From Cetorhinus maximus (lineage: Eukaryota): a stretch of DNA of 64,000 nucleotides. Below the pieces are notes generated by a model that saw nothing but the letters and a program-made list of their open reading frames with translations, was not told the DNA's origin and did no database searches. A program made the translations under genes and the position numbers. Shown here in pieces: positions 1-64,000 of this stretch; positions within the stretch are counted from its first letter, which is position 1; each line of letters begins with the position of its first letter. The stretch lies in contig NC_135887.1 of assembly GCF_964194155.1 (NCBI RefSeq), positions 24,056,001 through 24,120,000 on the forward strand. Direction: 5' to 3'.

Positions 1-329
1 GAGAGAGAGAGAGAGAGAGGTGAATGTTTGAAATCTAGGTCCTGCTTCAGAATTTGAAATACCTCAAATATGTCTCTCATTCTCTAAACTTCTCCCCAGG
101 GTCACGACAGTGACATAGCCTTCTCAAACCCTAGATCCTCCCTCGACAGCAGGACTGTTCCAGAAAATACCATCCCGCCCCTGCCCAGGACACCCTCGTT
201 CACTTTTCCATCAACCCTCTTACCAGTGGCCCTCCATACTCCGCCGTGCAACTCCTGTATTTCGCCTGAGGAGAAAAGGCTTGTACAAGACACAAAGGGC
301 CAAATGGCCTCCTTCCGCGACATAATAAT

Positions 330-914
330 TAGTACCGCCCCCTCCTCCAGACCAGACGGCAGCACTACCTCCTCTCGCTCCTCCAGCCCAGGGGTCAGTA
401 CCGCCTCCTCCCACCCAGGGGGCAGTACCGCCTCCTCCAGCCCAGGGGGCAGTACCGCCTCCTCCAGCCCAGGGAACAGTACTGCCTCCTCCCCCTCCTC
501 CAGACCAGGGGGCAGCACCACCTCCTCCAGCCCAAGGGGTAGCACCGCCTCCTCCCACTCCTCCAGCCCAGGGGGCAGCACCACCTCCTCCCACTCTTCC
601 AGCCCGGGGGGGCAGCAATGCCTCCTCCAGACCAGTGAGTAGTAACACCTCCTGCTCCCACTCCTCCAGCCCAGGGGGCAGCAACGCCTCCTCCCGCTCC
701 TCCAGCCCAGGGGGCAGCACCGCTCCCTCCAGCCCAAGGGGTAGCACCGCCTCCTCCCACTCTTCCAGCCCAGGGGGCAGCACTGCCTCCTGCTCCTCCA
801 GCCCAGAGGGCAGCACAGCCTCCACCTCCCGCTCCTCCAGCCTAGGGGGCAGCACCGCCTCCTCCTCCTCCAGTCTATGGCAGCACCGCTTCCTGCTCCG
901 CCATCTCCTGCTCC
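330..914. repeat. Degenerate GC-rich minisatellite (27/36-bp units, core CTCCAGCCCAGGGGGCAGCACCGC), block 1
   Basis: Visible tandem units; reads (SSSPGGSTA)n on + and (LEExEEAVLPPG)n on -. Confidence 0.9.
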
Positions 915-2061
915 CCCTGATATATGAAGAACGGTAGCCAGCAAGAAAGAACAACTCCGTCAAACATCAGATGAGAGGCACTCTCTACATGGTCATACAC
1001 CTACACCCAGCTGCCTAAAGTCAAGGAAGAGCTTCATGAACATTGCTCCAGTGAAGCTCAATGCAAACTGGAGGAACAGCACTTCATCTTCCGACTAGGC
1101 ACTTTACAGCCTTCTGGACTGAATATTGAGTTCAACAATTTTAGATCATGAACTCTCTCCTCCATCCCCACCCCCTTTCCGATCCCCCCCTTTTTTTTCC
1201 AATAATTTATATAGATTTTTCTTTTCCCACCTATTTCCATTATTTTTAAATGTATTTCCATCCATTGTTTTATTTCTACTTTTTAGCCTATTTCGATTCC
1301 TTCACCCCACCCCACTAGGGCTATCTGTACCTTGCTTGTCCTGCTTTCTATCCTTAATTAGCACATTCCTTAGATAATATCACCACCTTCAACACCTCTT
1401 TGTCCTTTTGACTATGACATCTTTTGGCTATCTCCACCTATCACTGGCCCTCTATCCAGCTCTACTTGTCCCACCCCCCCTTAAACCAGCTTATATTTCA
1501 CCTCTCTTCTATTTTCACTTAGTTCTGTTGAAGAGTCATACGGACTTGGAAACATTAACTGTGTTCCTCTCCGCAGATGGTGTCAGACCTGCTGAGTTTT
1601 TCCAGGTATTTTTATTTTGGATTTCCAGCATCTGCAGTTCTTTTGCTTTTATCTTCATGAACAGTGTTGTTCCATTACAATCAACCCCATCTGAAGCCCA
1701 CATCGCCTTGTGGAAAGACTGGCTCGCCAGTCTCGAACAACCCCCAGCGATGGAAATTCTACCTGATGAAAGCCTTCCCCCATGAGCTAATTGCAATTGG
1801 GCAACCTGGAAGTGCCTTAACAGACTTAGGACTGGTGTAGGTCGTTCAAAGGTGCCACTAAGCAAATGGTGATATACAACCTGCCCGACAATTTGTGAAT
1901 GTGGAACTGAGCCACAGACTATGCAACATCTCCTGCAATGCCTATCGCTAGAGGAACCCTGCACTGTTGCAGATCTTGCCGAATTCAACAACAAGGCGCA
2001 AAAATATGTCCAGTTCTGGCTGGGCCATGTATAGACTGTCTGTGGACACGATAAGAAGATG
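915..2061 (+). mobile_element. 5'-truncated Vingi/Ingi-like LINE 3' end, interrupted by a PLE fragment
   Basis: Decayed frame GHTPTPSCLKSRKSFMN...WKCLNRLRTGVGRSK...CECGTEPQTMQHLLQC (C-terminal zinc-knuckle of I-group/Vingi LINEs), short AAG-rich tail, 12-bp flanking duplication. Confidence 0.7.
1043..1652 (+). mobile_element. Penelope-like element 3' fragment (GIY-YIG C-terminus plus pseudo-LTR)
   Basis: [26 protein letters not shown] frame; target duplication cttcatgaa(ca) at 1032 and 1653. Confidence 0.85.
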
Positions 2062-2207
2062 ATCTCCCGCTCCTCCAGCCTAGGGGGCAGCACCGCCTCC
2101 TCCTCAAGCCCAGGGGGCAGCACCTCCTCATGCTCCTCCAGCCTAGGGGGCAGCACTGCTTCCTGCTCCGCCATCTCCCGCTCCTCCAGCCTAGGGGGCA
2201 GCACCGA
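2062..2207. repeat. Same minisatellite, block 2, separated from block 1 by nested retroelements
   Basis: Same units; junction duplication atctcc(t/c)gctcc at 903-914 and 2062-2073. Confidence 0.88.
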
Positions 2208-2229
2208 TCTCACTGTTGCTCTGGGAGCA

Positions 2230-2560
2230 GTTATTTGTTTCGGCTGCTGACGCCAGGCGGAGTCACTGCGGATCGGAGCGCCGGTTAGTTATATTAATTT
2301 GGATAGTTATACTGGTCAGAAGACATTAGAACTGTTACCGATCAGTAGAAGCGGTAACACTGATTATCCGAAGCGGCTCCATCCTATCTGTTCGGCTGAG
2401 AGAGGAGGAGAGAAAAACAATAATGGCCGCAGCTCCAGCCGCTATGGAGACAGGTGAGGGGAAGCGGATGTAAATACTCATGTGACCAAATGTGGGGCGG
2501 AGGTGGGGATCAAGGGGCAACAGCGGGGCGGAAGTGAAGGTCCAACTGTTCCGGCTTGGT
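2230..2560. promoter_or_regulatory. CpG-rich MED31 promoter/first-exon region, possibly bidirectional
   Basis: Local CpG enrichment; YY1-like AATAATGGCCGC overlapping the ATG; GC boxes (ggggcgg) near 2494 and 2525; ETS-type GCGGAAGTG near 2529. Confidence 0.6.
2423..2453 (+). CDS. MED31: MED31 coding exon 1
   Basis: ATG GCC GCA GCT CCA GCC GCT ATG GAG ACA G|gtgagg; [10 protein letters not shown] resembles the vertebrate N-terminus; lies in a CpG-rich segment. Confidence 0.9.
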
Positions 2561-5500
2561 ACTAGGGGTGGGAAAGGGGTTGCTGCTATTTAATAGTGAA
2601 GTCGCTGACTCTGACTGGAATAATTAGAAATAGGAGGAGGCCATTCAGTGAGACCATGGTTGGTCAGTATCATAATTCCATTAAGATAAAAGCAAAATAC
2701 TGCAGATGCTGGAAATCTGAAACAAAAATAGCTGGAAAAACTCAGCAGGCCTGACATGACCAAAGGACCAAAACGCAGACTGGGTGACCGCTTTGCGGAA
2801 CACCTTCGGTCTGTCCGCAAGCATGACCCAGACCTCCCTGTCGCTTGCCATTTCAACACTCCACCCTGCTCTCATGCCCACATGTCCGTTCTTGGCCTGT
2901 CGCATTGTTCCAGTGAAGCTCAACGCAAACTGGAGGAACAGCACCTCATCTTCCGACTAGGCACTTTACAGCCTTCCGGACTGAATATTGAGTTCAACAA
3001 CTTCAGATCATGAACTCTCTCCTCCATCCCCACCCCCTTTCCAATCCCCCTTTTTCCAGTAATTTATAATTTTTTCAAAATATATTTTTCTTTTCCCACC
3101 TGTTTTTAAATTTATTTTGATCTATTGTTTTATTGCCACCTTTTAGCCCATTTCGATCCCTTCCCCCCACCCCATCCCCACTAGAGCCATCTGCCACTAA
3201 CTTGTCCTGCTTGCTACCCTTAATTTCCCCATTAGCACATTCCTTAGATAATATCACCACCATCAACAACACCCCTTTGTCCATTTGTCTATGACATCTT
3301 TCGCAATCTCTTCTTTGCCTTCACCTATCACTGGCCCCCACCCCCCTCAACCAGCTTATATTTCACCTCATTTCTCTATTTCCTTAGTTCAGATGAAGAG
3401 TCATACGGACTCGAAACGTCAACTGTATTCCTCTCTGCAGATGCTGTCAGGCCTGCTGAGTTTTTCCAGCTATTTTTTTTGTTTCATAATTCCATTACCT
3501 TGGCTCCATATCCCGGGGTGACCAACTGGAGGGTGAGGGGGGGGGGGCGGAAGGCTGGCATACCTGTCCATGCTCAAGGGGCTGAATGGCCTACTCCTCC
3601 TGATCAGTGCAAACCCGCATTTGTGAGCTGTGCGTGAATGAAATTTAAATATGTGAAAGACAGCATCCACGTATGGTACAACATGGGACAATAATGTTGA
3701 TTATGGGATGAACCTGTAAAACCTGTGACATTTGCTCACCCTGCCATATCCATTAATGCTCTTGACTAGTAAAGGTTTAGTCACCTTGAATATAAAATGA
3801 TTAATTGGACCCCAGAATCTACTGTATTGCCTTTTGTGGGAGAGAGTTTCAGCACTACCAGCCCTTGTATTAAGAAGTGTTTCCTAACTTCCCTCCTGAA
3901 TAGCTGGACTCAGATTTTAAGGTTATGCCCTGCCCCTTGCTCTAGACTCCCTCACATCCCAGATGAAAAATGTTTCTATCTATCTACCCTATCAATTCCT
4001 TTTAAAATCTTCAATCAAAATTGCCCCTTTAACATTTTATATTCCAGGAAATACAAATTATATAATCTAATCCTTATTCACTGGTTCCATTGCCCTGCCA
4101 TGCTCACTGATTAAACATCACCTCCCGTCCCCCTGTCCCCCATCCAGTGGCAGTTCTTTATGTGTGAGCCCTGCCACTAACATATTTGATCCTGGAAGGC
4201 ATCAGAACTGAGACTGACCTGATCTTCAGCTGATACACATGCACTCACACTGGCTGTCAGACCCTCAACACCACCAGAAGTTACAGGAGAGGGGACCTCC
4301 TGGCTGATTTCCTCTCCTCTAACCAGGCACTTTCAGACTAATTTGAGGTCTAGAGCTCAGGCTGAGGCTGGACATTCCTGCTCAGTTTGAGCACTGGAGT
4401 GATTTGGGTTGTCCACCACCCGCCCCCCCCCACCCCAGTCCAAGGGTAGGAATCATCGTTCTCCATCTGCTGGAACCCCATGTTGGGCTACATTGGTCAC
4501 AAAGCAAGGCGACAAAGTGGAACTTTCCGAATGCGTTCGTGGAGGAGGTGTGATCATCTCTTTAATGTTGGACTTTGCTTTGAAGTCTCGTGCCACAATT
4601 AAATTGCTTACCCATAATACACTGCCCTGCTGAGCTTCCTGAGTGCAAATTGACTGCTACACCACTGGCTACACTTCCAATGTATTTCATTGGCTGCAAA
4701 ATGCTTCAGGCTGTGAAAGTGCTACAGAAATGCAAGATTTTTCTTTATACATTCAAATAACTGAATTGGTTTGAAGTTAAATGGGATGGGCTGTTCCAAA
4801 CCTCCACCCCACTCTCCACAACTTGCAGCTGGTTTGACATCGAGCCTGATGCCAGCCTGTGGGCAAGCGGCTGCAACTGGGTAGGGTTTGACAGCTGCGA
4901 TTCCCTTTATTCACTGGCACGAGTTACGGCTCCACTAACAAGTATCCCCCTGCATTCCTGTTTAAATAATGAGAAAATAAACTTTCCTTTTCTTTTCTCC
5001 CCTTCTCTGGACTCAAGAGGAACAGTCGAAGCTGCGATTTCAGATGGAGCTGGAGTTTGTTCAGTGTCTGGCGAACCCAAACTACCTGAACTGTAAGTGT
5101 GTGCAGGAGCATTCTGGGAAATTGACAAGCTGCTGTTTGACACAATAATAGTGCAATTACCGGGCGCCATCCAATTACAGACAGGAATTGATCTCCTTTG
5201 TGCCGATCGGTAATACTGTCACACAGAGAGTGCCCATAATCAAATAACCAGACAAACCAGTAAAATACTGCAGATGCTGGAAATCTGAAACAAACAGAAA
5301 ATGCTGGAAAAACTCAGCAGGTCTAACAGCATCTGTGGAGAAAGAAACAGAGTTAACGTTTCGAGTCCGTATGACTCTTCTTCAGAGCTTAGACCAGTAA
5401 TACTGTCACACGGAGAGTGTCCATGATCAAACAATCAGATATCGGGCCTTGGGTGAGGAGGGGATTTGCAGAAGGAACTGAGCAATATGATGTTACCTAC

Positions 5501-6951
5501 TGCAAGCGCTTGATTTTGGTTAGAAGATTGAGGCTCAGCTTTACTAGTAGACGCACACGAGGAGAGTAACATTCCCAACTCCCTCAGGTGAAGTAACATC
5601 ACTGACAGTGAAACCGCCCCTCTCGGTTAGGTGTGCTGCTCTCTGGTTAAGAGTCCTCACTCTAACGATTGCTACCTGGAAAGAATTGGCAGGGGTGATA
5701 ACCCAATTCTTCATTTTCTTTTTGCAATACGGCAGTCCTAGCACAGCGAGGGTACTTCAGAGACCGAACATTTGTCAATTACTTCAAATATCTGCTGTAC
5801 TGGAAGGAGCCGGAGTATGCCAAGTACCTGAAGTAAGTGCCTGTACTCCGAGCAGGGCGTGCTCATCTGGGTGGGAGGATCGGTGTGGTTTTCCACTGTC
5901 ACAGGATCATTATCTAGGATACCCCCTACTGCCTAACCCCCATATTCTCCATTCCTCTTGATGTCATTCGTCCTTTGTTGGGGCAAGAAGCACTCATTGC
6001 CTTGCTCAGTTATTCATCTCCACTTGTCACTGTGAGGTTCAGAAGGGATAGGAGAAAAAGGAAGCTATTCAGCGCCTTGTGTCTATTCCACTTTTCAGTT
6101 AAATCATGGCTGCCCTTCAGCAGAGCTAGATATGGAGTAAAGCTCCCTCTACACTGTCCCCATCAAACACTCCCAGGACAGGTACAGCACGGGGTTAGAT
6201 ACGGAGGAAAGCTCCCTCTACACTGTCCCCATCAAACACTCCCAGGACAGGTACAGCACAGGGTTAGATACAGAGTAAAGCTCCCTCTACACTGTCCCCA
6301 TCAAACACTCCCAGGACAGGTACAGCACGGGGTTAGATACAGAGTAAAGCTCCCTCTATATAGTCTTCATCAAACACTCCCAGGACAGGTACAGCACGGG
6401 GTTAGATACAGAGTAAAGCTCCCTCTACACCGTCCTCATCAAACACTTCCAGGACAGGTACAGCACAGGGTTAAATACAGAGTAAAGCTCCTTTTCACCT
6501 ACAAAATTTGCTCCCATTTCTTAATGCTCCTCTGCTCCCTCCCATCTCTCTGTCTCTCCCTGTTTACAGGTATCCCTAATGCTTTCATAAGCACTCTGTC
6601 CCTCTCCCACTCTCCTGCAAGTTTCCCCAAACCATCCACAAGTTCCCTCCCCCTTCCCTGCTCTGTGCCCCACTCTTCCCCCTCACCTGTGCCCACACCC
6701 TGCACTCTTCCAGGATACCTCTCTGTGTCCTCTGTCTCTCACTCTCTCTCTGCCACAGGTACCCCCAGTGCCTCCACATGTTGGAGCTGCTGCAGTACGA
6801 GCATTTCCGCAAGGAGTTGGTCAACGCACAGTGCGCCAAGTTCATCGATGAGCAGCAGCTACTGCACTGGCAACATTATTCAAGGAAACGGGTGAGGCTG
6901 CAGCAAGCATTGGCTGAACAGCAACAGCAGAACAACACGTCCAGCAAATGA
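2423..6951 (+). CDS. MED31: Mediator of RNA polymerase II transcription subunit 31, complete gene: join(2423..2453,5018..5092,5736..5832,6759..6951), 131 aa
   Basis: Spliced translation [131 protein letters not shown]; all introns GT-AG and phase-consistent (31+75+97+193=396 nt). Confidence 0.97.
2684..3483 (+). mobile_element. Penelope-like element, 5'-truncated, with inverted 5' pseudo-LTR piece (MED31 intron 1)
   Basis: GIY-YIG tail [17 protein letters not shown]...VACHFN...[10 protein letters not shown]; 2684-2757 is an inverted copy of the 3' end; 14-bp TSD tcataattccatta (2670-2683 and 3484-3497). Confidence 0.9.
3386..3424 (+). ncRNA. Hammerhead motif in PLE pseudo-LTR with one core substitution (CAGAUGA)
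   Basis: AGUU-CAGAUGA-A-GAGUC-auacg-GACUC-GAAA-CGUC-AACU; perfect stem I AGUU/AACU and GUC triplet. Confidence 0.6.
5018..5092 (+). CDS. MED31: MED31 exon 2
   Basis: Long polypyrimidine tract, aag| acceptor, [25 protein letters not shown], donor gtaagt. Confidence 0.95.
5263..5392 (-). mobile_element. Solo PLE pseudo-LTR fragment in MED31 intron 2
   Basis: Matches the 3' ends of the PLEs at 2684 and 53949; flanked by accagtaa duplication. Confidence 0.8.
5351..5389 (-). ncRNA. Minimal type-I hammerhead ribozyme motif with intact core
   Basis: AGCU-CUGAAGA-A-GAGUC-auacg-GACUC-GAAA-CGUU-AACU: CUGANGA and GAAA boxes, 5-bp stem II, palindromic ACGU stem III, GUU cleavage triplet; PLE pseudo-LTRs are known to carry such motifs. 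Confidence 0.75.
5736..5832 (+). CDS. MED31: MED31 exon 3
   Basis: cag| [33 protein letters not shown] |gtaagt. Confidence 0.96.
6127..6492. repeat. 69-bp minisatellite, about 5 units (MED31 intron 3)
   Basis: Unit AAAGCTCCCTCTACACTGTCCCCATCAAACACTCCCAGGACAGGTACAGCACGGGGTTAGATACAGAGT. Confidence 0.95.
6759..6951 (+). CDS. MED31: MED31 exon 4 (terminal coding exon)
   Basis: cag| [63 protein letters not shown], stop TGA 6949-6951. Confidence 0.96.
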
Positions 6952-7239
6952 GGGGACGGGTCTTCGGGAAGGGGGATGGTGGGGGAGGGGAAGATTCCCC
7001 CCAGCAGAGCATGGGGTCCCCAACCCGAGAAGATAATACATGGAAGTTTCCTCCAGTGTCGTTGAGGAGGTTCTGGGTGGGAAAGGACAATCCTTCCCCC
7101 GGCATTTCTGTTTCATGACAAACAAGATGGAATTGTCAGTCTTCAGACCTCCTGTTCAGGCCTGGCCAGGATGTTGTCAGTGCAGCAATGGAGTAGTCAC
7201 CTCTTGGACAGAAGAAACCAAATTCAGCTGGATTAATAC

Positions 7240-7342
7240 AGAAGTAAGATACTGTGGATGCCTAGAAATCTGAAATAAAAACAAAAAATGCCGCAAATAC
7301 ACAGCAGGTCTGGCAGCATCTGTGAAGAGAGAGACAGAATTA
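7240..7342 (-). mobile_element. Short PLE pseudo-LTR fragment downstream of the MED31 stop codon
   Basis: Similar to the aatactgcggatgctggaaatctgaaataaaaacag...caggtctggcagcatctgtg family. Confidence 0.7.
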
Positions 7343-7345
7343 GGT

Positions 7346-7575
7346 ACAGGTCTGTCACTGTATAACACTGGGGTACAGTACTGGTGGGGACAGGTCTGTC
7401 ACTGTATAACACTGGGGCACAGTACTGGTGGGGACAGGTCTGTCACTGTATAACACTGGGGTACAGTACTGGTGGAGATAGGTCTGTCACTGTATAACAC
7501 TGGGGTACAGTACTGGTGGGGACAGGTCTGTCACTATAACACTGGGGTACAGTACTGGTGGGGACAGGTCTGTCG
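7346..7575. repeat. 44-bp minisatellite, about 5 units
   Basis: Unit CAGGTCTGTCACTGTATAACACTGGGGTACAGTACTGGTGGGGA. Confidence 0.93.
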
Positions 7576-8689
7576 CTGAGTAACTTTACTCACAATATGA
7601 TGAACAGTACAGTGTGCCTCGTGTTGCTGAGGGGTTGTTGGTTATCAGTAGATGCTGTCCCGAATCTCTTGTGTGACTTTGGTGGGGAATTGGTGAACTC
7701 TGAGAGAAACAGTTTAATGAAGGCTGTTTAGAGCTTTACTCTGGTTCACCCACCCAGTGTCCACCAGGAGATGGGAAAATTCAGGGCTGTGGGATTTGCT
7801 CAAGCAACTCACTTCTCTGCTGATTTTCATACATTGACTTATCCACAGTATTTCCAAAGTCATTTTTCAGATGTTTGAATCAAAGGGAGGTTTGTATCCA
7901 TGGCCCCTGTCATCATCGATCTGTAGCCACTGTTGTGTAGGGGAAATTTTAGTTTTTACTACCAAGAGAACAATCACAGGGGAATTTAAAAAACAGTATG
8001 TTTTTTTCTTTGATTACTTTTGCCTATTATTGATAAAAAAAATATTGGTGTTGTGTGGGGGAAAGGCTGTTTAACCAAGAGTCGAGACTCAACCAGTCAC
8101 ATCATGAAAACTCTGTTCCCTTTTTGATTGGCTGTGGGAAGGGCAGGGCATCGTGAGGATGGACCCTATCCCTAACCCAAGGGTTAGGATATCAGGCAAT
8201 CAATGGTGGGGGCTTTGGGGGGGGTGGTGGAGGGGGTGCAATTGAAGCTCATGTGACAAGAGCCATCCCAAAGCTCTTTGCAGACAATTCATTACTTTTC
8301 AATAGTAGTCACTATTGCAGATTAATCTTTAGCTCAGTTGAGAGGAGAGGGAATCTGTTTTCTCCGCTATGGAGTCAGGTTTAACCTTCTGTGTTTTACT
8401 TTATTTCAAGAATGTCATGAACTCCACATAGTTCCGTTAAGATCTTTCATTCATTTTCTGTTACTTTCTGAGTCATAAATATCTCACCTCACTGTCAGTA
8501 AATGTTCAACAGCAAAAGGTTGTTGTTTGGGATAAAATCTCAAGGAAGAAAAGTTATTGTTTCATTCGGTGAAAGTGTAGCTGAGCCAATGGGTGACATC
8601 ATCACAGGACTCAAGTTTGACTCACAACTGTGAACTCGAGAGAGACTTTTATGGAACTATGAGGAAGAAAAAAAAAACCGTGCCCTTTA

Positions 8690-9735
8690 AAAACTGACTT
8701 GATATTGGTGAAAGAAAGGAAATGACGGGTGTACTGAATGACTATTTTGCATCAGTATTTACAGTAGAGGAAGAGGTCAGTGTGCCAGACATCCCCAGGA
8801 AACTAATATTGCATCAGTGACAGTGGCCCTCTGCACTTAACATATAATATCAGTAATAAAGAAAATAATGGCAGTAAAGAGTGAGAGATCCCCAGGACTA
8901 GTTGGTTTATATCCTAGGGATTTAAAGGAAGTAGCTGAGAACATTGTAGATGGCCTAGCTATAATCTTCTCAAGTTCTCTTATCCTTTTAATTGGAAAGT
9001 TGCGAAAGTCCCTCCACTATTTAAGGAAATGAGAGAGGAAGACCAGGTAATTATAGAGCAGTTGGCCTAACAACTGGTGTCAGGTCATTATTACAGTCTA
9101 AATAAGGAAGGAATAACTTGAAAATTTTCAGCTGATTGGAGAGAATCAGTATGGATTTGTAGGTCATGCCTGTCAAACCTGATTGGATTTTTGAACAAAT
9201 GTTTAAAGTAGTGGACAGAGGAATGTCTATGGATGTTGTTTATATGGACAGAGTTCCCAAGAAGAGACTGCTAGCTAAAGTTGAAGCTCACAGGATTGAA
9301 AGCAAACTATTAACCTGGCTCGGAAATTGGCTGAGCCACAGGAGACAGAGTAGGGATGCTGGACAGATCCCCTAATGGGCAGAATGTGACCAGTGGTGTC
9401 CCACAAGGATCTGTGTTGGGACTTCAACTAGTCAAAGACCACACCTGGAGTTACTGTGAACAGTTCTCGGGAAGGATATATTAGCCTTGAAGTGCAGTGT
9501 ATATTTATCAGAATGATACCTGGAATCCATGAGTTAAATTATGAGGAGAGATGTGGTTGTATTCCTTGAAATTTAGAAGTTTAAAGGGTGGTTTTATCAA
9601 GGTTATCAAGATGCTAAGAGCAACTAATAGGGTTAATAGAGAGAAACCATTTCTACTGGTTGGGAAGTCTAAGACGAAAGGATGTAGCTTAAACATTAGA
9701 GCCTTTGGTAATGAAATTGGGAAACGCCTCTGAGA
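8690..9735 (+). mobile_element. Decayed CR1/L3 LINE (ORF2 remnants)
   Basis: Remnant motifs DVVYMD, NWLSHRRQ, SGVPQGSVLG, LKGGFIKVIK. Confidence 0.8.
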
Positions 9736-9959
9736 CAGGGGTGGGATTGTGGATTTGGCGGGGGAGTGTGGGATGGGCTTGCAATTACCACTTCACTCAC
9801 ATCGTGCAGTATTTAGAGCCCTCGTCGGCAGTCCCTCACAATTGAGGAGACACCCGTCAGGCTTGGTGAAACTTCAGATGATTGAGGAGCCCAATTCTGG
9901 ATCAAATCTCCCGGTCATTGGGCTCCCTGGGTGTCGAACTTGTGCTGACCCTCATCTTT

Positions 9960-10965
9960 ATTTTTAACCATTCATGGGATGTGGGCTTCACTGGCTGAGT
10001 CAGCATTTATTGCCCATCCCTAGTTGCCCTTGAGAAGGTGGTGGTGAGCTGCCTTCTTGAACTGCTGCAGTCCCTGTGGTGTAGGTACACCCACAGTGCT
10101 GTTAGGGAGGGAGTCCCAGGATTTTGACCCAGCGACAGTGAAGGAACGGCGATATATTTCCAAGTCAGGATGGTGAGTGACTTGGAAGGGAACTTCCAGG
10201 TGGTGGTGTTCCCATGTGTCTGCTGCCCTTGTCCTTCTAGATGGTGCTGGTCGTGAGTTTAGAAGGTGCTGTCTAAAGAGCTTTGGTGAGTTCCTGCAGT
10301 GCATCTTGTAGATGGTACAAACTGCTGCCACTGTTCAGTGGAGGAGGGAGTGAATGTTTGTGGATGGGGTGCCCATCAAGTGGGCTGCTTTGTCCTGGAT
10401 GGTGTCAAGCTTCTTGAGTATTGTTGGAGCTGCACTCATCCAGGCAAGTGGGGAGTATTCCATCACACTCCTGACTTGTGCCTTGTAAATAGTGGACAGG
10501 CTTTGGGGAGTCAGGAGGTGAGTTACTCATCACAGGATTCCTAGCCTCTGACCTGCTCTTGTAGCCACAGTATTTATACGTGTGGTCCAGTTCAGTTTCT
10601 GGTCAATGATAACCTCCAGGATGTTGATAGTGGGGGATTCAGTGATGGTAAAGCCATTGAACATCAAGAGGCGATGGTTAGATTCTCTCTTGTTGGAGAT
10701 GGTCATTGCCTGGCACTTTGGTGAGAAAGTTACTTGCCACCAGTCAGCCCAAGCCTGTATGTTGTCCAGGTCGTGCTGCATTTGGACATGGACTACTTCA
10801 GTATCTGAGGAGTCATGAATGGTGTTGAACATTGTGCAATTGTCAGTGAACATCCCCACTCCTGACCTTATGATGGAAGGAAGGTCATTGATGAAACAAC
10901 TGAAGATGGTTGGTCCTAGGACACTACCCTGAAGAACTCCTGCAGGGATGTCCTGGAACTGAGAG
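9960..10965 (-). mobile_element. CR1-group LINE 3' portion ('HHLLKGN' family)
   Basis: RT remnant GVLQGSVLGPTIFSCFINDLP...MFTDNC; C-terminus [11 protein letters not shown]; A-rich tail at left. Confidence 0.85.
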
Positions 10966-11689
10966 TTTAATACCGGTAATAGGTATGGCACCAGCACAGG
11001 AGTATGATAGTGATAATGTTATTGGACTACTAAGCCAGAGGCCTGAACTAATGACTTTGAGAGTTCAAATCCTACCATTGCAGCTGTAGAATTTGAGATT
11101 CAATTAAACAAATCTGGAATTGATAAGCTTGTATCAGCAAAACTCAAATTCTGTGAATGAATTTTTAAAAAATCATTCCTCTCTCCTCACCTTTCAAATT
11201 CCTTCACATCCAATGAATTAATTTGAATCCAGTAGTTGTTGCTATGTGGCAGCCATTTTGAATCAAGCAAAACCCCACGAGCAACACTGAGCTGAATGTG
11301 GATTTTCGGTTAAGTGGGGCATGTTGGTCAGGACATAAAGAAGAATTAGAATGACTATTAATCACATCAGTTTTATATCAATAAGCAGAAACTCTATGGA
11401 AGCATAGGGCAGGTAAACCCAGAGATATCAACACCTCTTTCACACTTTTTAGCACTTGATATAACTACACATCTGGAACCCAGTGCATGTTTAAAAGATT
11501 AACAGAGAACGAGAAACCTTAAAGGGTTTCAAGAAGGAACTGAGCAGGCTATTTGTTAACAACTGGGATTTCAGATTATTTGAGATGCACCAATATGGGG
11601 CTTGATAACCCTCCAGCATTGCCCTAGAGTTTCCAGGAATTGGGCATAAATCTCCCGGAGACTGTTGTGGGAATAAGTATCATCAGGTA

Positions 11690-12120
11690 ACGACACACTC
11701 AATTATTAGTTATAAAAATTGATTCCTGGGAGAGAGGGCTGACCTATGAGGCAATTTTCCCAAGGATTTTTGGTGTGAGGAGGTAGACGGAGCCAGAACA
11801 GCAGTAAGATGCCAAAGCTCCCCTTCAAGGATGTTTGCAAGTGTGGATATGAAGGTCCTTAACATCGATTCTCGTAGCCGGATGACACTAGCCAATGACA
11901 GAGGGAAATGATGACAGCACCTGTGGGCCGGTGTGTGCCGCCATGATGATCAGTGCCCATAGCGGCTTGAGAACAGGTGCCAACACCAAAAACAACAACC
12001 CACAACAAGTCTGAAAACCACTTCATGTGTGGCGCTTGTGGCAAAACCTGCCTCTCACGGTTTGGTCTCTTCAGCCATCAGCAAAAGTGCACGATATGAA
12101 GCTACCCCATTCCCAATGGA
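11690..12120 (+). mobile_element. Old RTE-like LINE 3' fragment
   Basis: Decayed ...PKLPFKDVCK...CGACGKTCLSRFGLFSH pattern. Confidence 0.55.
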
Positions 12121-12714
12121 TGAATGAATGGCCTCCTCATGCTTCTATTTCTTGTGTTTTCAAATATTGAAGGTGGGAAGAAGTATCAGTTGGGGGTGAG
12201 AGGTCATGTGATGAAACCTCCAGGAATACGTCCAGTCACAGTTGCCGACCCTACCCTAAGGCAGTACTTTGGTGGGCTAGATGGGCTGAAGAACCTGTCC
12301 CATCTGAAACTGTTGATATGCAACTGTGGAATAAGCCAAGGATTCTTCAGCAGAGAAGAGAAATCAACTTTCAAACCACAATTCGTGAATAAGATCAGCC
12401 ACTTTTCAAAGTTGAAAATGATTTAAATCTACCACAGGAGAAATAGAGAAGGATACATGTCTTAGAGGATGTACTGATTGGACACAAACAAAACAGTAAA
12501 TTGATTGGCAACATTAAGGCCACTTTTATTTTTCCTGTATTTGATAATTGTTTTTTGTTTTGTGAAGTTGAGCTGCTTAAACAGTGGGGGCCAATTCTAG
12601 ACTCGGTTCCAATCTGACAATAACTACACATTGGGGGGGGTAACAGAATTGGGATATTGGATGGTGATCAGTCCAACCAAGTCACTTCGTTAAACTTCAT
12701 TCAGCACTGGGCAA

Positions 12715-13150
12715 TAATAACTTGCATTTATATAGCGCCTTTAACATATTTATTATTTAGCAAATGCAAATCCCTGAAGCCAGACGCGGGCCTTGACCTG
12801 TCCTTTAACATAGTAAAACATTCCAACACAGTTCACAGGAGTGTTATCAAACAAAACCTGACACCAAGTCACGTAGGGAATAATAGGCCAGGAGACTCTT
12901 GGCTTGGTCAAAGAGGGAGGTTTTAACTAGTGTCTTAAAGTAGGAGAGAGAGAGAGAGAGATAGGGAAATTTAGAGAGGGAATTTCAGGGCCCAGGAGCT
13001 AAAGGCACAGCCACCAATGGTGGAGCGATGGAAATCAAGGATGCTCAAGAGACCAAAAGCGGAGGAGCACAGAGATCTCAGAGTGTTGTAGGGTTGAAGG
13101 AGGTTACAGTGATAGGGAGGGACAAAGCCATGGAGGAATAGAAAACGAGG
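12715..13150 (-). mobile_element. L2-like LINE 3' fragment
   Basis: Reverse of the gcgctatataaatgcaag tail; related copies near 22755-22935, 28090-28385 and 39270-39790. Confidence 0.6.
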
Positions 13151-13382
13151 AACACAACTACAGGATACTGCAATCATGGATAAGCTAATCTTTTAATCAG
13201 CACACCCCTATTTCTGCACATTAAATTGGTGTTTTCCTCACAAGTCATACTTGGTTCAATCACATTCCTTTGGAATTTGAACATGCATCATTAGCTGATT
13301 CAGTCACAGCCTCAAATCCTCAACTTTCCTCTTTGTCACTTCAATAACCTCTAACTTCCACATGACATGACAGTGCATGGCC

Positions 13383-13511
13383 TCAGCCTGTCCGGGTGAC
13401 ATTAGCCCACTCGGGGAAGGTGTTGAGTTTGAACATTGCATAACCCCAGGTGTTGATGGCGAGAGTAACGCTGGCCACTCCGAGTATATTGAGCACCCAT
13501 CCAGACCTGAC
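13383..13511 (-). CDS. SLC13A5: SLC13A5 exon 12 (terminal coding exon)
   Basis: cag| [45 protein letters not shown]; C-terminal NVT glycosylation sequon. Confidence 0.95.
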   Translation of the reverse strand, partial: VRSGWVLNILGVASVTLAINTWGYAMFKLNTFPEWANVTRTG

Positions 13512-16500
13512 CTGCAGAATGATAGAACGTAGATTCAGTCAAATCAGATTAAAATCTGCCCTCTCAGAAGCTGAATGTTTAGCAGATACATTCCTGATGT
13601 TGTGAAGCATTGAGGTGATTGGTATCAATACAAGCCCTGGAGCCCAACAGAAGATAACATTGCATATACATAGAAACAAAACAGGAGGTCATGCAGCCCC
13701 TCACAATATTACATAGGAACAGGAGGAGGCCCATTAGGCCCCTCAAGCCTGTTCCACAAGAGCAGGAGGAGGCCCATTCAGCAGTGCCTGGGAGAAGGGG
13801 GGGTGCACAAGGTGTAAAACACTGGGGGCCTAGGGGTCCCACGTTCAACTGGCAGCATTTGCCTTTACCAACTCCACCGCCCCCCCCTCCATCTAAAGTG
13901 GCAGCCTCACGCCCTTTGTTACATTGACTCCTCCGAATCTGAAATGGCCACAGAGCGAGCTGCTCCAGGACAAAGTTCCAGCACTCGAGATCCGATTGTC
14001 CTGAAGCGAGAGCCCAGGTCCGTGCGGCCATCTGTTTCGACAAGGTGCATCCGGGGTGGTGTATTCCGCCCTTGGCTGCGCTCTCGCCCTCCTGCTCAGG
14101 CGCTGGTCCACTCAAGGACTGCAGGATCCAAAGTGCACCGTGAAGGCACTCGATGGATGCTGTCGCTGCATAAACAGAGAGAGAGGGAGCATTGAAAATT
14201 AGCCAACTGTCTGCAGTGTCTTAATGTGGGAGAATTCATTCGAAACAAGGACAAATGTGTTCTTGGGGAAAGACATGGAAATTAATTGCTAGAATGAAGT
14301 GAAGGCAAGGCAGTGACCTTTAGGCGGTGTGGATAACGTGGGAAACTATGAGTGTAATGTAAAAACAGTATACAAACATCAAAATCCTGTAACCATTAAT
14401 GCATTGAAATTTCCACAGGGTGAAACTGGAGTTTCAGTGCTGTCCAGAATTCAACTTTTTATTCAGCTTCAGGTCTATATTTTGCTAAAAGCTGCTTAAG
14501 GTTGTTGGTGTTGCTTTTCTTTTGAATAAAACCAATTAAACTAAATTAGGAAAACAAGGGACAAGGTTGGTGTTGCTATTTAATGATGATCAACTAATGG
14601 TTAAGATGCACTTATCCTATCTCAATCAGCTCTTAACTACCATGGGGACAATTCAACCAGAGGGTAGTAACTGGGTATTTTCTGCTAGTTAAAATTATAA
14701 TCAGCAACAAAAATTGATTTTCATTCATTATCTTTGAATTCATTCCACATTTTGAATTATTTAATTTAAAAAATATATATAACAGGAAGAATTAGGACAT
14801 GGGAACATAGGAACAGGAGTAGAGTAGGCTATTCGGCCCTTTACGCCAGCTCCACCATTCCATAAAGTCATGGCTGATGTGGCTGTGGTCTCAACTCCAC
14901 TTTCCTCTCGGCCCCCCACAACCCTTGACTCCCTTGTCTATCAAAAATCTATTTTACAGCTCCTCATTTTAAACTAAAATAGAAAGGCAACCACTTATTC
15001 TCTGTCAGGCTATGATATTCAATGTACTTGTACTCAGCATTGGAGTCAGTGTGTGCAGCTATCTTTGGTCCTATCCACAGCTATTTGCTATTGCTGGTCA
15101 TTTAAATCAATTTTAATGTTTGTCAAAATCACTTTTGACTATTTGTCACTTTTATTTGCTCCAACTGAAATATTTGAGAATTATTAACTACTCCTGATAC
15201 AGAAACAAACAATGCAGAGAAATCTCACCAGGACAGGCAACATCTGTGGAAAAGACAGAAGTTGACAAACTATGTTCAGACACTCAAACATTCCCTGTTC
15301 TGGGGAAGGGTCTATAAGGTTGACAGATTTCTGCACAGATCTTCTTGGCTTGCTGACAGTTGATTGGTTAATATAACAATTTCAAGCATGACAGTGAATT
15401 GTTAAGAAATATTAATTATAATGATATTACTGATTCGTGTGCAGCCATGAAAGCTAGAAAAGGCATTATACACTTAATTCACTTTTATTCCAATGCATAA
15501 TTTTTATCCTGGTGTCACTCCCATATTCTCAAATATTGAAAACTCATCTTTGTTTCAAATAAATTTTCCCAATTTCAGTTTGTCTCGTCATATATTTTTT
15601 ATTCTTTCACAGGATGTTGGCGTCGCTGGCTAGGCCAGCATTTAATCCCCATCCCCTAATTTCCCTTGAGAAAGGTGGTGGTGAGCTGCCTTCTTGAACT
15701 GCTGCAGTCCATGTGGCGTAGGTACACCCACAGTGCTGTTAGGGAGGGAGTTCCAGGATTTTGACCCAGCAACAGTGAAGGAACAACAATATAGTCCCAA
15801 GTCAGGATAGTGAGTGGCTTGGAGGAAGAATTTGCAGGTGTTAATGCTTACTCAAGTTTAGGCCAGTTTAAGTTTAAGATAATATCTATCAAAATATGCA
15901 GTGGTTCTAATACTGACTCCTGCGGAACACTGGTGTACACTTCCCTCCAGTCTGGCGTTCAACATTACCCTCTGCTTTCTGTTTAGCCCAATTTTAGCCA
16001 TTTATCCACACAACCACTGCCCCTTTAACACCACGGGCTTTAACTTTGAAACAAGCCTATTATATGGAACTTTCTCAAACATCTTTTGAAAGCCTATATA
16101 CACAGCATCAGCCACACTACCGAAACATCCCTTTCAGTTCAGCAAAGAACTCAATTTATTCAAATACAATTTGCCTTTAACAAATGCATGCTGACTTTCA
16201 TTAATGAACTCATACTATCCTAGGGCCTATTAATTTTGTCCAAGATTATTGGTCAATCTGTACCTCAACCGCATTTACCTGCCTTATCTCCATGTCCCTA
16301 AAGACTCTTAACCCAACAGAAACCTATCAACCACAGCACTGAAAATTTCAGTCAATCCTCAGTATCTATATTCCACATTTCCATTACCCTTATGTGACAA
16401 AGTGCTTGCTGATTTCACTCCTGAACAGCTTGGCTTTAATTTTAAGATTCTGTCCCCATGTTCTGGACATCCCCCACCGCCCAGCACCCCTGGCCCGTCA

Positions 16501-19500
16501 CCTGAAGAAATGGTTTCTCTGCATCTCCCCTCCCTTTATCATTTTAAGAATTTCATTCCCCATCCTGCCCATGGGCTCTGATGGTGATCTTTCTTACACT
16601 TTTGGACAAGTTTGGCAAATCCAATCCGGCATTGGGCAACTTTCAGAAGGAATGGTTCACCAGAAACCTGGGCCAGGGCTTTGAAATGACAAATTCATCC
16701 AGCCATTCCCAAAGGTACTGACTCCATGGGCATCAGCAACCTTTCCACTACCTCACCCAATGGACATTCTTTGATCATGTGAGTTAGGAAGGGTTATTTC
16801 CCATCACTGGGGAGTCAGTAACAAGGGGCCATCAAATAAAAATACTCACTCAAAGAGTAAGATGAGGGATTAACTTGAATTTCTTTGCATTTTTGGAGCA
16901 TGGGATGTTTGGGTACGTCAGAGACCATTACATCTTATAAAAAATGGTTAAATATATCTGAAGTACAAAAAGAAAGACTATGGGATTCATTTTGAATTGT
17001 TTTGGTAAAGGGCCAGTACAGAAAGGATGTGCCAAATGGCTTCCTCCTGCCCTATAAATGTCTCTGGTTGCCCATTGAGCAGCCCAATCAGCCAGTGTGG
17101 CTGAACACAGTTGAAAGATTGTCTCTGTTCACATAAACATTCAGGGGTTTGGAGTAAACCGTACAATGTAAGGTAGCAGCTTTACAGTACGAAAGGAGCA
17201 AATGTTCCCAGTGGCCATCAGGCTGAACAGTGAAACCTCAAGTTTCTTCTCTACGTACTTAACAGGACATAAGAAATAGTAGCAGGAGTAGGCCATTTGG
17301 CCTCTCCAACCTGTTTCCCATTCAATTCGATCGTGGTTTATCAGATTGTGGCCTCAACTCCGATTTCCTGCCTGACCCCGCCCCCATAACCCTTGACTCC
17401 CTTGTCAATCAAAATCACTTACCATATCAATGACCCTGAGGTGGCCATAGGAGAACACAATGGCATTGGGGGGAGTGGCAACAGGCAGCATGAAGGCAAA
17501 AGAGGTGCTTAAAGTGGTTGGAATCATCACGTACAGCGGATTCATATGGATCATGGTAGCCTGGGTTGGAAAGAAGAGAAATGAGTTAGCAAGAGGGGGG
17601 TGACATCTCAGATCGGTATTGGTTGGTTGGGATTAGCAGCTGCAGCAATGTTGCTTAATGTAACATAATCTAACCTAGTTACATCGGGGTAATTATTGAA
17701 TCCTGGGAGTTAATGCTTAACTTGTGCAATCTTCAATGTATTGGGTGAAGCCTGGTCCAAAACATTGAACCCAACAAATGAAAAGCAAAGTGAGCAGCAG
17801 AATTTGGGAGTGTGATTCAGTGCACATGTGTTCTTAATGCACAGAGCCTCACTATAACAGCTGAGACATTAACCTGAGTCTTCATTTGCTCTGTCAGGTA
17901 GATGTAAGAGATCCCACAAGTGCACTATTTTGAAGAGGAACAGAGCAGTTAATCTCAGTGTCCTGGCCAATATTGATCCCTCCACCAATGTCAGGAAAAA
18001 ACGATGATCTGGTCATTTATTCTGTTGCTGTTTCTGGGAACTTGCTGTGTACAAATTGGCTGCTGTGTTTCCCACATTATACACCGCAACCACATTTCAA
18101 AAGTATTTCATTGGCTCTGATTTGCTTTGGGACGTCCTGAGGCTGTGAGGAACTATAGAAATGCCAATCTTTTAATCTTGTATTTATGTAGCACCTAATC
18201 AAAGGGTCTCAGGAACAGTGAGCTACTTGGAGATGCAGTGACTGTTCTTATGGAAGTAACCACAGCTGCTATTTTATGTACAAGTTCCCACAAATGCCGA
18301 TGAGATGAATGCTCCAGTTTATCTGATTTGTGGAGTTTCAAATTCAGGGAGGAATTGTGGCTGGGTGACAAACCAAAAGCTTCATATCTCCCTTTAAAGG
18401 GAGCCAGTTGTATTTTTAGGTATCTGCTAGTCTGCACCTCAGCTTCATCCAAAGGGAGATATTTAAGGTTTTATTCATGGCTTTAAATTGAGGATTTCTT
18501 TTTACAAAACATTCGTTCATGGGATGTGGGCGTCACTGGCTGGGCCAGCGTTTATTGCCCATCCCTAATTACCTAGTTCCTAGTTCCAGGATTTTGACAA
18601 AAATGAACTCCTTTCCAAACAGCACTGTGGATGTACCTACACCACATGGACTCCAGCGGCTCAAGAAAGCAGCTCATCACCACCTTCTCAAGGGTAATTA
18701 GGAGGAGAGGAAACTCTCACCCCACCCCCTCCCCATTTCATCCTCAATAACACACAGTAACATGAAGAAGGCAAGGCGTACCATTGAAGCCAGGATAGGG
18801 AGGAAGAGTGTGGCTGTAGCTACGTTGCTGGTGCACTCTGTGACGATTGCCATCACCACACACAAGATAATAGCGATGGCCCAATGTGGGATTTTCTGTA
18901 GTGGAAGTAACTGATTCCCCAGCCATTTGGATAGACCAGACACCTGGAAAAAAAAGGGTGAAGGTTTTATCTCTGACAGTGTTTTTGTTAAATGTCCAGT
19001 CCATAAGTGTGATCTTGGGCTTCTGGTCACTTGCCAGTCCAATTCTCCATCCCACCCCCAAGCTCAAAGTACAAAGCCTTCACTTTGCACTGACCAGTCA
19101 CTATTGCAGGGTATACACACAGCTCCCCAACTCGACTGTCAGAAATTGGAGGTTGAATTATGACTTGTACTTTCTTGAGTTTAGGAGATTGAAGGATGGT
19201 CTGAGCGAGGGGTTTAAAATCAAAGAGAATCAATAGATGAAGAGAAAATATTTCCCCTGGTGGGGATAGTGCAAAACAAGGGAGCAGAATGTTAAAATTC
19301 AAGCCAGGCCATTCAGGAGTGATGTCAGGAAGCACTTCTTCATGCAGAGGGGGGTGGAAATCTGGAACACTGTCCTCCCAAAAAAGCTGTTGAAATTGGG
19401 GTGATCAGTGGAATTTCCACATGATGGCGGATGGTGACAGAACCATTTTACGCAGCGAGTTGTTGTGTTCTGGAATGTGCTGCCTGAAAGGATGGTGGAA

Positions 19501-22500
19501 GCAGATTCAATAATAACTTTCAAAAGGGAATTGGATAAATACTGGAAAAGAAAACATTTGCAGGCTTATCGGGTAAGAGCAGGCAGGAATTGGAACTAAT
19601 TGGATAGCTCTTTCAATGAACCAGCACAGGCATACTGGGCTGAATGGCCTCCTGTGTTATGTGATTCTATGAAATCAGACACATCATCAATCTGAGGTTG
19701 CTTAGTTTTATCTGTAAGGGCAAAGTCCCAAAATAGTCCAGATTGCACTCGATTGAACTGGTCATGAACGTGGTCAGTTCAGCCACACTATCGACTTCTC
19801 TGTTTACCCCTGGGTTTCTAGATTCCTGACAGAGGAAAGTTATAAAAGGTGCTTACCTCACAGCCCTTAGCCAATGCAAAACCTCCTCCCACCAATAACA
19901 CCACATTCCAGGGCATCTTATGTTGGACGGTATTCCAGTCGAGGAGTTTCTTCATCTGCTTCTTGCCTGGCCAGCATTTTAGAAAGAAACAATCTCAATG
20001 TCATTTTCTTCCTACCCAATCATTTCTGCACAGCAATTGGCTAGAATGCATTGACATAGGATCGGGAAATGTGTGGACCAGATAGAGTCCTTTCACCTCA
20101 ACAATGTGGGTTCAAATGCAGCCCAGGGATGTCAACCAGAACCTATTGGCTGTGGAAGTGTGAAGTTAATTTGTGCAGTTATAGTCGAGCCCCTAAAGGG
20201 CCATGGCACAGAACTGCCTGTAATTCCAACTCAGAATGGCCACCCACACTGGCATTGTAGCAGCTGGTACTCTAAGATTGTGATAGAGATGCCTTGTTGG
20301 GGACAGTGTAGAAGGAGCTTTACTCTGTATCTGACCCCGTGCTGTACCTGTCCTGGGAGTGTTTGATGGGGACAGTGTAGAGGGAGCTTTACTCTGTATC
20401 TATCACTGTGCTGTACCTGTCCTGGGAGTGTTTGATAGGAACAGAGTAGAGGGAGCTTTACTCTGTATCTAACCCCATGCTGTACCTGTCCTGGGAGTGT
20501 TTGATGGGGACAGCGTAGAGGGAGCCTTACTCTGTATCTAACCCTGTGCTGTACCTGTCCTGGGAGTGTTTGATGGGGACAGTGTAGAGGGAGCTTTACT
20601 CTGTATCTAACCCCGTGCTGTACCTGCCCTGGGAGTGTTTGATGGGCACAGTGTAGAGGGAGATTTACTCTGTATCTAACCCCGTGCTGTACCTGTCCTG
20701 GGAGTGTTTGATGGGGACAGCGTAGAGTGAGCTTTACTCTGTATCTAACCCCGTGCTGTACCTGTCCTGGGAGTGTTTGATGGGGACAGCGTAGAGTGAG
20801 CTTTACTCTGTATCTAACCCCGTGCTGTACCTGCCCTGGGAGTGTTTGATGGGGACAGCGTAGAGTGAGCTTTACTCTGTATCTAACCCCGTGCTGTACC
20901 TGCCCTGGGAGTGTTTGATGGGGACAGTGTAGAGGGAGCTTTACTCTGTATCTAACCCCGTGCTGTACCTGCCCTGGGAGTGTTTGATGGGGACAGCGTA
21001 GAGTGAGCTTTACTCTGTATCTAACCTCGTGCTGTACCTGTCCTGTTCTCTTTCGAGCTCTCCAGGACCCGATTCCAGGGTTTAAAGTTTGGCTTCTGCG
21101 ATGGAATTATGAACATGAGGAAGGCGATGAAGAGTGCGACAGTGGCATCAGAGACATATCTGAAATGAGGAAGAATTGGTTAGGGTCAAGTGTTAGCCTA
21201 GAACAGACACTCTCCCCAACCCCAGCACTGTCATACTGCACTAGATTTAAAAAGAACATGGGAACAGGAGGAGGCCGTTCAGTCCCTTGAGCTTGTTCTA
21301 ACATTCACTAAGATCATGGCTAATCTGTGATCTAACCCCATATTCCTTACTATCTCTGGTTTACAAACATCTATTAATCTTGGATTTAACTTTAGATTAA
21401 TTAGATCAATTGCCATTCTCGAAAGAGTTTTCCATGGTGAGGATGGAGGGAGAGTGAAAGGTGGAGCGATAGTGGAGGGCGTATGGTGGGAGGGTGGAGA
21501 GAGGGTGGTGGATGGAGGAAGGGTGGAGGATGGAGGCAGGACGGAGGGTGGGTGCAGGTTGGAGGGAGGGTGGAGGGAAGGTGTTTGGAGGGAGGATGGA
21601 GAACGGAGGGAGGGTAGAGTGGAGAGAGGGTCGAGGGAGGTTGGATCATGTGTGGAGGATGGAGGGAGGGTGGAGGATGGAGGGAGGGAAGAGGAGGATG
21701 AAGGGAAGGTGGAGGATGGGATGTGGAGGGAATGTGGCGGATGGAGGGAGGGTGTGGAGTAGAGGGAGGAGGGGATGGAGGGTGGTGGAGTATGGAGATG
21801 GGTGCAGGGAGGGTGGAGGGTAGAGGTGGATAGAGGGAGGGTGGAGGTTGTAGGGAGGATGAAGGAGGATCAAGAGAAGGGGAATATTAAACCCCACCTG
21901 CAAGAGAAAGATCTACTCTGACATTGTCCTCCTCCAAAAAAGAATTTATACCAACAAGAACCCCAAGCCCAAGATGGGGAGAGATTCAGAATTTTTTATT
22001 AATTCACGGGATGTGGGCTTCGCTGGTTGGGCCAGCATTTATTGCCCATCCCTAATTGGCCTTGAGAAGGTGGTGGTGAGCTGCCTTCTTGAACCACTGC
22101 AGTCCCTTTGGTGTAGGTACACCCACAGTGCTGTTCGGGAGGGAGCTCCAGGATTTTGACCCAGCGACAGTGAAGGAACAGTGGCATGTTTCTAAGTTTT
22201 GCTCATGTGTTTATGAGTTCCCCCAGCATAGGACCAGGTAGTTTATCCTGCATTGTATCCATGTTACACCTGACTGCAGGATGCTCGATGTTGGCACTCT
22301 ATCTTGGCATTCGATGGGCCCTCTCAACCCACTCCGAGAACAAATGCAGAGAACTGATGGTAACCTTAGGCAACGGATTTGTTCCAGCTTTATTCTCTAA
22401 ATATGTTCTTGGCTGAATTTCCAATTGAACAATGAGCTGTGTGTTCCCCAGAAACTCCTCTGAAGCTGCTACAACTCTGAGTTCTCGAGTCTCTCCAATG

Positions 22501-25500
22501 GGCTCTGTACATTTCCAGGTTTCCAAATCTCCTGGTTTGTGCAGGAGCTGAATTATTGCCCTTTAAAGGCTCCTCTCTGATTATGGGTTCTGTACAGTCT
22601 GCTCAATTTGGAGACTGCCCCCCTCCCCCATCTAGGCCGTGTTCACAGGCTGGTGAGGGTTACAACCTAAGACTACTTGGATCAAGATTTAACATCTTCC
22701 TGTCCCCAACCTCCCTCCTCCCAATGCAACCACAAACTGCCATACATTCCTGTTGCTGTCCAACTCCATTTCTAGAATCCAGGCTAACTATTCGGCATCT
22801 TGTTCTGCCGATTTTAATCAGTCTACCATTGCCGGCCGTCCCTTCAGCTGCCTGGGCCCTAAGCTCTGGAATTCCCTCTCTAAACCTCTTCATCTCTCTC
22901 ACCCACTTAGAAATGTGTCTCAAAACCTACCTCTTGGGTGCCCTCCTCCAATAGAATGTTTTTCAGATAGTTTTTTAGAACAGTATGTTTTGGCACCAGC
23001 CAGTGAGTAGGCTATACTAGACCTGGTATTGACCAACGAGATAGTATTATTAACTGCTCATCTATTTTAATATCTCCTATGTGACCTTGCTATCCGGTGC
23101 AGACACAATGGGCCGAGTGGCCTCCTGCACCCTAACAGTTCTGTGATTCTGTCAAATTTGTTGGATAGCATTCCTGTGAAGCCCCTTGAGATGTTTTACG
23201 ATGTTTAATGCAATTATATCCTTTTTCAAAAAAGGAAACCAAAGCTGTGCACAGTACTCCAGATGTGGGGTGCGGTTTTCCGGCCCTGCCTGCTGCCGGG
23301 ATGGTCCAGACGCACCGAAAGTCAATGGACTTTGGGCCGCTGAATCTCCCACAGCAGGTTCTGCCACAACGGGCTGGAAATTCCCGGCCATGGTCTCACC
23401 AAGGCCCTGTACAGCTGCAGTAAAACTTTCCTACTTGTATATTCCATTCGTCTTGCAATAAATGCCAACGTTCCATTTGCCTTCCTAATCACATGTACCT
23501 GCATACTAACTTTTTGTGATTTGTGTACTAGGACACCCAGATCCCTCTGTACCTCAGAGTTCTGTAATCTCTCTCCATTTAAATAGTATAGAGCTTTTCA
23601 ATTCTTCCTGCCAAACCGCACAAGTTCACATTTTCCCAGTTTATACTCCAACTGTAAATTTGTGCCCGCTACTTAACCTGCCTAAGTCCCTTTGTAAATT
23701 CTTTACCTCCTTTGTACAACTTACTTTCCTATCTATGTTGGTGTCATCGATGTTATTCAGTACTGAGGGAATGCCGCATTGTCGGCGGGTCAGCAATGAG
23801 AGCATGCCGCACTGTCAGTACTGAGGGAGTGCTGCACTGTTGCAGGGTTAGTACTGAGGGAGTGCCGCACTGTCAGTATTGAGGGAGTGCTGCACTGTTG
23901 CAGGGTAAGTACTAAGGGAGTGCTGCACTGTCGGAGGGCCAGTACTGAGGGAGTGCTGCACTGTCGGAGGGCCAGTACTGAGGGAGTGCTGCACTGTCGG
24001 AGGGTCAGTACTGAGGGAGTGCTGCACTGTCGGAGGGTCAGTACTGAGGGAGTGCTGCACTGTCGGAGGGTCAGTACTGAGGGAGTGCTGCACAGTCAGA
24101 GGGTCAGGACTGAGGGAGTGCTGCACTGTCAGAGGGTCAGTACTGAGGGAGTGCTGCACAGTCAGTACTGAGGGAGTGCTGCACTGTCAGAGGGTCAGTA
24201 CTGAGGGAATGCTGCCCTGTCAGAGGGTCAGGACTGAGGGAGTGCTGCCCTGTCAGAGGGTCAGGACTGAGGGAATGCTGCCCTGTCAGAGGGTCAGGAC
24301 TGAGGGAGTGCTGCCCTGTCAGAGGGTCAGGACTGAGGGAGTGCTGCCCTGTCAGAGGGTCAGTACTGAGGGAGTGCCGCACTGTCAGAGGGTCAGGACT
24401 GAGGGAGTGCTGCACTGTCAGAGGGTCAGGACTGAGGGAGTGCTGCACTGTCGGAGGGTCAGTACTGAGGGAGTGCTGCACAGTCAGAGGGTCAGTACTG
24501 AGGGAGTGCTGCCATCTTTTGAATAATAAGTTAAACCAAATCTCCTGTCTACGTTCTTAACCGGAAGTAAAAGATCCCATGGCCACTATCGGAAGGAGAG
24601 CAGGGGGAGTTCCCCCCGTTGTCTTGGGCCAATATTTATTCCTGAACAGCCCACATTAAACCACATTGTCTGGGTCCTTATCATGTTTCTGATTGTGGGA
24701 TCTTGCCGTACAGAAATAGGCTGCCCTGTTTCCTACATTAAAATTGTGATTACACTTCCTAAGCGGGTGAAAGGCGCTATGTAAATGCAAGTCTTTGCTA
24801 AAAGCAGAGTGGATGTGTGGCTGCCCTGGCTCACTTTACAATCCAGCCTCGGGTTGTGTTACCCTGTCTTCAGTACTCACTCCTGGCCATTTTTGTCGAA
24901 GAGGACATTTCCCCAGCCTGGGACAAACCCGGGATCCCGGGTGAACCACAGCACCACTAACAAGATGAAGAGGACGAGGACAGCTTTCTCTGCAAAGCTC
25001 ATGCGGCCGAGCTTCTTGTACTCCTCTTGGATGACACCATAAGCTTTCTTCTCCTTCGACGAGACCGGAATTCCGAATCCCCACAACCTCCGAAAACTGT
25101 TAGCAAGACAAGGTCACTTTAGAAGCATTTTATCAGCTCTATCCCATTGAGATATCATTAGCATCTAAATGTGGATGGGGAAGGATTGAGGCCTCTGCAT
25201 GGGGCACAGTGTTGGACAGCAACGGACCTCAGCCCCAGACCCTAAGTATACTACATGGAGAATTATCACCTTCAACATTTGGACAGCAATCTGGTGGAAC
25301 TGATCTCTTCTCTCTTATACAGCTCTCTGCAGTACTAGATCCCCGTCTATTCGCAATTCCCCAATCCCGATCTCTGCAGGGACTCGGAGAGACTTGCAAT
25401 CAGAGGACTCTGTGTGGAGGAGAAAATCAGAGCTGAAGAGGCCAAAGGTTTCCTTGAGGATTCTCAGAGAAGTTTCCCACAGTTCTTATGGAGGCTGAAA

Positions 25501-28500
25501 TAGAGTCAACTTGTGGAGCCACCTGCTCCTGCCTTCCTTTAACTCCCAGCACAGGGTTAGACACAGAGTAAAGCTCCCTCTACACTGTCCCCATCAAACA
25601 CGCCCAGGACTGGTACAGCTCGGGATTAGATAGAGAGTAAAGGTCCCTCTACACTGTCACCATCAAACTCTCCCAGGGCAGGTACAGCATGGGGTTAGAT
25701 AGAGAGTAAAACTCCCTCTACACTGTCCCCATCAAACACTCCCAGGACAGGTACAGCACGGGGTTAGATACAGAGTAAAACTCCCTCTACACTGTCCCCA
25801 TCAAACACTCCCAGGACAGGTACAGCACAGGGGTTAGATACAGAGTAAAGCTCCCTCTATACTGCCCCCATCACACACTCCCAGGACAGGTACAGCACAG
25901 GATTAGAAACAAAATAAAGCTCCCTCTACAATGTCCCCATCAAACACTCCGAGGACAGGTACAGCACGGGGTTAGAGACAGAGTAAAGCTCCCTCTATAC
26001 TGCCCCCATCATACACTCCAAGGACAGGTACAGCACAGGATTAGATACAGAGTAAAGCCCCCTCCAAACTGCCCCCATCAAACACTCCCAGGACAGGTAC
26101 AGCTCGGGATTAGATACAGAGTAAAGGTCCCTCTACAATGTCCCCATCAAACACCCCCAGGACAGGTACAACACGGAGTTAGATACAGAGTAAAACTCCC
26201 TCTACACTGTCCCCATCAAACACTCCCAGGACAGGTACAACACGGAGTTAGATACAGAGTAAAGCTCCCTCTACACCGTCCCCATCAAACACCCCCAGAA
26301 CAGATACAGCACAGGGTTAGATACAATGTAAAGCTCCCACTACACTGTCCCCATCAAACACTCCCAGGACAGGTACAGCACGGGGTTAGATACAGAGTAA
26401 AGCTCCCTCTACACTGTCCCCATGAAACACTCCCAGGACAGGTACAGCACGGAGTTAGATACAGAGTAAAGCTCCCTCTACACTGTTCCCATCAAACACT
26501 CCCAGGACACGGGGTTAGATGTAATGTTTACTTCTGGATTGTGCCCACACTGGGAATCTGGACTCTGATCTCCTGAACTTATTTGTGTGTTTTGTATATT
26601 TTAGAGTTTTTCACCCCCCTCACTGTTATGGGACCTAATAATTCTTTGTAAGAACCAGGCAAAGATTGAATACAGAGAAAAGGGAATTTTTTAAAATTCA
26701 TGATTTATTGCTGATATATATTGTTAAACTCTGGCTTTCTATACACTGTAATATGGCTTTCTTTATCCATATGCTGTTCCTCTTTTATAATCCAATGCCT
26801 GAATTACGTGTCGATGAGTTATGTGTTAATAACTTGGAATCAGCAGCAGTCCTTCAGAGATAAAGCATATCATTGGGTGAAGTGATCTGCAAGTTGGCAT
26901 TGCCAATCTATACATCTATACAATCTACTCTATACAATCTGTTGGGAATAGCTGCATTAGCCAGAAATCAGGGGCTTGATAATGATACCTTCCCATCAAC
27001 CAGGGCAGTTTGTAATTAGATTATTAAACATTTTTAATGTTTAACTTTATCCAACAGTTTCTCTGTAGCATTAAGAGTGCAAAAAGTTAGAAACAGGGCA
27101 CAGTGCAGAATGATGGCAAGGTAAAGGGGTTCTGGGAGTTTATGTCAAGTTTTAAAAGCTTACTGCAGCTAAAAGAAACTCTTGAAGCTGCTTGCGTCAG
27201 CTCAAACAGAGAGGGAGGCGTTTGTTTACGATAAGGAGCAACAGGATGAGACAGCCCTAAAATAAGAGGAAATAGAACAGCCATGAACAAGCAGAACATT
27301 ACGTGATGCACATTGCTCACTTAACTATGACTGGACACAGGGATGGGTTAATTGGGTAAGAGTTCGACTAGAAGAGACCCTCCCAAATAAGGCCACATGG
27401 TGGAGAAAACTAGAAACCAGAAAACAAGAGACAAGAAGGGAGAGAGAAAAAGAAAAACAGAGAAGAGCTCAAAGATCAAAAAAGTGCAAGAAGCGAAGGT
27501 CATTGTCCATATCCCACCCAGTCTTTATATGGGGAGTATTTAGCTGACATTAGACGGTAAATCACTACCTGAGTTTATTGCTATAAATTACCAGGAATCG
27601 GAATAATCTTGTTCTGACTTTATCTCATTAAAGGAGCCTGAAGACTGAACTTTGTGGCCAGTCTGTTCCCATAACAACAGGGCCTCAAACCCCACCCCCA
27701 TAATCAACAGTCGGCATTGTTAATTTCAGCAACAGTTTCATGGCCTCCCATTGGATGGTCTTTATTGAAATCCCAGGGAAATGGTAAATACTGCTTGTTA
27801 AGACTGTTTCTACAGGATTTCTAGCCATGGTACATTGGGGGATTTGGGGAAGCCCAATAGAACATCATCCCAGCATCTTTGCACCAGAGATGGGAGATCA
27901 ACATCAGGCTGGCCTTTGATGGTCTTCTTGTTCTGAAAATGGTGGGAATGAATGTGGATCATGTATGAAGGAACATTATTCTTGACTCTGGAGGCACCAG
28001 CGATTGGTGCCGCTGGCATGGGCCACCTTCATACCATTGTATACCTAACTCTACATGTAACCTTCTTCTTCCCTACAACCCACAGAGATTTCAGCACTCC
28101 TCTAATTCTGGCCTCTTGCACATCCCCCAATTATAATCAGTGCACCATGGCTTCCACTCCGCCATGCATTCAGCCCTAAGCTCAGGAATTTCTGTACTAA
28201 ACCTCTCTGCCTCTCTCTCTCTCCTCCTTTAAGATGACCCTTAAAGCCTGTGTCTTTGACCAAGCCTTTGTTCTAATTTCTTGCCTGATATGACTGTACC
28301 AGATTATGTTTGATAATCGCTCCTGTGAAGTATCTTGGGATGTTTTCCAATATTGAAGGCGCTATATAAATGCAAGATGTTGTTGCAACTGAGGTATATT
28401 TTCATTTACTCATACAGTTCCATAACTCTGATTTTAAACAACCGATTATATTGTGTTGACTGTCCCTCAGGGCCACAGGTACAGACACACAGCAGCATTA

Positions 28501-31500
28501 AACAATTCACTGTCCTTAAAAAAACAGCCACTTACTTCAGTCCCAGGAATAAAGCCTGTAGCCATAGCCAGCAGAGAAAAAACATGATCAGCATGTTGGG
28601 AAACGCGAAGCCAAACCACGAGGCAAAATTAATCACATCTCCATTGTCCGGAAATATCCTTCACAAACACAAGATCAAAAAGAAATCATTAAAATACACT
28701 CACGTTCTTTCATAAAACACCTTTTCAGTGACCTGTTTTTACTCATTCTTGGGACGTGAGCATTGCTAGCAAGACCAGCACGTATTGTCCATCCCTAACT
28801 GCCCATGGGAAGGGGTGGTGAGCCGCCTTCTTGAATACAACTGAGTGCCTTGCTAGACCATTTTAGAGGGTGGTTTGGAATCAACCACATTGCTGTGGGT
28901 CTGGAGTCACATGGAGGCCAGTCCAGGTAAGGGACGGCAGATTTCCTTCCCTAAAGAATATTGGTGAACCAGATGGGTTTTTACGATATTTCAGTAGTTT
29001 CGTGGCCACCATTACTGAGACTAGCTTTTTAATACAGATTTTATTGAATGAATTGAATTTAAATTCCCCCAACTGCCAAGGTGGGATTTGAACCCATGTT
29101 CAGAGCTCTAAATGACTAGTCCAGTCACATAACCACTATGCTATATACCCCTAAACTGACACTGAGAACGAGAGAGATTGCTATGATGATCAGAACAGGA
29201 GGATGCCATTTAGTCTGTCCCACCATTCAGTTAGATCATGGTTGATATGTATCTTCACTCCATGTACCCTTCTTTGGTTTCCTTAATCCCCTTACCCAAC
29301 AAAATCAATCAACCCCAGTTTTGAAATTTCCCATTGATCCCTAGTCTCAATGGGCTTTTGGAGGGAGAGAGTTCCAGATTTCCACTCCCCTTTGTGTGAA
29401 CAAGTGCTTCCTAACATCGCCCCTGAACGGCCTGGCTCGAATTTTAAGGTTCTGTCCTGTTGTCCTGGACTTGCACTCCTCACAGGAATTATCTCTATCT
29501 ACTCCATCAAATCCTTTAATCATTTTTAACACCTCAATATGATCACACCTTAACCTTCTATACTCAAAGAACTACAAGACTAACCTGTGAAACTCTTGAT
29601 TTAAGCCATAATTCAACCCTTTTAGCCCCAGTATCATTCCGATGAATCTGCAACACACTCCCTCCAGGGGCAATGCTGAGGTGCGGTGCCCGGAACTGAA
29701 CACAGTTACTCCAGATGGGGTCTGACTGGAGCTTTATATAAACTGTAACATCAGTTCCTCTCCTTTGTATTCCAGCTCCATTGAGATAAAGACCAATATC
29801 CCATTAGCTTTTGGAATTATTGTCCACCAGTGATTTCTGTACTTGGATCCTTAAATCTCTCTCTCTGCTCCTTCAGTTTTTAACTTCCCCTCATTTAAAA
29901 AATACTCTGTTGTATCCTGCCTCAGCTCAATGTGGATCACCTCACAGTTTCCCCACGGAAGAATTTCTTCACAAAGGAGGAATGGAAATCTGGAACTCTT
30001 TCTCCCAAAACACTGTTGAGGCTGGGGGCTGGATTTTCGCTACCGAGTTGAGTAACTCAAGTCAGGAAATTCTCCGACTTGGCTTGGTTTTAAGGGTCCC
30101 ATTAGATCAAATTTTTGCTCTGGGGAGGCGAGGACAGCGTAGACTCCGGCCCACCGGAGGCAGAGCATAGGTGACCATGGGGTGGAGGGGGGGGATGCTG
30201 GCAAGTGCTGAGGTGGGCTGGTTAGAAGGCCCACCTCAGTTCTCTGTGACCTTGTTATTTAGACACTGTTAATCCCTCGAGCCCTTACCCTTCGCACCAT
30301 CTCACCCCCACCCACTCCTCATGCCTCTCCGCACCAATTCATGTCCTCCACCCAGACCATGCCCCATCATAGCCCCATGCCACCTCCATGCCAACTCATG
30401 TGCCCACTCACCCCATGCCACCTCATACCCAAATGATATCTCCATAGCCACTCACCCAGTGCCCACTATGGGTAGACCTCAGGAGCCATGTGGACCTCTG
30501 AAGAAGAGTCATATGGACTTGAAACATTAACTCTGTTTCTCTTTCCACAGATGCTGCCAGAACTGCTGACTTTTCCCAGTATTTTCTGTTTTTATTTCAG
30601 ATTTCCAGCATCCTCAGTATTTTGCTTTTATCAAAGACAGTTAATTCTTTATTAGCCTCTTTAAACTCTCAATCAAATTGCAAACTCAACCCTCCCACTG
30701 AGATAAGTGCTTATGTGGCTTTTGAAACTCAGCCAAGCATTTATAATGACCTCAGTTTTAATTAAAGCTCATGGGAAATGTCAACCAAGAACTCTATTGA
30801 AAGTCCAGGAACAGCTAGTAAAGGTTTTCTCTAATCTACACCAGATGTCCTGTCAATCAAAACAGAGGGTGATTTTTAAATTCTGACAGCTTCAGCCTGT
30901 TTCCTGTTTAAAGCGCTGGGGATTTAAATTTTTCAAATTATTACACTAAAAGAGGTCTTAGAACCATAGAACCATAGAACACTACAGCACAGAAAACAGG
31001 CCATTCGGCCCTTCTAGTCTGTGCCAAAATATTATTCCGCTAGTCCCATTGACCTGCACCTAGTCCATAACCCTCCAGACCTCTCCCATCCATGTATCTA
31101 TCCAATTTATTCTTAAAACTTAAGAGTGAGCCCGCATTTACCACGTCAGATGGTAGCTCGTTCCACACTCTCACCACTCTCTGAGTGAAGAAGTTCCCCC
31201 TAATGTTCCCCCTAAACCTTTCCCCTTTCACCCTAAAGCCATGTCCTCTCGTGTTTATCTCTCCTAATCTAAGTGGAAAGAGCCTACTCGCATTTACTCT
31301 GTCTATACCCCTCATAATTTTGTAAACTTCTATCAAATCTCCCATCATTCTTCTACGCTCCAAGGAATAAAGTCCTAACCTGTCTAATCTTTCCCTGTAA
31401 CTCAACTCCTTAAGACCCGGCAACATCCTAGTAAATCTTCTCTGCACTTTCTCAATCTTACTGATATCCTTCCTGTAGTTAGGCGACCAGAACTGCACAC

Positions 31501-34500
31501 AATACTCCAAAGTTGGCCTTACCAATGTCTTATACAACCTCACCATAACATCCCAGCTCCTATACTCAATACTTTGATTTATGAAGGCCAGTATGCCAAA
31601 AGCTCTCTTTACAACCCTGTCTACCTGTGACGCCACTTTCAGGGAATTATGTATCTGAACTCCCAGTTCCCTTTGTTCCTCCGCACTCCTCAGTGCCCTA
31701 CCATTTACTGTTTACCTTCACAAGCATTTATAGCTGGTATATAAATTTATGACTCCTACACTGCAGGTTAAGGCCCTTGGAAGAAGAAAAATGGGGTCTG
31801 TTTGAACTGAGCACTAATTTCAAATGCGCCTGCTGAGTTTAGGTTTCCCATCCCCCCCCCCCTGCTGCCGAAAAAATGGGATCTATCAAAAACAGGGCCT
31901 GGTCCCACCCGCTATTTTTAAAGGTGTCCAGAGTCAGCCTGACTCCCCAAAAGTCAACAAAAAATTTCAAAGCTAGGGTTGATAAATTTTTGTCGGTAAG
32001 GATATTAAGGATTATGGGATCAAAGTGGGTTAATTGGAGTTAAATTTACAGAGTGTCCATTTACACCACTGTCCCAGACAATCAGTTGGAGCTAGGGTGG
32101 GATTTGCATCAGGACTCACAGCAAACAGTCAACTTTCCAGCCAACAAAGTTGACTCAAGAAGACCATAGAAAATCAGACACATGATGAAATCTGCAGCTG
32201 CATTTCCCAATAAAAGCAGGGTGAATTCTCCACCAAAAATGCAATCACTGGAGGATTGTTACACATTACAAATTCTGCGACTCGTGTTTTTTATTCTTAA
32301 TGCCCCCCCTCTACCACTCCTCCACCCTCCCCCCACCCCACCCCAGAAGCACCCTGGCAAGTCTGACAAGCCATTTAATTATATAAAATAAAACAGAATC
32401 ACTTTCTAGGCTGAAAGGTTTGGCTGAGGTTCTGCGGGTAGCTAGTGATGGTGGAATTGTATCCCAGCATCTTGGGGAGACCAGATATGAATTTTGAAAT
32501 TAAAAAACAGATTTTGTCAACTCAGTCTAAACCCCAAATAATATTACACAAGGAAAGCATGAATACACCTGAGGAGAAAGTAGAGAGAGGAAGAGAGAGA
32601 GATGGAAAAGAGCAAAAGTAAGAGAGAGAGAGAGAAAGAGAGAATCAAGAAAGAGTGAGGGAGAGAGAGAGAGAAAAAGAGGAAGAAACACAGAGATACT
32701 GACAGCCTAAGTGATGTTATAAATTCATTCTATTTACGTGGAGTCAAAGAAAGAAGAGCTGACAGGTAAATTGCCTCTCCCCTAGTCTTCTAGGATATGA
32801 TTTACGTTATGTGAGATTTTAAGGGCTGTCCTGTGGTCTTATGCTCTCAGTATGTGGGTGAGAGAATCAGGATTACAGTCCTGTTTCCAAATTACACTCC
32901 TTGTGAACACAGTCCACCTCAAGGTTATTGGAACATCCCATTTCGCTATCAACAGCAATGGCCATTAACAAGTGCACTATTTATAAATTTACAGCACCTT
33001 CTCAATCCAAAATCATCTCAAAGTGTTGCCACTGCAATGAATTATTGTAGACTGTGTGGTATAAGGGTCTGGCATTGAAAGGGTTAAGGTGGGACTGGGT
33101 ATAGTAAAGTCCTGTGATGTAAAGGAACACATGACCCAAGTCTAGAGAGAGTCTTGTACTAGACAGAGATGTATGTAGAGGCAAGCATGGAGACAGGTCC
33201 TAGCTTAGACCTGACACTGTATATATGTATACAGTTACTATTAGTTAATAAACAATTACTGTCAAACTATACAAGACTCAGAACCTCTTCATGAGACCTC
33301 CTGAACTACACAAAATATCTTACAACATGGTGACAGCTATCAGAACAACCCAGATCTTCACCGAAGCTGCAGAAGAAATTTCAAAGCTGGAAGATTGAAA
33401 AGCAGCATTCTGACCCAACGAAATGCACCAGAAGCAAAGCTGCAGAAGGAGCTTGTCAGACAAAAGCTTTAAAGCGGGGCAGGAAGCAGAGACAGAAATA
33501 AAGCTCCACACTGCAGCAGGAGACTCCATTGAATCTAGTGGAAGTCGAGCTTCAATACCCAGAGAGAGTGCAGAGTCAGAACACCCAGCAGGAGTGAGCT
33601 AAAAAAGAACAACTTAATTTCGTGGCCAGAATGAGTTTTAACAAGCTTTGAAGTCAGCAGCAGTCAGAATTGTCATTCGAAGGAGCAGCCAGTGACCAGA
33701 GAAGAGAGACTCTGAAAGGAACTGAAAGCCCAGGTGAAGTTGTTAAGCTTGTATTAGGGTCCTGCAGACAATTCAGAACACCAGAAGAGTAGTTGCTCAG
33801 CTGGATGAAAAGATTCATAAGCTTGAAAAACAACTGGAAAATTAAAGAGTTATCACATTTTTGGCTATTGTGAATCAAGTGGGAATGAAGATTCCATTCT
33901 GGAAACATCAATTCCCATGTAAACCGCATGTGGGAAGAAAAACCAACCAAATGCCAGAACAGCACATCCAAAACAACCTCCTAATCATCCAGGTTTACCC
34001 AGTACAACAGAGTCTACCACTCCTCCAACTGTTATAAAGACGATATCTGGAAGAATTATAAAGCCTCCAGGCCACCTGAACCTGTAAACACAGAGACTTG
34101 GTGGTGGGGGTGGGGAGAAGGGTGTCATAGAAGTAATGTAAATGTGCTGGGTAAACAGGAATGTATGGTAAATACTTTGAATAAAGGCTTGGAGGAGGCG
34201 TATAAGGGTCTGGCATAGATAGGGTTAACATGGGACTGAGTATAGTGCCACCCACATAGTGATGTAAAGGAGCATTTGACCCGGTCCAGAGGCAATTCTG
34301 TATGAACAGAGACATATATAGATGCATGCAGGGAAATAGCTCCTAGCTGAGAACTTAGACTGTATGTAGGTATATAGTTAATAGTAGTTAATAAAAGCTT
34401 ATTGTTAAACTATTCAAGACTCAGAACCTCTATGAGACCTACTGAACTACACATAACATCTTACAACAAAGTGAAGCGAGTGTTGTTCTGTAGGCAGCAC

Positions 34501-37500
34501 CCACCCCAGCCTTTCTTAGGATGAGGTCTCAGAAGCCGGAACCAGCTAAATCCTTACTTCCCTAATTTTTGTTGCAGCAGAAACATTGGTCAGACACAGG
34601 AAGAATCGTTAACATTCACCAGAGCAGAAAGACAGGGCTTCGGTTTAAAGCCACATCTAAAAGGCAACACCTCAGTACTGACCCTCCAACAGTGCAGCGC
34701 TCCCTCAGTACTGACCCTCCAACAGTGCAGCGCTCCCTCAGTACAGACCCACCAACAGTGCGGCACTCCTTCAGTACTAACCCTGCAACAGTGCAGCACT
34801 CCCTCAGTACAGACCCTCCGACAGTGCAGCACTCCTTCAGTACTGACCCTGCAACAGTGCAGCACTCCCTCAGTACAGACCCTCCGACAGTGCAGTACTC
34901 CCTCAGTACAGACCCTCCGACAGTGTAGCGCTCCCTCAGTACTGACCCTCCGACAGTGCGGCGCTCCCTTGGTGTTGACCCTCCGACAGTGCAGCACTGC
35001 CTCAGTACTGACCCTCTGACAGTGCGGCAGTCCCTCAGTACTGACCCTCCAACAGTGCAGCACTCCCTCAGTACTGACCCTCTGACAGGGCAGCAGTCCC
35101 TCAGTACTGACCCTCCGACAGTGCAGCACTCCCTCAGTTACTGACCTTCCCACAGTGAGGCACTTGCTCAGTACGCACCTTCTGACAGTGCAGTGCTCCC
35201 TCTGTACCGGCTCTCCAACAGTGCAGCACTGCCTCAGTACCGACCCTCTGACAGTGCGGCAGTCCCTCAGTACTGACCCTCCAACAGTGCAGCACTCCCT
35301 CAGTGCTGACCCTCCAGCAGTGCGGCACTCCCTCAGTACTGACCCTCCGACAGTGCGGCACTCCTTCAGTACTGACCCTCCGACAGTTCGGCACTCCTTC
35401 AGTACTGACCCTTCGACAGTGCAGCACTGCCTCAGTATCGACCCTCTGACAATGCGGCGCTCCCTCACTACTGCACTGGTTGTGTGAGCCTGAATTGTAC
35501 GTTCAAGTTTCTAGAGTTGTGCTTGAACTGATTTTGGCTCAGAGATTGGGAACTCCTCACTGAGCCACAACATTTATTCAGGAATTTCATTTTAAAAGGA
35601 ATAAGATGAGGTTGGGACTGATACAATCGAGGGAACAGTTTAGTAAATAACAGCACATTCCACACAGCTTTTGAGAGGAATTGTTTTGATAGTGTAAAAT
35701 GATGCACTCACTGGTTGATTTGCCCCTGCAGAACCAGGTTGGCGGGGGTGCCAGTCAGAGTTGCAGTGCCACCGATACTGGCTGCGTAGCAGATGCACAG
35801 AGTCAGACCTTTATACATGTTCATCTGCTCATGTTCGTCCTTGTGTTCTATCATCATTGTGGAAACATTCACGCTCTTCACCTGAACATTTGTCTCTTCA
35901 CCTGGAGAAGCCAAACCTGCAGGGTACACAGAACAAAAAATGTCACAATCACTACCTCACCCCCAGTGGGGCAGACTCTTGTATTAAGCATGCTTTGGGG
36001 CCAATGGTGCAATAGCACTAATGGCAAGTGGGAGACATTTTTATAGCCGGGGCTCATAAGATCCCTAACAGCACTATGGGTGCACTTACGCCACATGGAC
36101 TGAAGCGGTTCAAGAAGCCAGCTCACCACCACCTTCTCAAGGGCAATTAGGGATGGGCAATAAATGCTGAACCAGCCAGCGAAGCCCACATCCCATGAAC
36201 GAATTTTTAAAAAATCATAAGAAAGATCAACCCAGAAGTATGAGGTGACATCCCCAGAAGGGGAGGTCAAACAAGGTAAACCTGTCTAACTTAGCTTTGA
36301 GTATACTGACAAAGCCTCCACTGCTCTCTGCGGTAGAGAATTTCAAAGATTCACAACCCCCTGAGAGAAGAAATTCTTCATCTCTGTCTTAAATGGGAGA
36401 CCTCTTATAACTGTGCCCCCAGTTCAAGATTCCCCAACGAGAGGAATCATCCTCTCAGCAGCTGTCCTGTCAAGTCCCCTCAGAATCTTATCTGTTTCAA
36501 TAAAATCACCTCTCATTCTTCTAAACTCCAATGGGTATAGGCCCAACCTGTCCAAAGTGTCCTTGACAAACCCCTTCATCCCATAATCAGCCTGGTGAAC
36601 TTTCTCTCAACTGCTTCCAATTCAAGTTTCTCCTTAAGGAAGGAGACGAAAGCTGAACCAAGGTCCTGAACAGATGTAGCAAGACTTCCTCACATTTATT
36701 CTCCATCCCCCTGGCTGTAAAAGGCCAACATTCCATTTGCTTCCCTAATTTCCTGCTGTACCTGCATGTTACCTTCTTGTGATTCATGATCAGGGACACC
36801 CAGGTGCCTCTGCAGTCTCTCTCCACTTAAATAATATTCTGCTTTTCTCATGTGTGTGATGCTGATGCACAACTAATACTGAACCAGTGGTTAGTGCGTC
36901 CAGTGCTCACTCTGTGAGGCAGAAGTGGATGTTCAAGGTTAAATAGGGAAAATAATGGGGGTGATGAATATTTGATTCATGAGATTATTACACAGCACGC
37001 TTTCTCCATCCAGACTCTGTGCCCTGACGGTGCTGATTATTGCTACACATGTAAAGAATGATTGGGGTAGACAGTGAAAAGAAGTAAGTTCAGCTGGACA
37101 GGGGGAAGAATAGCCCAGGGGCAACTGTCGACCATGGAACCCCTGCCACAATCTGCAATATCACAAGAGTTAGAACCACATCTCTCTGGCTCAGTAACAC
37201 CCTGGACACTGACCAGCTGTCCACACCACCCTCCCTCCCTCCCAACCCCCTCACAGGGGTTTGAATCCCCTGGGGCTGCTTAGACTTCCACTGTGAATGG
37301 CCTCCTTCTGTGTTATAATGACTCTGAAACACGCATGGCCTGGGGAGTGGGAGTAAAGTGAGAAATCGTATGAAAGACACCTCATTGAGAGGGTTAATGT
37401 GTTAGAGACCTGTCAACTCCATGTCAGGAATGGTGATCTTTGACTCCACTTCCATTTCATGAGCAGAAGAATGGGAATTTTCCAATTCCACCCTTGATGC

Positions 37501-40500
37501 ATCCTCTTCAGTGCTGCTGAGCTGGTCGAGCACGGCCTTTGCGATGGGGACCATCATTGCAGTGGTGGCTGTGTTACTGATCCACATTGAGAGGAATGCT
37601 GTCACGCCCATGAACCCCAACATTAACCTGGAAAGGATAGAAACAAGCCAGTTAGCGACGTGAAAATAGCTTCCAGCCCATCAAAGCCCCCACCTCTCGC
37701 TAATATCCCATTGAAGTCCCTCCCTCAGGACGTTAACCCATCGAAGACCCTCCCTCTGGACATTAACCCATCGAAGCCCCTCCCTCGGGACATTAACCCA
37801 TCGAAGCCCTCCCTCAGGACATTAACCCATCGAAGCCCCTCCCTCGGGACATTAACTCTGCGATGAAGTTCATCTCTAATGCAGATGTGGGGAACAGCCT
37901 TGACCACATGTGGGTGATGGAATATCTTGCGCTCTGGGCTCTAAGTGGGGACCACAAGCAGACTGGAGGCAATATTGCTTCAAGCTTTCCTGATGCTGAA
38001 GCTTATCTCTCCTTCTCTTACTATCCACGCACCATCCCCCCCCCCCCACCCCCCCGCCAATGGACATTGAATATTCTACATTTACAGGACCTGACATTGT
38101 CCTGAAATAAATTGCATAGGGAACTACTTCCTGTCCTTTTATCCTGCTCTCTAATTCTATGCATTAACGTTCACTGTGTGCTTGATGCCATCTGTAACAC
38201 AACTGGACAAAGGATAGGAGAAGTCTTACAGAGCTGGCTTGACACCCACAAAGAAGAGCGTTGTCAGTGCGATGCGTTTGTGAAGATTCCAGTCCTCAAT
38301 GGCTATAGCAACCATTAACCCACCAAGGAAGAAGGCACTGGTGTCTTTCAGGTACTCCATACACACCTGAAACAGAAAGCACTCAGATGCACAACATCAC
38401 AGTGAGGTCATGTGGGTGTGTCAAGCATCCTGAGGCAAGGACCAGTCTGCATTGCCAAAAACTAGACTGGGATGGGTTATGATCATTGAGCTCCATTCAC
38501 ACTGGGGCCAGTGGGCTATGGTCAGTGATCCCCATTCACACTGGGGCCCATAGGTTATGGTCAGTGATCTCCATTCACACTGGGAACAGTGGGCTACGGT
38601 CAGTGATCCCATTCACACTGGGAACAGTGGGTTGTGGTCAGTGATCCCCATTCACACTGGGAACAGTGGTTATGGTTAGTGATCTCCAATCACACTGGGA
38701 ACAGTGGGCTCTGTGCCTCTAGCTAGTGAATGGTATTAGAAGGTTGGCATCGAACAGTGCCCTAGAGAAACCCTGCTGATTGGTTGTAAACCTTTTTTTG
38801 GCAGTTTGGGAAAGGTATCAGCTCATTGAGATAACATGGTCAATCCCATGTTTTATTAAAGGTTACTGGTTGATTCATCGAGATAACCTGGTCAATCCCA
38901 TGTTTTATGATAGGTTACTGAGGATTAACTAACCAATTGCCAGCCAGAACAGACACTTTATCATCAAATGTTCAAGGGAAGGATGATGATTATATCGAGA
39001 CTCAATGTTACAATCTTGTTTCTCTTTAAAGTTTCATTATCAAGTTCACAGAAGTGATTTCGGGGACAACAGTGTTGTTTCTGAAACTTACTGTTTTGGA
39101 CGGCATGATTCCAAACGTTGGGAAAAGTAAAATGGGCAGGAAGGATGTGATAGCCAGGGGGATGACTTCAGTGCACCAATACACAGCCATCAGAAGGACA
39201 ATATATCCGCAATAGGCTTCCTGTTGGAGAGGGAAACAAAAATTAGATCAGCAGGAAACCCTTAGTAGTGACAACAACTTATATTTATATAGCACTTTTA
39301 ATGTAATGAACTGTCCAAGGTGCTTCACAGGAACATTCCCAAACAGAAGTTGACACCAAATCACATGAGATGTTAGGAGAGGTGGGCAGAAGCTTTGTCA
39401 AAGAACTTTAAGGAACTTCTCAAGGGAGGAGAGACAGGTAGAGGGAGGAGAGATTTAGGGAGGGAATTCCAGAGCTTAGGGACCAGGCAGCTGAAGGCAC
39501 GGCCACCAATGGGGGCAATAGAAATTGGAGATGCTCAAGAGGCCGGGATTAGTGGAGCACAGAGATCTCAGTGGGCTGTAGGGCGGAGGTGATTACAGAG
39601 AGAGGGAGGGACTTGAAAACAAGGATGAAAATTTTAAAATCAAGGCATTGCCAAACAAGGAGCCAATAAAGGTCAGTAGGCACAGGGGTGACAGGGTAAC
39701 AGGACTTGCTGGGAGTTAAGACAGGGACAGCAGAGTTTTCAGTGAGTTCAAGTGTATGGAGGGTGGAATGTGGGAGTCCGGACAGGAGACTGATGGGAAA
39801 GTTGAGGAAACAGAAGTCAAGTTGCAATGAGTACACTCACTGCAAGAACCAACCTTTGTTGTAGACAAGTCCCTCCACCCCACAAAAATAAATTGCCCGT
39901 TGCCCCCACCCCTCCTCTCCTAGAAGTGGAACAGGCCAATCAGTGCCAGGCAGCCAATTGGGTCATTGGCAGTGCCCAGTGACTTGGTGGTTGTGACACT
40001 GGGCGAGCAGTTCAGAGGCTGCAAATTGAAATCCCATTGGCTAAGTGATGCATTAAATGGGAGGGAGTTTTAATCCCAAGAATAAAAATCTGATCATAGA
40101 AACTGACAGATTGTTGAACAGACCCAAAGGGGTTACTAGCGTCCTGTAAGGAAGGAGAGTAATGAGCCCCTGGTGTCACCCTACGTGTGACCCCAATCTC
40201 ACACTGCCTTGACTCTTGATGCCCTCAGGGACAACTAGTGATGGACAGTAAATGCTGCCTTGATAGGGCCACCCACATCCGAGAACACAGAAGAGAATGA
40301 CACTCTCTCTGTATATAGACAGCAGAGATACCAGGTTATTGAGGATAATCTGTGCAGATCAACAAGAGCATAGAAATGACTGGACAATGGGAGCACAGAC
40401 CATCTAAACCTGCCTCTAGTCTGCTGGTACAAAGATAATAGAGTAATTGACCAATCAGAGTGACCAATCTCTATCAATGAGTCTACAGCAGAGCCGGACA

Positions 40501-41311
40501 TGAGGCGAGGAAACCACCCATAGTGGGGGAGAGATTCGGGAAATATAGATCCAAACTCACCTGTTCCTCTCAAGGTTCACCGAGCACATGTCAGGTCTCT
40601 AATAACTCATATACTGCACCCCAAAATATTATTTTCTGAAAGAAATTTCAATAATTCACACGTGAAGAGATCAATATTAATTGTTTCCACCTTCTCGCAT
40701 GGGAATCTGTTTCTGAGTGACCACACGCTCCCTGAAATACTGACCCCAATCTTCACTGGAGTAGGATTTCCCATCGGGGGTGGGGAGGGGGCAATGGGAG
40801 ATTGAGGCAAAGATGACAGGGGCAGTCGGGGGTTAGAGTGGGGAAGAGATCACAGGGGAGAGTGATCACAGAGAGAGACCGTGGGGGGAGAGATCCTGTG
40901 AACTCTCCGGCTGAAAGTGCAGAGAGTGTTTTACAGATTGAGTCCCTCCTGTTAACGAGCCAGTCCAAACTCAGCTCCTTCAGCACTTTACAATTCCCAA
41001 AAAATATTCCAAGAAAAACATCCCTTCACATTTTCCAAACTGCTCCTAAAATCTGAGATTTCACTCACACACACACACACACACACACACTGCCATTCTG
41101 GATTTCCGTCTTAAATTGCAAGTTGTTTTAATATAAAGCACAGTTTACAGTTGTTTCTAACTATTGTTAGATATTCTGAACTGTATTTCAAGGTGGAAAT
41201 GGAACTTACTGGGGTCCGAACAACAATGGGTAAAGGCATGAAGAGTATCACAGGGAGAACGAGCAGCAAAGGATCCCTGTAGTTACGAAGTGGTCTCAGA
41301 CAGGACTGCAT
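13383..41311 (-). CDS. SLC13A5: SLC13-family Na+/citrate (dicarboxylate) cotransporter, complete 12-exon gene, 596 aa
   Basis: 12 GT-AG exons, phase-consistent, 1791 nt in total; motifs [55 protein letters not shown] and C-terminal WANVT. EVIPLA/WANVT and adjacency to MED31 (as at human 17p13, recalled) favour SLC13A5 over SLC13A2. Confidence 0.88.
17423..17560 (-). CDS. SLC13A5: SLC13A5 exon 11
   Basis: cag| [46 protein letters not shown] |gtaagt (138 nt). Confidence 0.96.
17862..18170 (+). mobile_element. Deu-domain SINE (SacSINE1/AmnSINE1-like)
   Basis: gatgtaagagatccca...ctattttgaagagg...gtgtcctggccaatatt...gggaacttgctgtgtacaaattggctgc core with L2-type tail (consensus recalled). Confidence 0.7.
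18782..18943 (-). CDS. SLC13A5: SLC13A5 exon 10
   Basis: cag| [15 protein letters not shown]...[20 protein letters not shown] |gtacgc (162 nt). Confidence 0.95.
19857..19966 (-). CDS. SLC13A5: SLC13A5 exon 9
   Basis: cag| [36 protein letters not shown] |gtaagc. Confidence 0.92.
20060..20297 (+). mobile_element. tRNA-derived SINE 5' part (LF-SINE-like) leading into the 69-bp array
   Basis: gagtcctttcacctc...gggttcaaatgcagcccagg (B-box-like) resembles the recalled LF-SINE head. Confidence 0.5.
20298..21045. repeat. 69-bp minisatellite, about 11 units (SLC13A5 intron 8, overlapping the exon 8 donor)
   Basis: gctgtacctg recurs every 69 nt from 20341 to 21031. Confidence 0.96.
21038..21159 (-). 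CDS. SLC13A5: SLC13A5 exon 8
   Basis: cag| [40 protein letters not shown], donor CAG|gtacag located inside the terminal unit of the 69-bp minisatellite. Confidence 0.85.
21437..21880. repeat. Purine-rich low-complexity (GGA/GGGT) tract
   Basis: About 440 nt almost entirely G/A/T with GGAGG runs. Confidence 0.9.
23090..23750 (-). mobile_element. CR1 3' fragment carrying a small Harbinger-like MITE (about 23268-23389)
   Basis: Frame [12 protein letters not shown]...LYRALVRP is split from HLEYCAQLW by a GC-rich insert with imperfect terminal inverted repeats. Confidence 0.7.
23758..24512. repeat. 33-bp minisatellite running into a Deu-SINE body
   Basis: Unit GTACTGAGGGAGTGCTGCACTGTCGGAGGGTCA. 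Confidence 0.95.
24513..24797 (+). mobile_element. Deu-domain SINE body and tail
   Basis: gtaaaagatcccatggccacta...gagcagggggagttccccc...gccaatattta; tail aggcgctatgtaaatgcaagtc. Confidence 0.75.
24881..25096 (-). CDS. SLC13A5: SLC13A5 exon 7
   Basis: cag| FRRLWGFG...[46 protein letters not shown]... |gtgagt (216 nt). Confidence 0.95.
25543..26520. repeat. 69-bp minisatellite, about 14 units (SLC13A5 intron 6)
   Basis: Same unit as 6127-6492, opposite orientation to the 20298 array. Confidence 0.95.
26624..27676. mobile_element. Probable solo LTR (about 1.05 kb)
   Basis: Bounded by a perfect 10-bp inverted repeat TGTTATGGGA...TCCCATAACA; non-coding; no clean TSD. Confidence 0.5.
28536..28658 (-). 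CDS. SLC13A5: SLC13A5 exon 6
   Basis: aag| [40 protein letters not shown] |gtaagt (123 nt). Confidence 0.95.
28740..29147 (-). mobile_element. tRNA-SINE sharing its 3' tail with the 'HHLLKGN' CR1-group LINE
   Basis: Reverse strand head tagcatagtggttatgtgactggactag...gggttcaaatccc (A/B boxes); tail matches LINE 3' end; related head at about 11000-11140. Confidence 0.65.
29190..30025 (-). mobile_element. CR1 LINE 3' fragment(s)
   Basis: [10 protein letters not shown]...[29 protein letters not shown]. Confidence 0.75.
30494..30632 (+). mobile_element. Solo PLE pseudo-LTR beginning with a hammerhead motif
   Basis: CUGAAGA-A-GAGUC-auaug-GACUU-GAAA-CAUU-AACU followed by the family 3' tail. Confidence 0.75.
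30959..31712 (-). mobile_element. Young 5'-truncated CR1 (HER1-like) LINE
   Basis: Uninterrupted 198-aa ORF2 C-terminus ([15 protein letters not shown]...[14 protein letters not shown]...[14 protein letters not shown]) and TTCTATGG-type 3' microsatellite tail. Confidence 0.92.
33050..34468 (+). mobile_element. Small non-autonomous LTR element (TRIM-like)
   Basis: Two diverged ~270-bp direct repeats (33060-33327 and 34201-34468) both ending ...CTTACAACA and containing AATAAA; TGG PBS-like motif after the first, purine tract before the second; no coding interior recognised. Confidence 0.8.
34600..35548 (-). repeat. 33-bp minisatellite (about 34670-35470) embedded within a Deu-type SINE
   Basis: SINE head remnant at 35470-35548 and SINE body at 34600-34670 flank the array in register. 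Confidence 0.9.
35712..35916 (-). CDS. SLC13A5: SLC13A5 exon 5
   Basis: cag| GLASPGEET...[35 protein letters not shown] |gtgagt; alternative in-frame acceptor would start the exon at 35901. Confidence 0.88.
36063..36850. mobile_element. CR1-group LINE 3' fragments ('HHLLKGN' type on + at 36063-36210; CR1 on - at 36290-36850)
   Basis: Family tail sequence and decayed ORF2 motifs. Confidence 0.65.
37410..37627 (-). CDS. SLC13A5: SLC13A5 exon 4
   Basis: cag| [36 protein letters not shown]...MELT; 3' end set by weak phase-1 donor AG|gtctct immediately before an in-frame stop. Confidence 0.85.
37675..37857. repeat. 30-bp minisatellite, about 5-6 units
   Basis: Unit AACCCATCGAAGCCCCTCCCTCAGGACATT. 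Confidence 0.85.
38230..38366 (-). CDS. SLC13A5: SLC13A5 exon 3
   Basis: cag| [45 protein letters not shown] |gtaaga (137 nt). Confidence 0.95.
38478..38710. repeat. 38-40-bp minisatellite, about 6 units
   Basis: Unit CCATTCACACTGGGAACAGTGGGCTATGGTCAGTGATCC. Confidence 0.85.
39092..39220 (-). CDS. SLC13A5: SLC13A5 exon 2
   Basis: cag| [43 protein letters not shown] |gtaagt (129 nt). Confidence 0.95.
41066..41090. repeat. (CA)n microsatellite in SLC13A5 intron 1
   Basis: cacacacacacacacacacacacac. Confidence 0.9.
41210..41311 (-). CDS. SLC13A5: SLC13A5 exon 1 (102 nt coding)
   Basis: [34 protein letters not shown] |gtaagt; 34-codon first exon typical of SLC13. Confidence 0.9.
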
Positions 41312-41384
41312 TGTAGATGGTCAGTGGCCGAAGCCTCTCCACTTACTGACAATCCACTCGAGTGACCATCACTAGCTTCAAGAT

Positions 41385-41530
41385 CCCAGTATAATAACTT
41401 CTCCAAAAGTTGATCTGTTTTAACTCTCAGTGATCCACTGACCAGTTTAACCTATTCTGGTTATTATTAACCAACTGTCTCCTGGTCCCTGTTCAAGGAT
41501 AGTAAAGTCCTGGTGGGGGTTGGGGCTGGT
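41385..41530 (-). promoter_or_regulatory. Putative SLC13A5 proximal promoter with HNF1-like site
   Basis: GGTTAATAATAACC (41459-41472, minus) about 150 nt upstream of the ATG and a TATTATA-like element near 41390-41396. Confidence 0.35.
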
Positions 41531-44062
41531 GTGTAGTCAAAGCCCCCGAGCCGGATTTTACCTGTAGCAGGTAATTCATTACCCGCCCCGGGAGGGTGGC
41601 CTGCAACTTTAAGGGCGGAGGCCCCGCCCCCAGAGTCTGTCAGCCAATCAGCCCTTCAGACTCAGCAGCGCTGCCAGTGCTCACTTCAGGAATTGCAACT
41701 GCAGGGGGGTGTCTTTGGTGAGGGAAGGGGGTGTGTGTTTGGTTAGTGCTGGGCGGTGTTACCATGGAGACGGTCCTTTCCACCTGAGGTGGGGGGGGGG
41801 GATTACCACGGGCAAACGAGGGACCCCCGCCCCAACCACTCCACAAGGAGGCCGCCATAGTTCATCAGGCAGTCTCCCAACGTGTCAGAGGACCCACTCC
41901 CACCTAGCCCTCCTCATGTGATCATCTTTATGCCCCTATTTATAAAGCCCTTAAAGCCCAGTGTGCCTGGGCTTTATTAAACACTTCCTAAACCTGCCCT
42001 GCCACATTCAATGATTTGTGCACATATACCTCCAGGTCTCTCTGTTCCTGCACCCCGTTTAGAATTCTATCCTTTAGTTTATAATGCCTCTCCTCGTTCT
42101 TCATACCAAAATGAATCTCTTCACACTTTCATCTGCCATTTGTCTGCCCAAGCCTGTATATATCCTCTTGAGGTTTATCACTATCCTCCTCACGTTTCAT
42201 AACACTTTCAAATGTTGTGTCACTTGACGTGTGAACTTTAAGTACATCCTTCCTATTTGCCAATTTTTGGCCAATCAGTGTTTCAGTTGTTTCCTCTTTC
42301 ACCATGACTCTGGCAATGTTTCGGGCTGCCACCATGTTTTGCACTGTCACCGTGATTTGGCTTGATGCCCTTTATTTGTATTGTCTACTGGCTGAATGAG
42401 GCTCCTTTTACTTTATGGGTGACTTGGAAATAGTCGGTCTTTTATTTTTCTCAAAACTGTTAATTTACACTATTTACATCCAAGACCTTAACACAGACTG
42501 CTCTGTGTCTTATTCCCTTGGAGTCTCTTGATCACCTGATCCTAATGTCATGCCTGCATCATCAATAACATCATTGTCTAATTAACATAACCATTAACCC
42601 CTTACTCGACATCTCCCACTTAAGTATGATCTCAAAACTGTTACATTATTTTGTTAGACTATTTACATTCTCACCATCTGTTAACCTCATGTACTGTTTA
42701 TAGTTTCCATCCAAATCCTACCCCCCGCCCCCACCCACTCTCCAAGTCATCGTCACCCAAGACGTCAATCCCTAGCTTTCAGCCCCCTCGGAGGACATGT
42801 AGGACGTTTGTGTTCTGTTATCTTCTCCATGGAAGGCAAACACATTGGTGGCTTGGGACAGCTGCTTCTCACGACTGCTGGCTCCTGGGCTCAGACTCTT
42901 ACAATCACCTGAATGTAAAGGCAGTGAAAATCAATCAAGGAAGAACTGATTGAAGAGTTTTTCAATCCTCCAGGACTGGAACGATCACAAACCCCCTGAA
43001 AAAGGAGACAACGAACTGATATTCTCTCTCTCATCTCCTTCGGTAGTGCCCTCTGGGGAAAAGTTAAAGCACCAGCTGGAGAAAGTGAAGCACTTTCAGC
43101 TCCTATAAAGAACTTTGAAGATGTATCTTTCACTGCTGCTGTGATGACAAGAAAAGTGTTCAATGCCTGAGACATGAATAAATCTGGTAGACAAGAAGAA
43201 GAACGAAGAACATCCTGAAGATACTTCAGGATACAAGGGGAGGAAGACTTCCCTACTCCCCTGGGGTAGGGATTTCACTTTCTGTAAGTAGTGAGATCAT
43301 TTCCATGCTTGCTTCAGCATGAGGCTGCTCCACTGCGGACAATGAGATCACAGGGTCAGCAGGAGAGAGTAGGATTGCATCATCATCAACAATGGAATTA
43401 ATAGTTGTTTGGTAGTACAGAACTTTGGTATTGCTGAAAAAAGAGACACGTCAAAGTTTTTCATCTTGCACTCATCAGGACACTTTGCAATAATACCAAT
43501 ATAAGGGGAAAACAACAATTTATACTGTATGTGAAGAGAGTGCTGATTGGTTGGCAAGTGGATTCTGATTGGTAGAGGCATTGCTATGGAGAATGCACCA
43601 GTGATGGTGACTAACAGTTAACTACCAAGCATTGTTTGAAAATTAAACCAGGTAGCTTGACCCTGATTGGTCAAGGAATTGTCCTAAGGAATGAGTCAGC
43701 GAATGACTGTCACTTACTTTGTTTAGCTGAAAAAGATGGAATGTGTGTACGTGTTCTTTCTGTCTGCAAAGAACAGGGACGCGTGTATTAATATATGTAG
43801 CTTCCAGGACACACAAATGCATAACACTGCGAGCCCAACTGACAACCTTAAACTGGTTGTCAATGTAATTCTCGGCACACTGAGGATTATTTAGCAAATG
43901 TTGTCCAATCGCGGAATCACATCTAGTGTTGGACACTGTGTTTTGAGTTTTGCAAGCACAGGCTGGTTGGGTACGGTCTCTACCTTGCCCATTGTGAACA
44001 GCAGCTGGGGCATGCTGTTTGATACAATCTGCCAGTCTTTGGAATGTGTGGCCTCCATACCT

Positions 44063-45802
44063 TCATCTCACCCTCAGCAAACTTCCCACTGGAGTGGAGC
44101 TAAACTACAGAACAATGGAAACCCATTCAACCTCCACCCCCTGCAAGCCAGATCCATGGTCATTCCATCCTCTGTCATTGAACTACAGTGTGCAGATGAT
44201 GCTCGCGCCTGCGCACACTTGGAGGCCGAGCTCCAAACCATCATCAGCACCTTCGCCGAGGCGTACGAGAGCATGGGCCTTACATTAAACATCCGTAAGA
44301 CAAAGGTCCTCTACCAGCCCGCACCATCCACACCGTACTGCCATCCACCTACCCCCACTCCCCCCATCCAACCCCCCCCCCCCCCACTGCCCCCCAACTG
44401 GTTATGAAGATCAGTTACGAGGCATTGGACAATGTGGACCACGTTCCATACCTTGGGAGCCTACTGTCAACAAGGGCAGACATCAACGACGAGCTCAACG
44501 CCGCCTTCGATGTGCTAGCACAGCCTTTGGCCACCTGAGGAAGAGAGTGTTTTAAGACCAGGACCTCAAAACCAGCACCAAGCTCACAGAGCAGTAGTGA
44601 TACCTGCCCTTTTTTTTTATTTATTCATGGGATGTGGGCTTCGCTGGCTGGCCAGCATTTATTGCCCATCCCTAGTTCCCCTTGAGAAGGTGGTGTTGAG
44701 CTTCCTTCTTGAACTGCTGCAGTCCCTGTGGTGTAGGTACACCCACAGTGCTGTTAGGAAGGGAGTTCCAGGATTTTGACCCAGCGACAGTGAAAGAATG
44801 GCGGTATATTTCCAAGTCAGGATGGTGAGTGACTTGGAGGGGAATTTCCAGGTGGTGATGTTCCCATCTATCTGCTGCCCTTGTCCTTCTAGATGGTAAC
44901 GATCGTGGGTTTGGAAGGTGCTGTCAAAGGAGCCTTGGTGAGTTCCCAGTGCATCTTGTAAATGTTATACACTGCTGCTACTGTGTATCGGTGGTGGAGG
45001 GAGTGAATGTTTGTGGACGTAGTGCCAATCAAGTGGGCTGCTTTGTCCTGGATGGTGTCGAGCTTCTTGAGTGTTGTGGGAGCTGCACTCATCCAGGCAA
45101 GTGGGGAGTATACCATCACTCTCCTGACTTGTGCCTTGTAGATAGTGGACAGGCTTTGGGGAGTCAGGAGGTGAGTTACTCCTATATGGCTCAGAGATGT
45201 GGACTGTGTACAGCAGACATCTCAAAACTCTGAGAAGTACCACCAGCGCTGTCTCCGCAAGATCCTGCAAATCCATGGGCAGGATAGGTGCACCAACATC
45301 AGTGTCCTCATTCAGGCCAACATCCCCAGCATTGAAGAACTGACCATGCTCGATCAGCTCCACTGGGTGGGCCACATCGTCCGCATGCCTGACATGAGAC
45401 TGCCGAAACAAGTGCTCTACAAGGAGCTTCGACAAGGCAAGTGAGCCCCAGGAGGGCAGAGGAAATGCTTCAAGGACACCCTCAAAGCCTCCTTGAAAAA
45501 GTGCAACATCCACACCAACATCTGGGAATCCCTGGCCCAAGACCACCCGAAGTGGAGGGAAAGCATCTGGGAAGGAGCTGAACACCTTGAATCTCATTGC
45601 CAAGGACTAGCTGAAGCCAAGCGTCGACAGCAAAAGGAGCACATGGCAACTTGGGTACCCAACCCACCCATTCCCCCTACCACTGTCTGCCCCATCTGCG
45701 ACAGAGACTGTAGGCTGCGCATTGGACTCTTCAGTCACCCGAGAACTCATTTTTAGTGTGGAAGCAAGTCATCCTCGACCCCGAGGGACTGCCTAAGAGA
45801 GA
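44063..45802 (+). mobile_element. RTE-clade LINE 3' portion
   Basis: ELQCADDA...MGLTLNIRKTKVL; HQRCLRKILQI; CPICDRDCRLRIGLFSH; 7-bp TSD catacct (44056-44062 and 45803-45809). Confidence 0.88.
44611..45178 (-). mobile_element. CR1-group LINE fragment inserted in the RTE
   Basis: Family sequence with T-rich left end; RTE is contiguous once it is removed (tacctgccct|cctatatgg). Confidence 0.85.
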
Positions 45803-47787
45803 CATACCTAGCATCACACTAGTACTGAAATTCAGATACCACGTTACTCATTTCTGTGATAGGCAGAATGTCTTTTTAGCTTGAAGGCAGCACCCTGTTA
45901 GTGGCAAATACCACTTGTGTTGCTACTGCATAGTAGCAGCGTGAAACAGCTAGCTTCACCTGTTGCCCAAATTTTTGAGATACCTTGCCCTTCCAGGATA
46001 ATGTGAGGTAGACTGGGCACTTCTCAGGGTTGAAAGTGACGGCCTTAGGCCCGTGCATGGGTTTGCACAATATACAGCGCAAAATGATCTGAACAGGATG
46101 ATCATTATCTCACAGGATGTCTTTGACACGTCCTATTTCAGCATCAAACTTGCATGGTGAGCAAATGGCTTGGGCCCTATTTACAAGGTTGACATTAAAG
46201 GCAATGTTATAGCGATTGGAACTGTAAGAATCCCAATGCGTATATTGACTAATGAAGGTAGGCATGCGGTAGACCATGGTAGAGAATCCCCTGGCAGACT
46301 TCTCAACTGGTATGTCAAGGAAAGGGAGTTCATTTGACTGCTCCATTTCAAAGGTGAATTTGAGCACAGAGTGGAGCACATTAAGACATGTAAGGAAATT
46401 ATTACACGCTGCTACAGATTTAAATATAGCAAACGTATCATCCACATATTGGAAATGTGCAAGTGCTAGGATGTTGGGTGTCATTCCATCGAAGACCCAT
46501 TTCTTATGGAACCCAACAAAGATGTTTGCGAGAGCTGGGTTAGAGGGTTCCCATGCTAACACCATCTATTTGGGCATACATGGTGTCACTAAAGTTGAAC
46601 TCAACTACATGAGTTGCGGGGTTCATGCAAGTTTGTTGTTTTCCCCTATATGGTTATTCTTGCAAAGTATCCTGATGAGTGCAAGACAAAAAGCTTCGGT
46701 ATGTCTCTTTTTTCAGCAATGGAATTAATCTCCAGACCGGGATGTAGAGGAAGTTCCTGCGTAATACTGTTTAGGTCCACGTGTGAGCTGCAGCTTACAT
46801 TTGTACAAACGAATAAGCTCTGAACTTTCACAATTGGTTTGATCCAACTTGGAATTAAGCATCTCATTCTCCCTGGATAGATTCCTGCTGGCTGCTTGCA
46901 ATTGTTGATTGCCTGTCATCGGTGGACTCAGTGGAATAAGTCGACAAATTCAGCTCTTTGTTACCTTCTTCAACGAAGGGATGATTCCCCTCAATAGAGG
47001 CAATAAAGTCTTCACAGGCATTGGCAGTGGAATCCAAACAGTGTAAGTAAGATCTAGGACTTCTTCTTCCAACAGATCAGCTGCTTCTGCAGTGGCTTCA
47101 TTCTCTTGAGCTATGGCCCAAAAGAGCCACCAAGGTCTAGAAGCTCTTCTAGTGGATGGTCACCATCTTTGTTAGTACATCCTGTTTCCACCCCCTTTTA
47201 GCCTGTCTCCAAAGTGAAGTCAGAGATCTGCAATCTCCTATGGTCCAATGGATGGTGTTTACTCAGTAAAGACCGGCTCACTGCGTAATGAGTCAACTTC
47301 AATTTCTGCTTCAGTTTGAGCTTTCCCAGTCCTCAGAACACCTTAGGAAATTCATCCCTGAGAATCGCTCCGCTGTCATCTAGTGTTACCTCGTTGACCT
47401 TTTGTAGAAGGTCAACTCACGAACACACTGTCCAGCTGAGCAGAGAAATTTGCTGGTTCCGTAAGATATAAAGAGTTTTGTTAGTTTCTTTACCTTCATA
47501 CCTAAGGGTTGTGGTGAACTGACCCTTCACTTTGAGGTCCGTGTGCCCTGGCCCCCGTAACTTTATTTTAGATGACTGGATTTCTACTTCCTTGAGCCAG
47601 TCCTGAAGCTAGCCCCATTTGTCCAATAAGACTCTGACCCCAACCTTGGTGTCCAATTTAAATTCTGTTCTGTATCCTTGGCCTTCCAGCTCTACAGAGC
47701 AGAAGTGCTTATCAGGAATCCTTTATTTCTCCTTGGAAATTGTTGGGTTGAAATGCTGTATTTCCAATTTCCTGGACTTCAAAATGG

Positions 47788-49007
47788 TGTCATGATGATG
47801 TGATGTGTGCATGTGTAATATTAATCTTTAATTTCATTGGCCAGCCAAATATATATTTAACCTCTTTAACAGGACTTTCTAAAATAAAGAAAGACACTGA
47901 CTTAAGATGGCTGCCATAGGTCACCTGACATACCTGGCATTACAGTTTCTGGAAGGTTCCAATGTGGATCACAATTAAGACATGCCAAGGCAAACCTCCT
48001 ATGGAATTTCACACCTGCTGATGCCAAGAACTATTTCAAAGATGAACTGTAACTTGAAATTGGCTCTCACCATTTTATTTTTTTAAAGCTACTTTTCTGG
48101 CTGAGGTAGGAAGTCTATTGGGACAACGGCTATATATATAGGTGTTCTTCCTGGGTTATCATAGGGAAGCATGATCTATTCAGAAGTGATGGTTGGGACA
48201 TTAAAGAAATTAATCACCTAGGTCATAGCACAATAGCCAAGGTATGCCTAGACATGAGCTAATCAATTACCATCTGTGAAATACCCAAATCATTATGAGG
48301 AGAGAGGTCATGTGGCCAGAATAATTATTTTGAAATGTCTTTTATTACAACACCCCGGTTGTAATTGGGCAGTCTACAATAAGACGTCTAATGAAGCATT
48401 ACCACCATCTCTCTCCCCTCTGTTCTCAACTTAGGAGCCCTATCTCGGTTACATTATAGAATCCATCACAGAGATAGAGATTTTCAATCAATAAGAACTT
48501 CAGGTACAATAACGTCGATTTTTGGAAAGGTGGGTTACAGTTTAAAAGAGACTGTCTCCAGAAGTTGTGATTTACTTCAGCCTCAACCCCACTGGAATTT
48601 CAAGACCACTGTGGAAAAACACGAATAACAGTGAAGGACTCATAAACAGTGAACTCTCCTTTTTTTCCCTTTTATCATTGAGTCTTAATTTGTAAGTTTG
48701 CATGCCTGTCTGTGTGTGTTGTGAAGGTCAAGACATGAGTTTTAAATATCTTTACATATTTACCTGAGTGGGTTTTTAGCACAATAAACACTAACCCCTT
48801 TGTGTTTAAATTCAAGGAAGCCCGTTGGACTGAATTCTTTGCAATCAGCTCATAAATGGTTAAATGCAGACACTGAATTAATACCTTCATCCTTATAAAT
48901 TACAAAAACTCATACCTTCATCCTTATAAATTACAAAAACTCAGTTACAGTCAAGGTGTAGGGAAGAAATGCCAAGTCCTGACATCATGTCTCCACCAGT
49001 CGTAACA
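47788..49007 (+). mobile_element. Probable solo LTR (about 1.2 kb)
   Basis: TGTCATGA...CGTAACA termini, AATAAA near 48783, near-TSD atgg/ttgg, internal ~32-bp duplication at 48881-48942. Confidence 0.55.
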
Positions 49008-51164
49008 TTGGTTGGAAGCTGGTTCCGACCTTCTTTCTTTAAATTGTGCCTTAGTGCTGCAGAATTGATTAAAACGTCCAGTTTTGCCTCAGAGAAAGAA
49101 TTCGGCTCTCCCTGCTGAGCACTCATCATGGTGATGCTGCATTTTAGTGCCACATCTGCAACATTTTAAAACAGTTGGAAGGGTTCTTCCCGGCCTTTCG
49201 GCAGCTTTGGTGGGCTTTTTTTGCAGGCTTTTCAGTGCATGGGGTTCCCAACTTTGGGCCTACATACTAGATCGGCCCTTCCGGCTGAAGTACACCCTGA
49301 TTCTGATTTCGCAGCTCCACTTCCCTTGCAAACTGTTTGGCCTTCTCTAGTGTTAAATCCTCCTTGGTTTGCAAGAGGACCGCCAGCACCTCATCGAACA
49401 TTTGATTACAATGTGGTCACAAATTAAATCACATTTCAAAGCTCTGTCGCTGAAACTACTGGCCAGTCTAAACAAGTTGTTAATAAATTAATCGATGGAT
49501 TCACCTGGCCTCTGGCTCCTCTCGTTGAATCTCACCCGTTCAATAACCAGATTCGTCTTAAGGCTGAAGTAATAATTGAAGGCCCTCAAAACCTCCTGTA
49601 GGACGCGGAGATCTCCTCGACTCCTTATCTCACCAGGACATTATCCGCTAAGGTCCCAATCACATTCAAAATAATAGTGACCTGGTGTTTTTGTGCCCTC
49701 ACTGGTAAGCCTGAAGCTGTTTGGCACCTTTCAGACAGTTGCCAATAGTGCTCCCATCTCTGTACCTGCTGTGGACCCTCAACGTGTTGGAAAGGTTGTG
49801 AAAGGGGTAATGTCTGTTCAATGGCTGTAACCATCATGAGTGCTTCATTCACTATCCCTATCAGGATACACCTTATTTCTGTTCTTCTTCTTTGTGAAGT
49901 TGAGCTGTTCCTAGGTCTTCACTCATGGATTATCAATCTGGGGTCTCAGTTTCCTTAACCTGCAGCCTCTGCCACTATGTTTCGGGCTGCCACAGTGTTT
50001 GCGCTGTCACTGTGGTTTGGCTTGAAGCCCTTTACTTGTATTGTCTTCTGGCTCAATGAAGTTTCTCTTACTCTATGAGTGATTTGGAGATAGTTGGTAT
50101 TTAGTTTTTCTCAAAACTGTTTATATACACTATATACATCCAAGGCCTCATGGTAAGTACAATGTTTTCTGGACACAGAACGTTCTGTGTCTTGTTCCCT
50201 TGGAGTCTCTTGGTCATCTGACCCTGATGTCGTACTTACATCATTACTAACATCATTGTCTAATTAACATAACCATTAACCCTTTACTCTACAGACAGCA
50301 TCTTCTTCCTTGGTAAAGACAGGTTGAAACCTTCATTTAGTACCTCAGCCATGCCCACTACCTCCATGTGTAAATCGCCTTATTGTTCCCTGATCAGCCC
50401 CCCACCCCCCACTCCCCCACTTTTACCATCCTTTTACTATTTATATGCCTATAGAAAACTTTGGATTCCTTTTATATTAGCTGCCCGTCTCTTCTCTTAC
50501 CCTCGCTTTGCCTCTCCTATTTCCTTCTTCATTCCCCCTCTGAACATTCAATTTTCAGCCTGGTTCTCACTAGTATTATCCACCTGACATCTGACATGCT
50601 CACCATTTTTTCTGCTTCACCTTCCTCTTCATCTTATCTCGTTTGTCATCCAGGGAACTCTGGCTTTCGTTGCCCTATCTTTCTGCCTCGTGGGAATATA
50701 CCTCGACTTTACCCAAACTATCTCCTCTCTAAAGAGAGAGCCCATTGTTCATTTTGCCTAATCTAGGATTACAAGTTAACCTGGGCCAGATCTGAAGCTG
50801 GACTTGCCCCTGTTAATTAGTTTTACTCCGGATTGCTCCTTGTCCTTTTCCATAGCTAACCTGTCCTGTCCCTGTCCCCCAAAAGTGCCCCTACTGACAC
50901 CTGATTCACTTGGCCCACCTCATTCTCCAGTACCAGATCCAGCATTACCTCCTTCCTCATTGGAATGGAACATACTGATGTTGAAAATTCTCCTGAACAC
51001 ACTCTAGAAACTCTTTCCTCTCTCTGTCCTTTACACCATTAGCACCCAATCTATCTTCTGATAATTAAAGGCTCCCGTTCTAACTACATTACTCTCTGTA
51101 AATTCCCTGCAAATAAATTCTTCAATGTCTTTCCTGTGAGTGGGTGGCCAATAGAATACACCAG

Positions 51165-51783
51165 GGGCAGAATGTTTAGATCGGTGGCGCGGGTGCGATT
51201 GGCAGTTCGGGGATTGGCCGGGGTACAGACCGCTGACCGCGATCAGACCCCAACCGTGATTTCATGCTAGCTGGCCAATTAATGGCCAGCCAGCGTGAAA
51301 CACGCGCTGAGAAGCTCAGCGTTGCTGGGGTCGGGGTGGGAAGAGGGTAGCCGCTGATGTCAGCGCGGGTGAGCACCGACAGAAATCTCCCTGAAGTCAA
51401 AAAACGTCCAAACACCACAATCAGTCACCTGAACATATACACGTTAAAAATGCTGTCCATAGGTTTTTCTTTTTCTTTCATTTAACAACAGAAACCTCAT
51501 GCCACTCATGGATGAGGTTTCATGAAAAATACAAAGTCCGCCTGGTCGATTCTCCCATCCGCCAACCGTAAGGTTGGACGGGCAATGTAAAATTAAAGAC
51601 AATTGCGTCATTGGCTGCTTAATCGTCGGCAGGTGCACTTCCGACTTTTGTGTGTGCCCGCTGACCAAAATATTGAGCGAGCGCAGGATGACGTTGGGGC
51701 ACTCGCCCGAGGTCATCTCGTGCGGTTTTTCACGTTGGAGCGAGTCGGGTGCGCGCCCGCCCACCGAGCTAAAAATTCTGCCC
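51165..51783. mobile_element. PIF/Harbinger-type MITE
   Basis: TIR GGGCAGAAT(G/T)TTTAG(A/C)TCGGTGG at both ends; 3-bp TSD CAG; CpG-rich non-coding interior. Confidence 0.85.
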
Positions 51784-52244
51784 CAGTTGTGTAATGTACC
51801 TCGATTGTTACTCAGCTCTAACCAAATAGATTCTGTTCCTGTCCCCTCGAGCACAGTCATATTCTCCTTCATCAATACTGCCAGCCCTCCTCCCAGCATC
51901 ACCAGCATACAAATCAAGCAATATAGCGAAGGGTTAAGGGCAAAATTTTTAGATGATAGAAATGGGCTTGATCTGGGGTGGTGGGGGCGGGGGTGCAGAA
52001 ATGCAAAGATCGAGGGCTGTGAAGGGAGAGCAGATAGGGAAAGATTTACTCTGTTGTTACGACTGCAGCTGATGTTGTGCTGAGCAAGCTGGATCTCAGA
52101 TTAAAATCCATCTCAGCCGATCATAACTTTTTTTCTGTATTGTAGAAATGAGGAGAGAAAGCTACTGAACGCAAAAGCACAGGGCTCCAGTGAAAATTTG
52201 AAGAATTAAAATGCGCATTAACAGAAAAGGAAAAATGAATAAAA

Positions 52245-53850
52245 CTTTTTTTTAATTCATTCACGGGATGTGGGCTTTGCTGGCTGGGCCAGAATTTATT
52301 GCCCATCCCTAATTGCCCTTGAGAAGGTGGCGGTGAGCTGCCTTCTTGAACCGCTGCAGTCCATGTGGTGTAGGTACACCCACAGTGCTGTTAGGGAGGG
52401 AGTTCCAGGATTTTGACCCAGTGACAGTGAAGGAACGGCAATATATTTCCAAGTCAGGATGGTGAGTAACTTGGACAGGAACTTCCAGGTTTCCATCTAT
52501 CTGCTGCCCTTGTCCTTCTGGAAGGTGCTGTCGAAGGAGCCTTGGTGAATTCCTGCAGTGCATCTTGGTACACACTGCTGCTATTGTGCATCAGTGGTGG
52601 AGGGAGTGAATGTTTGTGGAAGGGGTGCCAATCAAGTGGGCTGCTTTGTCCTGGACGGTGTCAAGCTTCTTGAGTGTTGTGGGAGTTGTACTCATCCAGT
52701 CAAATGGGGAGTATTCCATCACACTCCTGACTTGTGCTTTGAAGATGGTGGACAGGCTTTGGGGAGTCAGGAGGTGAGTTGCCCAACGCAGGATTCCAAG
52801 CCTCTGACCTGCTTTTGTAGCCACAGTATTTATATGGATAGTCCAGTTCAGTTTCTGGTCTGATGATAACCCCCAGGATGTTGATAGTGTGGGATTCAGT
52901 GATAGTAATGCCATTGAATATCAATCAGAGATGGTTGGATTCTCTCTTGTTGAAGACGGTTATTGCCTGACACTTGTGTGGCGCAAATGTTACTTGTCAG
53001 CACAAGCCTGGATACAGTCCAGATCTTGCTGCATTTACACATGGACTGCTTCAGTATCTAAGGAGTCGTGAATGGTGCTGAACATTATGCAATCATCAGC
53101 AAACATCCCCACTTCTGACCTTATGATGGAAGGAAGGTCATTGATGAAGCAGCTGAAGATGGTTGGTCCGAGGACACTACCCTGAGGAACTCCTGCAGTG
53201 ATATCCTGGAGCTGAGATGACTGAGCTCCAACACCCACAACCATCTTCCTTTGTGCTAGGAATGACTCCAACCAGTGGAGAATTTTCCCCCTGATTCCCA
53301 TTGACTCCAGTTTTGCTAGGGGTCCTTGATGCCACACTATGTCAAACACGTCCTTGATGTCAAGGGCAGTCACTCTCACCTCACCCATGGAGTTCAGCTC
53401 TTTTGTCCATGTTTGAACCAAGGCTGTAATGAGATCAGGAGCTGAGTGGCCCTGGTGGAACACAAACTGGGTGTCAGTGAGCAGGTTATTGCTAAGCAAG
53501 TGCCGTTTGATAGCACTGTTGATGAGCCCTTCTATTACTTTACTGGTGATTGAGAGTAGACTGTTGGGGCGGTAATTGGCCAGGTTGAATTTGTCCTGCT
53601 TTTTGTGTACCGGACATACCTTGGCAATTTTCCACATAGCCAGGTAGATGCCAGTACTATTGCTGGAATATTGTCAGGGGCCATAGCCTTTGCAGTTTCC
53701 AGTGCCTTCAGCCATTTCTTGATATCATGTGGAGTGAATCGAATTGGCTGAAGACTGGCATCTGTGATGCTGGGGACCTCCGAAGGAGGCCAAGATGGAT
53801 CATCCACTCGGCACTTCTGGCTGAAGATTGTAGCAAATGCTTCAGCCTTA
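52245..53850 (-). mobile_element. CR1-group LINE ('HHLLKGN' family), RT-containing fragment
   Basis: WKIAKVCPVHKK...ANYRP...ALDIK...GVPQGSVLGPTIFSCFINDLP...MFADDC. Confidence 0.9.
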
Positions 53851-53948
53851 ACTTAAACACACACAATATAAAAGATACGCAGTTAGAAAAAAAATCTTCC
53901 AAAATAAGCCCCAAAATGCTTTATCAAACATACACAGTCAAACACTAG

Positions 53949-56133
53949 GATAAAAACAAAATACTGCGGATGCTGGAAATCTGAAATAAAAACAGAAAAT
54001 GCTGGAAAAACTCAGCAGGTCTGACAGCATCTGTGGATCGGCACTTCTATCTCCTCCCTAAAATCCACAAACAGGACTGTCCCGGCAGACCCATCATGTC
54101 AGCCTGTTCCTGCCCCACAGAACTCATTTCTTCCTATCTTGACTCCATTCTCTCTCCCCTTGTTCAGTCTCTTCCCACCTACATCCACAATTCTTCTGAT
54201 GCCCTACGTCATATCAACAATTTCCAATTCCCTGGCCCCAACCGCCTCCTCTTCACCATGGATGTCCAATCCCTCTACACCTCCATCCCCCACTGAGATG
54301 GTCTGATGGCTCTCTGCTTCTTCCTCGAACAGAGGCTCGAACAATCCCCATCCACCACCACACTCCTTCATCTGGCTGAACTTGTTCTCTCACTGAACAA
54401 TTTCTCCTTAAACTCCTCTTACTTCCTCCAAATAAAAGGTGTGGCTATGGGTACCCACATGGGCCCCAGTTATGCCTGTCTCTATGGGGTATGTGGAACA
54501 TTCCTTGTTCCAGTCCTACTCAGGCCCCCTCCCACAGCTCTTTTTTTGGTCCATCGATGACTGTTTCAGTGCGCTTCATGCTCTCGCCTGGATCTGGAAA
54601 AATTTATCAATTTTTCTTCCAATTTCCATCCCTCCATCATTTTCACATGGTTCATCTCCAACACTTCCCTTCCTTGACCTCTCTGTCTCCATTTCTGGTG
54701 ATAGACTGTCCACCAATTTTCATTACAAGCCCACCGACTACAGCTCCTCACACCCCGCTTCCTGTAAGGACTCCATCCCATTCTCTCAGTTCCTTCGCCT
54801 CCGTCGCATCTGTTCTGATGATGCTGCTTTCCAAAACGGCGCTTCTGACATGTCTTCCTTCTTCCTTAACTGAGGTTTCCCACCCACAGTTGACAGGGCC
54901 CTCAACCGTGTCCGGCCCATCTCCCGTGCCTCTGCCCTCACACCTTCCTCTCCCTCCCAGAACCATGATAGGGTTCCCTTATCCTCACTTTTCACCCCAC
55001 CAGCCTCCGCATTGAAAGGATCACCCTCTGCCATTTCCGCCAACTCCAGCATGATACCACCACAAAACACACCTTCTCCTCACCCTCCCTGTCAGCATTG
55101 CGTAGGGACCATTCTCTCTGGGACACCCTGGTCCACTCCTCCATCACCCCCAACACCTCATTCCCTTCCCATGACACCTTCCCATGCAATTGCAGAAGGT
55201 GTAACACCTGCCCTTTTACCTCATCCCTCCTCACTGTCCAAGGGCCCAAACACTCCTTTCAGGTGAAGCAGCGCTTCACTTGCACTTCCCTCAATTTAGC
55301 CTACTGCATTCGCTGCTCCCAATGCGGTCTCCTCTACATTGGAGAGACTAAACACAGACTGGGTGACCGCTTTGCGGAACACCTTCAGTCTGTCTGCAAG
55401 CATTACCCAGACCTCCCTGTCGCTTGCCATTTCAACACACCACCCTGATCTCATGCCCACATGTCTGTCCTTGGCCTGCCGCAATGTTCCAGTGAAGCTC
55501 AGCGCAAACTGGAGGAACAGCACCTCATCTTCCGATTAGGCACTTTACAGCCTTCCAGACTTAACATTGATTTCAACAACTTCCGACCATGAACTCTCTC
55601 CTCCATCTTCACCCCTTTTATAATCCAATTTTTAAAAATTTATTTTTATTTTTTATCCACTTATTTTCATTTTTATTTTTATTCATTTATTCATTGTTTT
55701 AACCCCTTTTGTATCCCCTTTTCTATCCCTTCTTCTATCCTTTTACCCCACCCCACCCCCAAAAGGGGCACCTGTTACTCATTCCATGTTGTTCTTTCAC
55801 GGAATGCTGACCCTTGTTCTGCTATTAACACATTCTGCTTTCTGACCATTCTGTTACTCTCAGCACCTCCTTTAGCCCTTACCACTACCATTAACATTTC
55901 CTTTGTCTTGTGTCCATGACATCTTTGTCAAGCTCTCCTTAGCCCCCACCTATCGCTGACCTTCTATCCAGCTTCACCTGCTTAAGGGGGGTGGGCCCTT
56001 AAACTGTAGAAATTTCATCACATTTCTGTTTAGCTCTGAAGAAGAGTCATACGGACTTGAAGCATTAACTCTGTTTCTCCCTCCACAGATGCTGTCAGAC
56101 CTGTTGAGTTTTTCCAGCATTTTGTTTTTATTT
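53949..56133 (+). mobile_element. Penelope-like element (RT and GIY-YIG remnants) with inverted 5' pseudo-LTR piece
   Basis: FYLLPKIHK...GRPI; MDVQSLYTSIP; GVAMGT; IDD; YCIRCSQCGLLYIGET; degenerate hammerhead at 56032-56070; 53949-54037 is an inverted copy of the 3' end. Confidence 0.92.
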
Positions 56134-57157
56134 TAGTACACAATCAAACTATCTTTTTGGCAACAGCACTTATAGATTCTTAACCATAAAATCCAGGAAA
56201 TATTACCCAAACCGAGAAATTGCTTTCACTTTAAACAGAAGTACAATCCACGACTTCCCAGAACAAACCCACACTGATGTGGGTTTTCAAAAGGGAGATT
56301 TAAAACAAACGGTTTCTCAGGATAAATATTCTCCTGGTCCAGAACTGAGCTGCTTTCTTCATTAAAAAGATTTTCACAGCGTAATGTTCGTGTTTAATGT
56401 TTAAGCTTTTTTCTGTAAAAGAACATTTTAGTTAAAAAGAATTGTAATATAAAACCTGACAGTAGGGTGTGCTAAGTCCTGGACGTATTGCCCCCTGGTG
56501 GAGAATAAGGAATAAAGGAACTTTCTGTTTCTCATACAGGAAGTTGGAGCTCGGAAGCAGATAGCTGTGTGTGTATTCTTAATTGTTAAGGAGTGACAAA
56601 ACACTTCACACAGTTTTTCAGCACACTCCAAAACACCAGAGTTGGCCTTCAGTGGGACTCCCCACACAGCAGCTACTACAGCTGAAACCCAGTTTTCATA
56701 ATCACTTTTTCACCCCTTTCATGTTAGTTTTCCATTCTCTTTAAAAATGTTTCTAAAAGCTCAGGTTCCCAAATATCAAAACCTTTCATGCTCCTATTTT
56801 ACTTCTATTTTGGATCAATAAAATTTAAAACACTGACTCCTGTTTACTTACAAATCTCTTGTCAAATGCAAATATTCTCACCTTTGGGACCTCTTCAAAA
56901 TGTAACAGCTACCAATCAATTTCAAAACTTATCCCCAAATGCTAATTTCAATATCTACTCTGTTTCCTTGTAAATGAACACCCACCATAAGGCTTCACTA
57001 GAAAGGCCTCATCCCTGAGATTCTACAGACAATCTGACTCCAACAATCTCACCTTTAATTAACCCTGGACACACACAGCTTACCCTTATGTATACAGAAT
57101 ATATACATAAACACAGCAATATAAAAATATTCACATACCATCAAACTGTATCCAGAC

Positions 57158-57463
57158 GGTGCTGTACCTGTCCTGGGAGTGTTTGATGGGGACAGTGTAA
57201 AGGGAGCTTTACTCTGTATCTAACCCCGTGCTGTACCTGTCCTGGGAGTACTTTGATGGTGACAGTGTAGAGAGAGCTTTACTCTGTATCTAACCCCGTG
57301 CTGTACCTGTCCTGGGAATGTTTGATGGGGACAGTGTAGAGGGAGCTTTACTCTGTATCTAACCCCCTGCTGTACCTGTCCTGGGAATGTTTGATGGGGA
57401 CAGTGTACGGGGTGCCTTATTCTGTATCGATCCCTGTGCTGTACCTGTCCTGGGAGTGTTTGA
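57158..57463. repeat. 69-bp minisatellite, about 4.5 units
   Basis: Same unit as the other arrays. Confidence 0.93.
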
Positions 57464-57987
57464 AATAGAGAGTGTTCTGTTTCCATATTCTCCGTTCTAA
57501 TGTCCTTTAGTCAGATTAGCAAAACAAAAATGTGCAGACAATGCTGGGGTGTAATTCTGAATGATATAAATGATGAAATGTGATATTTTTGTGTGAATGT
57601 ATATGATTAAATTACAATCGCACACCCTGCTTTTGACAAGGAGATGTAATTTTCTGCTCCTTAGCATCAAGAATGATAAGATGCTGTAATCCCCATCCTA
57701 ACGAGTCAGCACGTGGATCATGACCTATACTTTACCGAACCTCAGCCTTGGCTAATGATCTCTCACTGAGGCCCCACCTACTGTTTAAGAATCAGTTTGT
57801 GAGTGGGATGTGATGCTTCATCAGTCGTTGGCTGATTCATAATTCTTGGGTCTGGGTGCTCCTGTCCTCGAGCTGCCCTTCTCCCTTCAGCAGTGTTATT
57901 TAATTGCAGTCTAGAGCATGAGTTCTCAAATTCTTAGCTTCTGCGTATCCTCCCCATCGTTATAAATATTCCATCGACTCCCTCATA

Positions 57988-58316
57988 GGGACAGTGTGGA
58001 GGGAGATTTACTCTGTATTTAACCCCATGCTGTACCTGTACTGGGAGTGTTTGATGGGGACAGTGTAGAGGGAGCTTTACTCTGTGTCTAACCCCGGGCT
58101 GTACCTGTCCTGGGAGTGTTTGATGGGGACAGTGTAGAGGGAGCTTTACTCTGTATCTAAACCCATGCAGTACTCCTTCATCACTGGCCCTCAAATAGTG
58201 CAGCACACCCTCAGTACTGACCCTCTGACAGTGCAGCACGCCCTCAGTATGCCCTGCCAACAGGGCAGCACTCCCTCAGTACTGACCCTCCGACAGTGCA
58301 GCACTCCCTCAGTACT
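57988..58316. repeat. Composite array: about 2.5 units of the 69-bp repeat joined to about 4.5 units of the 33-bp repeat
   Basis: Direct junction near 58165. Confidence 0.88.
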
Positions 58317-59303
58317 TAATTTCCAACTTTCGTAATTTACTGCAGTGTGAACCTTCATTATCTGGTCATTCTCCCATTGCTGTCCGTGGGGTCTTGCTGT
58401 GTGTAAAATGCCTGCTGCCTTTCCTACCTTACAACAGTGACTCCATTTCCAAAATACCTCATTGGCTGGAAGGTCTTTGGCCTGGCCTGTGCTGGTGACC
58501 AGCCCCATTCACCTCACCCTGTTCGCTGCTCCCTCACTCTCTGAGGGAGTCAGGCATTGCAGGGTGAGTGAGGCACACCCAGGGTCTCTGAGCAACCCCC
58601 CTCACCAACGTTCCTCACGGGGACATAAACAATAAGAGCTGGAACTGACCATTCGGCCCCTCCACCTGCTCCACCATTTGGTAAGATCATGGCTGATCTG
58701 ACTGTGACTTTAAGGCCACTTTCCTGCCTTAACCCTTGCCTCCCTGGTCTGTCTAACTCAGCCCTGAATATATTCAATGACCCGGAGAGAATTCCAAACA
58801 CAAACAACCGCCTGGGAGAAGAAATTCCTCCTCGTCCCTGTCTGAAATGGGAGCCCTGTTATGTTGTAACCCCCAGTGTCAAACCCCCTGACAATCTTAC
58901 ATATTTCACAAGATCACCTCTCATTCTGCTGCAGTTCAGTGGGTCAGGACCCAACCTGCTCAACCTTTCCTCACAAAGACAAACCCAACTTCCCCAAGCC
59001 CGGAACCAGCCTGGTGAAGCTTCTCTGAATCCCACCCAGTGCGAGTCTATCTCTCCTTTAGTGAGGAGAGCAGGACTGGACACAGGGCTCCAGGTACCAG
59101 CTCCCCAGCCTGAGCCCAGCGCCCCAATAACCCCGGTGTCTGCGGTCAAAGAGCCGGAGCCCAGAGAGTTCCCGCTTAGTTATTAACCAGAGAGCAGAGA
59201 GTGACTGTGTTCAGACTGACCGCGGGGGTGAACAGCGAGAGGCTCAGCCTCCGCCAATATCTCTCAGTCTGGTCCCCGGGGGGGTTGAAGCGGCGGCTGG
59301 GAC

Positions 59304-59414
59304 ATGGAGCCAGTGAGTGAGTGGATCCGACACCGGTTCCCCGCGGTGGAGAATGTTTGTTCGGACACAGTGGAGCAGCTGCTGAAGGAGAATCGGGAAC
59401 GGCTGTTGCTGCTG
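59304..59414 (+). CDS. First coding exon of a probable single-domain rhodanese/sulfurtransferase gene; later exons not found in this window
   Basis: CpG-rich context, in-frame upstream TGA, Kozak gacATGG, MEPVSEWIRHRFPAVENVCSDTVEQLLKENRERLLLL then phase-0 donor |gtgagt. The sequence resembles the 'W.r.rFP.V..is...l...l.....lllD.R' N-terminus of rhodanese domains. Confidence 0.65.
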
Positions 59415-60368
59415 GTGAGTGAGTGAGTGAGTGAGTGGCTCCCGCTCCACCCTCCCAGTCAGGGCAGCTGTTCGACTGGGGGAGGAATCGCTGAGGGATT
59501 GGGGGATCTGAGCTGGGGGGGGAGTGGGCAGCTCTTGGTGTTGGACAGGAGGAGGTTGGGTAAAGAATGGGCTGGGGAATGGGGCAGAGATTGTCCCCTC
59601 AGAGCCACTTTGCACATGGACATGGCAGGGGGTGGGCAGGAGAATGAACTTCGTCCTCCCTATAGGACATTCTGGAATTGAATTGTGGAAGTGAAAGGTT
59701 GAAGTTGCTGCTGCTCCAGTGATAAACACTGGCTGGATGTTGGCCATCCCTTCAGCCTGTTGGTCTGGTGCAGGTTCAGCTGGTTTATCTTAAACTGTTT
59801 AAGCCCTGCAGCAAAAAACTGGGCCACAGCAATGTGAGTGCTGAAGATTTTCACTCTTCATTCACTGGGGCCCTCAGATGGGCATTTCCTCCATCAGTAG
59901 TTATCCAGTTGCCTCAGACCAGTGCTCAGTGCTTCCCCCAACTCGAACCATCACTTGCCCAACTGAGTCAGGAAAGGCCCCTGCTTCAGGCCGGCCTGTG
60001 CTGGGTAACTGCAGCTCCATGGAGTCACTCGTTGGGGCTGGCTTGGCTCTGCCACCTTCACCTGAGGCTTTCTCCGAGGGCCCCTGGGAGTGGAGGAATC
60101 AGCAACCGAAACTTGGCTTGCTCTCATTCAGCTTTCAAGGTCTGACCTAATCGAGGGATAAGATTTGAAAATAGACGGCTGTGTGCGAAATGATTAACTG
60201 GTGCAGAGCTCTCTGACTGGCCTGTCAATGGAAAGCAGTCCAGGAGATCTCACGGACACAGTACCGTATTTGTTAATAGTAAAAGGGTTGGAGAGGGCAG
60301 GTAGAGGGAATCTATTTCCTCTGCTGGGGGGTGTCCAAAACAAGGGGCCTGGTTGGGTTTTGAAATGC

Positions 60369-60692
60369 AACAGTACCACATGTCCTAAACAGTACCACGT
60401 GTCCTAAACAGTACCACGTGTCCTAGACAGTACCACGTGTCCTAAACAGTACCACGTGTCCTAAACAGTACCACGTGTCCTAAACAGTACCACGTGTCCT
60501 AAACAGTACCACGTGTCCTAAACAGTACCACGTGTCCTAATCAGTACCACGTGTCCTAAACAGTACCACGTGTCCTAAACAGTACCACGTGTCCTAAACA
60601 ATAGCACATGTCCTAAACAGTACCACGTGTCCTAAACAGTACCACGTGTCCTAAACAGTAGGACATGTCCTAAACAGTACCACATGTCCTAA
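60369..60692. repeat. 19-bp minisatellite, 17 units, 13 with a perfect CACGTG
   Basis: Unit AAACAGTACCACGTGTCCT. Confidence 0.95.
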
Positions 60693-60832
60693 GATAAAAG
60701 CAAAATAACGCGGTTGCTGGAAATCTGAAACAAAAACAGAAAATGTTGGAAAAACTCAACAGGCCTAACAACACCTGTGGAGAGAAAGACAGAGTTAATG
60801 TTTCGAGTCTGTATGAGTCTTCTTTAGAGCTA
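60693..60832 (-). mobile_element. Solo PLE pseudo-LTR with degenerate hammerhead
   Basis: Same family as 5263-5392; core reads CUAAAGA...GAAA-CAUU. Confidence 0.75.
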
Positions 60833-60833
60833 C

Positions 60834-63800
60834 TGTATTACAGCAACTACTACAGAGTACATGTCCTATCTGGCTTGCTGTAGTCATGTGACCTCTGCCA
60901 TCAAGGAAATTCTCTGTAAACTGCCATTTTAGATCAGTTCAGTAAAGACGTACAATGAGAAAGCACCGCTGTCCCTGAACTCGAAATATGGTGTCAGAAG
61001 TGGTTTTAAAATACAATTTTGAAACCCTGAAAATGATGCCACAGAAAAAGAAGCCGCGGCTCAGATCTCAAATCTGCGAAAAAATGACAAGGAAAAGCAA
61101 ACACAAACTAAACACTGCAATAAAATACTGGGTGAGTGAACATGGCTGTAAACCTTCCCCTCCTTTCTCTGGTAGAAGTCAAAGGCGATATGTGGCAGAA
61201 CTGGCAGTTTTTCCACTTTCGTTGGCAAGACTATAAGCTGGCAACAGAGTTAATTAACAAGCCGGAGCTGATAAGAGTAGCCACACTTCTAACACTGCTC
61301 AGGTGGGACTGCTATAAGTTGTATTTTACCCTAAATCTAACTGACTAATAAAGGAAACAGACAACAAAGATTTTTAAATCCTTGAATGCACATTTTGAAG
61401 CCCGAGTGCACGTTACATATGAACACTGTGTATTCCACACTAGGGCTCAAGGTGAAAAGAAAAGCATAGGTCAGTATGTGACTGCAGTAACACAGATTGC
61501 CGAAACATGTGAATTCAGACAGCTAAAAGATGATCTGATTAAAGATCAAATAGTCTTAGGCCTGTGAGACCCCTCAGTGAGAGCAAGTCAACTGAAAGAG
61601 GGGAAACTTATGCTCAGGAAAGTGATAGACAAGTAGAAATGCAGAGGTTGTGAAACATCACCTCCAACACATGTATGGCAGAGCAGAGCAGGAGATATAT
61701 CATGCTGAGATACATTCCAGGCCGAAAGAGCAGAACAGTCGCAGACACAGGGTAAGATGGAAATACTGTGGAGGACATCACACAAAGGAAAAGGATTGTC
61801 CAGCATGGGGAAAACAGTGCTTTAACTGCAAAAAGCTGAGTCATTTTGCACACAAGTGTCTGGCTAGAAAGAAGCAAAACAAGCCAATGCTGATGACCAC
61901 TGGAGAGATGTCAGCCGAAGAGTCTGACGAAGCATAGACACCATTTAACAGGTTGGTTCCGTCAAGTCTATATGTGATAAATAGCTTGTGACTGTTACAA
62001 TGACTGCAAAGGGGGATGATAAAGTGAATACGAAGTGTCAGATAGACACTGGTGCCTCATGCATCATAATGGCCTTCACAGACCTGTATAAAGTGGCTCA
62101 ACATGGCAATCTGAAAATGAAGCTCTCGAAAGTAAGGTTGAGGCTTTTTGATGGCACGATACTCATACCAAGAGGACAAAGTAACCTGAGAGCCCAATGC
62201 AGTGGCAAGAAGGAAGATCTGCAGTTCCAGCTCGTAGACGGCACATAACAGCTACACATTCCAGCTGAAGCAAGTCTAGAGCTTGGACTGGTAACCCTGA
62301 GCGTGCACCCAGAGATCCACAACGGGTCACAGCACACTAAACCAGGAGCTGCTGAACAGATCCTAGAGGAGTACAAAGACGTGTTTACAGGGTTGGAATG
62401 TCTACCTGGCGAATATCATCTCAAAGTAGATGAGAGTGCAAAACCAATTCAGCATCAGCCAAGAAGAATTCCAGCTACTCTCAAGTCCAGTCTAAAAAAC
62501 AAGATAGAAGGGCTGGAAAACAAGGGAGGAATCAAGAGATTGACAACTCCTACAGACTGGATTAGCAGCCTGGTAGCAGTGAAACAACCTGGGAAGCTGT
62601 GAGTGTGCTTAGACCCAGAGGATCTAAATAAAGAGCTGAAGAGATCTCACTGCCCCATGCCAACCATCAAAGGAATTTTACCACAACTTGCCAAGGCAAA
62701 GATCTTTACTACCCTGGATAGGAAGGATGGTTATTGGTAAGTGAAGCTGGATGAAAGCAGCAGCTTTCTAACGACATTCTGGATACCGTTCGGGAGATAC
62801 TGATTCTATTTGACATTTCCACAGCTCCAAAAGAGCATCAACGCAGACAGCACGAGATAGTCTGCGATCTTCCCAAAGTGGAAGCCATAGTGGATGATCT
62901 GTGAGTCTATGGGTGTGGAGACACAATGGAAGAAGCTATAATTGATCGTGACCATAATTTAATACGACTGCTGGAGAGAGCTCACCAGGTGAACCTGAAG
63001 CTGAACAAGAAAAAGTTGCAACTGAAGATGCCTGAGGTTAAGTACATAGGTCACGTACTGACAGCAAAAGGTCTTCACCCAGAACCTGACAAGGTGAGAG
63101 CTGTAGCAGCGATGGAGCTACCAGCAGGTGTGAAAGCAGTGCAACTATTTGTTGGATTTGTGAACTATTTAGCAAATATTGTGCCTAATTTATTATTGGA
63201 ATGTGAACCATTATGCAAGCTCACTGCCAAGGGGGTGCGGTGGTATTGGGGAACAGAACAAGAAGCAACGTTCACTAAAATCAAACAACTCATGATGACA
63301 ATGCCAGTGCTGAAGTATTATGAAGTCAATGATGAAGTCACCTTGCAGTGTGACATCAGTGAGACAGGTTGTAGAGCAACCCTAATGCAGCATGGACAAC
63401 CAGTCGCATTTGCATCCAGGGCGCAAATGCAAATTTAGTGACGTTACTCTCTGAGCGAGAAAGAGTGCCTGACATTGTTTTTCCTTGTGAGCATTTTCAT
63501 CAATACCTGCTTGGGGGAGACAGACTAACAGTGGGGTCCGACCACAAACAACATCAAAGCATTTTTCTCAAACCGCTACTATCTGCTCCAAAACGTCTGC
63601 AAAGAATGTTACTTTGTTTACAGAGATAGCATCTGGATGTGACAAAGAAGCAAGGAAAACAGATGAACATCACTGACATGCTGTCAAGAGCAGCACTCCC
63701 CATGAAGAAAGTTGAGAGGCTGCAACAGAGTGTGAAATCTTCCAGGTTCAATATGCAGCAGCAGCTCGACATGTTCTTGAAGTCATAAATGCAGCAGAGA

Positions 63801-64000
63801 CATTGAATCTGACTACAAACACCTTGCTCAAATCAAGCAAACTATATAACAAGATGCAGCTGTCCAAGCGCTGCAGGAAGTGACGATTAAAGGATGGCTT
63901 GAGAGCATCAAAGACACACTTGTGGTCACAAGAGCACATTGGGCACGCCGAGATGAGTTGACAGCCCAAGATGGCATCTTGTACAAAGGAAATAAAGTCA
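60834..64000 (+). mobile_element. Decayed Ty3/Gypsy LTR retrotransposon (5' LTR remnant, PBS, gag-pol pseudogene), runs past the window end
   Basis: PBS TGGTGTCAGAAGTGG at 60989 (tRNA-Leu type); gag NWQFF...RVATLL; CCHC CFNCKKLSHFAHKC; protease IDTGAS; RT AIVDDL; RNase H LQCDIS...PVAFASR; many stops and frameshifts. Confidence 0.92.

Follow-up and report, generated by a model that had tools for sequence, protein, structure and literature searches.

A dispersed 69-bp minisatellite at the exon 8 splice donor of an SLC13A5-like gene in Cetorhinus maximus

In a 64,000-nucleotide stretch of the Cetorhinus maximus genome (hereafter, the window), exon 8 of an SLC13A5-like gene ends inside a tandem array whose units carry one and the same splice donor motif, repeated behind the exon at regular intervals. 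This arrangement raises the questions of which donor is used, what the repeat is, whether the present donor took the place of an older one and whether the number of copies bears on the output of the gene.

The exon 8 donor and its use in relatives

The gene (gene A) was assigned to the Na+/citrate cotransporter family as SLC13A5-like on the basis of PF00939, NCBI names, a 12-exon model and the adjoining MED31 gene; certain NCBI isoforms carry an SLC13A2-like name. Exon boundaries were searched within ±15 nt, and the single 12-exon GT-AG solution was identical to XP_078404400.1 (Cetorhinus maximus, 596 aa) letter for letter. Coordinates of all features are provided in Table 1; in splice motifs, a slash marks the exon-intron boundary.

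Table 1. Positions of the features described in the text, in window coordinates unless a genome or locus handle is given
Feature	Position	Strand	Basis or remark
SLC13A5-like gene A	41311-13383	minus	12 exons; 1 of 2 tandem paralogs
Exon 8, coding, 122 nt, phase 1 at end	21159-21038	minus	gene model; transcript-like contigs of relatives matching 21037-21159
Exon 9, coding, 110 nt, phase-1 acceptor, poor pyrimidine tract	19966-19857	minus	gene model
69-bp minisatellite, 10.9 units, 94% match	20294-21045	minus	TRF
Last 8 nt of exon 8, identical to repeat unit; encode end of N-R-T and first base of G	21045-21038	minus	TRF; sequence comparison
Used donor CAG/GTACAG, GT at 21037-21036	21040-21032	minus	transcript-like contigs; exon model
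Ten further donor 9-mers in array	last exonic bases 20969 to 20348	minus	motif positions
Second phase-1 donor GAG/GTTAGA, last exonic base 21026, in frame	21028-21020	minus	motif; frame check
In-frame TAG, included by any more distal donor	21023-21021	minus	frame check
Same-family array in MED31 intron, 5.3 units, 5 sense donors (6179-6455)	6127-6491	plus	TRF; motif
Further 69-bp arrays	25547-26509; 57159-57463; 57988-58173; plus L005, L012		TRF
Decayed old tRNA-headed SINE-like copy, antisense to gene; start approximate	20050-20293	plus	motif; profiles; 3' part runs into array
Paralog B, inverted, 12 exons, facing gene A	G000:C9:23967029-24031384		similarity search

Eleven CAG/GTACAG sites were located on the minus strand, with last exonic bases at 21038, 20969, 20900 and onward to 20348 in steps of 69 nt. 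The original prediction had described this count and spacing and had held that the repeat supplies the donor of exon 8; both statements were confirmed, the latter by the overlap of the array with the exon end and by transcript-like contigs of relatives that exit there (see below). It had put about 7 exonic nucleotides in the repeat, which was right as to the overlap and wrong as to its length (8 nt), and its donor coordinates followed a mixed convention, 21038 being a last exonic base and 20968 and 20899 first intronic bases. Its view that the other copies would all take in the stop codon also held: all ten would include 21023-21021, and the three that were modelled (20969, 20900 and 20348) each ended the protein at 422 aa (full length, 596 aa). 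Mistaken was the claim that 21038 is the only phase-1 GT ahead of the TAG, given that the GAG/GTTAGA site at 21026 is in phase 1 as well.

Donor 21026, which lies 12 nt downstream of 21038 and before the stop, would give an open frame of 600 aa (4 aa longer). Based upon U1 duplex energy it is weaker than 21038 (-5.7 vs -7.2 kcal/mol), and the A at its position -2 was unique to unit 1 among the 11 units compared. By the same crude measure, donor 21038 ranked fourth among the 11 donors of gene A and is therefore of ordinary strength. The only phase-0 GT near the end of exon 8, at 21069, was the weakest site tested (-4.9, U1 duplex). At the other end of the intron, the exon 9 acceptor (19949-19966) is weak, and four more AGs in phase 0 stand behind it.

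MED31 is encoded on the plus strand (exons at approximately 5032-5103, 5735-5833 and 6757-6879), and its array occupies the intron between the last two of these exons. The original prediction had located five sense copies there correctly and had offered them as an internal control; lying roughly 345 nt deep in the intron, away from any exon end, they are a weak control.

Four public runs, all from relatives and none from Cetorhinus maximus, were aligned to positions 20980-21440, a region containing one unit. Three of these, from three studies of related species B and C, were taken as RNA by the tool's guess. In each, a single unbranched contig (3019, 1909 and 1977 nt, respectively) matched 21037-21159 in its middle, differed from exon 8 of the window at two sites, both third codon positions, and included the 8 repeat-identical bases. 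Since 21037 is a G common to the intron and to exon 9, the contigs exit the genome at donor 21038; rare isoforms are dropped from such assembled contigs. The NCBI models of Cetorhinus and Carcharodon, which are predictions, splice ENRT-G to exon 9. The fourth run (species B; kind not on record, with contigs that cross the intron) yielded a contig that passes from 21440 through exon 8 to 21018, which is 28 letters into the repeat. Because this is short of the 31-letter bridging rule, it was counted as support for the exon-array junction and not as proof of it. The use of donor 21038, within the repeat, is supported.

A paralog with a single unit

A search with the intron flank returned a second copy approximately 35 kb before the window, within a complete, inverted 12-exon paralog (paralog B). 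Exon 8 of paralog B terminates at CAG/GTATGT (L007:1673). It is followed, 10 nt further on, by a single 62-nt unit with the same end point as the array in the window. When A and B were aligned, a 17-nt gap was found in A between the exon and the unit. The two donors of paralog B, its own at 1673 and that of the unit at 1690, are 17 nt apart and have U1 duplex energies of -10.2 and -7.2 kcal/mol, respectively. The same state was recovered from related species B, in which a DNA contig with B-type exon differences carried an excess of 14 letters (the 17, reduced by a codon difference of 3 nt) and crossed 63 nt of the unit before ending. Both arrangements are present in the DNA of this species, the A-type contig reaching only 28 letters into the repeat.

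The spacing of ESSKENRT-G in the window is shared by the A-type proteins of Mustelus (ESSKENLT-V) and Scyliorhinus (ESSKENGS-V), and the repeat donor therefore now stands at the ancestral exon end. That the last residue spans the junction in these two species was presumed from exon-9 starts common to the two paralogs of each. The duplication is an old one, since proteins of both types were found in Mustelus, Scyliorhinus and Hemiscyllium. Long stretches of A and B, introns included (around exons 1-4, 6, 7 and 9-12), are 92-98% identical, exon 8 is about 80% identical, and the proteins differ strongly at exons 3 and 5, a pattern of patchy gene conversion. The main caveat in using B as a proxy for the ancestor is such exchange of sequence between A and B, given that the order of events proposed below rests on B.

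Two further features of paralog B were observed. Its intron 8 measures approximately 19 kb (G000:C9:24001750-24020620) vs 1.07 kb in A, and the extra DNA interrupts the SINE-like copy, separating the unit from the body. The end of its exon 8 (L007:1655-1673) resembles the S-K-E-N stretch retained in A-type proteins, altered by a short +2/-2 frameshift.

The repeat and its probable parent

An exact 39-mer of the unit was matched 28,276 times genome-wide (14,031 and 14,245 by strand), and its control was not matched at all; five arrays of the 69-bp family were detected in the window by TRF. A young SINE insertion was ruled out, in that the arrays have varied start and end registers and unrelated flanks, which argues for a dispersed minisatellite family. 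The flank of the exon-8 array had no match at the flanks of other arrays (59 arrays, some overlapping, enriched for pattern matches). The array in intron 6 is antisense to gene A; counterparts of it occur in paralog B, and part of that intron appears to be duplicated there.

Directly beside the exon-8 array lies the decayed SINE-like copy of Table 1. Its head contains what we take, by eye, to be a B-box-like motif and a weaker A-box-like one; ARAGORN and Rfam gave no match. The B-box-like motif (20089-20117, plus strand) was found at 9 loci, and at 62 loci with a refined pattern plus one mismatch (controls, 0), and loci with the head motif have a common body behind it. As far as can be judged from its sequence, the putative parent is thus dispersed and has a tRNA-like head. 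The family may resemble LF-SINE.

In order to relate the unit to this family, profiles were built solely from the sequence behind the motif at other loci, using 8 and 32 loci. The flank together with the last unit was colinear with both profiles (29.1 bits with 8 loci and 32.8 bits with 32 loci; 0/200 shuffles). The flank alone matched the 32-locus profile, at 16.8 bits in A and 14.6 bits in B (0/200 shuffles each), and gave no match with the 8-locus profile. The unit alone matched the 8-locus profile at 7.6 bits (0/200 shuffles) and gave no match with the 32-locus profile. Individually, 6 of the 32 head-bearing loci were matched by the unit (2 at E<0.001) vs 0 of 32 controls, and five of these six matches lay on the same strand, at 267-387 nt from the start of the segment. 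Moderate support is thereby given to the view that an old SINE-like element with a tRNA head supplied the unit from its 3' part and that an antisense copy already resident in the intron probably grew into the array. The SINE origin given in the original prediction fares likewise: the intron flank belongs to an old tRNA-headed family and the unit is colinear with the 3' part of that family, although the unit alone is missed by the 32-locus profile.

Other places at which an exact unit starts just before a donor were collected. There were 36, of which 30 were examined and 23 kept after array-internal sites and near-duplicates were dropped. These 23 places held 34 open frames, and 31 of them (3 simple-repeat frames were omitted) had no Pfam match, a result to be read beside that of the positive control, exon 8, which likewise had no match to its own family. 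At one place (L043:1391-1510), the array stands at the end of a frame that has a stop upstream and by eye resembles an immunoglobulin V-type exon in decay; this frame had no match in Pfam or in a protein search.

A literature search that was thin on subscription journals returned no publication on the 69-bp repeat, on the locus or on a shark SLC13A5 duplication. In the portion of a paper on shark SINEs that was available (PMC5499810), LF-SINE, tandem and minisatellite are not mentioned.

A second dispersed minisatellite, of 33 bp, occurs at 23814-24512, 34670-35473 and 58166-58316, in one case directly beside a 69-bp array. Presumably it resembles part of the shark Deu-domain SINEs; if that likeness is true, this genome holds two SINE-born minisatellites.

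Probable donor replacement, its alternatives and comparable loci

The reading that we favor, at a probability of roughly 0.7, is neutral splice-site turnover followed by tandem expansion. An old SINE-like element would have lain antisense in intron 8, with its 3' part ending 9-10 nt from the exon's own donor, and would have carried a silent CAG/GTACAG 17 nt downstream of that donor, a state that is seen in the paralog and that we infer for the ancestor. A net loss of 17 nt in A, taken from the alignment, would then have removed the old donor, possibly via a slip between the two CAG/GTA sites, and brought the element's donor to the same exon position and phase, so that protein length would have been unchanged. 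A plain slip at CAG/GTA does not, however, explain why the match to the repeat extends 8 nt into the exon. Probably after this exchange, the unit would have expanded and been homogenised with the genome-wide 69-bp family, and the donor would have been copied 10 times. The spliceosome would take the first donor, as in human F7, and rare use of a distal one would lead to a premature stop and probably to decay; the array would have no needed function beyond holding the donor. The original prediction had proposed that the ancestral donor was replaced by the repeat or captured into it; replacement is supported by paralog B, in which the exon's own donor persists and a lone unit lies 10 nt downstream.

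We consider capture, in place of replacement, unlikely. In that case the exon of A would already have ended in ACAG/GTA, and the repeat would have been copied in at this short match, so that it would account for no more than a few exonic bases and the donor's intronic side from +4 onward. Mustelus A has a Thr at this position (ENLT-V), which fits an old ACAG/GT, and the repeat-side boundary, which is identical in A and the paralog, could equally have come about by A-to-B conversion. Such a capture would nonetheless require sequence to have been transferred out of register into the paralog. Both paralog introns, moreover, contain the SINE head and body, with the bit scores and shuffle results given above, and the unit therefore looks resident and not newly landed.

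The layout itself is already known from human F7, IFI6, CBS and ABCA7, and no new mechanism is revealed. In human F7, whose intron 7 contains a 37-bp VNTR, passages of Borensztajn et al. (2006; PMC1557585) state that only the first donor is used and that 1-12 repeats do not alter this choice; they also cite IFI6 (6-16), CBS, LMNB2 and PDGF as like cases. Three features of F7 are found again in the shark: the first unit lies across the exon-intron boundary (unit 1 holds 8 exonic nt and the donor), identical pseudo-donors follow in the intron (10 further CAG/GTACAG) and splicing mainly takes the most upstream donor (3 of 3 RNA-guessed runs of relatives, as contigs in which minor isoforms are invisible). 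The two differ in that the shark unit belongs to a genome-wide family and is not a mere copy of the gene's own junction, and in that the shark paralog keeps the donor state from before the change; the origin of the F7 unit is not treated in those passages. In human ABCA7, intron 18 carries a 25-bp VNTR of about 12 to 427 units. According to the sections consulted of De Roeck et al. (2018; PMC5954066), the following exon is skipped more often with longer VNTRs, whereas use of the second donor does not rise. There too, the canonical donor lies within the repeat and the next copy leads to a premature stop; the range of lengths and their effect are known for ABCA7, whereas the shark array is known from one assembly.

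It is quite unlikely that the array acts as a tuner, in which more copies would shift splicing to distal donors (and decay) or cause exon 9 to be skipped and thereby set transporter dose. All 11 donors do have one 9-mer in common, ABCA7 VNTR length correlates with next-exon skipping (PMC5954066, in part), two pseudo-sites are used in IFI6 and CBS (PMC1557585, in part) and exon-9-skipped forms, in which the exon-8 donor is joined to exon 10, occur among the NCBI predictions for two species, Cetorhinus and Carcharodon. Skipping of exon 7 or exon 10 likewise occurs among the NCBI forms, however, and the exon 9 acceptor is weak. Each RNA-guessed run gave a single unbranched contig over exon 8, retention of one unit in ABCA7 is about 2% and constant across lengths (PMC5954066, in part), and 1 to 12 repeats leave donor choice in F7 unaffected (PMC1557585, in part). 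Tuning of productive splicing by array length, as raised in the original prediction, was thus not supported. We hold as very doubtful the broader proposition that an abundant, SINE-born shark minisatellite with a ready donor would repeatedly supplant the donors of coding exons and that its copy number here would act as an inherited control over decay or the skipping of exon 9.

An error of assembly at the exon-array junction, or a true donor outside the repeat, is barely credible: the NCBI model of this species was built on the same assembly and the runs examined were all from relatives, but their transcript-like contigs hold the 8 repeat-identical bases and exit at 21037, a relative's DNA contig passes from the exon into the repeat (28 letters) and the only nearby phase-0 GT (21069) was the weakest tested.

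Turnover followed by expansion can also be set beside two retroposon systems. As in the SINE-derived satellites of squamates, for which a longer terminal unit is described in parts of Vassetzky et al. (2023; PMC10702118), a piece of a SINE would here have become a tandem repeat whose terminal unit is longer and continues into the SINE on one side; the SINE family and the clade are different, most of the shark arrays have no such flank, and those parts of the paper do not discuss a splice role. As in Alu exonization (PMC7786948, in part), splicing would here have come to use a donor that lay cryptic on a SINE's antisense strand, but no new exon arises in the shark, the donor of an existing constitutive exon being swapped in place.

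What is new at this locus is a before-and-after snapshot of donor replacement. It would be a natural record of a constitutive donor exchanged for a retroposon-derived one at constant exon length and phase; a neighbouring paralog preserves the earlier state, which is seen in two species. One of the commonest minisatellites of the genome is tentatively tied to a SINE-like parent, and the pair of genes offers a test case for first-donor selection outside mammals (1 vs 11 copies, strong vs weak first donor).

The paralogs also differ in coding sequence. In lamniform, carcharhiniform and orectolobiform A-type proteins, the conserved TLTGTGPN gives way to TLTGT(P/A/V)AN (exon 5, 35712-35916); those that cover the site also have DTS(A/V)FF in place of DTNxLF (exon 3, 38230-38366). 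B keeps both motifs. We take this loop to be part of the NaCT sodium and substrate site, and the specificity of A may therefore have changed.
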